Assembly: GCA_038106145.1 (NCBI GenBank)
Contig: JAYODD010000006.1
Coordinates: 30,621-94,620 of the forward strand
Source: Gammaproteobacteria bacterium
GTDB lineage: Bacteria; Pseudomonadota; Gammaproteobacteria; Pseudomonadales; Porticoccaceae
DNA length: 64,000 nucleotides
Direction of reading: 5' to 3'
Shown here: piece by piece, positions 1-64,000 of the stretch
How the letters are laid out: each line of letters opens with the position of its first letter
Position numbering within the stretch: position 1 is the first letter of the stretch
Made by a program: the position numbers and the translations under genes
The notes under the pieces: generated by a model
What the model saw: only the letters and a program-made list of their open reading frames with translations
What the model was told of the DNA's origin: nothing
Databases searched by the model: none

Positions 1-317
1 GTACGCTCCACGTGCAGGGCGAGATCCTTGTCACCCAGGTAAAACCAGTCCTCACCGCCCAGCGCGGATAACGACGCAATGAAATTACCGGTTTCTTCTG
101 CCCGGCCCCAACCGGTCTGTGGATTGACAATGTCGGCCAAGGTGTAGGTAACCGTGTCCAGGTCGGGGCAGATACGCAACCCCAGATGATCGAAATCGTC
201 AGCGGTATTCACCACCAGCGTGAGTTCGTCTCCGCCCAATAGTTGGCTCAGTCCAAGGGCAAGCTTGGCGCCCCCCACTCCACCACAGAGCGCCAGTATT
301 CGCGCCGAGGGTTTCAT
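1..317 (-). CDS. cofD: 2-phospho-L-lactate transferase CofD (F420 biosynthesis), N-terminal ~105 codons; the gene continues past the left edge
   Basis: My translation of the minus strand from the ATG at 315-317 reads MKPSARILALCGGVGGAKLALGLSQLLGGDELTLVVNTADDFDHLGLRICPDLDTVTYTLADIVNPQTGWG.... The GGVGGAK N-terminus is typical of CofD/FbiA. The gene lies 25 nt downstream of the cofE stop. Confidence 0.8.
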   Translation of the reverse strand, partial: MKPSARILALCGGVGGAKLALGLSQLLGGDELTLVVNTADDFDHLGLRICPDLDTVTYTLADIVNPQTGWGRAEETGNFIASLSALGGEDWFYLGDKDLALHVER

Positions 318-342
318 CGCCCCATCGCCTTTCGACTTATGC

Positions 343-1131
343 TCATCGAAACAAATCTTGCTCTCGGGGCCGCAACAGGGTGGCCCCGTTGTTGTTACCG
401 GTGCGACGTTCCCCGGATAAACTGAGCCCGCGCACTAGTACCACGGGCTGTCCCTCGTCGCCCTCTCCCTGCACGATAGAGGCGGCGCTTGCTATCTGAT
501 CGGCAAGCGCCACTTCCGTCGCTTCGAGGGTACGGCCAAACAGGTCCCGCTCTCCGCGCCGATCCAGCAGCGCGGGTAGTCCGGCAACGCCGAGGGCCAG
601 ACCCACCGTCCCGTTGCGCCAGGCCCGACCCACGCTGTCGTTGACAATAACCGCGACACGCACGCCGGTTTCTGTTGATAATCGGTCGCGCAATTGCTCG
701 GCGCAACCGTCCGGGGATTCGGGCAGCAGCAGCACTTTCTCACCGTGATCGTCCGCGCCCCGCGGCAAATTGGACGCGTCGATACCCGCATTGGCCATGA
801 CATAACCCAGTCGGTGTTCGACAATTAACACGCCTGGGCAATGGCGAACCACCGCGCTGGACTCCCGCAAAATCAGCTCCACGTGGCGGGGATCCTTGTG
901 CACTTCCTCCGCCAACGCCAGCGCCTGCCGGGACGGCTCTATATCGCGTAAATCGACATACCGGTTTTCAGCCTTGGACACCACTTTCTGCGCAACCACC
1001 AGCACATCGTCGTGTCGCAATTCCAGTTCCTGATCGGCCAGGCCCGCGATAATCAACTGCGCCAGATCCGCGCCCGGCTCGACCAGAGGAAATTTTGTCA
1101 GCGCAAGTATCTGTAATTGGGTGACGGCCAT
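343..1131 (-). CDS. cofE: coenzyme F420-0:L-glutamate ligase CofE
   Basis: 262-aa ORF (..VVAQKVVSKAENRYVDL..GYVMANAGIDASN..VIVNDSVGRAWRNGTVGLALGVAG..) with the CofE family layout. It has no fused nitroreductase domain and is adjacent to cofD and fno. Confidence 0.85.
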   Translation of the reverse strand: MAVTQLQILALTKFPLVEPGADLAQLIIAGLADQELELRHDDVLVVAQKVVSKAENRYVDLRDIEPSRQALALAEEVHKDPRHVELILRESSAVVRHCPGVLIVEHRLGYVMANAGIDASNLPRGADDHGEKVLLLPESPDGCAEQLRDRLSTETGVRVAVIVNDSVGRAWRNGTVGLALGVAGLPALLDRRGERDLFGRTLEATEVALADQIASAASIVQGEGDEGQPVVLVRGLSLSGERRTGNNNGATLLRPREQDLFR

Positions 1132-1185
1132 TGGACAGGTAGTCCCGAAAAATCAGCGAAACGACAAAAAGTAGCGGTCGGCAAA

Positions 1186-1863
1186 CTACGCCTGTGGCGT
1201 GCCGGTGATGCGAAACCCCGCACCGTCGATTTTATAGCGCCGGTTCAGAGTTATCAGCACAGAGGTCATGGCCTCGGCCACCACCGCGTTGGCGATGGGC
1301 CCCGCGTGCCAGCCCCGCATACCTGCGGCTTGGGTGAGGGCGATGACCACGGCGCAGGCGTCTTGGTCGTTGCCACACACCAGCACGTCGCATTCAGGAT
1401 CGTGGTGCAGATCATTAAGATGGGCTGCCGCCACATTTTGATAAGCCGATACGACGCGCACATCGTCGCCCAGGTAAGTCTGCGCGCGGACTCCGGCACA
1501 GCCACCCTCGGGCAACTGTACGGTACCCACTTTGGGCGGCACCAGAGGCACGGTAACATCGACAAAAATTTTGCCCTGCACCACGTCACGGATGGACTCC
1601 ATGGTGCTCTGATGATTGGCAAAGGGTACCGTCATCACCACCACATCGGCAGCCATGGCAGCATCCAAATTCACCATGCCACGCACCGCGTGAGCCGGTT
1701 CCCGGGCATTCAATTCGGCGGCCATCTGCTGGGCTTTTTCCTGCGTGCGCGAACCGATGATTATCTCGTATCCGGCCATCACCCAACGCAGGGCCAGGCC
1801 ACCACCCAGATCACCCGTGCCGCCCAATACCGCTATACGTAGTAGTTTCTCACTGCCACTCAT
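1186..1863 (-). CDS. npdG: NADPH-dependent F420 reductase (Fno/NpdG)
   Basis: 225 aa. The N-terminal Rossmann motif IAVLGGTGDLGGGLALRWVMAGYEIIIGSR and the overall length match F420H2:NADP oxidoreductases. Confidence 0.8.
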   Translation of the reverse strand: MSGSEKLLRIAVLGGTGDLGGGLALRWVMAGYEIIIGSRTQEKAQQMAAELNAREPAHAVRGMVNLDAAMAADVVVMTVPFANHQSTMESIRDVVQGKIFVDVTVPLVPPKVGTVQLPEGGCAGVRAQTYLGDDVRVVSAYQNVAAAHLNDLHHDPECDVLVCGNDQDACAVVIALTQAAGMRGWHAGPIANAVVAEAMTSVLITLNRRYKIDGAGFRITGTPQA

Positions 1864-1997
1864 TCAATAATTCCTTAAATAAAATGTTATGCGCAGTAGC
1901 GTCAATTTCCGACTGCGTTACAACCAGAGTTTTTTTCGCTCGCCACCTCCGCGACTTGGCGAGAACGCTTTTGCTGCATATTTTTTTCCCCGATTAA

Positions 1998-3041
1998 TCA
2001 CTGACAGCGCGCCTTCAGCTCGGGCATCACTTCCCGGGCGAACAACTCGAGACTGTTGCGGGTGCGAATAGGATCCATGCCTGGCAACGACATCATCAGT
2101 GTTAAATGAGTGCCCGGTGATTCCTCGTGGCAGGTGATCAGTTCGTCGAGGACACTTTGTGGGTCACCGACTATTGCCGACCGGCCAAAACTCTCGCAAT
2201 ATTGCGTCGCGCGTAATTCGTCCGGCGAGGGCACATTAGCCTCTGCGACGCCATCACCGGTTTGATCACCGGACTCATCTGCCCAGGCCTGATATTCACT
2301 CATCACATGATGCAAAGGTTCAGCGCAGTCATCCCAGGCCCGATCTTTGCTCTCCGCCACATAACACATTAACAAGTGTGTCACGTTGAAATCGCGCGGG
2401 TCCCGACCATGCCGTTTGAGTGCGTCAATATACTTCACTCGATGCTCCACCGCACCCACAGAGGCGAGATGACAACCGAGGCGTGCCGCTCGATCCAACG
2501 CTTTGTCCCCCCGTGCGCCAACCCATACGGGGAAGGGGTTTTGCACCGGCGGCGGAAATAGCTGCACATCCTTAATTTTGTTAAACCGTCCATCAAGGGT
2601 AACCTTTTCACCCGCCAATAACCGCTGCACAACAGGTAAACCCTCGGACAGCCGAGCGCCCCGTTCTGACGATGCAATCCCCAGCCCGGTAAATTCTCCG
2701 GGCCGATAACCAAGCCCGACGCCAAGATCAAACCGGCCATTGGAAATAACATCCACCGTGGCCACATCTTCAGCTACCAGTACCGGGTTGTGCAAGGGCA
2801 GTAGCAGCACAAAACTACCAATGCGAATCCGCGAAGTACGCGCCGCGATGGCTGCGGCAATGGGCATCAAAGAAGGTGAGTAACCATCTTCCACAAAATG
2901 GTGTTCGCTTAGCCAGACATGGTCATAACCCAACTCTTCCGCCGCAACAATGTGATCCAGCTCTTGCCGGTAAATGTCGACCCAGGGCGAGCGATTAAAC
3001 GGCGGATTACGAAACGTAAACAGGACTCCGACATCCAACAT
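1998..3041 (-). CDS. luciferase-like (LLM class) flavin/F420-dependent oxidoreductase
   Basis: The ORF is trimmed to the ATG at 3041 (MLDVGVLFTFRNPP..), which has a GGGAGGA Shine-Dalgarno 7 nt upstream. The LGYDHVWLSEHHF motif is typical of LLM enzymes. Cofactor assignment comes from context only. Confidence 0.75.
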   Translation of the reverse strand: MLDVGVLFTFRNPPFNRSPWVDIYRQELDHIVAAEELGYDHVWLSEHHFVEDGYSPSLMPIAAAIAARTSRIRIGSFVLLLPLHNPVLVAEDVATVDVISNGRFDLGVGLGYRPGEFTGLGIASSERGARLSEGLPVVQRLLAGEKVTLDGRFNKIKDVQLFPPPVQNPFPVWVGARGDKALDRAARLGCHLASVGAVEHRVKYIDALKRHGRDPRDFNVTHLLMCYVAESKDRAWDDCAEPLHHVMSEYQAWADESGDQTGDGVAEANVPSPDELRATQYCESFGRSAIVGDPQSVLDELITCHEESPGTHLTLMMSLPGMDPIRTRNSLELFAREVMPELKARCQ

Positions 3042-3305
3042 TGGCTTGTCCTCCCGAGATTTTTTATGATGGTTGAACAAGATAAACCGCTGCCGGCCCA
3101 AATACAACGTCCTGGCAAATGGATAGCAACACTTGCATTTTTCCGGCAAACACTCTGGTGACGCTGGATATCCCCAACCCCATTATGTAAACGCCACGAG
3201 ATTTGCTATTGTTTCCCCCAGTTCGCGGCTGGCCTGGACTCCATGGTAATAGACTCAAGCAACTTTTATTGAACACCAGCCATTTTTTCTGAGGAGCTAT
3301 CAACT

Positions 3306-4343
3306 ATGAAACTCGGCATGATCACCGGCTACTCCGGCAACACCGTCAAAATTGATCTGGAATTAATCAAACACGCGGAAAAACTGGGGTACGATTCCGT
3401 GTGGACCGCCGAAGCCTACGGTGCGGACGCCATCACCACCGCGACCTGGATTCTCGCCCACACCAGCACCATAAAGGTCGGTACATCCATTATGCAGATG
3501 CCGGCCCGCTCTCCAGCAATGGCAGCCATGACCGCCATGTCCCTTGCCCAATTGTCGGGCAATCGTTTTATTGCCGGACTTGGCGCCTCGGGGCCACAGG
3601 TGGTGGAAGGCTGGCACGGGGTACCCTATGGCCGGCCCGTTACCCGGCTCAAGGAATATATCACTATTATGAAGATGATCTTTGCGCGCCGGGGTCCAGT
3701 TGTCTTTGACGGCAAGGAGTACCAACTTCCCTATACTGGTGCGGGCGCTACCGGACTGGGCAAACCGCTGAAAAGCATACTGCACTGCGAAACACCAATT
3801 CCAATTTATACCGCCAATATTACCCCGGCCGGCGTACGGGCCGCCGCGGAAGTGGCCGACGGATTTTTCCCTGTCTGGATGGATCCAGAACGCTACGATG
3901 TGTTCGACGAACCGCTGCAACAGGGGTTTGCCGCAGCGCAGGACAAATCGTTACAAAATTTTGATATCGCGCCTTTCGTTACCGTGAGCATGGGTGACGA
4001 TATTGAAAAATGCATGCGACCATTAAAGGCGAATTTTGCGCTGTATATCGGCGGCATGGGCGCACGCGCCAAAAATTTCTACAACGACTACGCCAAACGC
4101 CTTGGCTACGATGCAGAAGCAGTAAAAATTCAGGATCTGTATCTGGACGGAAAAAAAGAAGAGGCCGCCGCCGCGGTTCCGGATGCGCTGGTGGATGCCT
4201 GCCACCTGGTAGGCCCCGCAGACCGTATTCGCGACCGCCTGCAACGCTGGGCGGAAGCCGGTAAGCGCGGGCAGGTTTCGAGCATGTTACTTGGGGGAAC
4301 CAATAAACAGGCCTTGGAAGTGATTGCGGATAATTTCCTGTAA
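3306..4343 (+). CDS. LLM class F420-dependent oxidoreductase (Rv3520c-like subfamily)
   Basis: 345 aa. MKLGMITGYSG..LGYDSVWTAEAYGADA..GLGASGPQVVEGWHGVPYGRP closely parallels the mycobacterial Rv3520c-type F420-dependent LLM sequence as I remember it. Confidence 0.8.
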   Translation: MKLGMITGYSGNTVKIDLELIKHAEKLGYDSVWTAEAYGADAITTATWILAHTSTIKVGTSIMQMPARSPAMAAMTAMSLAQLSGNRFIAGLGASGPQVVEGWHGVPYGRPVTRLKEYITIMKMIFARRGPVVFDGKEYQLPYTGAGATGLGKPLKSILHCETPIPIYTANITPAGVRAAAEVADGFFPVWMDPERYDVFDEPLQQGFAAAQDKSLQNFDIAPFVTVSMGDDIEKCMRPLKANFALYIGGMGARAKNFYNDYAKRLGYDAEAVKIQDLYLDGKKEEAAAAVPDALVDACHLVGPADRIRDRLQRWAEAGKRGQVSSMLLGGTNKQALEVIADNFL

Positions 4344-4406
4344 CAACGGCATCATTCCACCTGGCCGCCAGCAGCCAGCGGCGCCGCTTAGATGTATCAC
4401 CGTAAT

Positions 4407-6863
4407 CTATGTGGATGAGGTGGCGTCGCTGTCATTGTGAGTTATGAAAAAACGCTTGAATTCAGCCTCGGGCAGCGGCCGGGAACAATAATACCCCTGA
4501 ATACAATCACATTGCATATCTCCTAGCATTGCCAGCGTACTTGCGTCTTCCACGCCTTCTGCAGTGACCTCCAGACCCAGACTGTGGGCCATATTAATAG
4601 TTGACGCGACAATTATTTGATCCTCCTTGTTAGTGGCAATTTCGGAAATAAACATTCTGTCAATTTTCACCTCGGTTACAGGCAGCCGCCTGAGGTAATT
4701 CATTGACGAATAACCAGAACCGTAATCGTCTATTGATAAAGAAAACCCCATGTTGTGTAAGGCATTGAGAGTATCGAGTGACGATCCTGGTCGCGACATT
4801 TCCTCCGTTTCGGTGACCTCCAGGAATATTTGCGCGGGACTAACACTGTGTGAGTCCACCAGATTCTTTACTTGATCGATAACCCCGCTGTATTGCAGAT
4901 CTTTTACCGACAGATTAACTGCAATGGATAATTTGATACCTTGAGATTGCCAGCGCTCCGATTGTGCCATGGCGGCTTCCAGCGCCCACAGAGTTAAATG
5001 ATTGATATTACCGGTCCGCTCCGCCATCTGGATAAAGTCGCCAGGGAGCAGCAACCCTTTCTTAGGATGATTCCAACGCACTAGCGCCTCGCAGCCCACT
5101 ATTTGTTGAGAGTGAATTTGCAACTTGGGCTGATAATGCAATATAAATTCCCCTTGCCGGAGCCCCAGGCGGAATTCGCGCATCAATGCCAGCAGTGCTG
5201 GCTTGTATGGATCGTACCGGGGATCGTAAATCGCGTAGCGTAAAGGATTATGACGAGCCTCATCGAGAGCGGTTTCAGCTTTGCGCAGCATTGATCGACT
5301 GTTGACACCATGGACTGGATACATCGCCAGCCCCATATATACAGTTATTCCTACATCTGCTGCACCAGTAGTGAATGGAACATCCATACTCTGAAGAACA
5401 CGTTTTACAACTTTATTTATAATAGTTTCATCGGCACCGAGCAAAACCAACACAAATGACTTTCCGGTTAAGCGCGCTTTAAAATCTCCTTTTTTTGTTA
5501 CTGAACGCAAACGTTGGCCAAACTCTGTAATAACTTTGTCACCAACTTCATGCCCGAGCGTATTATTGATATCCGAAAAATGAGCGATATTCATGATCAT
5601 TACAGAAAATTCACAGCGGTTACTGATAAGTTGATCGAGATAGTTTTCCAAGTATTTTCTGTTGGGCAATCCTGTCGCAATATCGTGTAACAATTGATGG
5701 GCAGACTGTTCAGTTCGGACGCGAATATTTTCCATCATACTATTCATTGCATTACCAAGACGGCCAATTTCATCATTGCCCTGTATTTGGACTGGCGCTG
5801 TATAGTCACCTGCGCTGATCCTTTCTACCGCTGAATCAACAGCACGTAGCGGCGTGGTAATAGATCGCGCTATATAAAAACAGCCTAGAATTGTCAGCAC
5901 CAATCCTATCACTGCGAGCACTACCATAAATAAAAAAAGTGGCTGATAAATCGCCAATGCTCGACTCATCGAGAAATAGGTAGCGGCGACTACTGCCCGA
6001 CCGTTGGCCAACTCGTAAAATTTCTGGACTTCGCCTACTGACTCGCCACCATGGATTAGGCGCTCGCCTTCCAAGTCATCCCCATTAACTTTTGTGTCCC
6101 ATTTAGCAAGCAGTTCGCGAAATTTGTCGATATCCGGCTCCTCTGCGGTGCTGGCCGGTAGCGCCCATGATCCATCCGCGAGCCCCGCCGCGAGCGCAAT
6201 CTCCACAGGTAATCGGGATTCGTTCTGAATATTACGTAAATCTTCACTGACGACCAAACGCCCGACGCCTACCCAAAGCCAGACGTTGTGTACCTCCATG
6301 GGGAGAAAAATCATTTGCACTAATTGACCACGATCCATAACAAAGCCACCAGCAGCCCCCCTCACCTTTTCGCCTTTTAGTAAATACAATAAATCGAAAA
6401 TATATTGGGGTTCCATAACCTCCGATTCCACTACACTCCCGCCGCCCTCATTGCTCTCATAAATAATTTTCTGTCGTTCGGATATTACCACCAGCCGATC
6501 TTGCGGTGATAAAATTCGGTTTGACAAAATATACTGATCGAACGATTTTTTTCGATCAGCTATTAAGGCACGCCTGAAGTCGGGATCGCTGATCAACAAA
6601 AAGGCTTTGTCAATCAGCTCACTTTCTTGATTTTTTACCCAATAGTTAATATTTTTTTTTGATTCCACTAATAACTCTTCGCTATTGGCTTTAAAGTAAT
6701 TTTTTGTAGCCGTGTATACCGCCACAAATGTCAACACCTGAATAGCCAAAAATAGTGCGATAAAAAATACCTCGAGCTTGGTTTGAAAGCTCAAGGAACG
6801 AATTTTTGCAATTATTTCTTCAACTGATTTACGCGCGTCCAGCAACTTAGCACCCCCCATCAC
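4407..6863 (-). CDS. membrane sensor protein: periplasmic domain, HAMP, degenerate GGDEF, EAL (probable c-di-GMP phosphodiesterase)
   Basis: 818 aa with two TM segments flanking a periplasmic region of about 250 aa. The HAMP region is (..ISAGDYTAPVQIQGNDEIGRLGNAMN..). The GGDEF position reads LTGKSF. The EAL domain keeps EALVRW, NLS, EVTE, IDDYG, KIDR, AEGVE and QGYY. Confidence 0.85.
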   Translation of the reverse strand: MMGGAKLLDARKSVEEIIAKIRSLSFQTKLEVFFIALFLAIQVLTFVAVYTATKNYFKANSEELLVESKKNINYWVKNQESELIDKAFLLISDPDFRRALIADRKKSFDQYILSNRILSPQDRLVVISERQKIIYESNEGGGSVVESEVMEPQYIFDLLYLLKGEKVRGAAGGFVMDRGQLVQMIFLPMEVHNVWLWVGVGRLVVSEDLRNIQNESRLPVEIALAAGLADGSWALPASTAEEPDIDKFRELLAKWDTKVNGDDLEGERLIHGGESVGEVQKFYELANGRAVVAATYFSMSRALAIYQPLFLFMVVLAVIGLVLTILGCFYIARSITTPLRAVDSAVERISAGDYTAPVQIQGNDEIGRLGNAMNSMMENIRVRTEQSAHQLLHDIATGLPNRKYLENYLDQLISNRCEFSVMIMNIAHFSDINNTLGHEVGDKVITEFGQRLRSVTKKGDFKARLTGKSFVLVLLGADETIINKVVKRVLQSMDVPFTTGAADVGITVYMGLAMYPVHGVNSRSMLRKAETALDEARHNPLRYAIYDPRYDPYKPALLALMREFRLGLRQGEFILHYQPKLQIHSQQIVGCEALVRWNHPKKGLLLPGDFIQMAERTGNINHLTLWALEAAMAQSERWQSQGIKLSIAVNLSVKDLQYSGVIDQVKNLVDSHSVSPAQIFLEVTETEEMSRPGSSLDTLNALHNMGFSLSIDDYGSGYSSMNYLRRLPVTEVKIDRMFISEIATNKEDQIIVASTINMAHSLGLEVTAEGVEDASTLAMLGDMQCDCIQGYYCSRPLPEAEFKRFFITHNDSDATSST

Positions 6864-7061
6864 TGCCTTAATCGCAAATCATTTTTTTCACCCTGAGGAT
6901 AGAATCAGTTCAACTCTACTGATTGTAGCGCACATTTTGCTTATATTGTTTACACCGGTCGGTCCACATAGCCGTTAATCAATTATCACTGTTTAAATAT
7001 TTTTGGCGGAAGTGCTTTGATATCGTTTCGTGTAGCACGTGTAGCCAACACGAAGACGACG

Positions 7062-7748
7062 CTAGCACTCCCAGTTAACCGGAACCTTGCCATGCGCCAC
7101 CAAATACTGATTCGCCCTGGAAAAAGGTTTACTCCCGAAAAAACCGCGGTAAGCAGCAAGCGGTGAAGGATGCGGCGCTTTCAAAACCAGGTGTCGCGCA
7201 GGATCAATGGAGCCTCCCTTGCGTTGCGCATAGCTGCCCCACAACATAAACACCAGGTTTTCGCGCCGATCGTTGAGCGCGCGGATGGCACAATCAGTAA
7301 ACTGTTCCCAGCCGCGATCCTGGTGCGAGCCGGCCTTGGATCGCTCAACAGTTAACGTGGCGTTCAGCAGCAAGACTCCCTGTTCGGCCCAATGGGTTAA
7401 ACAACCGTGCTGGGGAACGGTAATTCCCAAATCTTCTTGCAATTCCTTATAAATATTCTGGAGCGATGGCGGTATTGCTACACCCTGCGGAACAGAAAAA
7501 CACAGCCCGTGCGCCTGTCCCGGTCCGTGATAGGGGTCTTGGCCAATGATTACAACTTTTACCGCGTCAAACGGTGTGGTATCAAAAGCGGCGAACCAGC
7601 GGGAAGCCACAGGATAAATAATCTTTTTTTGCGCCTTTTCCGCGGCTAAGAACGCGCGCAACTGTGCCATATAGGGCTTGTCAAATTCTTCGCCCAGCAC
7701 CTGCAACCAGGACGGATGTAACGTTATGGAACGCTTAATAGCCATCAT
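7062..7748 (-). CDS. ung: uracil-DNA glycosylase
   Basis: 228 aa with the motifs [22 protein letters not shown] and HPSPLAA. Confidence 0.95.
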
Positions 7749-7772
7749 AAGTTACGTCATGGAGGGCGTTAA

Positions 7773-9266
7773 CTAAATGGTAGTTTCAACGCGCATATGG
7801 GGAAACAACAGTACGTCACGGATGGATGGCGAGTCAGTTAACAGCATGACCAGGCGATCGATACCAATTCCCTCGCCAGCCGTCGGCGGCATTCCGTATT
7901 CAAGCGCACGAATATAATCGGCATCGTAATGCATGGCTTCATTATCCCCCGCGTCTTTGTCCCTGGCTTGCGCCATAAAACGCTCGGCCTGATCCTCCGC
8001 ATCGTTCAGCTCGGAAAATCCATTGGCTATTTCCCGTCCGCCCACAAAAAGTTCGAAGCGATCCGTCACTTCGGGGTGATCGTCGTTGCGCCGCGCTAAC
8101 GGCGAAACTTCCGTGGGATATGCGGTAATAAATGTTGGACTCTCCAGGCGATGCTCTACGGTTTTTTCAAAAATTTCGATCTGCACCTTGCCCAGTCCCC
8201 ACGATGGCTGCAATGGAATACCCAGTTTTTCCGCCACCCCGCGGGCGCGCTCGAGTTGATCGAGATCCGCGGCCTTTAGTTGCGGATTAAATTTGAGTAT
8301 CGCATCAAATACCGACAATCGCGCAAATGGTTGTGAAAAATCGTACTCCTTGCCCTGATAGGTAACCGCAGTACTACCAAGCACCTCGCTACAGAGTGCG
8401 CGCAACATGGTTTCTGTCAGTTGCATTAAATCTCGATAATCGGCATATGCCTGATAAAACTCCAGCATGGTGAATTCGGGATTGTGGCGCGGCGACAGGC
8501 CCTCGTTGCGAAAACTACGGTTGATTTCAAACACCCGCTCAAAACCACCTACCACCAGACGCTTGAGATACAGTTCGGGGGCCACCCGCAAATACATCTG
8601 CTGGTCAAGGCTATGATGATGGGTGACGAAGGGGCGCGCAGTTGCACCACCGGGAATAACCTGCATCATCGGGGTTTCCACTTCCATAAAATCATGTTGC
8701 ACGAGGAAGTGGCGAATAAAATCGATAATTTTTGAACGTTGTTGAAACACTTTGCGAGAGTTTTCGTTGACGATCAAATCCACATAGCGTTGTCGATAGC
8801 GGGTCTCCTGATCGGCGAGACCATGATATTTTTCCGGCAGGGGACGCAGAGATTTGGTTAACAACTGGTACCGCTCAAGATTGACGTAAAGGTCCCCTTT
8901 ACCCGACTTGTGCAACACGCCCTCCACGCCCACCAGATCGCCCACGTCCCACTGCCCCCAGGTGTCCTTGATGGTTTTTTGGGCGGTTTTATCCGCGTAT
9001 AACTGCACGCGCCCCGATACGTCCTGCAGCACCATAAACGGCCCACGCCGGGCCATAATGCGGCCGGCTACACTGACCCGATGCGCCAGGTTCTCCAGCT
9101 CTTGCTTACTTTTTTCGCCATAGCTTGCCTGCAGTCTGGACGCGAAATCCGAACGGCGAAACTGGTTGGGAAAGGCATTACCCTGTGCTCTGATCGCCGC
9201 CAGTTTACCGCGGCGCTCGGCAATTAGCTGATTTTCATCCTGCGGCTTTTGGTCCTGATTGCTCAT
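7773..9266 (-). CDS. lysS: lysine--tRNA ligase (class II)
   Basis: 497 aa with class II aaRS motifs (..[20 protein letters not shown].., ..[12 protein letters not shown]..). It lies downstream of prfB, as in many gammaproteobacteria. Confidence 0.95.
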
Positions 9267-9332
9267 TGTCTGTTTTCCAATACCTCATTGTGCAGAGGTG
9301 AATTGTACACGTGGCAGTGGCACCACCACGTT

Positions 9333-10431
9333 CTACAGCCCGGCTTTCAGGCTGGCTTCGATAAAGGGGTCTAGCTTACCATCCAGCACCGCCTGGGTGT
9401 TGCGGGTCTCCACCCCAGTGCGCAAATCCTTGATACGCGCATCGTCGAGCACATAGGACCGAATCTGGCTGCCCCAGCCGATATCGGATTTACTGTCTTC
9501 CACGGACTGTTGCTTTTCCTGACGTTTGAGCATCTCCAGTTCGTACAGCTTGGCTTTTAACATTTTCATACATTTATCGCGGTTCTGGTGCTGGGAACGC
9601 TCACTCTGACACTGCACCACCACGCCAGACGGGACATGGGTAATGCGCACGGCGGAATCAGTTTTATTGACGTGTTGACCACCGGCGCCGCTGGCGCGAT
9701 AGGTGTCGGTGCGCAGATCCGCGGGGTTAATATCAATTTCGATATTGTCGTCGACTTCGGGCGCGACAAAGACCGCGGCAAATGAGGTATGTCGTCGATT
9801 ACCGGAATCAAAAGGCGATTTGCGCACCAGACGATGGACACCCGTCTCCGTGCGCAACCAGCCAAACGCGTACTCCCCCTGAAAGTGTACCGTCGCGCTC
9901 TTTATTCCCGCCACCTCACCGGGAGACACTTCCACCAGATCAGTGGTAAACCCGCTTTCGTCGCCCCAGCGCAGATACATGCGCAACAGCATTTCCGCCC
10001 AGTCCTGGGCTTCAGTGCCGCCCGAGCCCGCCTGAATATCCAGATAGGCGTTGTTGGGGTCCATCTCCCCGGAAAACATGCGACGAAATTCCAGCTGTTC
10101 CAGGCGCGCGGTCAATCCTGAAATGTCTTTTTGCACATCTGCAAGTGCATCCGCGTCCTGATCTTCGGCAATCATTCCCAGCAATTCGCGGGCATCAGTC
10201 ACCCCCGTATGGAGGGCTTCCAGGGTTACGACTACTGCTTCCAGGGCTGAACGCTCGCGTCCCAGTTGTTGGGCGCGCTCTGGATTTTCCCAGACATCAG
10301 GTGCCGCGAGTTCGAGTTCTACCTCGCTGAGCCGTTCTTTTTTGGCATCGTAGTCAAAGATACCCCCTGAGCACGTCGCTGCGCGCCTGTAGATCATCAA
10401 GGGTATTTTTAATCGGGTTAATTTCCAGCAT
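9333..10431 (-). CDS. prfB: peptide chain release factor 2, expressed through a programmed +1 frameshift
   Basis: Frame 0 from the ATG at 10431 reads [25 protein letters not shown] and then meets TGA. The +1 frame continues DYDAKKERL... and contains SPF and GGQ ([10 protein letters not shown]). The total length of 1099 nt equals 3n+1. Confidence 0.95.
10353..10368 (-). promoter_or_regulatory. prfB +1 frameshift site: CTT TGA C preceded by an SD-like AGGGGG
   Basis: The minus strand reads AGG GGG TAT CTT TGA C TAC GAT. This is the canonical RF2 autoregulatory shift site. Confidence 0.9.
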
Positions 10432-10610
10432 ACGAGGACGGTACAGGTTGGGCTAAGTCGCGAATTTTAGCCCATTACTGTTGCTCAGACCATGTGCAGC
10501 AACAACAAATTGACAGCAGCCAGGCCATTTGGATTGCCACCAATACCTTACCGTGCAACGCTGCAAATCCAAATGACCCGCTCCTGTTCCACGGCGGAGT
10601 AGCGCGCCGA

Positions 10611-11003
10611 TCAGGGTAATGTTGGAATCAGCTGCGTGGTGGAGTGCAGCACCGGGCCCAGGTCTATGGCGCCGAGATCGCCAGCCAGGGGACCGGCGTC
10701 GGTAATGCCCAGCACCTCGATGCCCAGCCCGAGCGTCTGAAATCCACCGCCAAAATACTGGTTGCCAACCCCGGTTTGCGCGGCAAAGGACCCGACTCCG
10801 TCGACTATGCTGCCGGCGTTACCAAAAGCACCCCCTGCCCCCATCCCGGAACCACTGCCAAACCCGATGGTGCGGCTCGACATAAATCCATCTTCCGCCG
10901 CACGGCCGTTATCTTCTTCCGCCATGGCGAGGGTAACCCCGTGCAATGCCAAAGCTAATCCCGCGATCTTCACTAGTGTTTTTGTCCCAGTCATACATTT
11001 CAC
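10611..11003 (-). CDS. hypothetical small secreted glycine-rich protein
   Basis: 130 aa with a Sec-type signal peptide (..KIAGLALALHGVTLAMA|EED). The mature part is very Gly-rich (GFGSGSGMGAGGAFGNAGS..YFGGGFQTLGLG..) and has no Cys. It is the last gene of the ECF operon. Confidence 0.6.
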   Translation of the reverse strand: MKCMTGTKTLVKIAGLALALHGVTLAMAEEDNGRAAEDGFMSSRTIGFGSGSGMGAGGAFGNAGSIVDGVGSFAAQTGVGNQYFGGGFQTLGLGIEVLGITDAGPLAGDLGAIDLGPVLHSTTQLIPTLP

Positions 11004-11051
11004 CTCGTCGTAACAGCTAATGCCTGTGTCGTCTGTGCGTGCACAGTGCGC

Positions 11052-11876
11052 TCAATAATGAAAATTGATCCCCACCGCCATCACGTGATTTTCGTAATCG
11101 GTGGCGTCAATATTCGATCGGTTGTCCTTTAGCGCGTAGGAGCCGCTTAGATACCACTGGCTACTCAAACGCTGGGTCGCCTCCACAAAATAAGTATCAG
11201 TCTTCGTTTCAAAATCGGCAGCAGTAGCAAAATCCCTTTGCGTATACGTATAACCGCCGTTGATAAAGGTATTGACCCGCACCTGGTAGCCCAACAGCAC
11301 CCCGGCGCTGGATCCGGTGTAGCTAAAATAATCGAGATCTGCATCGGCATCTTCGATATCGCCCACCAGTTTGATCCACAGTCGTGGGGTCAACTGATTT
11401 TTTATCTCCACGGTGGAGCCAAGGGAATCGGTGTCGCGGGCGCTCTGGTCTGCCTGGCGCTGTCCATTCCTGACGCTGATTTGCGCGGACCAGTCCGCAT
11501 TTAATTGCCGATACAGGCCGCCGGAGACAATCAGCGCCGAGTTATCCAGCACATCGTAGCGATCGTAACGATTGGAGATGGCACCCAGTTGCCCAACAAA
11601 ATACGTCGTTTTCGCCGCATCCAGCGCCGTATAGTACAACACTGATGCCGCTGCACTCACAAACTGGTCGGACTCTTCCTCAGCATCTCTGGCTACGCCA
11701 TTGACGTTGCTGTCGTAACCGGTTCTCACTCCCGCGTTGAAAGCCACTTCCGCCTGGGCAGAGCCGATGGCAAGGCCGAGCCATAACAACAACGATGCAG
11801 TGTTCTTAATGCCGTTATTTCGCCGGGGTGCGTGTCGTAAACTACACATCAAACTACTTCCTCTTTTTTTAAACAA
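11052..11876 (-). CDS. hypothetical outer-membrane beta-barrel protein
   Basis: 274 aa with a signal peptide (..LLLWLGLAIGSAQA|EV). It shows alternating hydrophobic patterns and Asn/Tyr/Gly-rich turns. The C-terminus ..VGINFHY ends in an aromatic residue, like an OMP beta-signal. Confidence 0.6.
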   Translation of the reverse strand: MFKKRGSSLMCSLRHAPRRNNGIKNTASLLLWLGLAIGSAQAEVAFNAGVRTGYDSNVNGVARDAEEESDQFVSAAASVLYYTALDAAKTTYFVGQLGAISNRYDRYDVLDNSALIVSGGLYRQLNADWSAQISVRNGQRQADQSARDTDSLGSTVEIKNQLTPRLWIKLVGDIEDADADLDYFSYTGSSAGVLLGYQVRVNTFINGGYTYTQRDFATAADFETKTDTYFVEATQRLSSQWYLSGSYALKDNRSNIDATDYENHVMAVGINFHY

Positions 11877-11940
11877 TTTTGCTGGTCATTTCCAACCCGG
11901 CCTGACTTCCCCACCGCTTCCGCTGCCAATCCCTGCAACA

Positions 11941-12978
11941 CTACAACGATGGTAAACCCGGGCCGGACACGTTATGCAGCGGCAATTCGCCGAGCCCTCC
12001 TCCTGGCAATCCGCCTGGCAGAGAATCACCCGGGATGGATCCACCACCCGGAACGCCAATTCCCGGCCCCCCGATTCCCCCGGGCAGCCCCGGCCGCGGC
12101 GCGACTGGCAGGCCACGTCCACCAGGTAACAAATCGGGCGTCCGCTCGCGCAGAGTTCCCGGCAGCGCTTCTGTTGCCGGTATGGGATTAGCCAGCATTT
12201 GCTGCTGCGCCGACAGAATATCCGCCACCGAGAACCCCTGCCGCAATTGGTCAGCTATCTGAAACTGCATTTGTTGCATCTGCGCAACCGACAACCCCCG
12301 CGCCAGACTGGTTTCCGTGAGCGCCAACGCCTGTTCCAGCGCCGCGCCATTAAGTAACAGCGTTTCCAGCAACTGCGCGGCGAGCGCCAATTGCTCGCCA
12401 CTATCCACCACGTAGGGTTGCGGCATATGCTGCGCCAGCTGCGTCAGGGGGTTATCCATTGCGTAGCGTCGCGTCAACACCGTGCCCAGGTTTATCAATG
12501 CTTCCCGCACGCTGGCGTTCGCTACCGCTAATCCCGATTTCTGCAGGTCCGCTAATTCCGCGCTCCGCGCACGCAGCGCCTGAGTCCAGGTCTCTGCCAC
12601 TGCGAGAATGACGTCAGCGGGAACCCTTTTCGCCATGCCTTCCAGTATTTTTCCGCGCACCAGCTCCTCCGGTATATCGGCGGCCCGCAGTATCGATATT
12701 TTTTCAATAAAATGACCCGTCGCGTCGGCGTCATAACTGCGCGTCAACGCCAGATCGAGCAGCGCCTCTAACTGCTGTGCATCCGCACCGGCCTGCAACG
12801 CAGCTGCTGCGATCTGCGCGAGCTGAACCTGTTCGGCGCTATCGTCATAGCGCCCAATTTGCTCCACCAGATGGGCGGACATTTCCTGCGCGCCCAACGC
12901 ACTGGCGACCGCCCAGAACCACAACGCCGATCCGCCCATCCAGAAACGTTTCATAATCTTGGTTTCCCTGTTACTCAT
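11941..12978 (-). CDS. hypothetical secreted protein: Ala/Leu/Gln-rich helical body plus a Pro/Gly-rich C-terminal tail
   Basis: 345 aa with a signal-like N-terminus (MKRFWMGGSALWFWAVASALGAQE). The start ATG abuts the anti-sigma stop (TAAATG). The tail reads LPGGRGLPVAPRPGLPGGIGGPGIGVPGGGSIPGDSLPGGLPGGGLG. Confidence 0.6.
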   Translation of the reverse strand: MSNRETKIMKRFWMGGSALWFWAVASALGAQEMSAHLVEQIGRYDDSAEQVQLAQIAAAALQAGADAQQLEALLDLALTRSYDADATGHFIEKISILRAADIPEELVRGKILEGMAKRVPADVILAVAETWTQALRARSAELADLQKSGLAVANASVREALINLGTVLTRRYAMDNPLTQLAQHMPQPYVVDSGEQLALAAQLLETLLLNGAALEQALALTETSLARGLSVAQMQQMQFQIADQLRQGFSVADILSAQQQMLANPIPATEALPGTLRERTPDLLPGGRGLPVAPRPGLPGGIGGPGIGVPGGGSIPGDSLPGGLPGGGLGELPLHNVSGPGLPSL

Positions 12979-13644
12979 TTACAAAACCGTAACCACGGCA
13001 TTGCGCCGGCCGAAATCATCACTCACATGCTGTTCCGCCCGCGGGTCCGTCACGATTGTTTGATCGTCGATCAAAAATGCGTACTGGTAACGACCAGCGG
13101 GCAATGGCAAATCCGCCACCCAGTTACCGTCAATCTGTCTGCGCAACGGAATTTCCTGCACACTACCCCAGCCGTTAAAATCACCGATCAATGCGACTGT
13201 GGTCGCCTGTGGTGCATACAAACTGAAGCGCGCGTGGTGAGCCTGCTCCAGCCCTACAGTTTGCACACCCGCTAACGGCACTGCCGAGTGCTGAATTGTG
13301 GAGGGGGCTGGCAGAGGGTTACCGCCAACCACAACAACCACCAGCAGTGCGACGAAAGACAGTGCGCCCGCCTCCCAACCCAGCAGCGGATGCTCCTCCA
13401 GCCACAGCCGTAGACGGCGACGCAGACCGGGTCGCAAGGGCTCGACGCGGGATACGACCTGCGCGGCAAAATTGTGTGGCACCACGACGTCCGGCAAATT
13501 CACCAACTGCTCCACGCTACGGCCCAGCGCTGTTAACTCCGCCAATTGCGCCTCGTCCAGCGATGCAACAAAATCCGCACGCTGCGCGGGGGACATCTCC
13601 CCTTCAAAATATTCAACCAGAGCTTGATCCCATGCGTCCTTCAC
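12979..13644 (-). CDS. membrane anti-sigma factor with a C-terminal periplasmic CBM48/AMPK-beta-like (glycogen-binding-type) domain
   Basis: 221 aa. The GTG start overlaps the sigma stop (GTGA) and has a GAGGAGGGG SD. It has an N-terminal anti-sigma-like helix region, one TM (ALSFVALLVVVVVGG) and the C-terminal sequence FSLYAPQATTVALIGDFNGW..DGNW..GRYQYAFLIDD..DDFGRRNAVV. Confidence 0.7.
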   Translation of the reverse strand: MKDAWDQALVEYFEGEMSPAQRADFVASLDEAQLAELTALGRSVEQLVNLPDVVVPHNFAAQVVSRVEPLRPGLRRRLRLWLEEHPLLGWEAGALSFVALLVVVVVGGNPLPAPSTIQHSAVPLAGVQTVGLEQAHHARFSLYAPQATTVALIGDFNGWGSVQEIPLRRQIDGNWVADLPLPAGRYQYAFLIDDQTIVTDPRAEQHVSDDFGRRNAVVTVL

Positions 13645-14207
13645 GACATCCCCTCCTCGCAGGCCTGCCGAAACATTTTCCTGGCGCGAAAAGCACGTAT
13701 TTTGGCATTTTCCACGGTAATCCCCAGGATGCGCGCTATGTCCTCGTTGCTGTAGCCTTCTATATGTTTAAGCACCAGCAGCTCCCGGTATTGCTGCGGC
13801 AAGGTTGCCAAAAGATGACGCACACGCTGCTGCGTCTGTTTGTCTTCTACCTGCCGCAGCGGATTCGCGGTCTCCGCTGCCGCTAGCACATCGCCATAGT
13901 CGTCGAGATCGTCGTGTATATCCTGTGCGCCACGGCGGCGCAACACATCGCGACCTCTGTTCAGGGCAATCTGACAGAGCCAGGTGGAAAACTTGCTGCG
14001 TCCGGAGAATTGCGCGAGTTTTTCGTAAGCGTTGACAAATGCCTCCTGGCACACTTCTTCACACATTGCGTAATTACCCAACAGGCGATACACCACGTTA
14101 AACACCGTTTGCTGATAACGCTCCACCAACACGCCGTAGGCCTGTTTCTCCCCATTCAGGCACACTGCGACAATTTCCTGATCAGACAGATGACGCCACG
14201 TGCTCAA
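13641..14207 (-). CDS. ECF-family RNA polymerase sigma factor
   Basis: 188 aa with a TTG start and an AAGGAA SD. Region 2 reads (..AFVNAYEKLAQFSGRSKFSTWLCQIALNRGRDVLRR) and region 4 reads (LPQQYRELLVLKHIEGYSNEDIARILGITVENAKIRAFRARK). Confidence 0.9.
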   Translation of the reverse strand: MSTWRHLSDQEIVAVCLNGEKQAYGVLVERYQQTVFNVVYRLLGNYAMCEEVCQEAFVNAYEKLAQFSGRSKFSTWLCQIALNRGRDVLRRRGAQDIHDDLDDYGDVLAAAETANPLRQVEDKQTQQRVRHLLATLPQQYRELLVLKHIEGYSNEDIARILGITVENAKIRAFRARKMFRQACEEGMS

Positions 14208-14245
14208 TGGGTATTCCTTATAGCCAGTCGGTGATGCTTGTCAGG

Positions 14246-14274
14246 TTAGACGCAGGGTCGCGTGAAAAAGTTAC
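14246..14274 (-). promoter_or_regulatory. candidate ECF-type promoter GTAAC-N17-CGTCTAA upstream of the sigma gene
   Basis: The minus strand reads CCGTAAC TTTTTCACGCGACCCTG CGTCTAA. The -10 element ends 39 nt before the TTG start at 14207. The -35 element overlaps the stop codon of the upstream lipoprotein gene. Confidence 0.5.
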
Positions 14275-14681
14275 GGAATATACAAAATATTATTGCGCCC
14301 GCCGTAGTCATCCGCTGCAATCGGCCGCAGGTTATCCGTACGGTACTCCTGGCCATCAACCAGATAGACATAATGAAAACGTTTGCCGCGCTCCGGCATA
14401 ACCATCAGCAAACGCCAATTACCCGCGCTATCCGGCCCGGTAAGCGCCAGACCCGGCGGTGCCCAGCCATTGAAATCCCCCAACAACGCCACACTCCGAG
14501 CCTGGGGCGCCTGCAATTCAAACTGCACCTGCCGCTCTCCACTCGCTGCCATTGGCGTGCGTTTAGATACGCAGCCGCTGGCAACTATAAGGCATACCAG
14601 CGCTATTATTTTGCTGGCGATAACCGCGGGTCTGCGTGGAATCATAGGTAGTTGTTCATGGCCCTTGCTCGTCATCGACAT
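14271..14681 (-). CDS. lipoprotein with a CBM48/AMPK-beta-like domain, paralogous to the anti-sigma C-terminus
   Basis: The ORF is 136 aa. A more likely start is the ATG at 14645 (MIPRRPAVIASKIIALVCLIVASG|C, lipobox-like). The domain reads FELQAPQARSVALLGDFNGW..AGNW..KRFHYVYLVDG..DDYGGRNNIL. Confidence 0.65.
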   Translation of the reverse strand: MSMTSKGHEQLPMIPRRPAVIASKIIALVCLIVASGCVSKRTPMAASGERQVQFELQAPQARSVALLGDFNGWAPPGLALTGPDSAGNWRLLMVMPERGKRFHYVYLVDGQEYRTDNLRPIAADDYGGRNNILYIP

Positions 14682-14829
14682 AGCCGCAACCCGCCAGGCT
14701 CCGCCCAGGCGGCAGACCCCAGCGATATCGACAGTGAATTTGCCCCGCGATTATACCCCGTCAATATTTTCATTCACCCCACCGAAGCGCGAAAATTGCG
14801 AGGGGTGACAGGAAATATTCGCAAATTGT

Positions 14830-14858
14830 GTAACCAAAATCGCTATACCCCCGTCACA
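14830..14858 (+). promoter_or_regulatory. candidate ECF-type promoter GTAAC-N17-CGTCACA upstream of the divergent gene
   Basis: The plus strand reads TGTAAC CAAAATCGCTATACCCC CGTCACA. It ends 30 nt before the ATG at 14889. The core and spacing match the motif at 14246-14274. Confidence 0.5.
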
Positions 14859-14888
14859 CAGCAGGAACATAAAACCTGGAGAACTATC

Positions 14889-15863
14889 ATGCAACATCAA
14901 TTCAATAAATTATTACTGGCCACAGTTATCAGCGCATCCGTCGTCACCTCCGCGTACGGCGCCACCGATGGCAACGCTGCGGTTGCACTTGACCAGCGCG
15001 CCCAGGCAAGCGCCGACGCCGCACAGGCACTACAGGACTCGCCTGATGTGCCACTGACAACCGAGCAAACCCTGGATACTGCTGCCGACGCGCGGGATCA
15101 GGCCACACAACATATCAGTGCTGCCACCCAGACAGCAGGAACTTTACAACAAGCGTTAACCACCGATCTGGATGGGGCAGATGCACAACTCTCTGCCACG
15201 GCGAATGGCGCCCTGGCTGCGGCGAGCGAACTTTCCGGTGCAGGCGGTAGCGTACAGGAACAAATACAGGGCGACGCCAATCATACTGCCGATGCAGTAA
15301 TCTCAGACTTACGCAGCGCACAAATGACGAATGCTGACGGCACTAGCTCGGCGCGCGCCGGGATTGCCGGCGGCAGCTCAGTGGCAGGAAAGCTATTGCA
15401 AATGGGCCAAACCGCGACCGCAAGCCTGTCTAACCAAACCAGCGCCACCATGCAGGACGAAGTGCGAGGTGCAGACACCGTCGCCAGTGGAGCCGCTGGC
15501 CTATCTCAATCTGTACTGGGCCAGGTGGAATCATCGGAAACCGCCCCGGAGCTCGCGAGTGGACAGGCATTGCCTGAGTTGCCTGTCGACGATGCCCTGC
15601 CAGCAGCACCGGATACCTCACTGCCAACTCCAGAAGTGGCTGTGAATAGTCGCGCACAGGCAGACGTTTCCGCTGGTGCGGGCCTCACCGCGGATGCTCA
15701 ACGTGTCAACCTCAACACCCAGCAACGGATGCAAACGGATGTCGGTTTCAGCAGCGCTGGCAGAGGTAACGCCACCACCACACTGGGCTCCTCTATCGGT
15801 GGCAGTGTGGGCGGCATAACATCCGGGACGAGTGTCCTCGGCACCGGTTCGCTGCTACGCTAA
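14889..15863 (+). CDS. hypothetical secreted low-complexity (Ala/Thr/Ser/Gln/Gly/Asp-rich) protein
   Basis: The ORF is trimmed to the ATG at 14889 (MQHQFNKLLLATVISASVVTSAYG|ATDG), which gives a signal peptide. The mature protein has no Cys, Trp or Tyr and a single Phe. A terminator follows. Confidence 0.6.
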   Translation: MQHQFNKLLLATVISASVVTSAYGATDGNAAVALDQRAQASADAAQALQDSPDVPLTTEQTLDTAADARDQATQHISAATQTAGTLQQALTTDLDGADAQLSATANGALAAASELSGAGGSVQEQIQGDANHTADAVISDLRSAQMTNADGTSSARAGIAGGSSVAGKLLQMGQTATASLSNQTSATMQDEVRGADTVASGAAGLSQSVLGQVESSETAPELASGQALPELPVDDALPAAPDTSLPTPEVAVNSRAQADVSAGAGLTADAQRVNLNTQQRMQTDVGFSSAGRGNATTTLGSSIGGSVGGITSGTSVLGTGSLLR

Positions 15864-15880
15864 TTTTTACGATGGCACAA

Positions 15881-15908
15881 CGGGCAGCTCAGGCTGCCCG
15901 TTTTTTTT
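15881..15908 (+). terminator. Rho-independent terminator
   Basis: CGGGCAGC-tcag-GCTGCCCG followed by TTTTTTTT, 18 nt after the stop at 15863. Confidence 0.85.
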
Positions 15909-15983
15909 AAAAGCATCACTGCCACGAAATTACCCGTTCCCGCCGACGCGTTGTGGCATAAGCTCCGCATCAAAAATTTGTAA

Positions 15984-17624
15984 TTATTGTTGCTCCCGTT
16001 TCGCCGCTTCCCGCAGCCGCAGCTCACGGCGCTGGATTTTTCCGGTGGTGGTCATGGGCAGACTGGTCACAAATTCAAACTCCCGCGGATATTCGTGTTT
16101 GGCAAGGCGTTCCCTCACCATCTGGCGAATATCATTTTCGAGCTCCTCACTGGCTGTGTAACCTTCAGCCAGAATAATAAAGGCTTTAATACTTTCAGTG
16201 CGCACCGGATCGGGCACACCAATCGCCGCCGACATGGCCACCGCCTTGTGGCGCGACAGGGCGTCTTCAATCTCGCCGGGGCCAATACGATAACCCGAGC
16301 TGGTGATCACATCGTCGGAGCGGCCCTTAAACCAGAAATAGCCGTCCTCATCCATAACGCCGTTATCGCCCATCAACAGCCAGTCGCCAATATATTTTTC
16401 GCGGGTGGCTTCGGGGTTATTCCAGTATTCGAGCAACATCACCGGATCGCCCTTGCGAATGCCGATCTGACCCTCCGTACCGGGTGGCAACAATTCACCA
16501 CTGTGTTCGTCAATAATCGCCGCCACGTGTCCCGGAATAGCCTTGCCCAATGAGCCAGCTTTCGCGGGCAACACCTCGGCGCAATTACCCAGTACAAGAT
16601 TGCACTCGGTTTGGCCGTAAGCCTCGTTGATACGCACCCCCAGGGACGCATTAGCCCATTCAAACAACGCTGCGCCAACTGCTTCACCGCCGCTGAATAC
16701 TGAGCGCAACTGTACGTCGTAGCGCTGCATCGCATCGGGCACCTGGCGCATCATTTTTAACATGGTCGGGGTTAGCAACGCGTTGCGCACCCGATGCTTG
16801 GCCAGCATATGGTAGGCCTGTTCCGGATCAAATCCGGGCGCGCGAAATGCCAGTATGGGCACTCCGTAAAACCAGGAAGGAGTGAGAATGTCCATCAACC
16901 CTGCCACCCAGGCCCAGTCCGCCGGTGACCAGTTCAAATCGCCCGGTTGGGGGAAAAAATCATTGCAGTATTCAATGCCTGGCAGGGTGCCAAGCAGGCA
17001 GCGATGAGCGTGCAGAGCGCCCTTGGGATTGCCGGTGGTGCCCGACGTGTAGCAAATAAATGCCGGATCTTCGGCGCGGCTGTTAACCGTACTGAACTGA
17101 TCGGAGCCCTTTTCCAGTATCGTCCAGAAATCTTCACCTCTGCCTTGCGCACCATCGGTCAACAACACTTTTTCCAGCTGCGGCGCCCGCTCCCAGACTT
17201 CCTCCACCTTGGCAAAATTGGCCTGGTCGGTGATCAATATTTTGGCGCCGCTATCGTTCAGGCGATATTCAATGGCATCGGCGCCAAACAGGACCGATGT
17301 CGGACAGGAGATCAGCCCGGCTTTCCAGCAGGCAATATGCGCTATCGCGGTTTCCGGGGCCTGCCCCAGCAGCAATGTCACCCGATCACCGGGTTTGCCG
17401 CCCATCCCAACCAGGGCGTTGGCGAACTGATTGGCGTATTGCTGAATTTTGCGAAAGGTGTATTCCCGCACTTCGCCTGTTAGGGTTTCGTAAATGAGCG
17501 CCACCCGCGCTGGATCGGTGGCGTGTTTGTCCACGCAGTGGTGGGCCATGTTGAAATATTGCGGTACCTTCCAGTGAAACCCGTTGTAGACATCTTCGTA
17601 GGTGTTACCCCTGCTGATCAGCAT
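15984..17624 (-). CDS. AMP-dependent acyl-CoA synthetase/ligase
   Basis: About 546 aa with the AMP-binding motif YTSGTTGNPKG, plus ..GYFWFKGRSDDVI.. and ..LPMTTTGKIQRRELR. The start is set at the ATG at 17624, which has a GGAG SD. The longest ORF begins at a GTG at 17630. Confidence 0.9.
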   Translation of the reverse strand: MLISRGNTYEDVYNGFHWKVPQYFNMAHHCVDKHATDPARVALIYETLTGEVREYTFRKIQQYANQFANALVGMGGKPGDRVTLLLGQAPETAIAHIACWKAGLISCPTSVLFGADAIEYRLNDSGAKILITDQANFAKVEEVWERAPQLEKVLLTDGAQGRGEDFWTILEKGSDQFSTVNSRAEDPAFICYTSGTTGNPKGALHAHRCLLGTLPGIEYCNDFFPQPGDLNWSPADWAWVAGLMDILTPSWFYGVPILAFRAPGFDPEQAYHMLAKHRVRNALLTPTMLKMMRQVPDAMQRYDVQLRSVFSGGEAVGAALFEWANASLGVRINEAYGQTECNLVLGNCAEVLPAKAGSLGKAIPGHVAAIIDEHSGELLPPGTEGQIGIRKGDPVMLLEYWNNPEATREKYIGDWLLMGDNGVMDEDGYFWFKGRSDDVITSSGYRIGPGEIEDALSRHKAVAMSAAIGVPDPVRTESIKAFIILAEGYTASEELENDIRQMVRERLAKHEYPREFEFVTSLPMTTTGKIQRRELRLREAAKREQQ

Positions 17625-17689
17625 AAGCACTCCAATAATTTATGTTTATAAATCGTAAGGCGAACCCTGCAACGTTCTGTGGCGTAAAA

Positions 17690-18448
17690 CTACAATGCTG
17701 GCCATATCCCGCCGGATACCGGAATCGTGACGCCGGTGATAAAACTCGATTCTTCACTACTTAAAAACAGGGCCGCGTTAGCGATATCCAGCGGTTCGCC
17801 GAGACGTTGCAGCAGACAGGCGCGCTGTATTTTTTCAATCGCCGCTTCTCCCACCGCCGCCAGCGCCATGGTTTTAATCGCCCCCGGCGCAATACAGTTG
17901 ACATTGATATGGGGCGCCAGTTCCAGGGCCAGACTACGGGTCAATGAAGTGACCGCCGCCTTGGCCGCAGAATAATCTGCGTGCCCCGAGGACCCCGCAA
18001 ACTCGATGGAGGAAATATTGACAATTTTTCCGTATTGTCGCTCCAGCATGTGCGGACCAATTTTACGCACCAGATAGAATATGCCTTTGAGATTCATGTC
18101 GAAGGTGTCATCCCAGCGCTTTTCGTCGATATCTACTAGCGGACGATAACTCGCTTCGCGCAAACCGCCGACGATATTGATCAGGATATCGATGTGGGCA
18201 AATTCATTTTTTGCCGACGCGAGCAACCCTTCAACCTCCTGCTCCACCAGCACGCTGGAGCGCAGCGCGTGCAGCTTCGCATTTTTTGCCAACAACGGCG
18301 TAATCTCGGCGACGCCCTGTTGCAGGCGGCTGCCGGAGATATCCGTCACAATCAGCGAAGCGCCCTCCTCGGCAAACCGCTTGGCGACACCGAGACCCAT
18401 CGGCCCCCCGGCACCGGTTACCAGCGCCACTTTATTCTTTAATCTCAT
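17690..18448 (-). CDS. SDR-family oxidoreductase
   Basis: 252 aa with the TGAGGPMG cofactor motif and a YSAAK catalytic motif. Confidence 0.9.
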   Translation of the reverse strand: MRLKNKVALVTGAGGPMGLGVAKRFAEEGASLIVTDISGSRLQQGVAEITPLLAKNAKLHALRSSVLVEQEVEGLLASAKNEFAHIDILINIVGGLREASYRPLVDIDEKRWDDTFDMNLKGIFYLVRKIGPHMLERQYGKIVNISSIEFAGSSGHADYSAAKAAVTSLTRSLALELAPHINVNCIAPGAIKTMALAAVGEAAIEKIQRACLLQRLGEPLDIANAALFLSSEESSFITGVTIPVSGGIWPAL

Positions 18449-18489
18449 ATTGTCTTCATCCAGATCATTGCTTAATAACTACCCGGATC

Positions 18490-18518
18490 ATTATGTTACC
18501 GACTAGTAACATTTGCAA
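18490..18518 (-). promoter_or_regulatory. candidate sigma-70 promoter TTGCAA-N17-CATAAT with an inverted repeat (ATGTTAC-N6-GTAACAT) filling the spacer
   Basis: The minus strand reads TTGCAA atgttactagtcggtaa CATAAT. The 7-bp perfect inverted repeat lies at 18493-18512, about 50 nt upstream of the SDR start codon. Confidence 0.4.
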
Positions 18519-18537
18519 GAAAGTCCGCAGACACCCG

Positions 18538-18580
18538 AAAAAAACCGCGCTCACCGCTGATTATCGTGTGCGCGATAATC
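18538..18580 (-). terminator. candidate terminator after the zinc-ribbon gene: hairpin GATTATCG-N6-CGATAATC and a GC stem followed by T7
   Basis: The minus strand reads GATTATCGcgcacaCGATAATCagcggtgaGCGCGGTTTTTTT. The geometry is not canonical, because the perfect hairpin sits 16 nt from the T-run. Confidence 0.35.
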
Positions 18581-18693
18581 CAACGAGGAAAAAAGTATCG
18601 GGAAACAACACCATTTGCAGAGTAAGAATCGGAGACAAACGCCTCCCATCAAGGCCGTGCTTACCCCAGGGCTGGCAACCGGGAAACGGGATG

Positions 18694-18915
18694 CTACGCC
18701 GTCAGTTTTTTATAGATAGCAAACAGCAGCAGAACCCATAGTGCAATACACAACCACAGGGTATACGCGGGTTTTACCCCCGCGGTGGGGTCCGCGTCGC
18801 CACCGGTGATACGGTGAATATTAGCGGCGCCGCAAGCGGGGCAGTTTCCCCGCGGAAAACGTTTACCCTGATAACTGCACGCCAGACAACGGTATATTTT
18901 TATATGCCCTGTCAT
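18694..18915 (-). CDS. hypothetical small membrane protein with an N-terminal zinc-ribbon (CxxC..CxxC)
   Basis: 73 aa: MTGHIKIYRCLACSYQGKRFPRGNCPACGAANIH.. followed by one TM (YTLWLCIALWVLLLFAIY). It lies downstream of recJ. Confidence 0.5.
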   Translation of the reverse strand: MTGHIKIYRCLACSYQGKRFPRGNCPACGAANIHRITGGDADPTAGVKPAYTLWLCIALWVLLLFAIYKKLTA

Positions 18916-19020
18916 AGATAGTCCAGTGGCCTACGACGCTTCTGACTATTTAGATTCGCCGCAGCTCAAAAAGCCACCCTGCTGCTCTCGCCGTGGCGTT
19001 AATCCGTAAAAGATACGCTT

Positions 19021-20799
19021 TTATTCCGGCAGTAAATGTTCAACTATCACCTGCAACGATTCGGCACCGCGATAAAAATTAATATCGAGACGATACACCA
19101 TTTTCACTCGCTCCGGTAACTGACCCGACCAGTCTTGATCCACCGCATTAAACGCGATTGCATCCAGGATTAGTGTCGAAGCCGAATCTGCTACGTTATC
19201 GCCGCGCTGCAACACCATTTTCAGATGTTTCTCGCCCACCACTTTGTGTTGCAGTACGCGAAACGTACCGTGAAAGCTCGGCTGCGGAAACTGCTGTCCC
19301 CAGGGTCCACCGTCGCGCAGCTGCCGGGCAACGTCGAGGCTGAAGTCACCCTCGGTTAACTCCCCGTCGGTAACCAGTTCCACCGCGAGATCTTCCGGCG
19401 CCAGTTGCCGGCGAGCCTGATCGTCAAATGCGCGTACAAAAACCTCATAATGAGTTCGCGGCAGGGACAGCCCCGCCGCCATGGCATGCCCGCCAAATTT
19501 ACTCACCAGACCGGGGTGTTTGCTGGCCACCGCCTCCAGAGCGTCGCGAATATGGAAACCGGATATGGAGCGAGCCGAGCCTTTTAACTCCCCGTCACCG
19601 GCATCGGCAAAGGCAATTACCGGGCGATGCAGTCGTTCTTTCACGCGGGAGGCTAACAACCCGACGACCCCCTGGTGCCAACTGTCGTCATACAGACACA
19701 GCCCCCAGGGTAGCTGCTGATCAGACAGATCGAGTTCGGAGAGAATCGCCAACGCCTCCCGCTGCATGGTCGTTTCAATGGCGCGTCGATCCCGATTCAG
19801 TTCGTCGAGCTGTACCGCCAACGCGCGGGCCCGGTAAGGATCGTCGCTCAGCAGGCATTCGATACCGATCGCCATATCCTGCAGACGCCCGGCGGCGTTC
19901 AGGCGCGGACCCACCGCAAAACCCAAATCCGCTGCAACAATGCGTTCGCGCTCCCGCCCCGCCAACTCCAACAGAACGCCCACGCCGGGGCGCGCCAGCC
20001 CGGCGCGAATACGCTGCAGCCCCTGGTGCACCAGAATACGGTTGATTTTATCGAGCGGCACCATATCCGCCACCGTCCCCAGCGCCACCAAATCCAGCCA
20101 TGTCGCCATACTGGGTTCGTCGATGCCGCGCTGCGCAAACCAGTTTTGTTCCCGCAGCGCCCCACGCAGGGCGCTGAGCACATAAAAAATGACCCCAACG
20201 CCGGCCAGATTTTTGCCGGGAAATGCACACTCCGACTGGTTGGGATTCACTATGGCAGCCGCCGCAGGAATGTCGCGACCGGGTAAATGGTGGTCGGTAA
20301 TCAACACGTTAATGCCCGCCTCCTGCGCGGCCGCTACCCCGGCGACGCTGGAAATTCCGTTGTCCACGGTGATAATTAAATCGGGGCTGCGCCGGATCGC
20401 CAGGGTCACGATTTCCGGCGTCAATCCGTAGCCGTATGCAAAGCGGTTGGGCACCAGATAGTCCACACGCTCGCAACCCATGGCCTTTAATGCCAGCACT
20501 GCAAGGGCCGTGCTGGTGGCGCCATCCGCGTCAAAATCGCCAACGATCAATATGGATTGATCCCGATGCAGGGCGGCAACCAGCAGTTCAACCGCCGCGG
20601 AAACGCCGTGCAACAAATCTGGCGGGGGCAACCCCGCGAGGCCCAGGGCTAGCTGCTGCGAGTCGTGGACACCTCGAGCGCGATAAATTCGCTGCAGTAA
20701 AGGAGTGGTCTGGGTGGAAAAGGCGGGGGCCTGCGCGTTTTCGCTGGGGGTGACCTGGCGGACGCGTATGCTGGGATGGAACTCTCCCATGCTGTGCAC
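19021..20799 (-). CDS. recJ: single-stranded-DNA-specific exonuclease RecJ
   Basis: 592 aa with DHH motifs (ILIVGDFDADGATSTA, ITVDNG, LITDHH) and a DHHA1 region (GGHAMAAG). Confidence 0.95.
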   Translation of the reverse strand: MHSMGEFHPSIRVRQVTPSENAQAPAFSTQTTPLLQRIYRARGVHDSQQLALGLAGLPPPDLLHGVSAAVELLVAALHRDQSILIVGDFDADGATSTALAVLALKAMGCERVDYLVPNRFAYGYGLTPEIVTLAIRRSPDLIITVDNGISSVAGVAAAQEAGINVLITDHHLPGRDIPAAAAIVNPNQSECAFPGKNLAGVGVIFYVLSALRGALREQNWFAQRGIDEPSMATWLDLVALGTVADMVPLDKINRILVHQGLQRIRAGLARPGVGVLLELAGRERERIVAADLGFAVGPRLNAAGRLQDMAIGIECLLSDDPYRARALAVQLDELNRDRRAIETTMQREALAILSELDLSDQQLPWGLCLYDDSWHQGVVGLLASRVKERLHRPVIAFADAGDGELKGSARSISGFHIRDALEAVASKHPGLVSKFGGHAMAAGLSLPRTHYEVFVRAFDDQARRQLAPEDLAVELVTDGELTEGDFSLDVARQLRDGGPWGQQFPQPSFHGTFRVLQHKVVGEKHLKMVLQRGDNVADSASTLILDAIAFNAVDQDWSGQLPERVKMVYRLDINFYRGAESLQVIVEHLLPE

Positions 20800-20801
20800 C
20801 C

Positions 20802-22199
20802 CTAAGCGGTAAGATGACTCGCGATAAAACCCTGAACCTGCGCAATTTCGTCGGGCAATACTTCGAATTGTTCGGCGCGGGTAAACAGGTCCGCCATATG
20901 GTGGGGCAAGGGCGGGTTTTGCGGGTAGCCCGCCTGCCGCACCGCCTCTGGAAATTTCGCTGGATGGGCGGTGGCGAGACAGATCAGCGGCGTGTCATGA
21001 TCGCGCCGGCAGTGACGACCGGCAGCCAGACCGATTGCCGTGTGCGGGTCGAGCAGATAGTCGCTGGTTTCGTACTCGGCGCGGATGGTGGCGACGGTTT
21101 GCTGATCGTCCAGTCGGTGGCTGGAAAATAGCGTCCGCGCCTGGGTTAACGCGCCGGTATCGAGGGGCGCGCTGCCATTGGCAAATTGCGCCATCAGGGC
21201 TTTGATGGCCGCCCCGTTGCGCCCATACAAATCAAACAGCAACCGTTCGAAGTTGCTGGAGATCATAATATCCATACTGGGCGACAAACTGTGAATAAGG
21301 GGCTTTTTACTGAGGTCATTGCCGCTGATACAACGGTGCAGGATGTCATTGGCGTTGGTGCCGATAATTAATTGCTGCACCGGCAGGCCCATCTGGCTGG
21401 CCAGATAACCGGCGAAAATATCTCCAAAGTTACCCGTGGGGACCGCAAAGGACACCGGGCGGTGCGGCGCGCCTACTGCTAGCGCGGCCCAGAAATAATA
21501 GACGATCTGGGCCATGATCCGCGCCCAGTTAATGGAGTTGACGGCAACCAGCTGACGACCCGGGGGCAAAAAAGACTGGTCGGCAAAACTGGCCTTGACC
21601 ATATTCTGGCAGTCGTCAAAGTTGCCCTGCAGGGCAATATTGTGCACATTGCCGTCGGCCACGGTGGTCATTTGTCGGCGTTGCACCTCCGACACCCGCT
21701 GGTGGGGATGCAAAATGAAAATATCGATATTTTCACAGCGGCGGCAACCTTCGATCGCCGCGGAACCGGTGTCACCGGAAGTTGCTCCCATCACCACTAC
21801 TTTCTGACCACGCCGGGCCAGCAGGTAATCGAGCAGATGCCCGAGAAACTGCAATGCGAAATCCTTAAACGCCAGGGTCGGTCCGTGGAACAGTTCCAGA
21901 ATCCACTCGTTGTGACCGCTTTGCACCAGGGGCGCTATCGCCCGATGGCGAAAAGTGCTGTAGCTGGCATCAATAATACGGTGCAGATCCCGATCTGGAA
22001 TGGCTCCCGCCACGAAGGGGGACATCACGTTGAAGGCCAACTCCGTGTAGGGCAAACCGACCCAACTGGCAATTTCGTCGCTGTTGAAACGCGGCAAATG
22101 TTCCGGGACAAACAGACCGCCATCCGGCGCCATACCCGTCAGGACAACCTCTTCAAAGGACAATGCGGGAGCAGTACCGCGGGTGCTGATATATTTCAC
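20802..22199 (-). CDS. thrC: threonine synthase
   Basis: 465 aa. MKYISTRG.. with the PLP-lysine region HGPTLAFKDFALQ. It lies downstream of hom. Confidence 0.95.
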   Translation of the reverse strand: MKYISTRGTAPALSFEEVVLTGMAPDGGLFVPEHLPRFNSDEIASWVGLPYTELAFNVMSPFVAGAIPDRDLHRIIDASYSTFRHRAIAPLVQSGHNEWILELFHGPTLAFKDFALQFLGHLLDYLLARRGQKVVVMGATSGDTGSAAIEGCRRCENIDIFILHPHQRVSEVQRRQMTTVADGNVHNIALQGNFDDCQNMVKASFADQSFLPPGRQLVAVNSINWARIMAQIVYYFWAALAVGAPHRPVSFAVPTGNFGDIFAGYLASQMGLPVQQLIIGTNANDILHRCISGNDLSKKPLIHSLSPSMDIMISSNFERLLFDLYGRNGAAIKALMAQFANGSAPLDTGALTQARTLFSSHRLDDQQTVATIRAEYETSDYLLDPHTAIGLAAGRHCRRDHDTPLICLATAHPAKFPEAVRQAGYPQNPPLPHHMADLFTRAEQFEVLPDEIAQVQGFIASHLTA

Positions 22200-22287
22200 T
22201 GTGAACTATTCTTCGTCAATAAAAGATCCCACCATAAAGATCTGGCGGGGCTGAGGCGCTATTTTAGCCGTAAACATCGGCAAAGTT

Positions 22288-23595
22288 TTACCCGTTGAGG
22301 GACTCGACCCGCAGGTGGGTGACCTCCCCGAGCACCGTATCGAGGGCCTCCATAGCGGTAACCGCGTCCAGAATGTCCTGCTCCCGCGCCCGATTGGTGA
22401 GCATAATCAGCGGTACGTGGTCCTCATCGGGCAGTGGTTGTTTCTGAATAATGGCCTCGATGCTGATACTGCGACTACTGACGATTTGCGCCAACCTGGA
22501 TAGCACGCCCGGTCGATCAAGAACTGATAACCGCAAATAATAGGCGGTTTCGATGGCGGTGATATCGAGGACCGGGTAATCGCTCACCGCGCCCGGGGCG
22601 AAGCCAAGATGCGGCACCCTGCTGGCGGGCGCGCACTGCAAGCCCCGCGCGACATCGACAATATCGGCAATCACCGCGGACGCCGTGGCCTCGGCACCGG
22701 CGCCAGCCCCGTAATACAGGGTGGGCCCCACCGCGTCCCCTTTGACCAGAATGGCATTCATCACGCCGCCAACCTGCGCCAGCAAACGATCCTCCGGCAC
22801 CAGCGTGGGATGCACGCGCAATTCGATGCCGTCCTGAGCACGTCGCGCTATCCCGAGGTGTTTAATGCGATAACCCAGTTCCTCGGCGTAGGCCACGTCC
22901 TCGGGCAAAATGGTACTGATACCCTCGGTGTAAACAGCATCAAAACGCAAAGGCATGCCAAAAGCGATGGCGGAGAGAATCACCAGCTTGTGGGCGGCAT
23001 CGATACCCTCCACGTCGAAGGTGGGGTCGGCTTCGGCATAACCGCGCCGCTGCGCTTCCGCCAGAGCATCGCCGAAACTACGATTTTTATCGCGCATCTG
23101 GCTCAAAATAAAGTTGCCGGTGCCGTTGATAATACCCGCCAACCACTGCACCCGATTTGCCACCAGGCCTTCGCGCAACGCTTTAATAATGGGAATACCA
23201 CCAGCAACCGCGGCCTCAAAGGCGACCGTGACGCCGCGCGCCTCGGCAGCGGCAAAAATTTCGTTGCCGTGTTCGGCAATTAGCGCCTTGTTCGCCGTTA
23301 CCACCTGTTTACCGTTTTCGATCGCCCGTAGTACCAGTTCGCGGGCTACGTCGGTGCCGCCGATTAACTCCACCACAATATCGATTTCGGGATTGTTCGC
23401 CACCGCGAAAATATCCCGCGAGATGGCCACGCGTCCTGTATCGCAGGCGGCATTATCGCGACGGGCACCAATCTGCGTAAGAGCGATGTTACAGCCCGCC
23501 CGCGCGGCGATATCGCCAGCGTTGCGAGTTAATACTTTAATGGTGCCGGAAGCGACCGTACCCAGGCCGCACACCCCGACTTTGACCGTCTGCAC
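22288..23595 (-). CDS. hom: homoserine dehydrogenase
   Basis: The start is set at the GTG at 23595 (VQTVKVGVCGLGTVASG, GAGGGG SD). The longest ORF extends to 23658 and would overlap dsbC. A C-terminal ACT-like region is present. Confidence 0.92.
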   Translation of the reverse strand: MQTVKVGVCGLGTVASGTIKVLTRNAGDIAARAGCNIALTQIGARRDNAACDTGRVAISRDIFAVANNPEIDIVVELIGGTDVARELVLRAIENGKQVVTANKALIAEHGNEIFAAAEARGVTVAFEAAVAGGIPIIKALREGLVANRVQWLAGIINGTGNFILSQMRDKNRSFGDALAEAQRRGYAEADPTFDVEGIDAAHKLVILSAIAFGMPLRFDAVYTEGISTILPEDVAYAEELGYRIKHLGIARRAQDGIELRVHPTLVPEDRLLAQVGGVMNAILVKGDAVGPTLYYGAGAGAEATASAVIADIVDVARGLQCAPASRVPHLGFAPGAVSDYPVLDITAIETAYYLRLSVLDRPGVLSRLAQIVSSRSISIEAIIQKQPLPDEDHVPLIMLTNRAREQDILDAVTAMEALDTVLGEVTHLRVESLNG

Positions 23596-23654
23596 GGAAT
23601 ACCCCTCAAGGCTGAATCGAAAGACGGCAACCTTAATTGCGCGCCCTGTTACTG

Positions 23655-24446
23655 TCAATGCGGCGCGCGGTTATCTCCCGGGTTCAAACCCAGAATTTGC
23701 GCCAGCACATTGGCGGGGCGATATCCGGGCAGCAACGTGCCATCCATCAGCACAATCGCAGGGGTGCCATTGACGCCCGCCTGCTGGCCGAGTTGAAATT
23801 GTTCCGCTACCGGATTGTTCGCGCATACGTCGATGGGGACAGCTTCGCCATTTTTAAGTCGGGTCAGTGTCTCCTGCGGATTTTTTGCGCACCAGGCCGT
23901 GGCTATTTTTCGATAGGATTCAGAATCCGGTCCCGCCCGCGGAAACGCCAGGTAGCGCACTTCTATACCCAGGCTATTCAGCTGCGGAACTTCCTGGTGA
24001 AGTTTGCGGCAGAACCCGCAATCAACATCTGTAAACACGTTGATCACCGCGCGGGTTTCCCCGGTTGGAGAAAAAATGATCATGCTATTCCGCGGAATTG
24101 CCGCCATCATTTCCTTGCGCGGCTTGACCAGAGCAGCGTCGCGCACGTCGAGAAACGCGCCGGGCCGCACCGCGTAGAGATTGCCATCAAAAAAATACTC
24201 GCCGTCGTTCACAACATACAACATCGGCCCACCAACAATTTGTACCTGATAAATACCCGGAAGGGGGCTGGGGGTCACATCGCTGTATTCGAGATCGGGA
24301 CGCGCCTGTTGCAAGCGCACAATAATTTGCCGCGCCCGGGCTGCATCAATATCGGCAGCTTCCCCTTGCGCTCCAGCGGCGGGCGCCGCACTCAACGCAC
24401 CGCCAAGAACAAGGGCCACGCAGGCAGCGAGAACAGGTTTTAACAT
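23655..24446 (-). CDS. dsbC: thiol:disulfide interchange protein DsbC
   Basis: 263 aa with a signal peptide and a CGFC active site in FTDVDCGFCRKLH. Confidence 0.9.
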   Translation of the reverse strand: MLKPVLAACVALVLGGALSAAPAAGAQGEAADIDAARARQIIVRLQQARPDLEYSDVTPSPLPGIYQVQIVGGPMLYVVNDGEYFFDGNLYAVRPGAFLDVRDAALVKPRKEMMAAIPRNSMIIFSPTGETRAVINVFTDVDCGFCRKLHQEVPQLNSLGIEVRYLAFPRAGPDSESYRKIATAWCAKNPQETLTRLKNGEAVPIDVCANNPVAEQFQLGQQAGVNGTPAIVLMDGTLLPGYRPANVLAQILGLNPGDNRAPH

Positions 24447-24501
24447 GGCGTACTCCAGTAAAAGTAAACGTTTGAACCCGGGGATTCAACGCGGTTCCGC
24501 G

Positions 24502-25401
24502 CTAACCGCGCGGGTGATGTTGTGCGTGTAATGATTTCATGCGACTGCGCGCCACGTGGGTATAAATCTGCGTGGTGGACAAATCCGTATGTCCGAGCAA
24601 CAGTTGCACAACCCGTAAATCCGCACCGTGATCCAGTAAATGGGTTGCAAAGGCATGGCGCAGGGTGTGGGGAGACAACGGCTTGTCGATCTGGGCCAGC
24701 CGCGCCCAGTGTTTGACGCGATGCCAGAAGGTCTGGCGGGTCATGCCCTGTCCACGCTGACTGAGAAAAACCCGTTCGCTTTCCCGCGCGCCTGACAACT
24801 CGACTCGAGCACTGGCGAGATAGCGCTCGAGCCAGACCAACGCCTCCTCCCCCACTGGCACCAGCCGCTCCTTGCCACCCTTGCCAAACACCCGTATCAC
24901 ACCCTGGCGTCGGTTCAATTGCGCCAGGGTCAAATCCACCAGCTCTGTCACCCGTAACCCGGTGGCGTAGAGCAGCTCCAGCATGGTCTTGTCCCGCAAA
25001 CCCAGGGCGGATTCGACATTCGGCGCCAGCAACAAACGTTCCACGTCGCCTTCACTGAGGGTTTTGGGCAGGGGTCGCCCCAAGCGCGGATTGCGCACCA
25101 ATGCGGTGGGGTCCCGGTTAATGCGTTTGTGCCGTAACCCGTACTTGTAAAAACCCCTCAGGCAGGAGAGTGCGCGGGAGATTGAGCGCGAACTTATGTG
25201 GCGCCGCGCGCAATCGGCGAGGTAACTCTGCAACAGCACCTCATCGGCGGTTAACAGGTCGCTGCCCTGGGCCGCCAGCCAGCGTGCAAAAGCGCCGAGA
25301 TCGCGCCGATAGGACGCCAGGCTGTTGGCGCTCAACCCCTTTTCCATCCACAGCGCATCCAGATAATTCTCAATCAGCAATTGTTCGGGAAAGCTATCCA
25401 T
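24502..25401 (-). CDS. xerD: site-specific tyrosine recombinase XerD
   Basis: 299 aa with C-terminal catalytic residues (..HTLRHAFATHLL..GHTDLSTTQIYTH). It sits in the conserved xerD-dsbC-hom context. Confidence 0.92.
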   Translation of the reverse strand: MDSFPEQLLIENYLDALWMEKGLSANSLASYRRDLGAFARWLAAQGSDLLTADEVLLQSYLADCARRHISSRSISRALSCLRGFYKYGLRHKRINRDPTALVRNPRLGRPLPKTLSEGDVERLLLAPNVESALGLRDKTMLELLYATGLRVTELVDLTLAQLNRRQGVIRVFGKGGKERLVPVGEEALVWLERYLASARVELSGARESERVFLSQRGQGMTRQTFWHRVKHWARLAQIDKPLSPHTLRHAFATHLLDHGADLRVVQLLLGHTDLSTTQIYTHVARSRMKSLHAQHHPRG

Positions 25402-25462
25402 GGCGCTACTGTAAACGATTCTGCCACCGCGCGCTGCATATCACTGGAACACCGGGCGGCAT

Positions 25463-25490
25463 AAAAAAAGGCGGCCGTAGCCGCCTTTTT
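25463..25490 (-). terminator. Rho-independent terminator after rplS (symmetrical A-run / T-run)
   Basis: AAAAAAA GGCGGC cgta GCCGCC TTTTT, about 60 nt downstream of the rplS stop. Confidence 0.85.
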
Positions 25491-25548
25491 GTCTGTGGTG
25501 TCGGTCTCGCGCCAATGTCGCGCCCACCCCACCGCCGCACTTGTTCTA

Positions 25549-25902
25549 TCAGACCAGCTTTTCCTTGATGCGCGCCGCGCGTCCGGACAGCTCCCGCAGA
25601 TAGTACAATTTGGCCTGGCGGACATCGCCACGGCGCTTCAATTCAACACTTTCCACTTGCGGGCTATAGGTCTGAAAGGTGCGCTCGACGCCAATCCCGT
25701 TGGAAATTTTGCGCACGGTGAATGCGGAATTAAGGCCGCGGTTGCGAATGCCGATAACAATCCCCTCATAGGCCTGCAGACGTTCCCGGGTGCCTTCAGT
25801 CACTTTCACCTGTACTACAACGGTGTCCCCTGGACTAAACTCGGGCAGGGTTTTACCCATTTGCTCCGCTTCCAGTTCAGCGATAATTTTGTTCTTGCTC
25901 AT
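25549..25902 (-). CDS. rplS: 50S ribosomal protein L19
   Basis: 117 aa. [39 protein letters not shown]. Confidence 0.97.
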
Positions 25903-25944
25903 AACTTGCTCCTGAATACCTAAAAATACCTTGCGTTAGTAATA

Positions 25945-26799
25945 CTACATTTTTTCTGTCTCATCGCCAGCGTCGGTCCGGGCGGTGCCTGTAGAACCTG
26001 CCATGTCCGCAACCCCGTTGCGATATTCGTCGAGTAACTCCTGTTGTTCCCGGTCCAGGGATACCGCGGCCAGCATCTCGGGGCGGCGTTCCCAGGTTCG
26101 CCCCAGCGCCTGTTGCAACCGCCAGCGGCGAATCCTTTCGTGGTCGCCGGAGAGCAGCACTTCCGGAACCCGGTGACCCGCGTAATTTTCCGGGCGCGTG
26201 TAATGCGGACAGTCCAGCAGGCCATTGACGAAAGAATCCTGCTGCGCCGATTGTTCGTCGCCAAGCACCCCCGGTAAACCGCGGATAACCGCATCCAGCA
26301 ATACCATTGCCGGCAGTTCACCGCCGCTGAGCACATAGTCCCCAATGGACCACTCTTCGTCGATCTCCAGCGCCAGCAAACGCTCGTCTATTCCTTCGTA
26401 GCGTCCCGCTACCAACACCAGATGACCGGGAAACTGACGCAGTTCCTCGACCCCCTGATGATCCAGTACCCGTCCCTGGGGGGACAGGTAGACCACTTTC
26501 ACTACACTGCCGCCGGTTGCTCCACCGTCGGTGCTTTTAGCCCAGGCCCGCGCCGCGGCGATCGCCTGTCGTAGCGGCTCGATCAGCATCACCATGCCCG
26601 GCCCGCCGCCATAGGGGCGATGATCCACCGTCTGGTGCCGATCCCTGGTAAAATCCCGCGGATTAAAAAAAGCGATGTTTACCCGACCTTCGCTTACCGC
26701 TCTCCCGGTCACACCGTATGCGGTGATCGCGCGAAACATCTCTGGAAACAGCGTCACTACACCCACATGTACCGTTGAACCCGGCGCCAGCTCTCCCAT
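25945..26799 (-). CDS. trmD: tRNA (guanine37-N1)-methyltransferase TrmD
   Basis: ..[35 protein letters not shown]... The start is taken at the ATG 4 nt after the rimM stop. An alternative GTG start lies at 26766. Confidence 0.93.
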
Positions 26800-26803
26800 G
26801 CCG

Positions 26804-27340
26804 CTAAAACGCCGGATCCCATGCAACAATCATTTCACCACCATCCAGGTCCGTGTGTATCACGTACTGATCCACATAGGGAATCAGTCTTTCCCGGCGA
26901 TCACAGCTGGTGGCGTCGCCGCGCACCAGCAGAACGTCGTTGGCACCGGTTTCCATAAAGCCAACCACTTTGCCGAGCCGCACCCTGGTTTCACCGAACT
27001 CGCTGTACACCGTAAGCCCCAGCAGTTCACTCCAGTAAAACTCGCCCGGCGACAACGTAGAGAACTGAGATCGGGAGACCAGAATGTCCTGCTGACAGAT
27101 TTCCTGAGCCCGATCGCGGTCATCGATACCAGCAATACGAGCCACCAGGCCTCGTCCCTGGCGGCGCCGCTCGACAATTTCCAGCGCCTGCCAGCCACTT
27201 CGGGTTCGAATCCACCACGGCTGGTAGTCAAAAATATTTTCCTGTGGGGCTGTGGCAGAGTGAATCTTTACCCAACCCCTGATACCGTACACGCCAGCAA
27301 TACGTCCCACCGCCACCGCATCGACAGGGAACGCAGGCAT
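26804..27340 (-). CDS. rimM: ribosome maturation factor RimM
   Basis: 178 aa. ..[16 protein letters not shown].. It sits in the rpsP-rimM-trmD-rplS operon order. Confidence 0.93.
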
Positions 27341-27373
27341 ATCAACTCACCACCCGCTGAGTATCCGAGCGGG

Positions 27374-27625
27374 TCAGGCGGACTGCCGACTCGCTTCCTT
27401 CACCAGCCGGGACACGCGATCGGAAGTGGTAGCACCCTGCCCGATCCAGTAATTGACCCGCTCCAAATCAATCCGCAGGCGCTCTTCCTGGCCGCGCGCA
27501 ACCGGGTTAAAAAACCCCAACCGCTCGATAAAACGGCTATCGCGGGCCTTGCGGCTATCAGTGACTGTCAGGTGATAGAACGGGCGTTTTTTGGAGCCGC
27601 CGCGAGCCAGACGAATCGTTACCAT
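27374..27625 (-). CDS. rpsP: 30S ribosomal protein S16
   Basis: 83 aa. [25 protein letters not shown]. Confidence 0.97.
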
Positions 27626-27844
27626 GTAATCTCTCTTCCTGTCGTTAGTGGAACCTAGCGTTGAGTCAGTCCGGCGCCGCCGGCGTGAATTCGCCGCCAG
27701 TCAGGCCCTATTCGGGACCCATCTGTCGGGTTCCGGGGCAAAGTCACCACCGAAGACCCCTGAAAGGCGCAGCATTTTACGGCAAAGCCCGACCAAATAA
27801 AACTAGTACGCACGAGAAAAATCAAATGCTTATGAAGCCGCCAT

Positions 27845-29245
27845 CTAGCGTTTGCGGAACATTCCGGGAGGCGGTGCCCCCCCGCCCATGGGCTGACCGC
27901 TCCCCGCCGCCATCCCTTCGAGACCACGCAGCATATTGGCCATTCCCTTGCCCTTCATTTTTTTCATCATTTTGGACATCTGTTTGTGTTGTTTGAGCAG
28001 CCGATTAAGATCCTGGATCGACGACCCGGACCCCAGAGTAATACGCCTTTTACGGGATCCATTCAGGATATCCGGGTTGCGTTTTTCCGCCTTTGTCATG
28101 GAATCGATAATCACCGTCATGCGTTTAAACTGTTGCGCAACATGGGATTGCTCCGCCATTTGCGCCATCTGCCCCATGCCCGGCAACTTGTCCAGCAAGC
28201 CGCTCATACCCCCCAGATTCTGCATCTGCTGTAACTGATCTCGCAGATCCTCCAGATCAAACTTTTTGCCTTTCTGGACCTTTTGGGCGAGTTTTGCCGC
28301 CTTTTTCTGATCTACCTTGCGCTCGACATCCTCAATCAGGGAGAGCACATCGCCCATACCCAGAATACGCGATGCGATACGCTCCGGGTGAAATGGCTCA
28401 AGGGCGTCGGTTTTTTCGCCGACGCCGATAAACTTGATCGGTTTACCCGTGACCTCGCGCACGGACAAGGCCGCGCCACCACGGGCATCGCCGTCCACCT
28501 TGGTGAGAATGATGCCAGTCAGGGGCAGCACGTCGTTGAAGGCCCTGGCCGTGTGCACCGCATCCTGGCCAATCATCGCGTCCACCACAAACAGGGTCTC
28601 CACCGGGCACAGCGCGCCGTGCAGCAGGCGAATTTCTTCCATCAGCGCACTGTCGATATGCAACCGCCCGGCGGTATCGACGATCAACACATCACAAAAC
28701 TGGCGGCGCGCCGCGGCAACCGCGCCCTCGACAATCGTCAGCGGCGCCTGCTCGGTGGTACTCGGGAAAAACTCAACACCAACTTCCGCGGCGAGGGTTT
28801 GCAATTGAGTGATCGCCGCGGGCCGGTAGATATCGGCGCTCACCACCATGACTTTTTTCTTTTCACGCTCGCGCAAAAACCGCGCCATTTTGGCGACCGA
28901 GGTGGTTTTTCCCGCACCCTGTAAACCTGCCACCATAATGACAGCGGGTGGTGTGGCGGCGAGGTTGAGCGCCTCGTTCCTGACCCCCATCATCAGTTCT
29001 AGCTGATGCTGTACGATTTTCAGTAACTGCTGACCGGGCTCCAGGCTCGCGCTAACTTCCTGACCAACGGCGCGTTCCCGTACCTGTTCAATAAAATTCT
29101 TGACCACCGGCAGAGCCACATCCGCTTCCAGCAGCGTCAGGCGCACTTCCCGCAGAGTGTCCTGAATATTCTCGTCGGTCAGCCGACTTTTGCCGGCCAC
29201 CTTGCGCAAAGCGGATGTAAAACGGTCGCTAAGGTTTTCAAACAT
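27845..29245 (-). CDS. ffh: signal recognition particle protein Ffh
   Basis: MFENLSDRFTSALRKV.., GTPase motifs (GLQGAGKTT, DTAGR, TKVDGD) and a Met-rich M domain. An alternative start (MAMFENL) lies at 29251. The longest ORF extends to 29335. Confidence 0.95.
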   Translation of the reverse strand: MFENLSDRFTSALRKVAGKSRLTDENIQDTLREVRLTLLEADVALPVVKNFIEQVRERAVGQEVSASLEPGQQLLKIVQHQLELMMGVRNEALNLAATPPAVIMVAGLQGAGKTTSVAKMARFLREREKKKVMVVSADIYRPAAITQLQTLAAEVGVEFFPSTTEQAPLTIVEGAVAAARRQFCDVLIVDTAGRLHIDSALMEEIRLLHGALCPVETLFVVDAMIGQDAVHTARAFNDVLPLTGIILTKVDGDARGGAALSVREVTGKPIKFIGVGEKTDALEPFHPERIASRILGMGDVLSLIEDVERKVDQKKAAKLAQKVQKGKKFDLEDLRDQLQQMQNLGGMSGLLDKLPGMGQMAQMAEQSHVAQQFKRMTVIIDSMTKAEKRNPDILNGSRKRRITLGSGSSIQDLNRLLKQHKQMSKMMKKMKGKGMANMLRGLEGMAAGSGQPMGGGAPPPGMFRKR

Positions 29246-29382
29246 CGCCATGACTTTATCGTTTCCAATCGGCAAAAACAGGGGTTGACGAGTATACCCG
29301 ATCCCCAACCGCGGCGGGACTCTTTGCGCCACCAATAATCTGTGACAAACTCACCGCACACTCATGTAATTACGTCCCCGGC

Positions 29383-30189
29383 ATGCTTGTTATTACCTTC
29401 GGAATAATTGCCATCGCCCTGTATCTCATCGCCTTCGTGCTACGGGTTTTACAGCTGCGTGGGCGGCCCGGAGCCGCGTCCACGACCATCTCCGCAATCG
29501 GCCTGGTGGCACTGATGGCCCACGCCATCGTCAGCGTCCAGCAGACCTTTAACCAGGGCGCCGTGGATTTCAGTCTCCTGCCGGTTTCGGTGGCGCTTTT
29601 CTGGGTTATCAACGTCATAGTGGTGGTCAGCAGCTTCAGAAAACCGCTGCACAACCTGTTTTTGTTGTTGTTTCCGGCCACTGCTCTAATGCTTACATTA
29701 TCCCTGGGCATTGACGATGGAGATCATTTTGTGACACTCCCCTCCCTCGCGCTGAGTATCCACATTTTACTATCGTTACTCGCCTATAGCCTGATGACCA
29801 TCGGGGCACTTCAGGCGCTGTTGCTGGCTTACCAGAATCGTCAACTGCACCAGCATCGCCCCACTGGTGCAGTGCTGGCCCTGCCGCCCCTGCAAACCAT
29901 GGAAACCCTGTTATTCGAGGTTATTGCGACAGGATTCGCACTACTCACGCTGGCGCTGGCCACAGGGTTTGTGTTCGTTGATAACTTTGTGGCCCAGCAT
30001 GTGGCCCACAAGACGGTTTTTTCCCTGCTTGCATGGCTGCTGTACGGCACCTTACTGGTCGGACACTATCGCCTGGGCTGGCGTGGCAAGGTCGCTATCG
30101 CTTGGACATTGGGGGCATTCTCGGCGTTGATGCTCGCTTATTGGGGCACCAAGTTCGTGCTCGAGGTCATCCTTGCACGCGGCCCGTGA
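29383..30189 (+). CDS. cytochrome c assembly family inner-membrane protein (YpjD-like)
   Basis: 268 aa, polytopic. It is divergent from ffh and followed by a CorC-family gene, as in the E. coli ffh/ypjD/yfjD locus. Confidence 0.8.
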   Translation: MLVITFGIIAIALYLIAFVLRVLQLRGRPGAASTTISAIGLVALMAHAIVSVQQTFNQGAVDFSLLPVSVALFWVINVIVVVSSFRKPLHNLFLLLFPATALMLTLSLGIDDGDHFVTLPSLALSIHILLSLLAYSLMTIGALQALLLAYQNRQLHQHRPTGAVLALPPLQTMETLLFEVIATGFALLTLALATGFVFVDNFVAQHVAHKTVFSLLAWLLYGTLLVGHYRLGWRGKVAIAWTLGAFSALMLAYWGTKFVLEVILARGP

Positions 30190-30254
30190 CAGTTGCCTTG
30201 CGCCACAAACTCCTTCACCATTGACACCCCCAATAATACAAGGCTCCTCGCCCG

Positions 30255-31541
30255 TTGAACGACGCTCCCTTATTGCACCTGTTCGCCATGCTGGCTGGGC
30301 TGTTGGCCATTTCCGCATTCTTTTCCGGCTCGGAAACCGGCATGATGTCGCTCAACCGGTATCGACTGAAACACCTTGCCAAAAAACATAGTGGTGCGCG
30401 AAGGGCGCAGCGCCTGCTCGAACGCCCCGACCGGCTGCTCGGCCTGATTCTAATTGGCAACAACGCAGTCAATATTCTGGCGGCAATTATCGCGGGGATT
30501 ATCGGCACGCGCCTGTTGGGGCCGGAAGCGGGTATCGCCGCGGCTACCGCCACGCTGACGATAGCGATGCTGGTGTTTTCCGAGGTCACCCCAAAAACCA
30601 TTGCCGCGTTGCAGCCGGAAACCATCGCGTTTGCAGCCAGCCACGTGCTCAGGCCACTACTTAGAGTTTTTTATCCCGCGGTGTGGCTGGTCAATCACGT
30701 ATCTAACGCCCTGGTGCGCCTATTGGGCTTTAATCCCGAACAGCGGGACGGCGACAGTCTTAGCAAAGAGGAATTACGCACGGTCGTGGATGAATCCTCC
30801 GACGAGCATATCTCCATTCATCACCAGGGGATGCTGATCAACATTCTCGATCTGGAGAAAATCAGCGTAAACGATATTATGGTGCCGCGCAGCGAGATAT
30901 TTGGCCTCGATCTGGAGAACGATATCGATACTCTGGTAGACCAAATCATCGACTCCGCCTACACCCGGGTACCGGTCTACGAAGGCGACATCAATAATAT
31001 CGTCGGCTTTTTACATATGCGCCGGGTCAATCGCATTTTGCGTGGCGGCGCCGACAAGCTAACCAAGGAAGCCATCAAACGCTTTACCCGCGAACCTTAC
31101 TTCGTACCTGAGAACACGCCGCTCAATACGCAATTAATCAATTTTCGCAAAAACAAGCGCCGCGTCGCCCTGGTGGTGGATGAATATGGAGAAGTGCAGG
31201 GGCTGGTCACCATCGAGGATATTCTCGAGGAAATCGTTGGCGACTTCACCACCAACCTGGCGGAGAAAGAAGAAGACATCCTCCCCCAGCCGGATGGTAG
31301 CTATCTGATCGACGGTTCCGCCTCAATCCGCGAGATTAACAAAGTCACCGGGTGGGATTTACCCCAGAGCGGGCCGAAAACACTGAACGGACTGGTGCTC
31401 GAACAACTGGAGAGTATTCCCGATGGCAACGTCTGTTTTGTTCTCAATCATTGTCGCTTTGAAACGCTGGATTTGTCGGACAAAATGGTGGCCAAAGTGC
31501 TGGCGTGGAAAACGGGTTCGCCGAGCGTTGACAGCGACTAA
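30255..31541 (+). CDS. HlyC/CorC family transporter (CNNM TM domain, CBS pair, CorC_HlyC)
   Basis: 428 aa with a TTG start. ..SAFFSGSETGMMSLNRYRLKHL.. The CBS region is followed by ..VDEYGEVQGLVTIEDILEEIVG... Confidence 0.88.
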   Translation: MNDAPLLHLFAMLAGLLAISAFFSGSETGMMSLNRYRLKHLAKKHSGARRAQRLLERPDRLLGLILIGNNAVNILAAIIAGIIGTRLLGPEAGIAAATATLTIAMLVFSEVTPKTIAALQPETIAFAASHVLRPLLRVFYPAVWLVNHVSNALVRLLGFNPEQRDGDSLSKEELRTVVDESSDEHISIHHQGMLINILDLEKISVNDIMVPRSEIFGLDLENDIDTLVDQIIDSAYTRVPVYEGDINNIVGFLHMRRVNRILRGGADKLTKEAIKRFTREPYFVPENTPLNTQLINFRKNKRRVALVVDEYGEVQGLVTIEDILEEIVGDFTTNLAEKEEDILPQPDGSYLIDGSASIREINKVTGWDLPQSGPKTLNGLVLEQLESIPDGNVCFVLNHCRFETLDLSDKMVAKVLAWKTGSPSVDSD

Positions 31542-31567
31542 AGCGGCGAGCAGCGGCAAGCGCCCAC

Positions 31568-31765
31568 CTACATAAACGGATTGTGTTCCCGACGTCGCGC
31601 CACCGCCCGCGTCAACACTTCGCGCCGTTCATCATTATCCAGCAGTAACCACTCGCGAATTTCCTGCGCTGAACGATAGCACCCCTGGCAGATATCGTCG
31701 TGATCGAGCAGGCAAATCGACACGCAGGGCGATGCCACCGGTTTTTCATCGCGATTACTTGCCAT
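31568..31765 (-). CDS. DUF1289 domain protein (small Cys-rich, Fe-S-like)
   Basis: 65 aa. SPCVSICLLDHDDICQGCYRSAQEIREW. Confidence 0.75.
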   Translation of the reverse strand: MASNRDEKPVASPCVSICLLDHDDICQGCYRSAQEIREWLLLDNDERREVLTRAVARRREHNPFM

Positions 31766-32288
31766 CCGCTGTCACCAACATCAAGTCCGTCAAAAATGTA
31801 CCCGCTTTTTCCTGATAGACCTGCGCGGAATGGCGCAATCCCGCCATGGCGTCGTCATTGAGTTGTCGCACCACCTTGGCCGGAGTGCCCAGTACCAGGG
31901 AATAATCGGGAATCTGCATGCCTTCGGGTACCAGCGCATTGGCACCGATAAGGCAATATCGCCCCACCCGCGCACCGTTAAGAACAACCGCGTTAATGCC
32001 GACCAGGGAATACTCGCCTATGGTGCAACCGTGCACTACGGCGCTGTGGCCAATCGTAACGTTTTCCCCAACCACTACCTGAATGCCCGGATCGGTGTGA
32101 ATGACCGCGTTATCCTGTACATTGCTGCCAGCGCCAATATGAATTGTGTCGGTATCGCCGCGAATCACCGCGTTGAACCACACGCTTGCCCGCTCCCCCA
32201 GGATAACTGAACCGATGACATCGGCGCTGTCGGCAACAAACACCTGCTTGCCGATACTGGGGATGCGTTCCTGATAGCGATAGATCAT
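31755..32288 (-). CDS. gamma carbonic anhydrase family / hexapeptide-repeat protein (YrdA-like)
   Basis: 177 aa with left-handed beta-helix repeats. ..ASVWFNAVIRGDTDTIHIGAGSNVQDNAVIH... Confidence 0.88.
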   Translation of the reverse strand: MIYRYQERIPSIGKQVFVADSADVIGSVILGERASVWFNAVIRGDTDTIHIGAGSNVQDNAVIHTDPGIQVVVGENVTIGHSAVVHGCTIGEYSLVGINAVVLNGARVGRYCLIGANALVPEGMQIPDYSLVLGTPAKVVRQLNDDAMAGLRHSAQVYQEKAGTFLTDLMLVTADGK

Positions 32289-32326
32289 TTCACCAGCTCC
32301 TGCATTGCTTGACCCTTAATACTGTC

Positions 32327-32600
32327 TTAGTTGAGTTCCAGCCCGGCCTTCAGATCCTGATCAAGATATTTCACCAGCACAGTGTACAACTGGTGCGGAT
32401 CGCCGGGCTGCCCCACACCGCCGGGAAATCCCACTTCTCCACTGTGCTTGGCTAAATGCCCGGCGCGTTTAATAAACACCACCCGCGGATCAGCTGCGCA
32501 GGTAAAATGCCTCCGGCACAGCCGCCTCGCGGGTAACACCCGACGGCGGCACCGGTTCGAGCGGCGTTTGTTGCACGTGCTCCGTGATTTTTTTAACCAG
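32327..32600 (-). pseudogene. decayed Nudix (CoA pyrophosphatase, NudL-type) gene remnant: frameshifted and 3'-truncated
   Basis: One frame gives ..TREAAVPEAFYLRS*. The adjacent frame gives ..DPRVVFIKRAGHLAKHSGEVGFPGGVGQPGD..*. RAGHLAKHSGEVGFPGG matches E. coli NudL RSIHLRKHAGQVAFPGG at 11 of 17 positions, quoted from memory. The REUxEE part of the Nudix box and the C-terminal half are missing. Only 38 nt separate its stop from the next gene. Confidence 0.4.
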
Positions 32601-32702
32601 TGTCAAACTTTCGTTCCCGTACGGCGATATACTGTATATAACTTGGTTCTCTGGCGCGACTGGCACAGTCCCCGGAGCGTATACAAACCCGCGCGGCCAA
32701 TT

Positions 32703-33254
32703 ATGAAATTTTGCAGTCTGTGTGCTAATCCTATCACCTTGCGCATTCCCGAGGGGGATGATCGCGAACGCCATATTTGCGATGCCTGCGATACGATACA
32801 CTACCAGAATCCCCGCATCATCGCCGGTTGTGTGCCGGTCCACGACCATCGGGTATTACTGTGCCGGCGCGCCATAGAGCCGCGCCACGGTTGCTGGACG
32901 CTACCGGCTGGTTTTATGGAAAATGGGGAGACCACCATTGAGGGTGCCCTGCGCGAATGCATCGAAGAAGCTAACGCCGAGATCGTCGCCCCGCAGCTGT
33001 ATACCATGATCGACATTCCACAAATCAACCAGGTCTACGTTTTCTTTCGTGGCGAATTGCGCGATCTGACATTTTCGCCAGGGCTGGAATCTCTTGAAGT
33101 AGCGTTGTTTGCCGAGGCTGACATCCCTTGGGAAAACATCGCCTTCCCTTCGGTGAAATCCACCCTCGAATATTTTTTTAGCGATCTCAAAACCGGTCGG
33201 TTCCCGGTGCGGACAGAGACTATTCGACGACGCCAGCGCCCGCAACCAGCCTGA
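32703..33254 (+). CDS. NUDIX hydrolase with an N-terminal zinc-ribbon
   Basis: The ORF is trimmed to the ATG at 32703: MKFCSLCANPITLRIPEGDDRERHICDACDTIHYQNP... The Nudix box is GFMENGETTIEGALRECIEEANA. Confidence 0.88.
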   Translation: MKFCSLCANPITLRIPEGDDRERHICDACDTIHYQNPRIIAGCVPVHDHRVLLCRRAIEPRHGCWTLPAGFMENGETTIEGALRECIEEANAEIVAPQLYTMIDIPQINQVYVFFRGELRDLTFSPGLESLEVALFAEADIPWENIAFPSVKSTLEYFFSDLKTGRFPVRTETIRRRQRPQPA

Positions 33255-33275
33255 ACCGTGCGGACTGGCAACCTG

Positions 33276-34037
33276 TCAGCGCAGCCAGATCAGGCTTGCC
33301 GTGCGCCCGGTGACGCCGTCGCGCCGATAGGAATAGAAGTGTTGCGCATTCGCGTAACTACAGAGATCGCCACCGTATACCTGCCGTACTCCAAGCGACG
33401 CCAGATGCACCCGCGCCAGTTGCACCAGGTTTCCGTGTAATCGATCGGAGTTGGCGGCTGCGGTAAAACAGTTGGTTACCGCGTCTGTATCCAGGCAACC
33501 CCAACTCGACGTGACAAATTGCGCCAGCACTTCCGGCCCCACCTCAAAGTGTGGCTGACTAATCGCGGGACCCAGAAATGCCAGTATGTTTTGCGGCGCC
33601 ACAGCCATCGCGCGCACCGTGTTATGCAACACCCCCGCCGCCAGTCCACGCCAACCGGCATGGGCCGCGGCGACCACCGTTGCAGCGCGATCACAAAATA
33701 ACACTGGCAAACAGTCGGCGGTTAAAATCCCACAGGCCATGCCCGACTCGCGGCTGTAACAGCCGTCCGCTTCCGGCGCGCCTGGCTGTACCCCACTACA
33801 GATCACATCCACGCCATGCACCTGGCGCAACCACTGGGGGGCGCGAGGTAATTCCAGCGTTTGACGCAGGCGTTCACGATTGATGGCGACACTGCGGGGA
33901 TTGTCCCCCACGTGATCGCCGAGATTAAACGATTGCCAGGGCCCCACACTAACACCGCCGGTACGCAGGCTAATGGCCACACCGACGCCCTGTGGCAATG
34001 GCCAGTCGACGGGAAGCAGGACATCGCTAAGAGACAC
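33276..34037 (-). CDS. pgeF: peptidoglycan editing factor PgeF (YfiH/DUF152 family)
   Basis: 253 aa. ..LTADCLPVLF..AAHAGWRG... It lies downstream of rluD and overlaps it, as in E. coli. Confidence 0.9.
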   Translation of the reverse strand: MSLSDVLLPVDWPLPQGVGVAISLRTGGVSVGPWQSFNLGDHVGDNPRSVAINRERLRQTLELPRAPQWLRQVHGVDVICSGVQPGAPEADGCYSRESGMACGILTADCLPVLFCDRAATVVAAAHAGWRGLAAGVLHNTVRAMAVAPQNILAFLGPAISQPHFEVGPEVLAQFVTSSWGCLDTDAVTNCFTAAANSDRLHGNLVQLARVHLASLGVRQVYGGDLCSYANAQHFYSYRRDGVTGRTASLIWLR

Positions 34038-34992
34038 TGTCGCTCTGCTCCAGAACGTCCAGCAGTAGTTGCATATCCGGCGGTAACGGCGTGGACCAGG
34101 ACATCGTTTGCCCCGTGGCGGGATGTTCCAGGGTTAACTCCACGGCGTGCAGCGCCTGGCGTTTGAAATCGCGTAGCGTGGCTATTAACTCCTCGGTTGC
34201 ACCCCTGGGGACACGCATCCGCCCGCCATAGACGGCATCCCCCACGATCGGATAGCCGATGTGCGCCAGGTGCACGCGAATTTGGTGGGTGCGCCCGGTT
34301 TCGAGCTTAAGTCGCACCAGGGTGTAATGATTGAAGCGGCGCTCGACCCGGTAATGGGTGACCGCTTTGCGTCCACCCTGTGGCACCACTGCCATTTTCA
34401 CGCGGGCTTGGGGGTGACGACCGATCGGGGCGCTAACTTCGCCCCCACCCGTCATTACGCCCCATACCACCGCCGCGTAATGTCGCCCCAGCGTACGCTC
34501 CTGCAACTGACGCACCAGACTGTGATGGGCCTGCAGGGTCTTGGCCACCACCAACAGCCCGGTCGTATCCTTGTCGAGGCGATGCACAATACCCGCCCTG
34601 GGCAGCGTCGCCAGGTGCGGACAGCGATGCAGCAACGCATTGAGTAACGTACCGGAGGTGTTACCTGCCGCCGGATGCACCACCAGATCCGCCGGTTTGT
34701 TCAACACCAGAATATCCGTATCCTCGTAGACGACGGTCAGAGGAATGGGTTGCGCTGCCCACTCCCCCTCGACACTCAACGTCGCGTCCACACTGAGGGT
34801 TTCACCACCGAGCAATTTTTGTTTCGCGACACATGGCTGATCATTAACCCGCAGCATCCCCTCGCGAATCCACGTCTGCAGCCGCGAGCGCGAAAAATCC
34901 GAAAATAGCGATGCCGCGACCTGATCGACCCGTTGGCCCACCAGGGTACGCGGTACCTGCGCCGTCAGTTTGATTGCCTTGATTGACGACAT
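34027..34992 (-). CDS. rluD: 23S rRNA pseudouridine(1911/1915/1917) synthase RluD
   Basis: The ATG at 34992 gives MSSIKAIKLTAQVP... It has an S4 domain and the catalytic motif HRLDKDTTGLLVVAK. It is divergent from bamD. Confidence 0.93.
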   Translation of the reverse strand: MSSIKAIKLTAQVPRTLVGQRVDQVAASLFSDFSRSRLQTWIREGMLRVNDQPCVAKQKLLGGETLSVDATLSVEGEWAAQPIPLTVVYEDTDILVLNKPADLVVHPAAGNTSGTLLNALLHRCPHLATLPRAGIVHRLDKDTTGLLVVAKTLQAHHSLVRQLQERTLGRHYAAVVWGVMTGGGEVSAPIGRHPQARVKMAVVPQGGRKAVTHYRVERRFNHYTLVRLKLETGRTHQIRVHLAHIGYPIVGDAVYGGRMRVPRGATEELIATLRDFKRQALHAVELTLEHPATGQTMSWSTPLPPDMQLLLDVLEQSDSVS

Positions 34993-35087
34993 GCGGTGTT
35001 TTTCTTCCCCCTGAGCTGTGGTTAAATAGCGATTCTTGCAGGGCGCCGCCTCGCACACAATACCTATTGAGACAGAGCCTTATTCCT

Positions 35088-36098
35088 ATGCGCTTCATTA
35101 TCCTCCTGCTGACCTCGATACTGCTCCTGTCCGGCTGTTCCTGGCTGGGGAACGGCGATGACGAAAAAAAGAAATCCGCCACTGAAGGTTTCACCGAAAA
35201 AGATTTTTATGATTCGATTCAACGCAATCTCAATAGCCAGAACTGGACCTTCGCCATTGAAAACCTGCAAACGCTGGAAGCGCAGTTTCCATTTGGCAAC
35301 TACGCGGAACAGGCTCAGCTCGAATTGATTTACGCCTACCATAAAAGCGCCGATTACGAGGCCGCCATTGCCGCCGCGGATCGCTTTATTCGCCTGCACC
35401 CCCGCCACCCAAATGTCGACTACGCTTACTACATCAAAGGTCTTTCTGCGTTTGTGCAAACCCGGGGCTTTTTCGACCAGTACCTGCCGATCGACGAAAC
35501 CAAGCGAGATCCCGGTGGCGCCAGGGACGCATTTGCCACCTTTAACGAACTGATCACCCGTTACCCGGAAAGCGCCTACGCCGCGGATGCGCGGCAACGC
35601 ATGGTGCATTTGCGCAACCTGCTCGCGCGCCAGGAAATCCACGTGGCCAACTATTACTTTAAACGGGGCTCCTATCTCGCGGCCGTCAATCGCGGCCGGT
35701 TCGTCGTGGAAAATTTCCAACTTACCCCGTCCGTGCCGGATGGACTGGCGGTGATGGCACAAGGCTACCATTTACTGCAAATGCAGGATCTGGCTGACGA
35801 TGCCGCGCGCGTGCTGGCGGCCAACTATTCGGATCACCCATCGTTGGACAAAAATGGGGCTTTCCTCTACCAAAAAAGAATGAGTGCGGACAATCAATCC
35901 TGGCTTAAACGCCTCTCCCTGGGCTATTACGTTCCCGAAAAAGCGCCGGAGTTTGACAGTCGCCCGGTTTATAACCCGACGCCAAACTCTCCACCACCCG
36001 ACGCACAGGCGCCTGGCGATGCGGACTCCGCCGCCAACCCGGAGGCAGCACCGAAAACATCCTGGTGGCACTGGCTAACCTTCGGCATATTCAAATAG
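35088..36098 (+). CDS. bamD: outer membrane protein assembly factor BamD
   Basis: The ATG at 35088 gives a lipoprotein signal (MRFIILLLTSILLLSG|C). It has TPR-like repeats (..FPFGNYAEQAQLELIYAYHK..) and a Pro-rich C-terminal extension. Confidence 0.9.
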   Translation: MRFIILLLTSILLLSGCSWLGNGDDEKKKSATEGFTEKDFYDSIQRNLNSQNWTFAIENLQTLEAQFPFGNYAEQAQLELIYAYHKSADYEAAIAAADRFIRLHPRHPNVDYAYYIKGLSAFVQTRGFFDQYLPIDETKRDPGGARDAFATFNELITRYPESAYAADARQRMVHLRNLLARQEIHVANYYFKRGSYLAAVNRGRFVVENFQLTPSVPDGLAVMAQGYHLLQMQDLADDAARVLAANYSDHPSLDKNGAFLYQKRMSADNQSWLKRLSLGYYVPEKAPEFDSRPVYNPTPNSPPPDAQAPGDADSAANPEAAPKTSWWHWLTFGIFK

Positions 36099-36123
36099 AT
36101 CTGGTTACGCTGGACTGATGGGG

Positions 36124-37764
36124 CTAGTCCCCCGCCCGCCAGCCATTGGTAATGGGATAGCGCCGGTCGCGACCAAATCCGCGCCTTGTAATACGCAAAC
36201 CCACCGGCGCCTGGCGGCGTTTGTATTCGTTGATGTCAACCAGGCGCACCACCCGCAGCACATCTTCCCGATCAAACCCCTGCGCGACGATGTCATTGGC
36301 GCTGATGTCCTGCTCCACGTATAGCTGGAGAATGCGATCAAGTATTGCATAGGGCGGCAGGGAATCTTCGTCTTTCTGGTCCGGGGCCAGCTCCGCCGAC
36401 GGCGGTCGCTCAATAACGGACTCCGGAATCACCGGCGCGATGGTATTGCGATAACGAGCCAGCTCAAAGACCAGGGTTTTGGGCACGTCCTTCAGTACAT
36501 CCAACCCACCCGCCATATCCCCGTAGAGGGTTGCGTAACCGACCGCCATCTCGCTCTTGTTGCCGGTGGTCAACACCAGGTATCCCTTTTTGTTGGAGAT
36601 GGCCATCAATAACACGCCGCGCGCACGCGCCTGAATATTTTCTTCCGTTTTATCCGCCGGGAGACCCGTAAACTCTTCTGCCAATGCCTCCACAAATGCT
36701 GTGTAAATGGCTTCGATACCAATACTCTGGTAGCGCACACCCAGCGTGGCCGCTTCTTGCCGCGCATCATTCTTGCTCAAATCCGAAGTGTAGTGAAAAG
36801 GCATCATGATCGCCTCCACCCGCTCGGCGCCCAGGGCATCCACGGCAATCGCCAGCACCAGTGCGGAATCGATGCCACCCGACAGCCCCAACAGCACCCC
36901 CTTGAAGCCATTTTTTTCAACGTAATCCCTGACACCCGTCACCAGTGCGCCATAGATAGATTCCAACAGCGGCAGTGGTGCGACCACGGTCTGGGTCGGA
37001 ACGTTCACGGTGCTATCTTGGGTCGCCACCAACTGCACCGGGTAAAGATCGTCGGTAAACATCGGCGCCTGAAATTGAATCGTCCCCGCCGCATCGACAA
37101 CCATCGACCCGCCATCGAACACCAGTTCATCCTGCCCGCCTACCTGATTAACGTAGACTACTGGCATCGCCCCTTCCCGCGCCCGCTGCGCAATCAGGGC
37201 GCGCCGCTCCGCTGGCTTGTCGCAATGGAAGGGTGAGGCGTTGATGTTGAGCATCAAACGGGCGCCCCGCGCCCGCGCCCGCGCTATGGGTTCGGGAAAC
37301 CAGATATCCTCACATACCGTAATCGCGGTAGGCACACCGCAAATGTCGACCACACAGATCTCGGAGCCCGGTTCGAAATAACGTTTTTCATCGAATACCA
37401 GATAGTTGGGAAGCATATTTTTCGCGTATTCGGCAACCAGTTGACCGCCGCTGATCACGCCAGCCATGTTGTACAATTTCGCGCCGACTCGACGCGGGTA
37501 GCCGAGTACGACGGTTATGTCCTGACAGGCCGCACCCACCGCATCGAGCGCGCGCTCGATGCGGCCCTGCAAACTTGGCCGAAACAAAAGATCTTCGGGA
37601 GGATATCCCGTCAGTACCAGTTCGGGAAATACAACAATACCTGCTTTGAGTTGTTGTCGCGCGCGCTGTACCGCGGATATCACCAGACGCGCATTGCCCG
37701 GGATATCGCCCACCAGGGGATTGACTTGCGCCAGTGCAACGATCAGCTGAGCCATAGCCAACAC
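36124..37764 (-). CDS. nadE: glutamine-dependent NAD+ synthetase
   Basis: 546 aa with an N-terminal nitrilase/CN-hydrolase domain (..TVCEDIWFPE..) and a C-terminal synthetase domain (GLSGGIDSAL). Confidence 0.93.
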   Translation of the reverse strand: MLAMAQLIVALAQVNPLVGDIPGNARLVISAVQRARQQLKAGIVVFPELVLTGYPPEDLLFRPSLQGRIERALDAVGAACQDITVVLGYPRRVGAKLYNMAGVISGGQLVAEYAKNMLPNYLVFDEKRYFEPGSEICVVDICGVPTAITVCEDIWFPEPIARARARGARLMLNINASPFHCDKPAERRALIAQRAREGAMPVVYVNQVGGQDELVFDGGSMVVDAAGTIQFQAPMFTDDLYPVQLVATQDSTVNVPTQTVVAPLPLLESIYGALVTGVRDYVEKNGFKGVLLGLSGGIDSALVLAIAVDALGAERVEAIMMPFHYTSDLSKNDARQEAATLGVRYQSIGIEAIYTAFVEALAEEFTGLPADKTEENIQARARGVLLMAISNKKGYLVLTTGNKSEMAVGYATLYGDMAGGLDVLKDVPKTLVFELARYRNTIAPVIPESVIERPPSAELAPDQKDEDSLPPYAILDRILQLYVEQDISANDIVAQGFDREDVLRVVRLVDINEYKRRQAPVGLRITRRGFGRDRRYPITNGWRAGD

Positions 37765-37835
37765 ATTTAGCCGTTATAAGGGCGCGTATTTTCGGCTAAA
37801 ATCAGCGCAATAGCAAAAAAACGGATTGCCAATCT

Positions 37836-39515
37836 ATGCTTTCCAATCTGGCTGGCGCGGGTGCAGTGGAGTTCTCCATGCGTTTGACGCGGGTGTACGC
37901 ATTTTACCGTGTGTTTCTCGCGGGCATTCTGTTCAGCGTGTTTAACTGGCAGATAGCCAAAGACGTATTTGGTTCTTCTTCGCCAAAACTCTACCTTGCC
38001 GCGTCGGTGCTTTACTTTGTCATCACCTGCCTGACGCTGATCCTGCTGTGGCCGCGACATTTCAAAACAAATCCCGGGCTTACTCTGTTACACCTGCTGA
38101 TCGATGTCCTGGCGCTGACCGTGCTGATGCACAGCAGCGGTGGACTGGGCAGCGGTATCGGTTTTCTTTTTCTCGCAACTATCGCCACCGGATCAATATT
38201 TTTCACCGGGCAAATGGCCCTGTTGCTGGCCGCCGTAGCGAGTATTGCGGTTGTCATCGAGAGTATTTTTTCCGTGATGGTAAATGACGTCGATAAACAA
38301 ATCCTGTTGCCCGCTGCCACTCTTGGGGTTTTGCTGTTTGTCACGGCCCTGACTTTTCGCATGCTCAATCGTCGTATGCTAGCGGCCCAGGCCGCCGCCA
38401 GTCGCGAAGCGGAGCAGGCGGCGCAACTGCAGCAACTCAACGAAATTATCGTCAAACGTATGTTGACCGGCATCATCGTGGTCAACGCGCACAATACAAT
38501 TGAACTCATCAACAGCGCGGCAGTTGAACTACTCGGCGGACACCGTCCGGGGGTGCCCTTGTCCAGGGGCCAGCCGCTGCACATCATTCCGGAGATCGTG
38601 ACCCAGCTTGAGCGCTGGCAAGCTTACCCCTGGCTGCGCAATTCACCGTTTCGGGCGGCCCGCGGCAGTGGCGACATTCAGGCGAACTTCACCACCATCG
38701 ACCACGGCGACCGCAAGCGCACGCTGATATTTCTCGAGGATGTGCGGGCCATGTCCCAGCACGCGCAACAGTTAAAACTAGCGTCCCTGGGGCGCTTGAC
38801 TGGTAGCATCGCCCACGAGATCCGCAATCCCCTGGGCGCCATCAGTCACGCTTCACAGCTTTTAAGTGAACTGGAAAACGACAATCCAAAGCTTTTGCGT
38901 TTAACCGAAATTGTCGGCAATAATGCGGACAGGGTAAACCAGATTATCGAAAATGTACTGCAACTGTCGCGGCAAAAGGCGCCAGCTTTCCAAAAATTAT
39001 TCTTGCACAAGTGGCTGAAAAACTTCGCCCAGGATATGCAGGACGCCAGCGCGTCGCCCGGGACAATCGAGATTACTGTCGATCGGGAGGATGTCCAGGT
39101 TATTTTCGATCCGTCTCACCTGCATCAGGTATTAACCAATCTGGTGGACAACGGTTGGCGCTACAGCCGCGAAAATACTGGCGAAGCCTGGATCAAGCTG
39201 ATCTACCACACCCTCCCCAACTCCAACCTGCCCTGTCTCGATATCTACGATCGTGGCACCGGTATTCCGGAACAGGATTGCGGCCGAATATTTGAACCTT
39301 TTTTCACCACCTCGCCGCAGGGTACCGGTTTGGGGCTCTACCTCGCCAGGGAGTTATGCGAAACTAACTATGCCACGCTCGACTACATTTATAACAGCGA
39401 CTCTTCGCACAACGTATCGAGGGATGCAACAGACAAACAGAGCCACGGATTTTTCAGAATAGGGTTCGCCCACCCCGAGCGGCTGTTGCCGAGGACAGAT
39501 CAAGACCATGAATAA
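37836..39515 (+). CDS. pilS: sensor histidine kinase PilS
   Basis: It has a multi-TM N-terminus, an H-box (GSIAHEIRNPLGAI) and N/G boxes (LVDNGWRY, DRGTGI, GTGLGLYLAREL). It is followed by and overlaps pilR. An alternative start lies at 37878 (MRLTRVY.., GGAG SD). Confidence 0.85.
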   Translation: MLSNLAGAGAVEFSMRLTRVYAFYRVFLAGILFSVFNWQIAKDVFGSSSPKLYLAASVLYFVITCLTLILLWPRHFKTNPGLTLLHLLIDVLALTVLMHSSGGLGSGIGFLFLATIATGSIFFTGQMALLLAAVASIAVVIESIFSVMVNDVDKQILLPAATLGVLLFVTALTFRMLNRRMLAAQAAASREAEQAAQLQQLNEIIVKRMLTGIIVVNAHNTIELINSAAVELLGGHRPGVPLSRGQPLHIIPEIVTQLERWQAYPWLRNSPFRAARGSGDIQANFTTIDHGDRKRTLIFLEDVRAMSQHAQQLKLASLGRLTGSIAHEIRNPLGAISHASQLLSELENDNPKLLRLTEIVGNNADRVNQIIENVLQLSRQKAPAFQKLFLHKWLKNFAQDMQDASASPGTIEITVDREDVQVIFDPSHLHQVLTNLVDNGWRYSRENTGEAWIKLIYHTLPNSNLPCLDIYDRGTGIPEQDCGRIFEPFFTTSPQGTGLGLYLARELCETNYATLDYIYNSDSSHNVSRDATDKQSHGFFRIGFAHPERLLPRTDQDHE

Positions 39516-40878
39516 AACTGCACTAATTGTGGACGATGAGCCGGATATCAGAGAGCTACTGGCACTCACCCTGAGCCAACTTGATCTACAGGTCGAAGAG
39601 GCGGGCGATCTCGCGGAAGCCTACCGTGCGCTCAAGCGGCAATCCTATGACTTTTGCCTGACTGATATGCGCCTGCCCGATGGCGATGGCCTGCAATTGA
39701 TCGAACACGTACAGGCAAACTATCCCGATCTGCCCATCGCGATGATCACTGCCCATGGCAATACGGACATCGCGGTGGAGGCCCTGAAAAAAGGCGCTTT
39801 CGACTTTGTCACTAAACCGGTACAGCTACCGCGCCTGCGCGCTATGGTGCAAACCGCACTCGAACTGTCGAGCGATAAGCCGAGCGAGCTTGATCAACCG
39901 GGTCTGCTGGTGGGTAATTCACCGCAAATGCAGGCGCTTCGCCAGCAGATAAGTCGCGTGGCACGCAGCCAGGCGCCAATCTTCATCAGCGGCAAATCTG
40001 GCAGCGGCAAGGAATTGGTCGCACGAGCGATACACTATCAGGGACCGCGAGGCAAAGGGCCATTTATTCCCGTGAACTGCGGCGCAATTCCATCCGAACT
40101 GATGGAAAGTGAATTTTTTGGACATAAAAAAGGCAGCTTTAGCGGCGCTTTCCAGGACAAGCAGGGGCTATTCCAGGCCGCCAATGGCGGCACGTTGTTT
40201 CTCGATGAAGTCGCGGATCTGCCACTGCCTATGCAGGTGAAGTTATTACGCGCAATTCAGGAAAAATCGGTACGCCCCATCGGCGAAGAACGGGAAACTC
40301 AGATCGATGTACGTATTCTCAGCGCGACCCATAAAAATCTAGCGCGCGAAGTCAGCACCGGCAATTTTCGCGAAGATCTTTTTTACCGTATCAACGTTAT
40401 CGAAATTAGTGTGCCGGGACTTAGCGAACACGCGCAGGATATTCCGGAACTCACCGCCCTGTTCCTGGAGCGGCTGGCACAACGGGAAGGCATCGCGATG
40501 CCGAAACTGGCTCCCTCCGCCCTGGCGGCGATGGAGAGTTACAGCTTTCCCGGTAATGTGCGCGAACTGGAAAATATGCTCGAGCGAGCCATGGCGTTAT
40601 TCGATGGCAAGGAAATTTCGGCCCACGACTTGCAACTTGTGGGCCCGGAAGAAAGCGATTTGCGATCGGTCAGCCCGGGGCCAGCGACCGAAACAGCGGC
40701 CCCTGAAAAAAACGTTACGCCAGCGGGCTCTCTGGATGAGCATATGGCCGATGTCGAAAAAGCGATACTACAAAAAACACTGGAGGAAACCCGCTGGAAC
40801 AGAACCGCAGCCGCCAAAAAACTGGGTATCAGCTTTCGGCAACTGCGTTACAAACTCAAAAAGCTCGGTATCGAATAG
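39508..40878 (+). CDS. pilR: sigma-54-dependent response regulator PilR
   Basis: 456 aa with a receiver domain (DDEPDI..D..MRLPDGDG), an AAA+ domain (GKSGSGKE, GAFQDKQGLFQAANGGTLFLDEV) and a C-terminal HTH (AAKKLGISFRQLRYKLKKLGI). Confidence 0.88.
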   Translation: MNKTALIVDDEPDIRELLALTLSQLDLQVEEAGDLAEAYRALKRQSYDFCLTDMRLPDGDGLQLIEHVQANYPDLPIAMITAHGNTDIAVEALKKGAFDFVTKPVQLPRLRAMVQTALELSSDKPSELDQPGLLVGNSPQMQALRQQISRVARSQAPIFISGKSGSGKELVARAIHYQGPRGKGPFIPVNCGAIPSELMESEFFGHKKGSFSGAFQDKQGLFQAANGGTLFLDEVADLPLPMQVKLLRAIQEKSVRPIGEERETQIDVRILSATHKNLAREVSTGNFREDLFYRINVIEISVPGLSEHAQDIPELTALFLERLAQREGIAMPKLAPSALAAMESYSFPGNVRELENMLERAMALFDGKEISAHDLQLVGPEESDLRSVSPGPATETAAPEKNVTPAGSLDEHMADVEKAILQKTLEETRWNRTAAAKKLGISFRQLRYKLKKLGIE

Positions 40879-40897
40879 CTTCCGTATCTCGTCAAAG

Positions 40898-41356
40898 TCA
40901 CCAACAGTAAGCGGCGGTTTCGGTGGCACCGCCAGTCACACTCTTTACGCCCAGCGAAGACAACTGTAACGTTTGGCAGCGCGTATCGTCCGCCTGGGCC
41001 AACTGGGGCACCGCCTGCAACGTAAAAGCCGTTGCTGTCGCCCCAGCCGCCAATTGTATAATGTAAATGCGACTGCCATCTGCCGCTGGAACAGTCTCGC
41101 CATCGCTACCGATGCCATAAGTTGCGGCAGGATAGCCCAGATCTGTTAACACGGTGGCATAACGTTTATTGTTTACAAAAAACTGTTCCTGGCGGGCCTG
41201 CACTTTAACTAGCTCACCCGCCGCCAAACTACGACGTGTTTTGATGATTTGGTCCCTGTAATTTGGCAACGCCACCGCAACCAAAATACTAATCACCACT
41301 ATCGCTATCATCATTTCGATCAGCGTAAAACCCTGGCTTTTCAATCGGTTGTTCAT
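40898..41356 (-). CDS. pilE: type IV pilin-like protein PilE
   Basis: 152 aa with the prepilin leader and motif MNNRLKSQG|FTLIEMMIAIVVISIL. It is the last gene of the minor-pilin operon. Confidence 0.85.
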   Translation of the reverse strand: MNNRLKSQGFTLIEMMIAIVVISILVAVALPNYRDQIIKTRRSLAAGELVKVQARQEQFFVNNKRYATVLTDLGYPAATYGIGSDGETVPAADGSRIYIIQLAAGATATAFTLQAVPQLAQADDTRCQTLQLSSLGVKSVTGGATETAAYCW

Positions 41357-41365
41357 CCGTTACTC

Positions 41366-44300
41366 CTACTCAATTGAATCCACACTCGGTTCACGCCAAT
41401 AGATGGGGTCGGGCTGAATGCCACCGAAATTAATGATGGGAACGCTCGAATCCTCAATGCCGTCACCGTCACTGTCCTTGCCGATACCGCCACCCGGGAT
41501 CAGGTAGCCACCGCTGCTATCTGGCGTCACCCCGGCGGGAATACCATCACCCAGGATATGCTTGCGTTGCGGGTAAAGTGCCGCCGAGCCATCAGCCAAA
41601 TTAACCAGGTAAATCGCCCCCTGTCCCTCAGTAACGTCGCACGCGCTCGCTGCGGTAGTCGGGGCATAACTGGTAAAAAAAGCAACGCCGCTGGCTACCA
41701 ATGGTGTCGCAAGACCCTTCTCCCCCGCAGTCGCAAGCGCTATTTTCCACCCATTAAATTTATCCACCGTACAGGCGGCATTACTGGCATCCGAGATCAC
41801 ACATGCACTTACATCGGGCAAATCGCCTATCACCAGCGGTGTGCGCGTTTTTACGGTGACATCGCCACTGGTGGTGGCCCTATCTTTGATTAAAAATAGA
41901 TAGTTGCGCACATCGGTTTCCAACGGGTGGGGGCGATCGCCGCTGCTTATTAACACGCCATCGTAATCGCCGTTACCATCAAAGGTCAGCACCAGCTCCG
42001 GAGAGTGGAAAAAACGGCGATCCGTGGTCAGGCCATCCGTCCCCAGCTCCGCGAACTTGGATACAAACCAGTTGTCGCGGCGGTGATTAGAGTCGCTGCC
42101 CTCGGGCAAATCCACCCGCCACACCGCACCACCGGTGTCGCCGACATAGAGCCGATCGATAATGCCGTTGCCATTAATATCAACCGGTGTGACCGAACCG
42201 GGAATACTGTCAACCATATCCGCGTGCTGATAAACCGTGTTCGACACCGCCCCGGTGGCACCCTGTTTGGCTTTCCAGATCAAGGCCCCGGTGCGGGCAT
42301 TAACAATATAAATAGCATTACCGATGGTGTCGTCGTTGGCGTTTAAATCTTTGCCAATGCGTGCCGTCAACCCGGAATCCCAGCCACCGTTATAGCCCCC
42401 GGCAAAAATCACTACATCCGTAGCACTCGTACCAAAGCGCACCTTGCCGACAATGGGATCAGAAAAGGTTAGTCCCAGCTCGTTGAAACCAGTGTCCGTA
42501 CTGGAAATTTTCCATGCCAGACTTGGCGTAGTGGCCGGGTTCGTTACATTCAATGCGTAATAGCTTTTGCCGCCTCGGCGCAGGCCAAAATAAACGTAGA
42601 CTTCGTCGCCATCGCCCGGTTCTATTGTCCCATCTCGATCGACGTCCACCTGAAAGGGCACGGGCGTGCCGTCCACGCCATACAGCATTTTGCTGCTGGA
42701 TCGTGTATTGCTACGCAACTGGGAGACGTTACCCAGTAGTTCTCTCGGCATAAAAGCGAATAGCTCTCTACCGCTTGGCGTACCCCCTGTGGTGCTATTT
42801 TGAAAGATGTGAAAGTAACCATCGTTGGTTCCCATCATCACTCTTATATTGGGATTGGTTTTTGAATAGCCCGTCGTCGCTCCGTAGTTAACCGCCAAAG
42901 GGCGAGAGTGTATGGACGACCCGAGAATCCAGGGACGCACATCGGTTCGCGAACCATCGCTATCTACATCGTCGACATCCAGCCCCCGCGCCCACTTGAT
43001 ATGGTTTTCAGCTATGGTCGTGGTCGCCGCCCCCAATGCGGTTTGCAACGCGGCTGCGGTTGTTCCGTCCGCGTTAAAGGCGGTCAGTGCCGTTCCGGAA
43101 CTGGGTCCGACAAATAGCTGTCGCGCGCCGCTATCGCTATTAAGGTTTCCTGGACTGCCGGAAATATAGCCCGGAATCTTCTGTCCGGCCCCGCCGCGCG
43201 CCACTGATCGACCATCTGCGCCAGCCACTTCACCCTCGGAAGCATCAGGCGGCGGGAGGGCGCTCGCATCCGTCCAATAGGTCAATGCCCCCAGACGAAT
43301 GCGCCCCTTATCCTTACCAATTTCCTCAAACGCGGGAGCGCCATTAACGTCGAGAATTTGATCAAAAATGGTGTCACCGTCACTGTCATTCAAGCGCAAT
43401 CGTTTTAAATTACCGGGCCAGTCAACCGTTGCCTGGGCTTCAAACAACGCGATATAAAGGTTATCCAGCGCTTCAATACGGTTAAACACGTTCACTGGCA
43501 CCGAGGCTGCCACAAAGGTACTGCTGACGCTGATAATCTTAATAAACGCTTCCCTGAGCTGGGCTTCCAGCGCCACCGCATTGTCGAAGTTCAGAACTCC
43601 ATCGCCGGAATTACCCGCCGCAGCCCAGGCGGCCGTGGAACCCACACTCCCGGAGTCGGAGATAATCCAGGTGATAAGTTCCTGCTGCCCTGCCGCCCCC
43701 GGCACCAGATCGTGGTGGTTCATATACTTGAGCATATCCGCGAATTTTGTGCTGGCGTTGTCGTGGGGCATATCCGCCGCTATCTCCGCATCCAGATCAT
43801 CATCGTTGTTGGCCACGTTCATGGCCATGGCGATGGCGTACAATTTGGTACAGGCAGACGAGGCAAATGTGCTGGGCGGGATATAGTTGGTCCCCGACTG
43901 AATCAGTGGATCAAAGCTTGGCGATGGCGGCGTAATACTCTGAAAGTTATTGACCGTACCAGCAGCATTACCAAATTGTACACGCTTGCCATTCCAGTAG
44001 CTGAACATTTCGTAAAATGTTTCGCTGGGCTGCAATTTATGGGATTTGCTGTTATTGGAGGGCTCTTTGATTTGGCGCAACCGGTAAATCAGATATTTTT
44101 TATATTTATCCGTTCCAGCAAAGCCACTGGGTAACGTAATTCCGGTAGTGGAAAGGTCTGCTCCGAGTTGGTTGTATCCCTGCAATATGGTGCCACCGTT
44201 GTCGAAATTACTGATCATCAGCCCCATATGAATGGGGTCAAAATCCGTAGTCGACATAATGGATTCAAGAATAGCCACAAACACTTCGTACTTGGTCACT

Positions 44301-44557
44301 TTATTGGACAGAGGAGTGCCTTCCGCGAGTCGCGCCGCTTCTAAGGCCTTTGCCGCCCCGGGGGACATGGTCTCCTTACAGGTTGCGTTAAACGAACTGC
44401 AATGGGTTGCAAATACGCTGGGACGCCAGTCCAGCATCAGCATCGCCAGAGGCACGGAACCCGCTATGGATTGCAGGTAAATATCGATATCGTCCGCCTT
44501 GGCGGAGCCGACCCCGATGATCAGCGGCAGCAGACAAGCACTTATCAACCTTTTCAT
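41366..44557 (-). CDS. pilY1: type IV pilus tip-associated protein PilY1
   Basis: The start is at the ATG at 44557 (GGAGG SD 7 nt upstream), giving the signal peptide MKRLISACLLPLIIGVGSAKA. The protein is about 1060 aa, with Asp-rich Ca-site-like loops (VDVDRDGTIEPGDGDE, DINGNGIIDRLYVGD). It lies between pilX and pilE. Confidence 0.85.
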   Translation of the reverse strand: MKRLISACLLPLIIGVGSAKADDIDIYLQSIAGSVPLAMLMLDWRPSVFATHCSSFNATCKETMSPGAAKALEAARLAEGTPLSNKVTKYEVFVAILESIMSTTDFDPIHMGLMISNFDNGGTILQGYNQLGADLSTTGITLPSGFAGTDKYKKYLIYRLRQIKEPSNNSKSHKLQPSETFYEMFSYWNGKRVQFGNAAGTVNNFQSITPPSPSFDPLIQSGTNYIPPSTFASSACTKLYAIAMAMNVANNDDDLDAEIAADMPHDNASTKFADMLKYMNHHDLVPGAAGQQELITWIISDSGSVGSTAAWAAAGNSGDGVLNFDNAVALEAQLREAFIKIISVSSTFVAASVPVNVFNRIEALDNLYIALFEAQATVDWPGNLKRLRLNDSDGDTIFDQILDVNGAPAFEEIGKDKGRIRLGALTYWTDASALPPPDASEGEVAGADGRSVARGGAGQKIPGYISGSPGNLNSDSGARQLFVGPSSGTALTAFNADGTTAAALQTALGAATTTIAENHIKWARGLDVDDVDSDGSRTDVRPWILGSSIHSRPLAVNYGATTGYSKTNPNIRVMMGTNDGYFHIFQNSTTGGTPSGRELFAFMPRELLGNVSQLRSNTRSSSKMLYGVDGTPVPFQVDVDRDGTIEPGDGDEVYVYFGLRRGGKSYYALNVTNPATTPSLAWKISSTDTGFNELGLTFSDPIVGKVRFGTSATDVVIFAGGYNGGWDSGLTARIGKDLNANDDTIGNAIYIVNARTGALIWKAKQGATGAVSNTVYQHADMVDSIPGSVTPVDINGNGIIDRLYVGDTGGAVWRVDLPEGSDSNHRRDNWFVSKFAELGTDGLTTDRRFFHSPELVLTFDGNGDYDGVLISSGDRPHPLETDVRNYLFLIKDRATTSGDVTVKTRTPLVIGDLPDVSACVISDASNAACTVDKFNGWKIALATAGEKGLATPLVASGVAFFTSYAPTTAASACDVTEGQGAIYLVNLADGSAALYPQRKHILGDGIPAGVTPDSSGGYLIPGGGIGKDSDGDGIEDSSVPIINFGGIQPDPIYWREPSVDSIE

Positions 44558-44636
44558 AACGTAACCTCCGTCCTTTCCAGTACGTTTATCTGCAGCGAAC
44601 CACGCTCGCCCACCTCTTCCTGATTCTTTCTTCCGA

Positions 44637-45170
44637 TTACTTTTCAATTTCTACTCCATGTACCACCGTAGCGTTCCCCAGCCGGGTATCGCCGCTGTCG
44701 TAGTTAGCTACCACTTCAAAATAATAATAGGTACAACTGGTACCGCAGGCTTTATCCTCACTGCGGCGTTTGTGGGGTTTTTTTGCAAACTCCGGCGCCT
44801 GGCGCACAATGTAGTAATCCAACGCAACCCCACTTGGTACGGTCGTTACATCGCCGGCGAGGCTAATTTTTTTATCGTCACAATAGGAAGCCGTGGAACC
44901 CGTCTTACATACTGTCCAGCCTACTCCTCCAGCAGTGGTAAAATTAGTCGCCACATTGACAAGATCTGCCGGGATCGCCGCTGCAATGGCTTCTACCCGC
45001 TGGAATGCCTCCTCCTTGAACTGGTCATTACCGGCCATTTGCGTTTCAAACATACTGGTTTGCATGACCGTGACACCCACCAGCGCCAGCAATAACAAAA
45101 AAATCAGGGCAACGATAAGTACCGCACCGCGGTTCTTGCCGGGGCTACTTTTGAAACGCCTGTTTAACAT
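44637..45170 (-). CDS. pilX: type IV pilus minor pilin PilX
   Basis: The ATG at 45170 (GAGG SD) gives MLNRRFKSSPGKNRGAVLIVALIFLLLLALVGVTVMQTSMFETQMAGN. This matches the PilX N-terminal domain pattern. Confidence 0.8.
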   Translation of the reverse strand: MLNRRFKSSPGKNRGAVLIVALIFLLLLALVGVTVMQTSMFETQMAGNDQFKEEAFQRVEAIAAAIPADLVNVATNFTTAGGVGWTVCKTGSTASYCDDKKISLAGDVTTVPSGVALDYYIVRQAPEFAKKPHKRRSEDKACGTSCTYYYFEVVANYDSGDTRLGNATVVHGVEIEK

Positions 45171-45229
45171 CGCTCTAGCCTCTTGCTGAATATTTTGCAG
45201 CAACCGTCACGTCTATACCGCTGTCCCTA

Positions 45230-46282
45230 TTAACGCGCATAGGAAATATTCCGCACCTGTACCGTGGTGCTGTAAACACTGCGCATGAACGCGTCATTTT
45301 TCGCGGCGACGGCGGTACTCCCCAGATTGTACGTTTTGCTGTTGGTATAACCAGGTACGGTATTAATACCACGCACCAGTAAATAAATACGCGCTGACAC
45401 CACATTGCTCATGTCAGCCGCCGTGGGCGTTGTTTTGTATTGATCTGGCGTACCGTCCATATTGGTGTCGATACCCAGCTCAATTTGCATGTCTTCAATT
45501 CCCTCCACCAGACAACTGCTAACCATGCCCGTCGCCCGCAATGTTTCGGCGCACAGGGTCGGAATACCATCCGCGGCGGTATTGGAAAAATTCCGAATAT
45601 AAAAAACCCCCGCCTGATATTCCCAGTAGTCGGTACGGGAGCCAGCGGTAGCATCCGCACTCGGGATAGTGCCGCTGGAACCCAGATAGACAAATTCCGT
45701 CTCCACCACATCTTCGGCACGCTTGAGACGCAGGTACCCCTGGTTTGTGCTGGCAGCAGTGAGTGATGGATTGAACTCCCCATCCCTTAATGTGTAATCC
45801 CCGGCGGTACGCTTCACGGTGAAGATATCCGTGCCTGCCACAATTTCCCCCGCGGTTAGACAACCCGCCAGGTTGGTGCCATTGATGGTGGTGACGGCAC
45901 CAGCAAAATTATCGATAAATTCCAGCGGATTATCCGTATTCGTTGCCCAACTCGGTGCGCAATCCGTGCCGGTTAATGCCACGGGGGCCGCGCCCGCACC
46001 GCCGGTAATCACGCCGCCGAAAAAGCCCACGTGTTGCAACTCCCTTTTTAGAAAATTTAACGCAAAGCGTCCGTTTTCCTGCAACCGTGCCTGCTCGTCT
46101 TCGTAACTGTAATTGCGTTTGCTGTCCAGATAGACATTGATCACCCCCGTCATCAATACCAGTCCGAGGACAATCGCCACCATCAGTTCAATCAGCGAAA
46201 ATCCGGCCTGACGTAAACCGCTAGACTCACGGCGACTGGTGCTGCGCGGTAAGTAAACCATCGAATGCGCCAAAAAATTCAT
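45230..46282 (-). CDS. pilW: type IV pilus minor pilin PilW
   Basis: The ATG at 46282 lies 1 nt after the pilV stop. ..RQAG|FSLIELMVAIVLGLVLM..YSYEDEQARLQENGRFALNFLKREL. Confidence 0.85.
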   Translation of the reverse strand: MNFLAHSMVYLPRSTSRRESSGLRQAGFSLIELMVAIVLGLVLMTGVINVYLDSKRNYSYEDEQARLQENGRFALNFLKRELQHVGFFGGVITGGAGAAPVALTGTDCAPSWATNTDNPLEFIDNFAGAVTTINGTNLAGCLTAGEIVAGTDIFTVKRTAGDYTLRDGEFNPSLTAASTNQGYLRLKRAEDVVETEFVYLGSSGTIPSADATAGSRTDYWEYQAGVFYIRNFSNTAADGIPTLCAETLRATGMVSSCLVEGIEDMQIELGIDTNMDGTPDQYKTTPTAADMSNVVSARIYLLVRGINTVPGYTNSKTYNLGSTAVAAKNDAFMRSVYSTTVQVRNISYAR

Positions 46283-46283
46283 A

Positions 46284-46892
46284 TCACACATCCACAATGA
46301 AGGTAGATAGCACCAACAGCCGGCGCTGTACATTGTCCGCACCATACAGGCCCGTAGCTTCACCACAATCCGATTCGGTTGGATTGGTCATTTCCTCAAC
46401 TCCCCGCCAGGCAATCGCGACCTGGACGTTGCCGGCGTTATGCGTAATGCAGGCGGTGGGCTGCACCAATCCCCCTGCGTTCGACGTAACACCATCAACG
46501 GTGACGCGCTCCGTGGCGCCGTCCAGCAATAGCTCGATTTCGTACAGGTCCCGAGTTGCCAGTTGCGCGGGAGTGCAGGTTCCGGTATTGCAACTGGCAG
46601 GTGCGGTGGTAATCGAACTTTCGCCGATGGTTGCCACATAGTCGGCGAGGGCGGTGGGATTGCTACGCATCCGCTCTATGGCATCGCGCGCCACCGCACT
46701 CGCCATCGACCGTTGAGCCGCCTCGTGGGAATAGCGTTTGGCAGTGGTCTGTAACGTCATCATGCCCAGTAAACCGACCGCCAGCACCAACACCGCAATC
46801 AGTACTTCGATCAACCCCGCACCCTGCGCGCGGTGCAGTCGCGAGCGTCCATTACGCAAAACAGGTGTTTTCGTCATAGCAAACATATCCAC
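46284..46892 (-). CDS. pilV: type IV pilus minor pilin PilV
   Basis: ..AQGAG|LIEVLIAVLVLAVGLLGMMTLQ... The start is uncertain: GTG at 46892, or ATG at 46886 or 46877. Confidence 0.82.
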   Translation of the reverse strand: MDMFAMTKTPVLRNGRSRLHRAQGAGLIEVLIAVLVLAVGLLGMMTLQTTAKRYSHEAAQRSMASAVARDAIERMRSNPTALADYVATIGESSITTAPASCNTGTCTPAQLATRDLYEIELLLDGATERVTVDGVTSNAGGLVQPTACITHNAGNVQVAIAWRGVEEMTNPTESDCGEATGLYGADNVQRRLLVLSTFIVDV

Positions 46893-46927
46893 GTTTTCAT
46901 TTACACCGGTCCAAACCTACGCATCAA

Positions 46928-47551
46928 CTAAGGACAAGTTTTGTCCGCATCCAGCCCCTTCTGCATTCGCGGCCTGCCGGTCAGGGAAACCACAATTTGC
47001 CGAGCCTCCTCGTCAACCGCATTCGCGCCACACAAACGAAATGAATCCGCCTGGCTAGCAGTGGCGTCTGGCCGATAAGTGACGCGGTTGGCGTAGTTGG
47101 CCCCAGTGCGCAGGGTATTACCGCCACTCAAAGCACCCACCGCGCGAATCACCGGCTCGTCCGCATCCAGGGTGTTGTCGCGGTCCTTATCCGGAAAAAC
47201 CAGCCAGCCCTGCTCCCAGTTCCCCGCGCCAGTACAGTCCGCGCCGTCGGCGCTCTTGCACACCACCACCGGATAGTTGCGTTTAACCGCCTCGCTGCGC
47301 GCCAGCATCAGGGAAGTAAACAACGCGTTGCTCTGGGTTTGCAGGCGGTTCATGCGTATGATTTCCATAAACGAAGGTGCCACCGCAGCCACCAGTACCG
47401 CCAATATTGCGATCGTTATCATCAGTTCAATTATGGTGAAGCCCAAAGCTTGAGAACGGAGGACGACACCGAACCCGTTGTCAGCCACCGAATAACATCC
47501 GTGACCGATTCGTCGCTGACTTTTCTTTTGTGGTAGCACCGTTTTTTCCAT
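46928..47551 (-). CDS. GspH/FimT-family minor pilin (FimT/FimU-like)
   Basis: ..SQALG|FTIIELMITIAILAVLVAAVAPSF..RSEAVKRNYPVVVC... The leader from the ATG at 47551 is unusually long, and an internal GTG start (..VADNGFGVVLRSQALG) is possible. Confidence 0.8.
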   Translation of the reverse strand: MEKTVLPQKKSQRRIGHGCYSVADNGFGVVLRSQALGFTIIELMITIAILAVLVAAVAPSFMEIIRMNRLQTQSNALFTSLMLARSEAVKRNYPVVVCKSADGADCTGAGNWEQGWLVFPDKDRDNTLDADEPVIRAVGALSGGNTLRTGANYANRVTYRPDATASQADSFRLCGANAVDEEARQIVVSLTGRPRMQKGLDADKTCP

Positions 47552-47714
47552 GTCTTTCGCACACCCCGTACCTGTTGTCGCCTTGATAACAAATAAATTT
47601 TTTTAATTCTCTGTCACGCGACAGGCGGAAAAATAATCCGACCGGCAACTATTGACAAAGATGAACGGCAGGATTTTCCCTCCAGCGGTAGCGCCGGGGC
47701 ATGTATTGACGTGT

Positions 47715-48647
47715 TTAGCGCAGTTCCCTGGGAATGGAAAAGCGAATATTTTCGGTTTTCCCTGGTACTTCGACGGGCTTTTCCGCACCCAATTTACCCA
47801 GTTGTGCGACCACATCAGCCACCAGTTTTTCCGGTGCGGAAGCGCCCGCAGTCACACCGATCGTCCGCCGACCCCGCAACCAGCCGGGATCAATCTCGGC
47901 GGGCGTGTCAATCAGGTAGGCACTCGCACCGCAACGCTCGGCCAGTTCCCGCAGGCGGTTCGAATTAGAGCTGTTGGGAGAGCCCACCACCAGCACCAGG
48001 TCACATTCCAGGGCAAGCTGTTTAACCGCATCCTGTCGGTTCTGGGTGGCATAGCAGATATCGTCCATGCGCGGACCAGCAATATTCGGGAAACGCTTGC
48101 GCAGGGATGCGATCACCCGCGCGGTGTCATCCATCGACAGGGTTGTCTGGGTGACGTAGGCGACGCGCTCGGGGTCGTTGACCGTCAGGCTGGCGACATC
48201 ACTGTCGTTTTCCACCAGGTAAATTCGTCCACCGTTACCGGTGTCGTACTGCCCCATGGTGCCCTCCACCTCGGGATGACCCTGGTGACCAATGAGGACA
48301 CATTCGCGACCTTCGCGACTGTAGCGAGCCACCTCCATATGCACCTTGGTCACCAGGGGGCAGGTGGCGTCAAATACCCGCAACTGTCGCTGCGCAGCTT
48401 CCTTCTGCACCGCCCTGGACACCCCGTGGGCGCTAAAGATAACGATCACTCCGTCGGGTACTTCCGCAAGCTCCTCCACAAAGACCGCGCCCCGCGCACG
48501 CAGACCGTCCACCACGAATTTGTTGTGCACCACTTCGTGGCGCACGTAGATGGGCGCGCCAAAAGTATCGAGAGCACGATTGACGATATCGATTGCGCGA
48601 TCCACACCGGCGCAAAAACCCCGCGGATTGGCCAAACGAATTTCCAT
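47715..48647 (-). CDS. ispH: 4-hydroxy-3-methylbut-2-enyl diphosphate reductase
   Basis: 310 aa. [25 protein letters not shown].. Confidence 0.96.
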
Positions 48648-48678
48648 GCGTTTACCTGTATCCCAGTTACTCTATCGC

Positions 48679-49110
48679 CTACTCTATCGCAAGCACATGC
48701 ACCTTGAATTCCAGGGTGTGCCCAGCCAGCGGGTGATTAAAATCCACCGCGATATTGTCGCCATCAATCGCGGTAATGGTGCCGGGTAGTTCTGCACCGG
48801 CGGCATCGGCAAACATCACTACCAGGCCCTCACTCAACGCCATATCTGAGGCAAAATGGTGACGTTGCAGGGTGGTTGTATTGGCTGGATTGGGCAAGCC
48901 GAAACCGCGCTCCGGCGCCACAAAAAACGTTGCGGCCGCACCCACCCCGAGCCCTGTCAGCAGCGCTTCAAAACCCGGCAGCAGGTTACCATCGCCCATG
49001 GTGAAAGCCGCCGGTGTGCCACCAAAATTGCTGTCGACCACCCTGCCATCTTCCAGGGCCAGAGAAAAATGCAGGGTAACTCGTGAGTCTGGGCCAATAG
49101 TTGCGCTCAT
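48679..49110 (-). CDS. fkpB: FKBP-type peptidyl-prolyl cis-trans isomerase (FkpB/SlpA-like)
   Basis: 143 aa. ..VTLHFSLALEDGRVVDSNF..DFNHPLAGHTLEF... It sits in the ileS-lspA-fkpB-ispH context. Confidence 0.88.
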   Translation of the reverse strand: MSATIGPDSRVTLHFSLALEDGRVVDSNFGGTPAAFTMGDGNLLPGFEALLTGLGVGAAATFFVAPERGFGLPNPANTTTLQRHHFASDMALSEGLVVMFADAAGAELPGTITAIDGDNIAVDFNHPLAGHTLEFKVHVLAIE

Positions 49111-49622
49111 TCACCATCTCTTTCGCGCCGACAGGGTGCATTCTCCATCCGTTTCCTGTCGCCTAACAACGAATTTATGATCAGCACGGCCGCACCCAGG
49201 GTAATTCCGCTGTCCGCCACGTTAAACGCTGGCCAGTAATAGTTATGGTAGTGCAACTGCACAAAATCCACCACGTAACCGAGCGTGACCCGGTCCCACA
49301 AATTGCCCAGCGCGCCGCCCAGCACCAGACTCAAGCCGAAGCTCTGCCACGCGTCCCGGTGCGCCAGACGATACAGCCACAGCATAATAAAAACCCCAAC
49401 CCCCGCGGCGATCACCGCGAAAAACCAGCGCTGCCAACCGCCCGCCTCACTTAAAAAACTGAAGGCGGCGCCGGTATTGTGCAGCAAGGTAAAATTAAAA
49501 AAGCTGGTTACCACGACCGGCTCGCCGTAGCGCAGCGAGCTGGAAGCCATATTTTTAGTAAGCAGATCGAGGGCCAGCACCAGTGCGGCGAGACCATACC
49601 AACGCCAGACATGGAAATTCAC
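49107..49622 (-). CDS. lspA: lipoprotein signal peptidase (signal peptidase II)
   Basis: 171 aa with four TM segments. ..NTGAAFSFL..WPAFNVADS... Confidence 0.94.
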   Translation of the reverse strand: MNFHVWRWYGLAALVLALDLLTKNMASSSLRYGEPVVVTSFFNFTLLHNTGAAFSFLSEAGGWQRWFFAVIAAGVGVFIMLWLYRLAHRDAWQSFGLSLVLGGALGNLWDRVTLGYVVDFVQLHYHNYYWPAFNVADSGITLGAAVLIINSLLGDRKRMENAPCRRERDGE

Positions 49623-49637
49623 AGGGTCCGCCTGCCG

Positions 49638-52454
49638 TCACGCATAGCGCCGCACCTCTCCCGCGCCAGTCACATTATCGACACAGCGATGACACAGCCC
49701 GGGATGTTCCACGTGCCTGCCCACATCGCTGCGATGATGCCAGCAACGTACGCACTTAGGTTCGTGGGACTTGCTAACGGCTACTTTCAGCCCGGCCAGC
49801 AGGGTCTCTTGCGCAGCCTCACCCGCATCCTCCAGCGGGACGATGGCCACCGTGGACGTAATCAACACAAAACGTAGTTCGTCGCGCAATTGGGAGAGCA
49901 CGTCGCGCAACGGCCCATCCGCGTACAACGTCACCTCAGCTTCGAGGGAACCGCCCAGTAAACCGCGGCCGCGCTGCACTTCGATCTGCTTGTTGACCGC
50001 CTCCTTTACCGCCCCCAGAACCCGCCAGTCCGCGCGGCTAATCTCGTCCAGCTCCGCCACGGACGGCAGCGGGTACCATTCCGCGACAAATACCGATTCC
50101 TCCCGCGGGCCGGGAATGCAGGCCCAGATTTCCTCTGCAGTAAAACTCAGGATGGGCGCGATCCAGCGCACCAGTGCTTCGCTGATATGATACAGCGCGG
50201 TCTGCGCGGACCGCCGCGCCACGCTGTCGGCCTGGCAGGTGTATTGCCGATCCTTAATAATATCGAGATAAAACGCACCCAAATCATTGCCGCAAAACTG
50301 GTGCAATTTTTGATAAATACTGTGGAACTGGTAGTGTTCGTAGGCACGCTCGATTTCACTCTGCACCAGCGCCGCGCGATCCACGGCCCAGCGATCCAGC
50401 GACAACATATCCGCTGGCGCCACGCAGTGCTCACGGGGATCAAACCCTTCGAGATTGGATAATAAAAAACGCACCGTGTTGCGAATACGGCGATAGGAGT
50501 CAGCGGTGCGCCGTAAAATTTCGTCGGACACCGTCATCTCGCCACTAAAATCCGCCGCAGCCACCCATAGCCGCAACACATCGGCCCCCAGCTCGTTAAT
50601 TACTTTCTGGGGCGCAACCACGTTGCCGACCGATTTCGACATTTTGCGCCCCTGTGCATCCACGGTAAAACCGTGGGTCAGCACCGCTTTGTAGGGCGCG
50701 TTGCCGTTTATGGCAACCGCCGTTTTCAGCGATGACTGGAACCAGCCGCGATGCTGGTCGGAACCCTCCAGGTAGAGATCAGCCGGGTAATGCAACCCCT
50801 CCCGCACCCGCAGCACCGCCTCGTGACTGACGCCGGAATCAAACCAGACATCCAGGGTGTCCGTGACTTTCTGGTAATCCTCACTGTCGGCACCCAGCAA
50901 TTCCGCCGGGTCGAGGTCGTACCAGGCGTCGATCCCCCCCTGCTCCACCCGGGCGGCAACCGCCTCCACCAGACTGGAGGTATCCGGATGTAGCGCGCCG
51001 CTTTGACGGTGCACGAACAACGCAATCGGCACCCCCCAGGTACGCTGGCGGGAGATACACCAGTCCGGGCTATTGTCCAACATGCTGGCCATGCGCGCTC
51101 GACCCCAGTCGGGATGCCAGGCTACCTGCGCGATCTCGCTGCGCGCCCTGTCCAGCAAACCATTCGCGTCCATACTTACGAACCATTGCGGGGTAGCGCG
51201 AAAAATCAAGGGTGTTTTGGTGCGCCAGCAGTGGGGATAGCTGTGGGTAATTTTGCTGTCCGCCAGCAGCCGCCCACGTTCGCGCAACAGCTCCACGATT
51301 TTTTCGTCGACCTTATAGACATGTTCCCCCGCAAACAACGCCACGTCATCCCGAAACACACCGTCGTCGCCGATATAATTGAGTGTGGGAATGCCGTATT
51401 TTGCAGCCACGACAAAATCGTCCGCACCGTGATCCGGCGCGGTGTGTACGGCACCGGTGCCCCCCTCTGTGGTCACATGCTCGCCGAGGATGATCGGCAC
51501 CTGACTTGTATAAAATGGGTGCTGAAGCAGAATATTTTCCAGCGCCGCGCCACGACAACGTCCAACGATACGGTGCTCCGCCGCGCCCCAACGGGCCAAC
51601 GAAGCAGCCAGTAATTCCTCGGCAAGCAACAACCGTTGAGGATTGCCATCCCTCTCTATCTGCACCACCACGTAATCGAGGTCCGGGTGTACCGCCACCG
51701 CCTGGTTAGAGGGCAGTGTCCAGGGCGTGGTCGTCCAGATAGCGATGGCCAGTTCGCCTTCTCCACCCAGCTCCGGGATCACCCCGCCGAGCGCCGTCGC
51801 GTCGACCACGGGAAAGCTGACATCTACGGAAAAAGATGTTTTATCCTGATATTCGACTTCCGCCTCCGCAAGCGCCGACCCGCCCACCACGCTCCAGTAC
51901 ACCGGCTTGTAACCCTTGACAAGGTGGCCATTGGCGGCAATTTTGCCGAGGGCGCGAATAATGTCCGCTTCGTATTTGAAATCGAGACTCAAGTACGGGT
52001 TATCCCAGTCTCCAATAACCCCGAGGCGAATAAAATCCTGTTTTTGCCCCGCCACCTGCCGCAGGGCATATTCGCGACATTTTTGCCGAAAAGTGCGCTG
52101 GTCGACCTTGACTCCGGCTTTACCAATTTTCTTTTCTACCTGATGTTCAATGGGTAGACCGTGGCAATCCCACCCGGGCACATAGGGTGCGTCGTAGCCA
52201 GCCAGAATGCGGGACTTGACGATAATATCCTTCAGAATTTTGTTGACCGCGTGACCGATATGAATATCCCCATTCGCGTAGGGCGGGCCGTCGTGCAGCA
52301 CAAACGATTTGCGCCCGGCCCGGGCGTGGCGAATCTTCTGATAGAGATTCTGTGTCTGCCATTGCTTGACGATACCCGGCTCCCGCTGGGCCAGGTTGGC
52401 CTTCATCGGAAACTGGGTGTGGGGCAGATTCAAAGTGTGCTTGTAATCGGTCAT
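49638..52454 (-). CDS. ileS: isoleucine--tRNA ligase
   Basis: 938 aa with the HIGH motif ([11 protein letters not shown]), KMSKS and a C-terminal Zn-binding Cys cluster (CVRCWHH..CHRC). Confidence 0.97.
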
Positions 52455-52499
52455 ATCTCGTTCGTCAGTTACTCATTACTAAATTCTTGCGCCCCAGGA

Positions 52500-53468
52500 T
52501 CAGGTGTTCTGTGTTAGCGCGGAAAAATAATCCCGGGCAATAGCAATATCGTCGTTAATTTTCAGCGCTAACTCATCCAGCGAAGCAAATTTTTGTTCCT
52601 CGCGTAATTTTTGCTTGAACTCTACCTCTATACGCGCTCCGTAAATATCGCCATCCCAGTCGAGAATATGCACCTCGAGAACTGGCTTCACCAAATCGCC
52701 GACGGTGGGACGCACCCCCACGTTGGCCACCCCCTGATGGCGCTTGCCAGCCACTATCGCCTCCACCGCAAACACCCCGGCCAGCGGTGCCCGGTAGCGG
52801 TGTAAGTTGACGTTAGCGGTGGGCACCCCCATTTGTCGACCCAGGCGTTGTCCGTAAACGACACGACCGGCGATGCGAAACGGATGTCCAAGCAGCCGCT
52901 CGGCCTCCGCAAACTCACCCGCTTGGAGACAGCGACGAATACGCGTGCTGCTGATGCGCTGGCCGCCCATTTCCACGGTCATAGTGTCGACCAGCTCGAA
53001 GCCGTAGCGCGCGCCCGCGTGGTGCAGCATGAAATAGTCACCCCGGCGATCGCAACCGAAGCGGAAATCGTCGCCAACCACCATGCAGCGCACGCCGACA
53101 CCATCCACCAGCAACTGGCGTATAAATTCCTGGGCCGACAGGCCACGCAGGGTGCGATTAAACTGGATACAAAATACCCGGTCGATACCAGCGGTGATAA
53201 TGGCCTCGACCTTTTCGCGCATACGCATCAAGCGCGCCGGGGCCTGCTCGCCGGAAAAATACTCCTGGGGCTGGGGTTCAAAAAACATCACCATGGACGG
53301 CAAACCGTAGTATGCCGCCCGTTCTTTCACCTGTTCAAGAATGGCACGGTGCCCAAGATGAATACCGTCAAACGAGCCGATAGTGGCGACGTTACCCTTG
53401 TGCTCCGGAAGAAGGTTCGCCAATCCCCTGATAAAAACATGTTCTCCGACCTTCACCGGCAGCGCCAC
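52500..53468 (-). CDS. ribF: bifunctional riboflavin kinase / FAD synthetase
   Basis: ..IRGLANLLPEHKGNVATIGSFDGIHLGHRAIL.. and a C-terminal kinase domain (..GVPTANV..). The longest ORF starts at GTG. The exact start is uncertain. Confidence 0.93.
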   Translation of the reverse strand: MALPVKVGEHVFIRGLANLLPEHKGNVATIGSFDGIHLGHRAILEQVKERAAYYGLPSMVMFFEPQPQEYFSGEQAPARLMRMREKVEAIITAGIDRVFCIQFNRTLRGLSAQEFIRQLLVDGVGVRCMVVGDDFRFGCDRRGDYFMLHHAGARYGFELVDTMTVEMGGQRISSTRIRRCLQAGEFAEAERLLGHPFRIAGRVVYGQRLGRQMGVPTANVNLHRYRAPLAGVFAVEAIVAGKRHQGVANVGVRPTVGDLVKPVLEVHILDWDGDIYGARIEVEFKQKLREEQKFASLDELALKINDDIAIARDYFSALTQNT

Positions 53469-53546
53469 CGCGTTCTTGGTATTTGTTCAGTGGCAAAGTA
53501 TAACGCAGGGTCACGGTTGAATGTAGGCATATTGTCCGCTCTGCGG

Positions 53547-55154
53547 TCACTTTGCCCGGGGCAAATTGCGTAGCTCCCTCACGCGCAAGCCCGCCGTGTA
53601 CAGTGCGCCTGCGTACATTAAAAAACCGCCGCCGCACAATACCAACAGCCACAGCACTCGCCCGCCGCCGGACAGAGATATCCAGTGCGGCAACGCGGAC
53701 ACCGACATCCACAATGCCAAAGCCATCACCCCATTGGCAAACACCAGTATCCTGAAGAATCGCCCCCAACCCGCGCAGGGTTGATACACCGCTTCCGCTC
53801 GTAAACCGCGGTACAACAGGGAAGCGTTGAGCACCGCGGCGATAGATGTCGCCAGTGCCAGTCCCGCATGCCCCACTTGCCAGTAGTGGTGCAACGGGAT
53901 GACCAGTGCAATGTTCAGCACCATGTTCACCAGCATGGCGATAATGCCGATGCGCACCGGCGTGCGCACATCCTGCCGCGCATAAAACCCCGGCGCCAAC
54001 ACCTTGATCAACATAAACGCCGTCACCCCGGCGGCATAGGCGCTCATGCTGTAGGAGGACATCGCGATGTCCCGCGCCGTTATTTCACTGCCGTCAAAAA
54101 ACAGCGTCACCAGAATCGGTTGCGCCAGAATTACCAGAGCGAGGGAGGCCGGTACCGCGATCAAAAGGATGAAACGCAACGCCCAGTCGAGGGTTGCGGC
54201 AAAATGTTCGGGCGATTGCGTCGCGTGCTGCCGGGAGAGATTCGGCAAAATCACCGTGGCTGCCGCCACCCCGAATACCCCCAGCGGTAGCTCAGCGAGG
54301 CGATCGGAATAATACAACCAGGATACGCTGCCGGTGGGCAAAAACGAGGCGATCACCGTGTCGAGCAACAAATTGATCTGGCTGACCGACACACCGAACA
54401 TCGCCGGCGCCATCAAGCGCAAAATCTTGCGCACACCCTCGTCGCGCCACGCTACTCTGGGCCGCGGCAGTAAATGTAGCTGCGCGAGAAAGGGCAACTG
54501 GAACAGGAGCTGCACAATACCAGCGGCAAACACCCCCCACGCCAATGCATAGACTGGTTCTCCGAACCAGGGGGTCGCGACCAGGGCGGCGCCAATCAAA
54601 CAGACATTGAGCCACACCGGAGTGAAGGCCGGAATGGCAAAGCGGTCAAAACTGTTGAGAATGGCGCCCGCAAAACCGGTCAGCGAAATAAACAGCAAAT
54701 ACGGGAACGTCACGCGAATCAGGGCACTGGTGGCGGCGAACTTGTCGCCATCGTCAATAAACCCCGGGGCGAAAATGGCCGTTAACACCGGTGCACCCAC
54801 CACCGCCAGCACAGTTAACGTTATCAGCGTTGATCCCAGCACCCCCGCCACGCGGTCGGCCAGATGTTTGACCGCCGCGTGCCCACCGCGCTCGCGCACC
54901 TCCGCCAATACGGGCACAAACGCCTGGGTAAACGCCCCCTCGGCAAACAGTCGTCTTAAGAAGTTGGGAATTTTAAATGCAACAAAAAAAGCATCGGCCA
55001 TAGCGTCGGCACCGATGACCCGGGCGAGCACCACATCCCGTACCAACCCCAGTACCCGCGACACCATGGTCATGGCGCCGACTAACGCGCTGGCGCCAAA
55101 CAACCCCCGCTTTACCCGTGGTTTTTGTTCTTGCTCGCCCTGTAGTTCCGCCAA
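53547..55154 (-). CDS. murJ: lipid II flippase MurJ
   Basis: Polytopic protein. ..[32 protein letters not shown]... The start is placed at the TTG at 55154 (GGAAG upstream) to give a MurJ-like length of about 535 aa. The ORF-track form extending to 55400 has an implausible N-terminus. Confidence 0.88.
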
Positions 55155-55284
55155 GGACCGTCTTCCCGAAAATTTCCCGCAGTGTAACCCTGTCCCGGGT
55201 TTCGGCCAACACAGACACCACTGTATTGAAATTTGCCCATGGCGCCCCCACCATGTACGAACACCCTCAGTTCGGAGCACCCTC

Positions 55285-55833
55285 TTGGAACAATACCGCG
55301 GCACCACCGTTATCTCCGTCCGCCGGCACGGCAGCGTCGTTATCGGCGCGGATGGCCAGGTCACCCTCGGCAATACCATTATGAAAGGCAATGCGCGCAA
55401 GGTTCGGCGGCTCTATCACGATCAGGTCATCGCCGGCTTCGCTGGCGGCACCGCGGACGCGTTCACGTTGTTCGAACGCTTTGAGGCAAAACTGCAGGAG
55501 CACCGCGGCAACCTGGTGCGCGCGGCGGTGGAACTGGCCAAAGATTGGCGTACCGATCGTATTTTACGGCGCCTGGAAGCCCTGCTGGCGGTGGCAGACA
55601 AGGATGCGTCGTTAATCATTTCCGGCAACGGCGATGTCATTCAACCGGAGGACGATCTGATCGCCATCGGCTCCGGCGGCCCGTTCGCCCAGTCAGCCGC
55701 GCGCGCGCTACTGCAAAATACCGAGCTTGGCGCCCGTGACATCGTGGAGAAAAGCCTGCGCATCGCGGCCGATATCTGTATCTATACCAACCACAATCTG
55801 TCCATCGAGGCGCTCGACTGTCCGCAATCCTGA
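55285..55833 (+). CDS. hslV: ATP-dependent protease subunit HslV
   Basis: The TTG at 55285 (GGAG SD 7 nt upstream) gives (M)[43 protein letters not shown]... There is no in-frame start codon closer to the catalytic Thr. Confidence 0.92.
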
Positions 55834-55888
55834 GCAGTCGCACGCAGTCGTCAACCGTTATTTATTCTCCGACCCACGAGAGTTTTAT

Positions 55889-57211
55889 ATGTCCAGCATG
55901 ACCCCCCGAGAAATCGTTCACGAACTGGATCGGCATATCGTCGGCCAGGATAACGCCAAACGTGCGGTTGCCATTGCCCTGCGCAATCGCTGGCGGCGAA
56001 TGCAACTGCCGGAGGAATTGCGCGACGAAATCACACCCAAAAATATTTTAATGATCGGTCCAACGGGGGTCGGCAAGACCGAAATCGCCCGCCGTTTGGC
56101 GCGTCTGGCGAATGCTCCCTTTATCAAGGTGGAGGCCACCAAGTTTACCGAGGTGGGTTACGTGGGGCGCGACGTGGAATCCATCGTGCGGGATCTCGCG
56201 GAAACCGCCGTCAAACAACTGCGCGAACAGGAAATGGACAAAGTTCGGCAGCGCGCCCAGGATGCCGCCGAGGAACGTATACTGGACGCGCTGCTGACCC
56301 CGGCGCGGGGCGAGACCGAAAGCGGGGTCAATAGCACCCGGCAATTGTTTCGCAAAAAATTGCGCGAAGGCGAGCTCGACGACCGGGAAATCGAAATTTC
56401 AGTGAAGGCCGCGCCCGTGGGGGTGGAAATCATGGCGCCGCCCGGCATGGAGGAAATGACCAGTCAGTTGCAAAGCATGTTTTCCAGTATGGGCGGAGGC
56501 CGCGCCAAACAGCGGAAATTACCGGTGGCCGAAGCCCTGCGTCTGGTGACCGACGAGGAAGCCGCCAAACTGGTTAATGAAGACGAGTTGAAAATACGCG
56601 CTCTCGACAATGCGGAACAAAATGGCATTGTGTTTATCGACGAGCTGGACAAAGTAGCCAAGCGCGGCGAAACCTCCGGGTCCGACGTATCCCGCGAGGG
56701 CGTACAGCGGGACCTGTTACCCCTGATCGAAGGTTGCACCATTTCTACCAAATACGGCATGATTAAAACCGATCACATTTTGTTTATCGCATCGGGCGCG
56801 TTCCATTTTTCCAAACCTTCGGACCTGATTCCCGAGCTTCAGGGAAGACTGCCCATTCGCGTGGAGCTGGACTCCCTGAGCGCCGCTGATTTCGAGCGTA
56901 TACTGACGGAACCCCGCGCGTCACTGACCGAGCAATACCGGGAATTACTGGGCGTCGAAGGTGTGCAACTCACTTTTACCGCGGACGGCGTGCAACGCAT
57001 TGCACAAATATCCTGGGAAGTGAACGAACGCACGGAAAATATCGGCGCCCGCCGCCTGCATACGGTGCTGGAACGCCTGCTGGAAAAAGTGTCCTTCGAA
57101 GCGGCGGACATCGCTCCCCGGAGCAGCAAGATTACCATTGACGGGGCATTCGTCGATCAACATCTGGACGAACTGGCGCGCAACGACGATCTATCGCGTT
57201 TTATCCTGTAG
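55889..57211 (+). CDS. hslU: ATP-dependent protease ATPase subunit HslU
   Basis: The ATG at 55889 gives [52 protein letters not shown]... Confidence 0.96.
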
Positions 57212-57233
57212 AACTGGAAGCTACCCTACGTTT

Positions 57234-57614
57234 ATGCATCCGAGCAAGGTAAAACTGAATAAACCGGACCGCAGCCTCGAGCTGACTTACCCCGACGGCG
57301 CGCATTTTGTTCTCAGCGCGGAGTTTCTGCGGGTGCATTCCCCCAGCGCCGAAGTGCAGGGGCACGGCCCGGGCCAGGAAATTCTGCAACACGGCAAAAA
57401 ACAGGTCGCTATCGACCGTCTGGAAGCGTCGGGCAACTACGCCCTGACCCTGCATTTTAGCGACGGCCACCACACCGGAATTTACAGCTGGGTCTATCTG
57501 CGCGATCTGTGCGACAACCAGGAAGCCTACTGGAACGCCTACCTGGAAAGACTCCATCGCGCCGGCGCGAGCCGCGATCCGGAGGAGCAGGTGGTGCGAT
57601 TTATCAATCCATAA
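57234..57614 (+). CDS. DUF971 domain protein (gamma-butyrobetaine hydroxylase-like N-terminal fold)
   Basis: The ATG at 57234 gives ..LELTYPDGAHFVLSAEFLRVHSPSAEV..GNYALTLHFSDGHHTGIYSWVYL... It lies downstream of hslU, as in pseudomonads. Confidence 0.75.
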   Translation: MHPSKVKLNKPDRSLELTYPDGAHFVLSAEFLRVHSPSAEVQGHGPGQEILQHGKKQVAIDRLEASGNYALTLHFSDGHHTGIYSWVYLRDLCDNQEAYWNAYLERLHRAGASRDPEEQVVRFINP

Positions 57615-57659
57615 TTGGTAGCGCCAGTCCCGGCACCGACAATTCGCCCCGCAAGCGGA

Positions 57660-59441
57660 TCATGCAATGCTCGCCCGCGCCGCCAAATTCACCCGCAACC
57701 CCAGGGGGTACATGGTGAACTCCAACCGTTCGGTAACTCCGTCCAGGGGCGCGCCGGCCGTCACCTCAAAGTGTTGCACCACCATGGTCAGCACTGCTTT
57801 CATTTCCAGCAGCGCCAAACTTCGCCCGGGACACAGGCGCGGTCCGGACCCAAACGGCATAAACGAGCGGGGATTGGCGACGCCCCGTTGCCCGTCGCCC
57901 TTCAGCCAACGCTCCGGCTTAAATAACGTTGCAGCGGGGTAATCGGCCTCGCTCATGGCCATGGCGCGGGTCAGCACCACCGCCGACTCGCCCTTACGGA
58001 AACTCAGCCCACCAATATTGAGCGCACGATTAGCTTCCAGGATATTCATCGGAGCAACCGGCTTGAGCCGCATGGTTTCGTTAATTACCGCGTCAAGGTA
58101 GGGCAACTGGCGGGTTTGTTCGAAGGTATCGAGGACCCCTGCTCCAACCACGTCTGCGATTTCCCGGCGCAGGGTATGCTGCACGTGGGGATATTTCGCC
58201 AAAAAATACATGGCCCAGGCGAGGGAATTGGCGGTGGTATCCTCCCCCGCCAGCAGCATGGTCAGCACGTTGTCCGCTACTTCCTGCTCGGAAAATCCGG
58301 ATTTGTCGTCCGCTACCGCCAGCAACAGGGATTGCAACAAATTCTGCGGATTGTCCCGGTGCGCCGGATTGGCGTCCAACTGCGCCCGTCCCTGGCGAAT
58401 AAATTCAATCACCGTCGCGTAAACAACAGCCACCGATTTCTCCACGGCCCGATCCCGCGGTAGTTTGAAATACTGCCAATAACGGATCGGCGCCAGCAAG
58501 CGTCGTTGCAGCATGGGAAAAATAGTGTCCAGATGCTGGTGCATCGTGCCCCCCTCCCGTTCCAGTGTGTTGGTGTCCTGGCCAAACGCCAACGAGGTGG
58601 TGACATCAACGGTAAAGCGCGTCAAATCGGACTGTACATCGACGCCCCCCGCGGCCATCCCAGTGGCGTGCCAACGCCGCCGTAACCGTTCGGTCACCGC
58701 AACCAGCGTGGGGAAAAACTGGCGCAGGTGACGTATATCAAGGGATTGCATAATGACCGGACGTTGACGGCGCCAACGCTCGCCCTCGGCCATAAAGATG
58801 CCCTGCGTACTCAGGGCGCCGATAAAGGCTTTTTCCAGGGATGTCGGACGCCGAAAATCGTCCGGCCGCGCCTTCAGCAGCTCATTGGCAAGGGTTACAT
58901 CGCTGACCACGGCAATCGGCCAGCCGACCAGGCGGCACTGATACAAAGGCCCATAAATATGCGCCCATGCTTCAAGGGTTTGATGAAACGCGGTGCGCTT
59001 GAGCTGCAACAGATTTCCCACCAACGGCCAGCGCCGGGGTCCAGGTAGCGAGGCAATAGTGCGTCCGACCGGCTGCCGCGCGGCGTCCCGAACGCCGTCG
59101 ACGGCCACCATCACCTGCCCCCCAACGACGCTGCTTCCTATCGCGCGCAAGCAAGTTTCCGCCTGACCCGCGTCTGGCTGCCCAACCCTCAGCCCGGACC
59201 GGCAGTCGAATTGCCACTGATGCGATCGGCAAATCAGTTTACCCTGGGAGATATGGCCTTCTGATAACAATGTTCCCTGATGGGGGCAGCGGCCCTCAAA
59301 AACCCGTATTTCCCCCTGCCAGCACAGCACCACCAGATCAACCGCACCGACCCTGGCACCCAGCACCCCGACTCTGCGCAGATGCGCTACGTCGGCGACC
59401 GCAACCAGGCGGCCAGACTCGGCGGTCCCTTCAACCCCCAT
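57660..59441 (-). CDS. fusion protein: N-terminal Rieske [2Fe-2S] domain plus cytochrome P450
   Basis: 593 aa. The Rieske ligand motifs are CPHQG..(16 residues)..CRSH at residues ~52-74. P450 hallmarks are the I-helix LLAGEDTT, ETMRL (ExxR), PERW and the heme-thiolate loop FGSGPRLCPGRSLA. There is one uninterrupted ORF, an ATG start and a GGGAG SD. Confidence 0.85.
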   Translation of the reverse strand: MGVEGTAESGRLVAVADVAHLRRVGVLGARVGAVDLVVLCWQGEIRVFEGRCPHQGTLLSEGHISQGKLICRSHQWQFDCRSGLRVGQPDAGQAETCLRAIGSSVVGGQVMVAVDGVRDAARQPVGRTIASLPGPRRWPLVGNLLQLKRTAFHQTLEAWAHIYGPLYQCRLVGWPIAVVSDVTLANELLKARPDDFRRPTSLEKAFIGALSTQGIFMAEGERWRRQRPVIMQSLDIRHLRQFFPTLVAVTERLRRRWHATGMAAGGVDVQSDLTRFTVDVTTSLAFGQDTNTLEREGGTMHQHLDTIFPMLQRRLLAPIRYWQYFKLPRDRAVEKSVAVVYATVIEFIRQGRAQLDANPAHRDNPQNLLQSLLLAVADDKSGFSEQEVADNVLTMLLAGEDTTANSLAWAMYFLAKYPHVQHTLRREIADVVGAGVLDTFEQTRQLPYLDAVINETMRLKPVAPMNILEANRALNIGGLSFRKGESAVVLTRAMAMSEADYPAATLFKPERWLKGDGQRGVANPRSFMPFGSGPRLCPGRSLALLEMKAVLTMVVQHFEVTAGAPLDGVTERLEFTMYPLGLRVNLAARASIA

Positions 59442-59541
59442 GACCTTCGCTCCCGAATGTTTACCAGCACGTTACGGGCCCATCACTGGCGGCCGTCGTA
59501 GTGGTTCGCAACCACGTGGTGCGACCCCTGGTACATTCCCG

Positions 59542-59811
59542 TCAACCGATACTAAATCCCTCGCACCCGCAATCCTCAACGGCGCGCCATGTCACCGCTG
59601 ACACCCGTGCCGAGGGCGAACCCCGAGCTACCGCTTTTTGCATCTGGTCTATAGCAGCCTGCGCCCCACATAAAAGAACTTCCACACTACCATCGGGCAA
59701 ATTACGCGCATAACCCCGTACACCAACCGTTGCGGCGATATCCTGCACGTAACGTCGAAAAAAGACGCCCTGGACTCTGCCCCGCACCACACCGGCGACA
59801 CAATGGTTCAC
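59542..59811 (-). CDS. acyP: acylphosphatase
   Basis: 89 aa. VRGRVQGVFFRRYVQDIAATVGVRGYARNLPDGSVEV. Confidence 0.9.
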   Translation of the reverse strand: MNHCVAGVVRGRVQGVFFRRYVQDIAATVGVRGYARNLPDGSVEVLLCGAQAAIDQMQKAVARGSPSARVSAVTWRAVEDCGCEGFSIG

Positions 59812-60311
59812 GGTGTCGCCTGCAACAGGTCGCGCAGGGTCGCGGCCAGCGTGGTTTGCGTCTGCGGACCCAGCAGTACCGTATAAACCTGCCCGGAACG
59901 GTCCAGCACCAAAGTTTCCGGCAGCGCCGCAGCGGGTTTCACCCCCAGCGCCCCACGGGGATCCTGCAACAGGGTAGGAAACTTTATGCCCAACGCCGCC
60001 ACCTGCGCGGCCAACGTATCGCCACTCACCCCATCAAAATTGACCGACAGCACCGCCACGGACGGATACTGCGCGCTAAACTCGTTAAATTCCTGGATTT
60101 CCTCGCGACAGGGTGTGCACCATTCGGCCCAATAATTAATAAATACCGGATTGCCCCGCAGTGCTGCAAAATGCACAGTCCCCCCTTCCAGCAGCGGGTA
60201 GCCCGGCGCGCGTTGCTCGCAGCCGGGCAGGACTACCAGTAGTGCGCTCAACAGTAATCCCCACCAAGAAAGGTTGGACAAATGCCGGTTACCGGATCGC
60301 GTTTGCATCAT
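59808..60311 (-). CDS. TlpA/redoxin-family thiol:disulfide oxidoreductase lipoprotein
   Basis: The start is at the ATG at 60311 or 60308 (MMQTRSG..LLVVLPG|C, a lipobox). The thioredoxin motif is YWAEWCTPCREE. It overlaps the 3' end of the upstream gene. Confidence 0.82.
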   Translation of the reverse strand: MMQTRSGNRHLSNLSWWGLLLSALLVVLPGCEQRAPGYPLLEGGTVHFAALRGNPVFINYWAEWCTPCREEIQEFNEFSAQYPSVAVLSVNFDGVSGDTLAAQVAALGIKFPTLLQDPRGALGVKPAAALPETLVLDRSGQVYTVLLGPQTQTTLAATLRDLLQATP

Positions 60312-61554
60312 CCGCCTCGTGCGCGGTAAATAATTCCGCCAGGGATCGATTATATAACTGCCGCGTTTCGCGGCTGCCCGCCGCGATAACATTAGCCAGC
60401 GGGTCGAACCAGGAGTAAGCCGCCAATACGTTTTTCGCATCAGTGGACGGCTCGGTCACAAAATTGTCCCCGAACAGGGTTACCAATTCCCACAAAGTCA
60501 ATTGCGCCGGGTCCCGCGCGAGCACGTACCCTCCGGACGCGGTAGTCACCAGCACGTTACCCGCCAGCAGTATGCTGCGCAATTTCCGCCAGTGCTGTTC
60601 ATCGATGCCGCAGTGCAGTACATCCCTATCGCTCATACTGCGGCCGTCTTGCTGGCCCCGCCAACAGGCCCAACACACCAGCACCGCCGCCACCAGATTG
60701 GGGAAATTGTACCCCTTGTACGCCGCCTTAAACGTTTCCAGAGAGCGCACCAATTCCGCGCCGCCGAGAATAATCATCCAGCACAGATAGGTCCACAGTA
60801 AAAACACGGGTACGATGGCAAACGCGCCATATACGGTATGGTAGGAGCTATTGACCACCAGCGCGCCAAACGCCGCCTTGGCCGACTGGAACAACAGCAT
60901 CGACACCAGGCCGCCCACCAGCGCATGACGGCCGGATACTTTGCAGTTCGGCACGGCGATAAACAGCAGTGTGAACGCGATCCATGTCATTAACCACGGT
61001 AAATATTCGAGAACCTGGTGGGGTATCCCGACGATCTCCACGCCGCTGGCAACCAGTTTGAACGATAGTAAATAGGTGTGCATCATCAGGCCGACCCCCA
61101 ACAGTAACGGCCCAAAACTCAAAATCCCCCAGTACAGCAGAAAACTCGACAGTCCTTTGCGACCGCCCGCCGTTCCCCAAATGTGGTTGAAGGTTTTTTC
61201 GATATTGGTCAGCATCAAGTAGGAGGTGACGATAAGAATAAATCCGCCAAACGCGCTCAATTTGCGTGCCTGAGTCGAAAACTGGGCCAGGTAGCGTTGT
61301 ACTTCGGTGCCACTTTGGGGCAGCAAGTTTTCGAAAATCAGCCCCTGCACCTGATCGCCCAGGCTTTGAAATGCGGGGATCAATGAAAACATCGCATAGG
61401 TAACGGTCATTAGCGGCACCACCGCGAACAGGCTCATGTAGGTCAGCGCGGCCGCACTTTCGTTACAACCGTCACGCCGATACCGACGCGCAAGGTGAAC
61501 GACAAAACTGCCCACCATGGAACAAAAAGATTTTACCGCCGTAAACCACTTCAC
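60289..61554 (-). CDS. YihY/BrkB family inner-membrane protein
   Basis: ..RYRRDGCNESAAALTYMSLFAVVPLM.. followed by multiple TM segments and a soluble tail of about 120 aa. The start is placed at the GTG at 61554 (GGGGAG SD). An ATG at 61518 is an alternative. The ORF-track start at 61650 gives an implausible N-terminus. Confidence 0.8.
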   Translation of the reverse strand: MKWFTAVKSFCSMVGSFVVHLARRYRRDGCNESAAALTYMSLFAVVPLMTVTYAMFSLIPAFQSLGDQVQGLIFENLLPQSGTEVQRYLAQFSTQARKLSAFGGFILIVTSYLMLTNIEKTFNHIWGTAGGRKGLSSFLLYWGILSFGPLLLGVGLMMHTYLLSFKLVASGVEIVGIPHQVLEYLPWLMTWIAFTLLFIAVPNCKVSGRHALVGGLVSMLLFQSAKAAFGALVVNSSYHTVYGAFAIVPVFLLWTYLCWMIILGGAELVRSLETFKAAYKGYNFPNLVAAVLVCWACWRGQQDGRSMSDRDVLHCGIDEQHWRKLRSILLAGNVLVTTASGGYVLARDPAQLTLWELVTLFGDNFVTEPSTDAKNVLAAYSWFDPLANVIAAGSRETRQLYNRSLAELFTAHEADDANAIR

Positions 61555-61691
61555 GATTGGCTCCCCGTCAGTGCCAGCTTGCGCTACCTGTCGCTGGCTT
61601 GGCCAAATATACGTAGTACGCGGGCGGTGGCCCCCACCACAAGTTCCCATTACAATGAGCTTACGTTGATCACCGCATTGTACACAAAACC

Positions 61692-62635
<944 letters not shown>

Positions 62636-62663
62636 ACCGAACCGCGCGTGGAGCGACGACTGA

Positions 62664-63080
62664 GTGAATACCCCGCCTGTGCCCAAGTTGACTTCCCTGG
62701 CGCGCGTGGCGACCCGGTTGAGTTACGGCATTTTGTTAACCGCGCTGGTCATCGGCGGCCTCAAAAGTGGTACCGCGCCCGTGCTGATGGTTATCGCCAC
62801 CGCGCCGCTGGCGCTGTTCGCGCCCGGAATGTTGCGCGACAATCCCCGCACGCTGGTCCTGTTATGTTTTGTGGCGTTGATTTATTTTACTGCCATCGTC
62901 GCCAATCTCTTTGAACCCGACCGCACCTTCTACGATGTGATTGCAGTGGTCGCAGTCTCCGTACTGTTTGTGGCGGCGATGCTATTGAGCCGCTGGTTGC
63001 AACGGCGCGCGCCGGACGATGCTACGTTAACCTCGGTAGACTCGGGTGGCGCCAACCGCGAAGGAAACACTGATGAGTAA
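62664..63080 (+). CDS. DUF2069 family membrane protein
   Basis: 138 aa with four predicted TM helices. It follows arsC-wrbA, as in pseudomonads. Confidence 0.7.
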   Translation: MNTPPVPKLTSLARVATRLSYGILLTALVIGGLKSGTAPVLMVIATAPLALFAPGMLRDNPRTLVLLCFVALIYFTAIVANLFEPDRTFYDVIAVVAVSVLFVAAMLLSRWLQRRAPDDATLTSVDSGGANREGNTDE

Positions 63081-64000
63081 GGAAAACCCTGGATTTTTAC
63101 GTCGCACCTGGCGCTTTATAGGGAAAATATTCGGCTTTTTACGCGCTGTTGTGCGCTTTTTCATCGTCCTCTTTTTTATCGCGCTTATCGCCAGCCTGTT
63201 TGTCGACAATGTGCGCCCACTGCCCGAGCGCGCCCTGCTACGGATTGCTCCAAGCGGCATTCTGGTGGAACAGCGCGCCTACTCCGACCCCTTTACCCAA
63301 CTCCTTGAACAGGGCACGGCACACGACAGCGAGACCGTTGTCAAGGACGTAGTTGAAGCTATAGACGGCGCGGCAACCGACAAACGGATCAGCGGCCTGT
63401 TGCTGGAACCCGATTATCTGCTCGGTGGCGGTATCAGCAAACTGAGCGACATTGGCGCCGCCATCGAGCGCTTCAAAGCCCAGGGCAAACCTGTTATCGC
63501 GGTTGCCGACAATTACACGCAGGAGCAGTATTATCTCGCCAGCTTTGCCGACGAAATTCATCTCAACCCGATGGGCGCAGTAGCCCTCACTGGCTACGGT
63601 AGTTACGCCAGTTACTTCAAGGAAGCTCTGGATAAACTTAAAATAAATTTCCACATCTTTCGCGTCGGTGAGTACAAAGACGCCGTCGAGCCCTTTATCC
63701 GTAACGATATGTCTGCGGCCTCCCGCGAGCACACGTCGCGCTGGCTGAATGCCCTGTGGCAGACCTATACCGACAAGGTGGAAAAGCGGCGCGATCTGCC
63801 CGCGGACAGCGTCAATCGTTATGTCAATCAGCTCGACGTGCAACTGGCGGAGGTTGACGGCGATGCGGCGCGTCTGGCCCTGCAACTGGCGTTGGTTGAC
63901 CAGCTCAGCACCCGCCCGCAGATGCTCGCGCGCCTGCAGCAACTGGCACCCGAGGACAACAATGGCGAAGAAGATTTTGCGCAGGTCGACATGAAAGAAT
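63073..64000 (+). CDS. sppA: signal peptide peptidase SppA (67K type), 5' part; the gene continues past the right edge
   Basis: My translation from the ATG at 63073 (which overlaps the previous stop) reads MSKENPGFLRRTWRFIGKIFGFLRAVVRFFIVLFFIALIASLF..ISGLLLEPDYLLGGGISKLSDIGAAIERFKAQGKPVIAVADNYTQEQYYLASFADEIHLNPMG... The frame stays open to the window end. Confidence 0.85.
   Translation, partial: MSKENPGFLRRTWRFIGKIFGFLRAVVRFFIVLFFIALIASLFVDNVRPLPERALLRIAPSGILVEQRAYSDPFTQLLEQGTAHDSETVVKDVVEAIDGAATDKRISGLLLEPDYLLGGGISKLSDIGAAIERFKAQGKPVIAVADNYTQEQYYLASFADEIHLNPMGAVALTGYGSYASYFKEALDKLKINFHIFRVGEYKDAVEPFIRNDMSAASREHTSRWLNALWQTYTDKVEKRRDLPADSVNRYVNQLDVQLAEVDGDAARLALQLALVDQLSTRPQMLARLQQLAPEDNNGEEDFAQVDMKE

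Follow-up and report, generated by a model that had tools for sequence, protein, structure and literature searches.

A widely conserved ECF sigma/anti-sigma cassette with paired CBM48-like domains and a putative regulon of secreted glycine-rich proteins

The 64-kb stretch of DNA analyzed here, referred to as the window, carries a seven-gene cassette (P1–P7) that, judged by its sequence conservation, is a real, widely conserved, and undescribed type of ECF sigma envelope-signaling system. We give roughly even chances to the reading that it is an autoregulated ECF sigma/anti-sigma cassette with a small dedicated regulon, which would load the envelope with disordered glycine-rich proteins. From the gene content, domains, folds, promoter motif with its positions, and co-conservation of the cassette, all of which are established here, we infer how the sigma factor would be released, which genes may form its regulon, and what its ligand and physiological role might be. 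The cassette would thus represent a well-defined new envelope response, in which a sigma factor and a membrane sensor preside over secreted glycine-rich proteins and a small barrel. All seven ORFs lie where the original prediction had placed them, and the flanking genes are, as it had stated, prfB-lysS and an AMP-binding acyl-CoA synthetase gene. Protein identities are kept across Porticoccaceae MAGs (72–79% for P4, 81–83% for P5, 77–83% for P6, and 61–65% for P7), implying that P1–P7 are under selection and are not chance ORFs. Searches of Pfam, NCBIfam, PADLOC, PHROGs, PDB sequences and folds, and the literature gave no characterized system of this composition, in agreement with the original prediction, and no publication on the cassette turned up in the literature search.

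The regulatory core was correctly recognized from the outset. P2 (13641–14207, minus strand) encodes a 188-residue ECF (group 4) sigma factor with Pfam matches to Sigma70_r2 (E = 4.6e-17) and Sigma70_r4_2 (E = 4.4e-16) and a score of 101 bits against the NCBIfam ECF superfamily model TIGR02937 (cut-off 42.9). Its nearest solved structures are AlgU (6in7), RpoE (1or7), and SigW (5wuq), and its ECF group may already stand in the ECF classification without a functional study. The P3 gene (12979–13644, minus strand) shares a 4-nt GTGA overlap with P2, as follows from their coordinates, and encodes a single-pass anti-sigma factor made up of a cytoplasmic anti-sigma domain (residues ~1–85), one transmembrane helix (~95–117), and a periplasmic CBM48-like domain (~135–221; Pfam CBM_48, E = 9.8e-11). 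The family profile of the P3 N terminus matched the RsiW anti-sigma domain (5wuq_C, E = 1.1e-6), and this domain lacks RsiW's zinc ligands. P3 homologs formed 109 clusters.

P1 (14271–14681, minus strand) encodes an exported CBM48-like protein that scores above the Pfam cut-offs for both AMPK1_CBM (27.9 bits) and CBM_48 (25.8 bits). It is 35–40% identical to the C terminus of P3, and its domain can be taken as a paralog of the P3 sensor domain; the two are paralogous in every lineage. The view that these proteins belong to no recognizable family therefore fails for P1 and P3, which pass the CBM_48/AMPK1_CBM cut-offs, whereas it stands for P4, P6, and P7, for which Pfam, NCBIfam, PADLOC, and PHROGs held no family. 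P1 is probably a lipoprotein in the Porticoccaceae (lipobox ...LIVASGC in the window) and in two distant lineages, but it has a plain signal peptide in Betaproteobacteria. The idea of a glycan-type trigger derives from the CBM48 fold alone. Of the residues of the AMPK-type sugar site, both tryptophans and the asparagine persist in about 90–100% of domains across the family, and the equivalent of Lys126 is kept in no CBM48 domain of the family. In the window, the second tryptophan (the W133 equivalent) is replaced by Ile in P3 and Tyr in P1, and the sugar site of both domains is incomplete.

A conserved ECF-type promoter with the consensus TGTAAC(C/T)-N16/17-CGTCT occurs twice in the cassette. 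The copy that serves the sigma operon, GTAACTTTTTCACGCGACCCTGCGTC(T), occupies 14249–14274 on the minus strand with its −35 element overlapping the P1 TAA stop codon, which means that P1 does not merely open the sigma operon, as had been supposed. A second copy, GTAACCAAAATCGCTATACCCCCGTC (14830–14855, plus strand), ends 34 nt upstream of the ATG of the divergent P7 gene, ahead of a GGAGA ribosome-binding site. The core GTAAC-N16/17-CGTC matches at four sites across the window, where 0.65 would be expected, and the extended consensus has two matches, before sigma and before P7. All related loci, even the distant L022 and L026, have the sigma-gene promoter in this position, and the P7 promoter keeps its position in L002, L007, and L009. 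In 364 kb of metagenome loci, 67 matches were counted, compared with 6.1 in shuffles; 38 of these are directly upstream of sigma (in 37 loci with room for the motif there), 16 occupy the P4–P5 interval, and the others mostly precede further Gly/Met/His-rich exported proteins. The claim of sigma control is thereby borne out, as one motif stands before sigma and P7 here and, in other loci, before P5, P6, and additional cargo genes, although the membership of individual genes in the regulon is proposed from motif position alone.

P1 may be transcribed separately from a candidate housekeeping-type promoter read from the sequence at 14750–14777 (minus strand), with a −35 element GTGAAT (14777–14772), a 16-nt spacer, and a −10 element TATAAT (14755–14750). 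The consensus scanner missed it because of the weak −35, and the Porticoccaceae loci L007, L009, and L002 share the block GGGGTGAATGAAAAT...GTATAATCG. Downstream of P7, the expected intrinsic terminator is present (15879–15902, plus strand), consisting of a 10-bp stem with seven GC pairs, a 4-nt loop, and a T8 tail.

The AlphaFold model of P4 (11941–12978, minus strand) points to a secreted helical-repeat protein with a disordered Gly/Pro-rich tail. Residues ~30–265 form 12–13 helices with pLDDT of ~90, while the tail of ~80 residues falls below 50. The fold had no PDB match at E < 0.001, and the sequence matched no PDB entry and no Pfam or NCBIfam family. The tail contains 28% Gly and 21% Pro in the window; the tails of all 18 diverse relatives are disordered as well, with 19–46% Gly and with Pro, Met, His, and Arg contents that differ by lineage. 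The family shares the signature LP..V.D+I.EG(L/M)AK.VP. Translation of P4 is coupled to that of the anti-sigma gene: across lineages, the two genes either overlap by 4 nt or lie 0–11 nt apart. Although the reported TAAATG junction is present in the sequence, a P4 start abutting the anti-sigma stop is uncertain, since gene callers begin P4 homologs at Met9 (337 aa), and the true start is likely Met9 at 12954.

P5 (11052–11876, minus strand) is modeled as a 12-stranded outer-membrane β-barrel (mean pLDDT 86) with the C-terminal signal ...INFHY. Its homologs begin at Met10 in gene callers, suggesting Met10 at 11849 as the likely start. Foldseek returned generic outer-membrane barrels alone (OmpG, NalP/EspP, COG4313, and CymA; TM 0.4–0.6, ~10% identity), and the Pfam BBP2_2 score of 21.1 bits is just under the cut-off of 23.7. 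Homologs of P5 were recognized in the distant modules L022 (hhalign 99.4%) and L026 (E = 1.6e-29). The neighboring P6 (10611–11003, minus strand) is a small secreted protein with 25% Gly and the conserved motifs GFGSG(S/T)G(M/I)G.GG ... FGGGF.Q ... G(A/S)GPL, and its homologs come after P5 in all Porticoccaceae and Betaproteobacterial loci. P7 (14889–15863, plus strand) encodes a secreted low-complexity protein of 324 residues (Ala 19%, Ser 11%, Thr 11%, Gly 11%, Gln 9%, and Asp 8%) with homologs in Porticoccaceae loci only, and is thus a probable lineage-specific regulon member. P6 and P7 had no family in any library searched. In other lineages, the same ECF promoter precedes additional low-complexity cargo genes of an analogous kind; their P4–P5 gap or cassette end holds small charged proteins with Gly-rich tails or short P4 paralogs with (AGMGGG)n or (GSGMGG)n tails.

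The cassette is co-conserved well beyond this strain. P1–P5 are detectable in Betaproteobacteria at 35–50% identity, and Porticoccaceae, Betaproteobacterial iron/sulfur oxidizers, Ca. Eisenbacteria, and 80 metagenome loci share the order P1-sigma-anti-sigma-P4-(small Gly-tailed proteins)-P5. In the census of these 80 loci, the anti-sigma CBM domain directly precedes P4 in 64 of 65, the P1-sigma-anti-sigma trio is present, with P1 first, in all 18 whose upstream sequence is long enough, and a P5 homolog lies downstream in 19 of the 22 whose downstream sequence is long enough. The carriers, which include Gallionellaceae, Thiobacillus, Sulfuriferula (the cultured Sulfuriferula plumbiphila; complete genome AP021884.1), and Burkholderiales, hold the cassette in differing genomic contexts, and no recurring theme was seen among the flanking genes of related loci. 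This constancy of order across distant lineages while the flanks differ supports the original description of a self-contained module.

Under the favored explanation, P2 would be held at the inner membrane by the zinc-free, RsiW-like domain of P3, whose CBM48-like β-sandwich would monitor the periplasm. P1, the exported copy of this sensor domain, would be present before induction owing to its own promoter and may act as a co-sensor or as a competitor for the P3 ligand. P4 may be a partner of the CBM48 domains, acting like RseB or as a ligand that provides feedback. Once a signal inactivates P3, P2 would direct RNA polymerase to the ECF-type promoters, the P2-P3-P4-P5-P6 transcript would rise together with the divergent P7 transcript, and the periplasm and outer membrane would be filled with disordered, glycine-rich "conditioning" proteins, a term that refers to the composition of the cargo rather than to an activity. 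The products of P4–P7 are not enzymes. The disordered cargo could be hydrophilin-like buffers, and because the cargo of other lineages is Met/His-rich, it could plausibly bind metals or scavenge oxidants there; the proteins of the window itself show no such enrichment.

P4 and P5 could instead belong to the sensor rather than the output. A trans-envelope integrity sensor analogous to RcsF/OMP/IgaA or FecA/FecR, which we judge unlikely, would consist of P1 as an outer-membrane lipoprotein, P5 as the barrel, P4 as the connector through the periplasm, and the inner-membrane P3. In it, the CBM48-like domains of P1 and P3 would bridge the periplasm by contacting one another or P4, leaving only P6 and P7 as outputs. 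The predicted transcription of P1 apart from the ECF promoter, the paralogous domains in every lineage, the constant coupling of P4 to the anti-sigma gene, and the predicted lipidation of P1 in three separate lineages are in keeping with such a sensor. L024 encodes what may be a P5-P1 fusion, a barrel-like protein ending in a CBM48 domain; however, no homology to P5 was detected in its N-terminal part (hhalign E = 0.28; hmmsearch not significant). P1 also lacks a lipobox in Betaproteobacteria, P5 is missing from 3 of 22 loci, and the ECF promoter that P5 has of its own in Betaproteobacteria is expected of an output and argues against this sensor.

The original prediction suggested a surface matrix, fiber, or coat component that leaves through the cassette's barrel. 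In such a scheme, P5 would export P6, possibly along with P7 and the P4 tail, in the form of unfolded glycine-rich chains, and these would assemble extracellularly in the manner of curli or Fap amyloid. We find this improbable. The barrel does adjoin a conserved glycine-rich exported protein, both have ECF promoters in Betaproteobacteria, and the P5 homolog of L022 bears a P6-like Gly-rich insertion (FGFSGKGNGQGGYTGSGSGSGSG). However, the P5 model has short loops, no periplasmic, plug, or coiled-coil domain, and generic barrel matches alone; P6 has none of the imperfect strand-loop-strand repeats of the amyloid type; no CsgG/E/F, FapD/F, DUF560, or TPR partner was detected in Pfam and NCBIfam, nor were curli, Fap, or Slam components; and some modules keep P4 without the barrel. 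The least probable reading, a periplasmic defense against soft metals (Cu/Ag) or oxidants (HOCl) by sacrificial or chelating Met/His-rich peptides, as in SigF-NrsF-MrpX or PcoE/SilE, draws on the Met/His-rich P4 tails and cargo of many related modules ((AGMGGG)n and HMTGTVTPGSHTG repeats, a tail with 21% His in Eisenbacteria, and MxxM-rich lipoproteins behind the same promoter), hosts that include metal- and sulfide-oxidizing bacteria, and the precedent of an ECF-controlled periplasmic Met-rich scavenger (PMC4436054), but is countered by the 0–2% Met and ~1% His of the window's own P4 tail, P6, and P7, by the lack of a linked msrP/yedY, cop, or cus gene, by a P3 unrelated to NrsF, and by Gly richness, not Met/His richness, being the sole universal tail property.

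Among known systems, SigW-RsiW and RpoE-RseA-RseB, which have class I anti-sigma factors controlled by regulated proteolysis, resemble the cassette in their overlapping, co-transcribed sigma and anti-sigma genes, in sigma autoregulation, in the kinship of P2 with AlgU, RpoE, and SigW and of the P3 N terminus with RsiW, and in a periplasmic-protein gene directly after the anti-sigma gene, as rseB follows rseA. In contrast, P3 lacks the zinc ligands of RsiW and has a CBM48-like sensor in place of RseA_C or the RsiW ectodomain, and the cassette has no RseB/MucB domain, always includes a further copy of the sensor domain that is exported, and uses the TGTAAC(C/T)...CGTCT promoter. The RsgI anti-sigma factors of the SigI-RsgI systems of cellulolytic clostridia carry CBMs. 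They likewise place a carbohydrate-binding-module fold outside the cytoplasm as the sensor of a membrane anti-sigma factor; however, these systems are Gram-positive, with a SigI-type sigma and an RsgI_N domain that was not found in P3, and their CBM3-type modules bind extracellular cellulose or xylan to govern glycoside hydrolases, whereas the putative regulon here has no enzymes and the sugar sites of P3 and P1 are incomplete. In the SigF-NrsF-MrpX hypochlorite response of Azospira suillum (PMC4436054), a small ECF regulon likewise yields mainly an exported sacrificial protein of low complexity, and the Met-rich cargo of related modules recalls it. However, the anti-sigma factor NrsF belongs to DUF1109 and crosses the membrane several times, the response requires a linked methionine sulfoxide reductase that has no counterpart in the cassette, and the cargo in the window is Met-poor. 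Finally, P5, a minimal barrel of 12 strands, resembles neither OprF/OmpA nor a TonB-dependent transducer, and no FecR, mechanosensitive-channel, or TonB-box component was found in the cassette; what the cassette shares with ECF102 (SigX-CfrX-CmpX-OprF; PMC7826278) and FecI-FecR-FecA is an ECF sigma factor genetically tied to an outer-membrane barrel.

P1, an exported CBM48-like protein (14271–14681), the ECF sigma factor P2 (13641–14207), the anti-sigma factor P3 (12979–13644), the helical-repeat protein P4 with its Gly/Pro tail (11941–12978), the outer-membrane barrel P5 (11052–11876), and the small Gly-rich exported protein P6 (10611–11003) are encoded on the minus strand, while the low-complexity exported protein P7 (14889–15863) is encoded divergently on the plus strand. 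All seven open reading frames of the original prediction are present, as are the 4-nt GTGA overlap of the sigma and anti-sigma genes, the strong terminator behind P7 (15879–15902), and the flanks it described, prfB-lysS and, opposite, an acyl-CoA synthetase. A short-chain dehydrogenase gene also lies on the synthetase side. The proposed abutment of the P4 start on the anti-sigma stop stands in that an ATG adjoins the P3 stop codon, but homologues are called from Met9, which is preceded by an AGGGA ribosome-binding site. Similarly, P5 homologues begin at Met10. The GC content of the module (0.53–0.63) shows no break from its surroundings, no convincing intrinsic terminator was found behind P6, and no Rfam family was found between 9000 and 17000 of the window. 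In the neighboring prfB, a classical programmed +1 frameshift site (CTT TGA C) with a Shine-Dalgarno-like AGGGGG ahead of it lies at ~10345–10431 on the minus strand, and the listed prfB ORF (9333–10400) therefore lacks its first ~25 codons. Farther away, a stretch of low GC (6500–6999; 0.376 versus ~0.52–0.56 around it) lies within the coding sequence for the N-terminal sensor region of a HAMP-GGDEF-EAL protein of 818 aa (4407–6863, minus strand), the gene of which is also present in related Porticoccaceae loci.

P2 (188 aa) matches PF04542 (Sigma70_r2, E = 4.6e-17) and PF08281 (Sigma70_r4_2, E = 4.4e-16) and scores 101 bits against TIGR02937 (cut-off 42.9). It carries sigma-2 and sigma-4 domains only within a protein of the ~170–200 aa typical of ECF (group 4) sigma factors, and among solved structures AlgU, RpoE, and SigW are closest to it. 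P3 consists of an N-terminal domain, a single hydrophobic helix, and a C-terminal CBM48/AMPK1_CBM domain (E = 1e-10). In the family profile, the N-terminal ~85 residues match the RsiW anti-sigma domain (E = 1.1e-6), and the zinc ligands of RsiW are absent. The sigma/anti-sigma pairing is kept in all loci, and P3, adjacent to and co-transcribed with P2, is its predicted cognate anti-sigma factor.

Alignment of the short spacer ahead of the sigma gene across loci revealed the motif TGTAAC(C/T)-N16/17-CGTCT(C/T)A in every locus examined, including very distant ones. Its AAC-containing −35 and CGT-containing −10 elements are those expected of an autoregulatory ECF promoter. In the window, the core GTAAC-N16/17-CGTC is present four times where 0.65 would be expected: the copy at 14249–14274 (minus strand) faces the sigma gene and overlaps the P1 stop codon, and that at 14830–14855 (plus strand), conserved in other Porticoccaceae loci, stops 34 nt short of the P7 start codon. 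The copies at 40966 and 60536, which have neither the CGTCT extension nor a C/T after GTAAC, are probably due to chance. Betaproteobacterial loci carry more copies ahead of P5, P6, a ~134-aa helical protein, and a short P4 paralogue. Likewise, 364 kb of metagenome loci contain 67 matches compared with 6.1 in shuffled sequence. Of these, 38 are immediately ahead of the sigma gene (in 37 loci there was enough sequence for such a site), 16 fall in the P4–P5 interval, and 13 are at other places. For nine of these last 13, a downstream ORF could be assigned, and each of these ORFs encodes an exported Gly/Met/His-rich protein. From the positions of the motif in the window and in the Betaproteobacterial and metagenome loci, we infer that P2 through P6, together with P7, make up a regulon dependent on the sigma factor. 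P1 precedes the autoregulated promoter and has its own conserved block with a TATAAT. In the window (14270–14274) and in two related loci (L001 and L016), the GTAAC −35 element contains the TAA stop of P1, so that in several lineages P1 ends within the very sequence with which the autoregulated promoter begins. Overall, the sequence evidence gives good support to a regulatory logic in which the anti-sigma factor is class-I-like, the ECF promoter is autoregulated, and the dedicated regulon is small.

The window-type module belongs to Porticoccaceae MAGs. The same six genes from P1 to P6 occur in the same order and with 35–50% identity in genomes of Gallionellaceae, Thiobacillus, Sulfuriferula, and Burkholderiales, where their contexts are unrelated. 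One of these hosts, Sulfuriferula plumbiphila, is in culture and has a complete genome (AP021884.1), in which the locus lies at about 1.293–1.312 Mb and the anti-sigma factor is TPL01_27820. The contexts of distant P4 relatives show P1-CBM48, sigma, anti-sigma-CBM48, and a P4-like gene followed by small Gly-tailed proteins and a P5 homologue. In a census of 80 metagenome loci, for which a narrower alignment replaced an over-diverse one, the anti-sigma CBM domain directly preceded P4 in 64 of 65 cases, the full upstream trio was present in 18 of 18, and P5 followed downstream in 19 of 22. Flanking genes were heterogeneous, and no recurrent functional partner was found among the twenty genes flanking distant modules. 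Given the shared gene order in distant lineages, the census counts, and the heterogeneous flanks, the genes are clearly co-conserved outside this strain, contrary to a finding that the original prediction named as its own refutation. A distant metagenomic module with P5 upstream of P1 (L107, 2295–3194, minus strand) adjoins prfB, as in the window. Beside another distant module (L022), a glycogen phosphorylase gene (7239–9293, plus strand) lies directly downstream, once only among the neighborhoods examined, which is intriguing given the CBM48 sensor.

The role that we favor for the cassette is envelope conditioning: an inducible response would be built from disordered Gly-rich exported proteins and a small barrel, while P1, P3, and P4 would serve as its sensing and feedback part. 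The CBM48-like domains of this putative sensing part belong to the CBM48/AMPK-beta glycogen-binding module by curated Pfam thresholds, as P3 scores 42.3 bits for CBM_48 (cut-off 22.4) and 35.5 bits for AMPK1_CBM (cut-off 26.8), and P1 scores 25.8 and 27.9 bits, respectively, both above the cut-offs. The best PDB matches are the CBMs of AMPK beta1 and beta2 (E~2e-6). P1 is a signal-peptide/lipobox protein, and its sole domain is paralogous to the sensor domain of P3 (35–40% identity); these paired domains could also be read as parts of a trans-envelope integrity sensor, a rival to envelope conditioning. The sugar site of the AMPK beta1 CBM is formed by W100, K126, W133, L146, and N150. At the equivalent positions, the window P3 has W, A, I, F, and N, and the window P1 has W, V, Y, Y, and N. 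Across 76 P3-type and 34 P1-type domains, the W100 and N150 equivalents are kept in 100%, W133 in ~90%, and K126 in 0%. A carbohydrate ligand is thus plausible for the family, whereas the case is weakened for the window's own domains, in which W133 is replaced by Ile or Tyr. In our own reading of these residues, the aromatic platform could equally bind Gly/Pro-rich chains.

P4 is the third member of the proposed sensing part. Its model predicts with confidence (pLDDT ~90) that residues 30–265 form 12–13 helices arranged as helical-hairpin repeats, followed by a tail of ~80 residues with pLDDT <50, 28% Gly, and 21% Pro. Foldseek found no fold relative of the model in the PDB; the best matches, designed repeat proteins and the TALE-like BurrH, were rejected as meaningless (E 0.017, TM ~0.2). 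Likewise, the P4 profile had no match among PDB sequences, its repeats matched neither TPR nor Sel1 models, and scans with Pfam, NCBIfam, PADLOC, and PHROGs assigned no family. Pfam scans of ten distant relatives gave sub-threshold noise only, apart from unrelated TPR/CHAT architectures in the weakest multi-stretch matches. Only 8 close relatives exist among 5.8 billion clustered proteins, and the helical-domain profile reaches 148 representative clusters (50% identity) at E<1e-3, 12 of them at E<1e-30. All P4-family clusters looked up are labeled hypothetical, one being from Ca. Eisenbacteria. Glycine richness (19–46%) is the sole universal trait of the tails, as Pro, Met, His, and Arg vary by lineage. 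It is possible that P4 represents a new helical-repeat fold.

P6 and P7 are both exported and low in complexity. P6 contains 25% Gly and the conserved motifs GFGSG(S/T)GMG.GG, FGGGF.Q, and G(A/S)GPL, and P7 is a 300-residue Ala/Ser/Thr/Gly/Gln/Asp-rich protein; neither matched any family in Pfam, NCBIfam, PADLOC, or PHROGs. In the Sulfuriferula plumbiphila locus (L017, AP021884.1), a P6 homologue, MNIKLVVSAAV...GFGSGTGMGAGG...LTNPY, is uncalled at ~11660–12000 (plus strand), and the gene calls place there an opposite-strand ORF of 88 aa (11639–11905) that is probably spurious. Cargo added in other modules includes short P4 paralogues with (AGMGGG)n or (GSGMGG)n tails, small, highly charged proteins whose basic ends are Gly-rich, proteins with His/Met repeats, and MxxM-rich lipoproteins. 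In Betaproteobacterial modules, the extra short P4-like protein starts with a signal peptide, has three helical repeats of the G(V/I/M)P type, carries a long (AGMGGG)n or (AGMGAS)n tail, and is preceded by its own ECF promoter in each case (L011, 10601–11200; L013, 10835–11533; L014, 10873–11559; L017, 12772–13587; L016, ~5410–6080). Among the modules L011, L013, L014, and L017, several also encode the ~134-aa helical protein, which has no signal peptide, behind the same promoter motif. The composition of this added cargo hints at metal or oxidant buffering, another rival to envelope conditioning; the window cargo is poor in Met and His (0–2% Met).

A further rival is the export of a fibre through P5. 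The model of P5 is a confidently predicted 12-stranded barrel, the first strand of which directly follows the signal peptide and which ends in ...INFHY. Foldseek matched it to generic outer-membrane barrels only, and no specific transporter family can therefore be named. P5 has 12 close relatives among 5.8 billion clustered proteins. It scores 21.1 bits against PF10082 (BBP2_2), just below the cut-off of 23.7, and 17.9 bits against TIGR03016 (PEP-CTERM-associated outer-membrane protein; cut-off 90.85), with both matches spanning the last ~85 residues only. A PEP-CTERM/exosortase system was rejected on these scores, together with the absence of an exosortase gene from the neighborhoods examined and of a PEP-plus-TM C terminus from P4, P6, and P7. 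Curli and Fap systems have a CsgG-type lipoprotein channel or FapF, which combines a coiled coil with a plugged barrel, as well as accessory factors and a repeat-bearing amyloid subunit. Amyloid export of this kind was rejected, as Pfam and NCBIfam gave no match to curli (CsgA/B/E/F/G) or Fap (FapA–F) families, the first P5 strand follows the signal peptide, and P6 has no imperfect repeats. Slam/type XI secretion employs a 14-stranded DUF560 barrel that carries a TPR domain at its N terminus and has a lipoprotein substrate adjacent to it, and was rejected because P5 has 12 strands, no DUF560 match, and no TPR domain. An autotransporter, a FecIRA-type system, and a phage or defence origin were also considered for the locus and rejected. 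At the locus L024, the anti-sigma and P4-like genes have between them the gene of a 404-aa protein (3315–4529, plus strand) that is barrel-like in its N-terminal part and carries a CBM48 domain at its C terminus; homology of its barrel part to P5 is not detectable, and the protein may, as a hint only, fuse the roles of P5 and P1.

A more novel reading is one that we regard as unlikely. The cassette would be an envelope homeostat of a kind not recognized before, in which outer- and inner-membrane-anchored CBM48-like domains read the amount or state of Gly-rich disordered periplasmic proteins, their aromatic platform binding Gly/Pro-rich chains rather than glucan, and the sigma factor adjusts the production of a protein gel. 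The proteins sensed would be the P4 tail, P6, P7, and lineage-specific Met/His-rich equivalents, and the sigma-tuned gel, periplasmic or at the outer membrane, would buffer metals, oxidants, or water stress.

In bacteria, few families of signaling proteins are as large as the ECF sigma factors, and for most ECF groups we know of no signal or output. The present cassette is now well defined, with its promoter motif, regulon members, and core and accessory genes mapped, and it is directly testable because it occurs in the cultured, fully sequenced Sulfuriferula plumbiphila. It ranges over two or more proteobacterial classes and Ca. Eisenbacteria, and many organisms of sediment, wetland, and groundwater carry it. 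Its output is unusual in having no enzymes and comprising a helical-repeat protein without structural relative, a minimal barrel, and several disordered Gly-rich exported proteins. Once worked out, its function would supply a sensor of a new type, in which a periplasmic CBM48-like domain also exists as a second, separately exported copy, together with a new class of envelope effector, and would clarify how the periplasm is protected in iron-, sulfur-, and metal-associated bacteria. We rate the cassette as ECF signaling with a new type of sensor, a partner of candidate new fold, and a regulon of disordered, non-enzymatic proteins.

No description of the cassette was found in the literature searched. 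Searches on anti-sigma factors with CBM48, glycogen-binding, or early-set domains, on AMPK1_CBM with sigma, and on Sulfuriferula ECF systems returned nothing relevant, and the main text of the numbered ECF classification (Casas-Pastor 2021) mentions neither CBM48 nor the promoter motif. Among known systems, SigW-RsiW and RpoE-RseA-RseB resemble the locus in architecture, SigI-RsgI in the use of a CBM fold as anti-sigma sensor, SigX/OprF and FecIRA in the link of a sigma factor to an outer-membrane protein, and SigF-NrsF-MrpX in low-complexity sacrificial cargo. The hallmarks of SigF-NrsF-MrpX are a DUF1109 anti-sigma factor, a Met-rich exported peptide, and a linked MsrP/YedY reductase. Here, the anti-sigma factor is a single-pass CBM48 protein rather than a DUF1109 protein, the window cargo has its 0–2% Met, and no MsrP/YedY-type reductase gene is linked to the module in the window or the neighborhoods examined, although the Met-rich cargo of related modules recalls MrpX, an ECF-controlled Met-rich scavenger (PMC4436054). 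With generic ECF membership as the only exception, the locus fails the defining-feature tests of all these closest systems.

Follow-up and report, generated by a model that had tools for sequence, protein, structure and literature searches.

The window, a stretch of 64,000 nucleotides, carries on its minus strand a gene for a small exported CBM48 protein followed by genes for an ECF sigma factor, an anti-sigma factor, a secreted helical protein, an outer-membrane beta-barrel candidate and a Gly-rich secreted protein; a divergent gene encodes a low-complexity secreted protein (Table 1). The anti-sigma start overlaps the sigma stop in a GTGA at 13641-13644, the ATG of the helical protein lies directly 3' of the anti-sigma stop, and the GTAAC of the predicted sigma promoter shares bases with the TAA that terminates the small CBM48 gene. 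The start of the divergent gene was set at 14889, which is the Met at residue 80 of a long ORF, and its product matches no Pfam or NCBIfam family.

Table 1. Genes and predicted promoter motifs of the locus (positions in the window)
Feature	Position	Strand	Size and composition	Basis
Small CBM48 protein	14271..14681	(-)	136 aa, here a lipoprotein; signal peptide and lipobox (VASG/C), linker of ~14 residues, CBM48/AMPK1_CBM domain at residues 50-136 (14274-14534)	ORF, Pfam, AlphaFold2, Foldseek, orthologue position
Predicted ECF-type promoter motif GTAAC-N17-CGTC	14249..14274	(-)	Before the sigma gene	Motif scan
ECF sigma factor	13641..14207	(-)	188 aa, TTG start	Pfam, TIGR02937
Anti-sigma factor	12979..13644	(-)	221 aa; helical N-terminal anti-sigma domain (~1-84), transmembrane helix (90-106), disordered linker (107-135), periplasmic CBM48/AMPK1_CBM domain at residues 136-221 (12982-13239)	Pfam, profile search, AlphaFold2, Foldseek
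Secreted helical protein	11941..12978	(-)	345 aa, Pro/Gly-repeat tail	Conserved third gene of the module
Outer-membrane beta-barrel candidate	11052..11876	(-)	274 aa	BBP2_2 family matches, conserved in the module
Gly-rich secreted protein	10611..11003	(-)	130 aa, last gene of the module	ORF, positional counterparts
Second copy of GTAAC-N17-CGTC	14830..14855	(+)	Points toward the divergent gene	Motif scan
Divergent low-complexity secreted protein	14889..15863	(+)	324 aa, predicted regulon member	Motif 34 nt upstream

A sequence-only reading of this locus had proposed that the C-terminus of the anti-sigma factor aligns clearly with the body of the upstream lipoprotein and that both have the CBM48/AMPK-beta fold, and the two proposals hold. 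The peptides that it quoted are all present on the minus strand where it had placed them, and BLASTP pairs residues 136-220 of the anti-sigma factor with residues 50-135 of the lipoprotein, with 31 identities out of 87 (36%, E 9e-15). The family profiles of the two domains align with a probability of 99.7% (E 1.2e-26). Both domains score above the Pfam gathering cut-offs of CBM_48 (PF02922; 42.3 bits for the anti-sigma factor and 25.8 bits for the lipoprotein, cut-off 22.4) and of AMPK1_CBM (PF16561; 35.5 and 27.9 bits, cut-off 26.8). AlphaFold2 models the anti-sigma domain with a pLDDT of ~82-86 and the lipoprotein domain with a pLDDT above 90, and both models superpose on AMPK-beta modules: their best Foldseek matches are the carbohydrate modules of AMPK beta1/beta2 (target-normalised TM 0.80-0.89, rmsd 1.4-2 A, 26-34% identity). 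The anti-sigma family profile also matches AMPK beta CBMs (E 2.5e-7), and the top PDB sequence matches to the domains are pullulanase and GlgB. The two domains are true paralogues with the CBM48/AMPK-beta fold. The rest of the genome (98.9% complete) has no other CBM48-like sequence.

The sigma factor matches Sigma70_r2 (E 4.6e-17) and Sigma70_r4_2 (E 4.4e-16) in Pfam, and TIGR02937 with 101.2 bits against a cut-off of 42.9; having regions 2 and 4 only, it is an ECF (sigma-70 group 4) factor. As no equivalog cut-off was reached among the NCBIfam models, it is given no named ECF subgroup. Homologues of the anti-sigma factor form 109 clusters. A profile of 88 homologues matches RsiW (5wuq_C) at residues 5-74 (E 4.5e-5), and the AlphaFold2 model shows helices at residues 4-14, 19-28, 31-48 and 59-66 and, beyond them, a single hydrophobic helix. 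The zinc-binding HxxxCxxC motif of the ZAS subgroup was not found: the N-terminal domain has no Cys, and zf-HC2 gives no Pfam match. PF13490 is carried by one distant relative only (P0109). The anti-sigma factor is a single-pass class I membrane protein of the RsiW/RseA type, and its periplasmic end is a CBM48/AMPK-beta-type beta-sandwich. By family membership, it would be expected to bind the sigma factor and to release it upon regulated proteolysis.

The order small CBM48 protein, ECF sigma factor, anti-sigma-CBM48 protein, helical secreted protein and outer-membrane barrel is the same in 9/9 proteobacterial loci examined, with different flanking genes. In all nine, the orthologue of the small protein lies immediately upstream of the sigma gene, despite unrelated flanks and an identity of only 35-38% in the small protein itself. 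In a tree of the domains, the small proteins (100/98) and the anti-sigma factors (99/99) form two clades, each with all loci and with a congruent internal order, so that the pair is inherited together; the conservation of this pairing makes a functional link likely. The helical protein is kept in all proteobacterial loci; its profiles (A7, A8) found no informative Pfam or PDB match, the sole PDB match below 0.01 being a low-complexity match to an Hsp70 tail. The barrel candidate is also conserved within the module. BBP2_2 matches six of the eight members of its family (best E 7e-6), the copy in the window staying at 21.1 bits, below the cut-off of 23.7, and a PEP-CTERM-associated outer-membrane family gives a single weak NCBIfam match, far below cut-off (E 0.0012). 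As to how relatives were collected, a word-based search gave only five homologues of the small protein, and its family was gathered from the loci instead. The patterns of the genome-contig scan were too general: most of its 80 loci matched via the CBM alone, many of them of the GlgB type, and L001 is the only full-length relative among the 80.

The small protein had been described as a free lipoprotein. It is indeed a free exported paralogue, but the lipid anchor is not general. A lipobox (LIVASG/CVSK) is read directly from the sequence of the protein in the window and recurs in P0110, P0112, L001 and L087; a plain signal peptide without lipobox is found in the Sulfuriferula-type proteins (L081-L086) and in G430. 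The predicted lipid anchor is therefore limited to the genus-level clade of the window, the other proteobacterial copies being presumably soluble, and tethering to the outer membrane is not universal. Within this genus the lipoprotein is probably tethered to the outer membrane, given that it has no Asp at position +2. The small protein gives no match to the MucB_RseB family; its only Pfam matches are CBM_48 and AMPK1_CBM.

Modules from other phyla came to light as by-catch of the contig scan. The core made of the sigma factor, the anti-sigma-CBM48 protein and the helical protein also occurs outside Proteobacteria, mainly in Gemmatimonadota, and the sigma factor with the anti-sigma-CBM48 protein is also found in loci of Acidobacteriota, Fibrobacterota, Atribacterota and Bipolaricaulota; these searches place the module in at least six phyla. 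Secreted proteins of 354-567 aa encoded at 14 Gemmatimonadota loci end in a second CBM48. In other phyla, the ORF that directly follows the anti-sigma gene encodes a homologue of the helical protein (hhalign probability 98.1%, E 7e-14), and in the MAG L021 the helical protein is fused to the second CBM48 carrier. The beta-rich bodies of the Gemmatimonadota partners (A6) were considered as homologues of the barrel of the module (A5) and rejected, with a probability of 0.2% in profile comparison; sequence therefore gives no reason to apply the argument from the fusion to the barrel as well. The domain tree does not settle how the small-protein clade relates to the Gemmatimonadota partner clade, so that the pairing may have more than one origin.

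A promoter had been placed at 14246-14274 by the sequence-only reading, and the motif GTAAC-N17-CGTC is found within this interval on the minus strand. The window holds four matches to this motif, compared with 1.1 expected. Those at 40966 and 60536 are both inside ORFs and are probably due to chance. The copy that faces the divergent gene is conserved at the equivalent place in L001 and L087. The motif precedes the sigma gene in 9/9 proteobacterial loci, and also downstream genes for exported proteins; the counterparts of the last gene (103-130 aa) occupy the same position in related loci and have a GTAAC-N17-CGTC of their own in the beta-type loci. The regulon predicted from these placements consists of envelope or exported proteins, with no sugar-active enzymes. 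In none of the nine loci (0/9) do the 300 nt preceding the small gene contain the strict motif, and the small CBM48 gene appears to lie outside the sigma-dependent promoter. A sigma-70 consensus scan gave no promoter match for this gene and was uninformative.

We propose, with a probability of about 0.4, that the locus is a conserved ECF envelope-signalling module whose input end is a two-part envelope sensor, in which the small CBM48 protein would act as a co-sensor made independently of the sigma factor. The small protein, the helical protein and the barrel would form the outer half of the sensor. Contact of this outer half with the CBM48 domain of the anti-sigma factor, whether the modules touch directly or through an envelope polymer, would keep the anti-sigma factor stable. 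A change in the envelope would break the contact and lead to removal of the anti-sigma factor by regulated proteolysis, and the freed sigma factor would use GTAAC-N17-CGTC to transcribe its own operon as well as the genes of a few Gly/Pro-rich exported proteins. An envelope component would be a more likely signal than glycogen or starch. This model is supported by the paralogy and fold of the two domains, the RsiW-like N-terminus, the gene order common to 9/9 loci, the congruent tree and the placement of the motif, as well as by the recurrence in other phyla, the second CBM48 of Gemmatimonadota, the homology of the helical protein across phyla and the L021 fusion. The CBM of AMPK-beta is also known to dock on protein, at the surface of the kinase N-lobe, and this precedent supports the model as well. 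The model is weakened by the paired CBM48 domains of 21 loci, which show no pattern of charge complementarity, by an anchor that is not universal, by the unsettled relation to the Gemmatimonadota partners and by the lack of similarity between A6 and the A5 barrel.

It is also possible, if rather doubtful, that the two modules recognise one and the same glycan of the periplasm or envelope without touching each other. Taken together with this idea and at the same level of doubt, the ligand could be an exported polysaccharide intermediate, peptidoglycan strands or an LPS-related sugar; its occupancy would set the stability of the anti-sigma factor, and the free copy would buffer, deliver or compete for it. 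Both domains score above the CBM_48 and AMPK1_CBM cut-offs, the representative search gave as high scorers GH13 amylases and pullulanases that carry the CBM48 module in arrays, and few stretches of the domain are better conserved than the segment aligned to the glucan-binding hairpin of AMPK (TDPRAEQHV.DDFGR.NAV). The barrel, in addition, resembles BBP2_2 and, by its one weak match, the PEP-CTERM-associated family, both of which occur in exopolysaccharide loci. The glucan contacts of AMPK beta1, which we take to be W100, K126, W133, L146 and N150 (numbering as in the cyclodextrin complex), divide the evidence. The equivalent of W100 is invariant (88/88 anti-sigma factors and 10/10 small proteins) and that of N150 nearly so (81/88 and 10/10), but the equivalent of K126 is Ala (87/88) or Val/Ile, that of L146 is replaced by Phe or Tyr, and the second stacking Trp, W133, which is a Trp in 70/88 anti-sigma factors, is Ile in the anti-sigma factor of the window and its genus and Tyr (5) or Arg (5) in the small proteins. 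Judged by these residues, the AMPK glucan site seems only partly retained, through the W100 and N150 equivalents. The model of a common glycan also has to account for the absence of any sugar-active enzyme from the module and from the genes preceded by the motif, and for the absence of a candidate glycan pathway adjoining the module.

The two-part sensor could take a form in which the homologous CBM48 modules themselves touch across the periplasm, one at the outer membrane and the other on the inner-membrane anti-sigma factor, with the helical protein helping; this would make an envelope-integrity or spacing sensor, which we consider unlikely. Equally unlikely is the corollary that the outer copy would be held by lipid here and by a larger secreted protein in Gemmatimonadota.

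The small protein might instead have no regulatory role and be an ordinary envelope protein, derived from a duplicated anti-sigma C-terminus and kept by linkage. Its rate of evolution is about 2.5 times that of the anti-sigma domain (tree paths from the clade of the window to the Sulfuriferula-type loci of ~1.4 versus 0.5-0.6), its anchoring varies between clades and its gene is predicted to be a transcription unit of its own. This bystander role is nevertheless quite improbable in view of the exact same position of the gene in 9/9 diverged loci, the 24 invariant positions kept in the small-protein family and the second CBM48 carrier that accompanies the anti-sigma factor in a distant phylum too. 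Classical alpha-glucan or maltodextrin sensing, in which the sigma factor would answer sugars derived from starch or glycogen and captured by the lipoprotein, is very improbable: the nearest solved folds are AMPK glycogen-binding modules and pullulanase and GlgB are the top PDB sequence matches, but the glucan site is incomplete, the predicted regulon is made of envelope proteins, and GH13, GlgA (GT5) and GlgP (glycogen phosphorylase) are all missing from the 98.9%-complete genome, which has no CBM48 apart from these two domains. Osmoregulated periplasmic glucans were rejected as a ligand, as this genome has no MdoG either. The lack of starch and glycogen genes makes cell-envelope monitoring more likely, and the earlier idea that a carbohydrate ligand controls the sigma factor finds no support in the partial glucan site, the missing GH13, GlgA, GlgP and MdoG or a regulon without sugar-active enzymes.

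ECF sigma/anti-sigma pairs are a major sensing route in bacteria, yet few groups of them have a known input signal. The module described here offers a well-defined sensor fold and a paralogous free partner, along with a helical protein that is conserved and a predicted regulon that is small and clean, and could reveal a new way to monitor the Gram-negative envelope. The ligand of a periplasmic CBM48-type domain would tell whether this fold works outside alpha-glucan binding. If the modules did touch, they would define a new trans-envelope signalling class spanning several phyla, in which a 'sugar-binding' fold is reused for protein contact. One carrier, Sulfuriferula plumbiphila (AP021884), is cultured, which makes the question testable at the bench.

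In SigW-RsiW of Bacillus subtilis and SigE-RseA-RseB of Escherichia coli, an ECF sigma factor is controlled by a single-pass class I anti-sigma factor subject to regulated proteolysis, and RseB is a periplasmic partner that shields RseA. The present module resembles them by its ECF sigma factor with r2 and r4_2 regions, the overlapping anti-sigma gene, an N-terminus that matches RsiW, one transmembrane helix, a putative autoregulatory ECF-type promoter and the additional periplasmic proteins encoded alongside. It differs from RsiW and RseA by its periplasmic CBM48/AMPK-beta beta-sandwich, unrelated to their ectodomains, and by having no zinc cysteines. In contrast with the RseB/MucB fold, the free partner is here a paralogue of the sensor domain itself, and it is encoded upstream of the sigma promoter, not inside the operon as in SigE-RseA-RseB. 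The best structural match, the CBM of the AMPK beta subunit (PDB 1Z0M, 4YEF, 4CFE), has the FNxW tryptophan and the binding-hairpin Asn in common with the bacterial domains; it is eukaryotic, cytosolic and part of a kinase, whereas the bacterial domains are periplasmic, and those of the window have other residues in place of the glucan-site Lys and second Trp. The sequence-only reading knew of no characterised system with this architecture. No published description of a twin-CBM48 sigma module was found in the literature, and the main text of the ECF reclassification paper does not mention CBM48, AMPK or glycogen (PMC7826278), but RsgI/SigI of Clostridium thermocellum is an earlier example of a system whose anti-sigma factors sense through carbohydrate-binding modules (PMC10328401, PMC6852018). 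RsgI is likewise a membrane anti-sigma factor with a carbohydrate-binding-type module at its extracytoplasmic end; unlike the protein described here, it has a SigI-type partner that is not an ECF factor, an N-terminal fold of its own, an autoproteolytic juxtamembrane domain and CBM3, CBM42 or PA14 modules; it is found in Gram-positives, controls cellulosome enzymes and lacks a free paralogous copy (PMC10328401, PMC6582324, PMC6852018). Accordingly, neither the sigma nor the anti-sigma factor of the window matches RsgI or SigI families in Pfam. By analogy only, the module recalls FecA-FecR and RcsF-IgaA, in which an outer-membrane-associated module partners the periplasmic part of a transcription regulator in the inner membrane. 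The outer-membrane-associated module would be the lipoprotein here and the C-terminus of the secreted beta-rich protein in Gemmatimonadota; unlike in those systems, there is no TonB-dependent transducer, FecR, STN domain or Rcs component, and the two domains whose contact is putative are homologous to each other.

In this work we find that the sensor domain of the anti-sigma factor has a stand-alone counterpart in a small secreted protein, both being encoded in a module of six co-directional genes on the minus strand (window 10611–14681; see table). This module is real and conserved, and represents an unpublished variation on a well-known way of signalling. Residues 136–220 of the 221-aa anti-sigma factor and residues 50–135 of the 136-aa small protein are 36% identical (BLASTP, E 9e-15) and the family profiles of the two proteins align with a probability of 99.7% (E 1.2e-26), which bears out the paralogy proposed in the sequence-only reading, whose quoted peptides were all found in the sequence. 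AlphaFold2 models the 221-aa protein as an N-terminal helical bundle, a single hydrophobic helix (residues 90–106), a disordered linker (107–135) and a seven-strand beta domain (137–220, pLDDT 82–86); the domain of the small protein has a pLDDT >90. Foldseek searches with either model return AMPK beta1/beta2 carbohydrate-binding modules as the top hits (target TM 0.80–0.89, rmsd 1.4–2 Å). Together with the Pfam matches, this confirms the paralogy of the two domains and the CBM48/AMPK-like fold that the same reading had assigned to them; the sensor domain of the anti-sigma factor thus belongs to CBM48/AMPK1_CBM by profile and fold, not demonstrably by function. The 345-aa, 130-aa and 324-aa secreted proteins matched no family in a Pfam search, and adding NCBIfam brought only partial matches to the GlgB N-terminal module. 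Repeated CBM48 domains were met in a search of 1.84 billion representatives: P0115, a protein of 1812 aa, carries 17–18 tandem CBM48/AMPK1_CBM repeats with no GH13 catalytic domain detected, and other proteins combine 4–8 repeats with GH13 or TPR domains.

Genes of the module, the divergent neighbouring gene and the promoter motif copies ahead of them
Feature	Position	Strand	Remarks
Small CBM48 protein, 136 aa	14271–14681	minus	CBM_48 and AMPK1_CBM above gathering score (Pfam)
ECF sigma factor, 188 aa	13641–14207	minus	Sigma70_r2, Sigma70_r4_2 (Pfam)
Anti-sigma-CBM48, 221 aa	12979–13644	minus	Start overlaps sigma stop; CBM_48 and AMPK1_CBM above gathering score (Pfam)
Helical secreted protein, 345 aa	11941–12978	minus	ATG immediately after anti-sigma stop
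Barrel candidate, 274 aa	11052–11876	minus	Weak BBP2_2 porin match (Pfam)
Gly-rich secreted protein, 130 aa	10611–11003	minus	
Low-complexity secreted protein, 324 aa	14889–15863	plus	Divergent to module
Motif copy	14249–14274	minus	67 nt ahead of sigma start
Motif copy	14830–14855	plus	34 nt ahead of divergent 324-aa gene

In the 221-aa protein, residues 5–74 match the RsiW anti-sigma domain (5wuq_C, E 4.5e-5) when searched with a profile built from 88 homologues. This match, the overlap with the sigma gene and the single membrane helix identify a class I anti-sigma factor. It lacks the zinc cysteines, so that by membership the pair consists of an ECF sigma factor and a class I, non-zinc anti-sigma factor of RsiW/RseA type. 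Homologues of the anti-sigma factor fall into 109 clusters; named relatives sharing 40–50% identity belong to Sulfuriferula, Thiobacillus and further betaproteobacterial MAGs. One Sulfuriferula-type anti-sigma factor, P0084 (L086:6001–6861), owes its length of 286 aa to the tandem repetition of some 65 residues within its N-terminal anti-sigma domain, the profile matching residues 8–75 and again from residue 74.

Neighbourhoods were compared in six betaproteobacterial-type relatives, one Porticoccaceae MAG (82% identity) and another genome from the class, G430 (37% identity). All share the order small CBM48, sigma, anti-sigma-CBM48, helical protein, barrel and at least one small Gly-rich protein; the small CBM48 protein is 104–136 aa as called (a 158-aa ORF in G430), the helical protein 313–365 aa and the barrel about 260 aa. 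As the flanking genes differ at every locus, the module moves as a unit. Its distribution is rare and patchy: it is present in four of the five genomes of the window's genus, was not found in the other 19 genera sampled from the family, and turned up in a single genome of an even sample of 400 taken across the class. A maximum-likelihood tree of the CBM48 domains (about 85 residues) supports three clades and not their order: proteobacterial anti-sigma domains (99/99), small proteins (100/98) and Gemmatimonadota partner domains (98/91). Branching is congruent inside the anti-sigma and small-protein clades, indicating that the duplication is older than the spread of the module and that the two genes travelled together; in this tree the rate of evolution is about 2.5 times higher in the small protein. 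In G430 the small-CBM48/sigma/anti-sigma trio occurs twice, 4.2 kb apart and with identical scores (contig C29, 7390–9213 and 11621–13444), with just a stub of the helical gene after the second copy; the doubling reflects either a tandem duplication of recent date or a repeat in the assembly.

The motif GTAAC-N17-CGTC has four copies in the window, against 1.1 expected. It precedes the sigma gene in all nine loci, and in beta-type loci also Gly-rich and other small exported-protein genes, while its strict form does not occur within 300 nt upstream of the small CBM48 gene in any of the nine. The small protein is thus predicted, from the motif, to be made independently of sigma activity, a pattern more in keeping with an input than with an output component. 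Here, as in the related loci L001 and L087, the GTAAC ahead of sigma contains the TAA stop of the small CBM48 gene (window 14271–14274). Besides the copies ahead of sigma and of the divergent gene, the other two matches in the window, at 40966–40990 (plus) and 60536–60560 (minus) and spaced as GTAAC-N16-CGTC, fall within ORFs (152 and 453 aa) and probably arose by chance.

The signal peptide of the small protein ends in IVASG|C, which predicts a lipoprotein; Asp is missing at +2, suggesting outer-membrane sorting by the E. coli rule. The lipobox Cys is limited to the window's clade (the window, P0110, P0112, L001 and L087). The small proteins of five Sulfuriferula-type loci and of G430 have an ordinary signal peptide with no suitable Cys and are predicted to be soluble in the periplasm, so that the name lipoprotein given in the sequence-only reading holds for the window's clade and not for these loci.

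Related arrangements occur in other phyla. Among 80 loci fetched by degenerate CBM patterns and scanned with family profiles, about 20 encode an ECF sigma factor followed by an anti-sigma factor of 174–248 aa ending in a CBM48 domain; most are from Gemmatimonadota, with single ones from Acidobacteriota, Fibrobacterota, Atribacterota and Bipolaricaulota. A second CBM48 is found in 14 Gemmatimonadota loci, as the C-terminus of a neighbouring 354–567 aa protein. This protein combines a signal peptide with a beta-rich body, matches only CBM_48 and AMPK1_CBM in Pfam, and in its body shows no similarity to the module's barrel. The ORF right after the anti-sigma gene in these phyla aligns with the window's 345-aa helical protein (hhalign 98.1%, E 7e-14, 150 columns), with a common LEGxAK(R/G)VP motif and a Pro-rich tail; this tail is an irregular (L/I/F)PGG repeat in all proteobacterial loci (window 11944–12185) and PPxP-rich in the other phyla. 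Proteins of 201–237 aa farther downstream in L082 (Sulfuriferula-type) and G430 weakly match the C-terminal part of the helical protein, tail included. In a Gemmatimonadota MAG, a single 567-aa ORF (L021:6294–7997) unites the helical partner with the beta-rich CBM48 carrier, each of them encoded by a gene of its own in L007: residues 34–200 match the L007 helical protein (42% identity, E 2e-30) and residues 395–567 its CBM48 carrier (34% identity, E 2e-19). Either the fusion is genuine, or this ORF is an artefact of assembly or of a frameshift; as a single example from a metagenome assembly, it suggests one complex in which the second CBM48 would work with the helical protein.

From the parts, their homology, order and conservation, and the promoter motif, we infer as the most likely mechanism, at a probability of about 0.4, one in which the small protein would be a co-sensor within the outer half of the sensor. 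The anti-sigma factor would retain sigma at the inner membrane as long as this outer half, made of the small CBM48 protein, the helical protein and the barrel, keeps the anti-sigma CBM48 domain "off", whether by touching it directly or by way of an envelope polymer that both share. On disturbance the anti-sigma factor would be released to proteolysis, and the freed sigma factor would then transcribe its own operon along with genes for a few Gly/Pro-rich exported proteins.

Somewhat less probable is that the two CBM48 modules sense a shared glycan with no contact between them. A carbohydrate ligand, as the sequence-only reading had inferred, agrees with the fold and family, with the invariant FNGW Trp, with the strongly conserved hairpin that wraps the sugar in AMPK and its near-invariant Asn, and with the high scores of GH13 enzymes carrying CBM48 arrays in the representative search. 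However, the FNxW Trp is a hallmark of the CBM48 family that also occurs in modules not known to bind a sugar; of the AMPK site, neither the Lys nor the second stacking Trp is kept, the latter being replaced by Ile in the window's anti-sigma factor and by Tyr or Arg in small proteins; and sugar-active enzymes are absent from the module and from genes under the promoter motif. The carbohydrate inference is not established, and some envelope glycan other than an alpha-glucan is a possible ligand. It is improbable that the small protein is a bystander. The genome carrying the window (2.75 Mb, 98.9% complete) has no match to Alpha-amylase (GH13), Glyco_transf_5 (GlgA), Phosphorylase (GlgP) or MdoG, and the two module domains are its only CBM48; it appears to be devoid of glycogen/starch metabolism and of osmoregulated periplasmic glucans. 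With an incomplete AMPK site, none of these glucan genes and no sugar-active enzyme in the module or under its motif, classical alpha-glucan sensing is unlikely, and the least probable of the four readings.

In a literature search we found no paper in which CBM48, AMPK-type or early-set domains are tied to an anti-sigma factor, in agreement with the earlier view that this architecture is not known to be characterised. This analysis contributes in particular the module's proteobacterial version, whose second CBM48 stands alone, the placement of the small CBM48 gene independent of sigma, the lipid anchor limited to one clade, a helical partner homologous across phyla, and the absence of alpha-glucan metabolism from the host genome. 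The module belongs neither to the SigE–RseA–RseB nor to the RsgI family, as their defining Pfam domains are absent, but it resembles the former in having extra periplasmic partners and the latter in that the anti-sigma factor carries a CBM-type sensor.

What the first reader, a model, noticed from the sequence alone, without database searches (positions are those of the whole stretch)
57660..59441. Natural fusion of a Rieske [2Fe-2S] domain to a cytochrome P450
**Seen in sequence:** one uninterrupted 593-aa ORF. Residues ~20-115 look like a Rieske ferredoxin (..IRVFEGRCPHQGTLLSEGHISQGKLICRSHQWQFDCRSG..), with the two ligand motifs CxH and CxxH 16 residues apart. Residues ~125-593 form a complete P450 with AGEDTT in the I-helix, ETMR, PERW and FGSGPRLCPGRSLA. 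No reductase or other ferredoxin gene is adjacent. The neighbours are a DUF971 gene and acylphosphatase.
**Established knowledge:** self-sufficient or partially fused P450s are known with CPR-like, phthalate-dioxygenase-reductase-like, flavodoxin and plant- or 3Fe-4S-type ferredoxin partners. I am not aware of a characterised P450 fused to a Rieske-type cluster.
**Inference:** the Rieske domain may be a built-in electron shuttle that accepts electrons from a generic reductase. Alternatively, it could be a second catalytic or regulatory redox centre. The substrate is unknown; the AGEDTT / PERW features resemble the fatty-acid-type (CYP4/CYP102-like) clans.
Basis: partly seen in the sequence, partly recalled or inferred. 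Interest (0 to 1): 0.62.

Follow-up and report, generated by a model that had tools for sequence, protein, structure and literature searches.

The report
Natural Rieske–cytochrome P450 fusion enzyme
A marine or sediment Porticoccaceae bacterium encodes a genuine, conserved, transcribed single protein that joins a Rieske iron-sulfur electron-carrier domain to a eukaryote-like cytochrome P450, a widespread but apparently never-characterised way of wiring electrons into a P450.

Summary
Window 57660-59441 (-) is one 593-aa ORF with a Rieske [2Fe-2S] domain (Pfam E 1e-12, residues 14-92), an 18-residue linker and a complete P450 (E 4e-91).

It is not an assembly artefact. Contigs from three independent metagenome studies span it without indels. 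More than 117 full-length homologues (41-87% identity) share the architecture. All four cluster ligands, the heme cysteine, the I-helix AGEDTT motif and ExxR are invariant. Both domains are under purifying selection (dN/dS 0.08-0.19). The linker is relaxed and varies in length (18 to about 90 aa).

The Rieske domain is closest to the low-potential ferredoxin T4moC. The P450 is E-class (CYP102/CYP505/CYP3/CYP97-like fold). No flavin reductase is fused or adjacent in any of about 30 contexts examined.

The best reading is a tethered Rieske ferredoxin that relays electrons from an unlinked reductase to the heme.

The same P450 family also has many unfused members intermixed on the tree, which suggests one old fusion lost repeatedly.

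One homologue is the last gene of the toblerol polyketide cluster of Methylorubrum extorquens AM1 (probably tobL). Another follows a sphingoid-type operon in Persicobacter. Both hint at aliphatic substrates.

Nine full-text searches found no paper that characterises this architecture.

The parts
57660..59441 (-). Complete Rieske-P450 fusion ORF (593 aa plus stop codon at 57660-57662)
   Evidence: ORF; both Pfam domains; independent contigs, no indels; more than 117 homologues with the same architecture
59450..59454 (-). Shine-Dalgarno-like GGGAG, 8 nt upstream of the ATG at 59441
   Evidence: direct reading of the sequence; function inferred
59103..59408 (-). Rieske [2Fe-2S] ferredoxin-like domain (residues 12-113; all-beta in the AF2 model)
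   Evidence: Pfam PF00355 E 9.7e-13; closest solved structure T4moC, E 4e-9; dN/dS 0.10-0.19 within the genus; strands E12-E113 in the model
59280..59288 (-). Cluster ligand motif 1, C52-P-H54
   Evidence: C52 and H54 invariant in 117 sequences
59220..59231 (-). Cluster ligand motif 2, C71-R-S-H74
   Evidence: C71 and H74 invariant in 117 sequences
59049..59102 (-). Inter-domain linker (residues 114-131, VDGVRDAARQPVGRTIAS)
   Evidence: Only 14% identity outside the genus; dN/dS 0.32-0.53; length 18-61 aa in A2 and about 80-90 aa of low-complexity sequence in L026 and L027
57663..59048 (-). E-class cytochrome P450 domain (residues 132-593), starting with the Pro-rich hinge LPGPRRWPLVGN
   Evidence: Pfam PF00067 E 4e-91; PDB sequence hits CYP97A3, CYP102, CYP3A, CYP24A1 and CYP4B1; Foldseek TM(target) 0.83-0.88 to CYP505A30, CYP102A1 and CYP3A5
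58233..58250 (-). I-helix oxygen-activation motif A398-G-E-D-T-T403 (acid-alcohol pair D401/T402)
   Evidence: G399, E400, D401, T402 and T403 invariant
58068..58079 (-). K-helix ExxR (E455-T-M-R458)
   Evidence: E455 invariant and R458 conserved in at least 90%
57906..57917 (-). Meander PERW (residues 509-512)
   Evidence: P509, R511 and W512 invariant
57825..57854 (-). Heme-thiolate loop F530-GSGPRL-C537-PG
   Evidence: F530, G531, G533, P534, R535, C537, P538 and G539 invariant
59542..59811 (-). Upstream co-directional acylphosphatase gene, possibly co-transcribed (context only; no demonstrated functional link)
   Evidence: Pfam PF00708; metatranscriptome contig 59311-59646 bridges the 100-nt gap; the order yihY-tlpA-acyP-fusion is conserved in Porticoccaceae loci

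Best explanation
The gene encodes a soluble, two-centre monooxygenase. An N-terminal low-potential Rieske [2Fe-2S] ferredoxin domain is tethered by a flexible linker to an E-class (eukaryote-like) cytochrome P450. Electrons are proposed to flow from NAD(P)H to a separately encoded flavoprotein reductase, then to the fused Rieske cluster, then to the heme iron. The reductase is most plausibly one of the Fer2-FNR-type reductases that normally serve Rieske ferredoxins; a GR-type ferredoxin reductase is an alternative. O2 is then activated through the conserved D401/T402 pair, and a hydrophobic substrate is hydroxylated or epoxidised. That substrate is probably aliphatic (lipid-, polyketide- or terpenoid-like). 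In the classical scheme this corresponds to a 'class V-like' system: a ferredoxin-P450 fusion that needs a separate reductase. It differs in having a Rieske-type cluster and an N-terminal position. Shown here: the architecture, its integrity, its conservation, purifying selection on both domains, transcription, and the absence of any fused or adjacent reductase. Inferred: the direction of electron flow, the identity of the reductase, and the substrate.
For: Both domains are intact and all catalytic and ligand residues are invariant across 117 homologues. dN/dS is 0.10-0.19 for the Rieske domain and 0.075-0.12 for the P450 domain, against 0.32-0.53 for the linker. The Rieske domain is closest to T4moC, the electron-carrier ferredoxin of toluene-4-monooxygenase (E 4e-9). 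It shares near-identical cluster loops with T4moC (CPHQxxLLSEG...CRxHxWxF) and lacks the extra Cys pair of high-potential bc1-type Rieske proteins. The linker is poorly conserved and ranges from 18 to about 90 residues, as expected for a tether on a mobile carrier domain. Pfam and NCBIfam find no FMN, FAD or NAD domain. No reductase is adjacent in Porticoccaceae, Ralstonia/Cupriavidus, Paraburkholderia, Methylorubrum, Persicobacter or metagenome contexts. The host genome encodes five Fer2-FNR reductases and one GR-type ferredoxin reductase elsewhere. Rieske and P450 pairwise distances co-vary (r 0.52; Mantel 0 of 2000 permutations), so the two domains have been inherited together. Metatranscriptome contigs lie on the ORF, including one across the domain junction. 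Substrate hints come from three contexts. [quoted passage not shown] One follows an alpha-oxoamine synthase and an SDR in Persicobacter. One is divergent from a fatty-acid-desaturase-family gene.
Against: There is no biochemical evidence at all: cluster incorporation, redox potentials and electron transfer are untested. Low-potential Rieske ferredoxins sit near -150 to -170 mV (established knowledge, recalled rather than measured here). That is at or slightly above typical substrate-bound P450 potentials, so the transfer may be thermodynamically marginal. Within the same P450 family, 108 of 147 representative clusters lack the Rieske domain and are intermixed with fused ones on the tree, so the P450 can clearly work with other partners. 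No sharp fused-specific residue signature was found on the P450 domain. One fused representative (P0130) has Gly in place of the third ligand. No conserved gene neighbourhood defines the substrate in the window's own lineage.
Confidence: 0.7

Rival explanations
1. The components are the same, but electron transfer runs between subunits of a homo-oligomer. The Rieske domain of one chain would reduce the heme of a neighbouring chain, as in the head-to-tail alpha3 arrangement of Rieske oxygenases or the P450 BM3 dimer.
For: The domain order (N-terminal Rieske, C-terminal catalytic domain) mirrors Rieske oxygenase alpha subunits. After T4moC, the next-best solved relatives of the Rieske domain are oxygenase alpha subunits (Stc2 3vca, 4qup, SxtT, NdmA, KshA). 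The shortest linkers, 18 residues, may be too short to reach the chain's own proximal face.
Against: Oligomeric state could not be assessed with the tools on hand. Very long linkers in some members fit a freely swinging intramolecular carrier at least as well. This is a variant of the main explanation and not a different function.
Confidence: 0.2
2. The Rieske domain is not the obligatory electron donor. It would be a regulatory or redox-sensing module, an electron buffer, or a domain on its way to being lost. The heme would then be reduced by a separate ferredoxin or flavodoxin, as in the unfused relatives.
For: In the same P450 family, 108 of 147 representative clusters are unfused and interleaved with fused ones. 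The tree implies 22 state changes, at least 7 of them forced by well-supported branches. Unfused loci have no separate Rieske gene nearby. One fused representative has lost a Cys ligand.
Against: All four ligands are invariant in the 117 closer homologues. The Rieske domain has dN/dS of 0.10-0.19. The fusion is retained genus-wide (5/5, 15/15 and 2/2 genomes) and across phyla. Its similarity is to a dedicated electron carrier, T4moC.
Confidence: 0.12
3. The enzyme performs reductive or otherwise non-monooxygenase chemistry, for example N-O or C-X reduction as in the flavodoxin-fused XplA. The Rieske cluster would supply single electrons, and O2 would not be the co-substrate.
For: XplA is a precedent for an N-terminally fused single-electron carrier driving reductive P450 chemistry (established knowledge). 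In three Porticoccaceae loci a MOSC-domain gene follows the fusion; that family is linked to reduction of N-hydroxylated compounds.
Against: The acid-alcohol pair D401/T402 and the whole LLAGEDTTAN I-helix motif, typical of O2-activating P450s, are invariant. The MOSC neighbour occurs in only 3 of 20 loci. The PKS and lipid-type contexts point to oxygenation.
Confidence: 0.07
4. The fusion is an assembly, frameshift or gene-calling artefact that joins two separate genes.
For: None was found.
Against: Three independent metagenome assemblies give the same uninterrupted frame. More than 117 homologues from NCBI, JGI, ENA and Logan share the architecture, including complete genomes of cultured Ralstonia, Paraburkholderia, Methylorubrum and Persicobacter. 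An RNA contig crosses the junction.
Confidence: 0.01

Closest known systems
Class V ferredoxin-P450 fusions (CYP51FX of Methylococcus capsulatus; PMC7947880)
   Same: A P450 is fused to a small iron-sulfur electron carrier, and a separate NAD(P)H reductase is still needed. This is the closest functional analogue.
   Different: In CYP51FX the ferredoxin is C-terminal and of the 3Fe-4S type, and the P450 is CYP51. Here the carrier is N-terminal and Rieske-type (2 Cys + 2 His ligands), on an unrelated E-class P450.
XplA (class VI; flavodoxin-P450 fusion of Rhodococcus)
   Same: A one-electron carrier domain is fused N-terminally, and the reductase (XplB) is separate.
   Different: The carrier is an FMN flavodoxin, not an Fe-S cluster. 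XplA carries out reductive denitration. Its reductase gene is adjacent, whereas none is adjacent here.
CYP116B / P450RhF (class VII) and CYP102 / CYP505 (class VIII) self-sufficient P450s
   Same: These are natural P450-redox partner fusions. The P450 fold found here is most similar to the CYP102, CYP505 and CYP3A heme domains.
   Different: Those enzymes carry a complete reductase (FMN plus plant-type 2Fe-2S plus NAD binding, or FMN plus FAD CPR) and are self-sufficient. This protein has no flavin or NAD(P)H domain. Identity to CYP102 is only 22-26%.
T4moC, Rieske ferredoxin of toluene-4-monooxygenase (PDB 1vm9, 4p1c)
   Same: It is the closest solved relative of the N-terminal domain (E 4e-9), with near-identical cluster-binding loops and a low-potential type without a disulfide. 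The genome's own T4moC-like ferredoxin is the closest paralogue (36% identity).
   Different: T4moC is a free-standing 111-aa protein that reduces a diiron hydroxylase, not a heme. Its reductase (T4moF) is encoded in the same operon.
Rieske non-heme iron oxygenase alpha subunits
   Same: The domain order is the same: N-terminal Rieske, C-terminal catalytic oxygenase domain. The same upstream electron-supply logic is expected. The host genome holds about 25 such genes.
   Different: The catalytic domain here is a heme-thiolate P450. It is not the 2-His-1-carboxylate mononuclear-iron domain, and no Ring_hydroxyl_A or VanA_C domain is found.
Terminal gene of the toblerol (tob) trans-AT PKS cluster of Methylorubrum extorquens AM1 (probably tobL; Ueoka et al. 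2018, not readable here)
   Same: It has the same Rieske + P450 architecture, 36% identity over the full length (E 2e-131) and intact ligands. It falls in the same P450 family in the representative search (P0167).
   Different: That gene is embedded in a polyketide cluster and co-regulated with it (PMC8969499). The window's gene sits among housekeeping genes with no biosynthetic cluster. At 36% identity the substrate need not be the same.

Membership tests
Cytochrome P450 superfamily (PF00067) | Heme-thiolate loop FxxGxRxCxG with the axial Cys | tested here: met
   FGSGPRLCPG at residues 530-539; C537 invariant in 117 sequences; Pfam E 4.1e-91
Cytochrome P450 superfamily (PF00067) | K-helix ExxR and meander PERW/PxRF | tested here: met
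   ETMR 455-458 and PERW 509-512, conserved
Cytochrome P450 superfamily (PF00067) | I-helix (A/G)Gx(D/E)T(T/S) oxygen-activation motif | tested here: met
   AGEDTT 398-403, invariant
Cytochrome P450 superfamily (PF00067) | Heme bound, 450-nm Fe(II)-CO spectrum | not testable with these tools
   Requires purified protein
Rieske [2Fe-2S] domain (PF00355) | CxH ... CxxH ligand pair with about 15-17 residue spacing | tested here: met
   C52-P-H54 and C71-R-S-H74, 16 residues between H54 and C71; invariant in 117 sequences; Pfam 48 bits against a cut-off of 20
Rieske [2Fe-2S] domain (PF00355) | Assembled [2Fe-2S] cluster with g_av about 1.91 EPR signal | not testable with these tools
   Requires purified protein
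Low-potential Rieske-type ferredoxins (T4moC, BphF, NDO ferredoxin, CarAc) | No disulfide-forming extra Cys next to the ligands (unlike bc1/b6f CTHLGC...CPCHGS); small soluble all-beta domain | tested here: met
   The loops read CPHQG and CRSH without a second Cys. The best PDB hits are T4moC (4e-9), NDO ferredoxin (1e-4), BphF and CarAc. The N-terminal 120 residues are all-beta in the AF2 model.
Low-potential Rieske-type ferredoxins (T4moC, BphF, NDO ferredoxin, CarAc) | Free-standing protein of about 100-115 aa that shuttles between reductase and oxygenase | tested here: not met
   The domain is covalently fused to the oxygenase. It may work like these ferredoxins, but it is not a member in the strict sense.
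Rieske non-heme iron oxygenase alpha subunit | C-terminal catalytic domain with a 2-His-1-carboxylate mononuclear iron site (PF00848 / PF19112) | tested here: not met
   No such domain in Pfam or NCBIfam scans; the C-terminal domain is a P450
Self-sufficient P450s (CYP102/CYP505 CPR fusions; CYP116B PFOR fusions) | Fused FMN/FAD/NAD(P)H-binding reductase domain | tested here: not met
   Only the Rieske and p450 domains were detected at E up to 1. A 593-aa protein leaves no room for a reductase.
CYP102 / CYP4 / CYP97 families (P450 nomenclature rule: at least 40% identity) | At least 40% amino-acid identity to family members | tested here: not met
   20-27% identity to CYP97A3, CYP102A1, CYP505A30 and CYP4B1. 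The fold class is shared; family membership is not.
Class V-type 'ferredoxin-P450 fusion plus separate reductase' systems | An Fe-S carrier fused to the P450, with the reductase encoded separately | tested here: met
   Architecture. No reductase is fused or adjacent. Candidate reductases lie elsewhere in the genome. Cluster type and domain order differ from CYP51FX.
Class V-type 'ferredoxin-P450 fusion plus separate reductase' systems | Demonstrated electron transfer from carrier domain to heme | not testable with these tools
   Requires kinetics on purified protein

The most novel reading that the evidence does not exclude
Rieske-P450 fusions would form a distinct, so far unrecognised class of P450 redox system. 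In it, an E-class P450 is driven by a covalently tethered low-potential Rieske ferredoxin, which plugs into the Fer2-FNR-type reductases of the Rieske-oxygenase and diiron-monooxygenase world. The fusion would be ancient (Pseudomonadota, Bacteroidota, Chloroflexota), co-inherited and repeatedly lost. Its members would include the tailoring oxygenase of the toblerol pathway, possibly the epoxidase, and a genus-wide core enzyme of several Porticoccaceae genera acting on an endogenous lipid.
Probability: 0.5. Interest if true: 0.68.

Novelty: new variant of a known kind. Interest (0 to 1): 0.58.

Why it matters
P450-redox partner fusions are central both to understanding P450 electron supply and to building simple biocatalysts. 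All recognised classes use flavodoxin or FMN, CPR, PFOR, or Cys-ligated ferredoxins. A Rieske (2 His + 2 Cys) cluster feeding a heme-thiolate centre would be a new pairing. Its potential is unusually high for a P450 donor and is pH-dependent, which raises testable questions about gating of the first and second electron transfer.

The family is large. It accounts for 39 of the 147 representative clusters (50% identity) kept for the tree, out of the 150 closest, and for more than 117 clusters at 90% identity. It is present in cultured, genetically tractable bacteria (Methylorubrum extorquens AM1, Cupriavidus, Paraburkholderia), so it can be tested directly. The natural series of fused and unfused close relatives is also a ready-made system for studying how redox-partner dependence evolves. 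For the Porticoccaceae, a genus-wide, syntenic, transcribed copy points to a physiological role, probably in lipid metabolism, and not an accessory catabolic one.

Tried and rejected
1. **Conserved neighbourhood as a clue to partner or substrate.** In Porticoccaceae only the upstream yihY-tlpA-acyP side is syntenic, and the downstream side varies (hslUV/DUF971, subtilase, MOSC, DEAD helicase). Contexts in Ralstonia/Cupriavidus, Paraburkholderia and four metagenome contigs are unrelated. No reductase was adjacent anywhere.

2. **'The fusion exists to tap the reductases of Rieske-oxygenase-rich degraders.'** The window's genome is indeed rich, with 30 Rieske hits. Across 151 Porticoccaceae genomes, however, the link is weak: the median number of other Rieske genes is 5 against 4 (p = 0.013, not corrected for phylogeny). 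Oxygenase-rich genera g2, g12 and g20 lack the fusion, and carriers with only 3-5 Rieske genes keep it. I rejected this as a general explanation.

3. **Split-gene versions.** No separate Rieske gene lies within 5-10 kb of six unfused relatives.

4. **A fused-specific residue signature on the P450 proximal face.** The largest frequency differences are about 0.38, for example S541 after the Cys loop at 0.51 against 0.15. This is not diagnostic.

5. **Measuring the cluster-heme distance in the AF2 model.** The model is good (pLDDT 86.7, pTM 0.85), but its coordinates are not exposed. pTM alone does not prove a fixed interface.

6. **Foldseek search against the PDB.** No solved chain covers both domains (query TM at most 0.69).

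7. **Literature.** Nine full-text searches found no paper on a natural Rieske-P450 fusion. The original toblerol paper (PMID 29112783) is not held, so what it says about the cluster's last gene is unknown.

8. **Earlier notes of this scan.** They held nothing on this protein.
Full report
**The observation**

Window 57660..59441 on the minus strand is a single 593-codon ORF with an ATG start. A GGGAG motif lies 8 nt upstream. Pfam finds a Rieske [2Fe-2S] domain at residues 14-92 (PF00355, E 9.7e-13, 48 bits against a cut-off of 20). It also finds a full-length cytochrome P450 at residues 133-561 (PF00067, E 4.1e-91), and nothing else at E up to 1. NCBIfam gives only sub-threshold similarities: to sesquiterpene P450s (CYP170A1-type, 147 bits against a cut-off of 700) and to Rieske ferredoxin subunits.

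They are C52-P-H54 and C71-R-S-H74 (16 residues between H54 and C71), AGEDTT 398-403, ETMR 455-458, PERW 509-512 and FGSGPRLCPG 530-539.

The neighbours are a convergent DUF971/GBBH-like_N gene and, upstream on the same strand, acylphosphatase, a TlpA/AhpC-like thioredoxin-fold protein and a YihY/BrkB membrane protein.

**It is not an artefact**

Contigs assembled independently in an estuary, a sediment and a marine metagenome study cover 57600-59500. They differ by 0, 15 and 21 substitutions respectively and show no insertion or deletion.

A search of 5.8 billion proteins returned full-length homologues (41-87% identity), 118 of the 120 listed carrying both Pfam domains. They include proteins from Porticoccaceae MAGs, Ralstonia pickettii DTP0602, Cupriavidus, Paraburkholderia, Anaerolineae and Chloroflexota. 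JGI names them 'cytochrome P450/nitrite reductase/ring-hydroxylating ferredoxin subunit'.

In an alignment of 117 of these, C52, H54, C71, H74, the heme ligand C537, G399-E-D-T-T403, E455, P509, R511 and W512 are invariant.

Within the genus, Nei-Gojobori dN/dS is 0.10-0.19 for the Rieske domain, 0.075-0.12 for the P450 domain and 0.32-0.53 for the linker.

Metatranscriptome contigs lie on the ORF. One spans the domain junction (58835-59090). Another bridges the acylphosphatase-fusion intergenic gap (59311-59646). Together these suggest transcription in situ and possible co-transcription, with the caveat that DNA carry-over in such libraries cannot be excluded.

**Anatomy**

*The Rieske domain.* It is closest to T4moC, the Rieske ferredoxin of toluene-4-monooxygenase (E 4e-9). 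The cluster loops are almost identical: CPHQGTLLSEG...CRSHQWQF here against CPHQEILLSEG...CRAHLWTF in T4moC. Next come the Rieske domains of some oxygenase alpha subunits and other ferredoxins (NDO ferredoxin, BphF, CarAc). It lacks the extra cysteine pair of high-potential bc1-type Rieske proteins, so by sequence it is of the low-potential ferredoxin type. The closest paralogue in the genome is the T4moC-like ferredoxin of a soluble diiron monooxygenase cluster (36% identity).

*The linker.* Residues 114-131 are 14% identical outside the genus. Linker length ranges from 18 to 61 residues in the alignment and reaches about 80-90 low-complexity residues in two Porticoccaceae genera. This is the behaviour of a flexible tether.

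*The P450 domain.* It begins with LPGPRRWPLVGN, the proline-rich hinge typical of eukaryote-like (E-class) P450s. In unfused relatives this motif follows a median of only nine residues. By sequence the best solved relatives are CYP97A3, CYP102/CYP505, CYP3A, CYP24A1 and CYP4B1.

*The structural model.* An AlphaFold2 model built on the 117-sequence alignment has mean pLDDT 86.7 and pTM 0.85. Foldseek matches only its P450 part (target TM 0.83-0.88, query TM at most 0.69, 20-26% identity). No solved chain has both domains.

**Electron supply**

The protein has no flavin or NAD(P)H domain, so it is not self-sufficient. No reductase or ferredoxin gene is adjacent in the window. None is adjacent in 20 related genome loci, in Ralstonia, Cupriavidus or Paraburkholderia, in four long metagenome contigs, or in the Methylorubrum and Persicobacter plasmids.

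The host genome (Porticoccaceae, 2.75 Mb, 98.9% complete) encodes three P450s. It has 30 Rieske-domain genes, about 25 of which are oxygenase alpha subunits. It also has five Fer2-FNR-type reductases and one glutathione-reductase-type ferredoxin reductase; the last lies next to a CYP153-like P450. Suitable reductases therefore exist in trans.

I tested whether the fusion is an adaptation of oxygenase-rich degraders. Among 151 Porticoccaceae genomes the association is weak and not general. I therefore do not claim a specific reductase.

**Distribution and evolution**

Within Porticoccaceae the fusion is present in 27 of 151 sampled genomes. It is genus-wide in three genera (5/5, 15/15 and 2/2), present in half of a fourth (5/10) and absent from 16 others. 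Where present it always lies downstream of yihY-tlpA-acyP. This is the pattern of a vertically inherited core gene of one clade.

In an even sample of 400 genomes of the phylum, no other genome carried the fusion and three carried unfused relatives.

An exhaustive HMMER search with the P450 domain alone against 1.84 billion representatives returned 150 best clusters (50% identity level). Of the 147 kept for the tree, 39 carry a Rieske domain (N-terminal extension of 104-163 residues, Rieske HMM E below 1e-35). The other 108 are unfused.

On a maximum-likelihood tree of the P450 domains the two states are intermixed. The tree implies 22 changes, at least 7 of them forced by well-supported branches, against about 34 for shuffled labels. 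Among fused proteins, Rieske-domain and P450-domain distances co-vary (r 0.52; Mantel 0 of 2000).

The simplest reading, which is an inference, is one old fusion inherited as a unit and lost many times. Repeated loss implies the P450 can be served by other partners. That fits a carrier role for the Rieske domain better than a catalytic one. Unfused loci have no separate Rieske gene nearby. One fused representative has Gly at the third ligand position.

**Substrate hints from cultured bacteria**

A tblastn search of PLSDB found a full-length fused homologue on the megaplasmid of Methylorubrum extorquens AM1 (36% identity, E 2e-131, both Pfam domains).

That gene is the last in a co-directional trans-AT polyketide synthase cluster. 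The cluster order is: SDR; a 2281-aa PKS ending in a KS; a flavin monooxygenase; a 1674-aa ACP-hydrolase-aminotransferase-FMO protein; KS; AT; ACP; acyl-AMP ligase; thioesterase; DUF3047; Rieske-P450. Transposases follow.

The domain inventory and the TobC (C-terminal KS) / TobE (N-terminal ACP) junction match the published description of the toblerol PKS (PMC11221535). Counting genes from TobC makes the fusion tobL. In an RNA-seq study, tobACDEFGHIJKL were up-regulated about 8.3-fold together (PMC8969499).

This assignment is by position and count. The original toblerol paper could not be read, and no accessible paper discusses this gene.

In Persicobacter sp. JZB09 (Bacteroidota), a fused homologue follows an alpha-oxoamine synthase and a short-chain dehydrogenase. 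That is a sphingoid- or sulfonolipid-type gene pair. In one Paraburkholderia-like contig the fusion is divergent from a fatty-acid-desaturase-family gene.

These contexts point to aliphatic, lipid- or polyketide-like substrates. They agree loosely with the fold similarity to fatty-acid and carotenoid hydroxylases. None of them applies directly to the window's own gene, which has no biosynthetic neighbours.

**Mechanism proposed**

The proposed chain is NAD(P)H to an unlinked flavoprotein reductase, then to the tethered Rieske cluster, then to the heme. O2 is activated through D401/T402, and a hydrophobic substrate is hydroxylated or epoxidised.

The architecture, its integrity, its conservation, selection on both domains, transcription and the lack of a fused or adjacent reductase are shown. 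The direction of electron flow, the identity of the reductase, whether transfer is within or between subunits, and the substrate are inferred.

The main reservation is thermodynamic. Low-potential Rieske ferredoxins, around -150 to -170 mV from established knowledge, are at the upper edge of what reduces a substrate-bound P450. E-class P450s served by [2Fe-2S] proteins do have precedents: mitochondrial CYP11 and CYP24 with adrenodoxin, and plastid CYP97 with ferredoxin.

**Comparison and novelty**

Functionally the closest known systems are the class V ferredoxin-P450 fusion CYP51FX (C-terminal 3Fe-4S ferredoxin) and the class VI flavodoxin-P450 fusion XplA (N-terminal carrier). Both need a separate reductase.

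The protein is not a Rieske oxygenase, because it has no mononuclear-iron domain. It is not a self-sufficient P450, because it has no reductase domain. It is not a member of CYP102, CYP4 or CYP97, because identity is at most 27%.

Nine full-text searches of about 8.4 million papers and preprints found no description of a natural Rieske-P450 fusion. One 2025 review of Rieske oxygenases discusses P450 fusions only as a model for engineering. Subscription journals are largely outside that library, so prior description cannot be excluded.

I classify the finding as a new variant of a known kind, the P450-redox partner fusions. It is real, widespread, present in tractable model bacteria, and apparently uncharacterised.

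Noticed in passing
G000 contig C20:1-14000 and genome-wide (outside the window): The 2.75-Mb genome carries 30 Rieske-domain genes. About 25 are ring-hydroxylating oxygenase alpha subunits, several of them clustered with one Fer2-FNR reductase and one 110-aa Rieske ferredoxin. That is an unusually dense aromatic-degradation repertoire for so small a genome.
   Followed up: partly
G000 contig C20:223400-232500 (outside the window): This is a soluble diiron monooxygenase cluster of the toluene/phenol-monooxygenase type. It has two large alpha-like subunits, a zinc alcohol dehydrogenase, a T4moC-like Rieske ferredoxin (229622-229975) and a T4moF-like reductase (231414-232475). Its ferredoxin is the closest paralogue of the fused Rieske domain.
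   Followed up: partly
G000 contig C20:188700-191204 (outside the window): A CYP153-like P450 (signature LLIVGGNDTTRN) lies directly next to the genome's only glutathione-reductase-type ferredoxin reductase. This is a classical class I alkane-hydroxylase pair.
   Followed up: no
window 59311-59646 and 57470-57770: Metatranscriptome contigs bridge the acylphosphatase-fusion gap. They also cross the convergent 3' ends of the DUF971 gene and the fusion, which suggests read-through or overlapping convergent transcripts.
   Followed up: no
L034:1614-26885 (Methylorubrum extorquens AM1 megaplasmid NC_012811.1, about 7.6-32.9 kb): PLSDB holds no gene annotation for the toblerol trans-AT PKS cluster. 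Its last gene is a Rieske-P450 fusion, preceded by a DUF3047 protein and followed by IS transposases.
   Followed up: partly
L035:5507-9629 (Persicobacter sp. JZB09 plasmid 3): An alpha-oxoamine synthase, a short (possibly truncated) SDR and a Rieske-P450 fusion form a co-directional trio. This may be a sphingoid-base or sulfonolipid tailoring operon, on a plasmid region rich in transposases.
   Followed up: no
P0130 (representative protein, 601 aa, Paraburkholderia-like clade): This fused family member has Gly where the third cluster ligand (C71) should be (..ILTGRAHGW..). It could be a degenerate Rieske domain or a sequencing error.
   Followed up: no
L007:11763-12560, also L008 and L014: In three Porticoccaceae loci a MOSC-domain gene directly follows the fusion on the same strand. 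It is absent from the window's genus.
   Followed up: no
L026:1004-2962 and L027:725-2764: Two Porticoccaceae genera carry fusion proteins of 652 and 679 aa. Their inter-domain linkers are about 80-90 residues of D/T/S/G/N-rich low-complexity sequence. Extra low-complexity inserts (GVGAGAGASVGVGAG; repeated GKFS) lie inside the P450 domain before the heme loop and in the helix before the I-helix.
   Followed up: no
window 61692-62635: ArsC/Spx-family and WrbA-type flavodoxin-like quinone reductase genes lie divergently upstream of the yihY-tlpA-acyP-fusion string. The WrbA gene is present only in the window's genus among the related loci.
   Followed up: no
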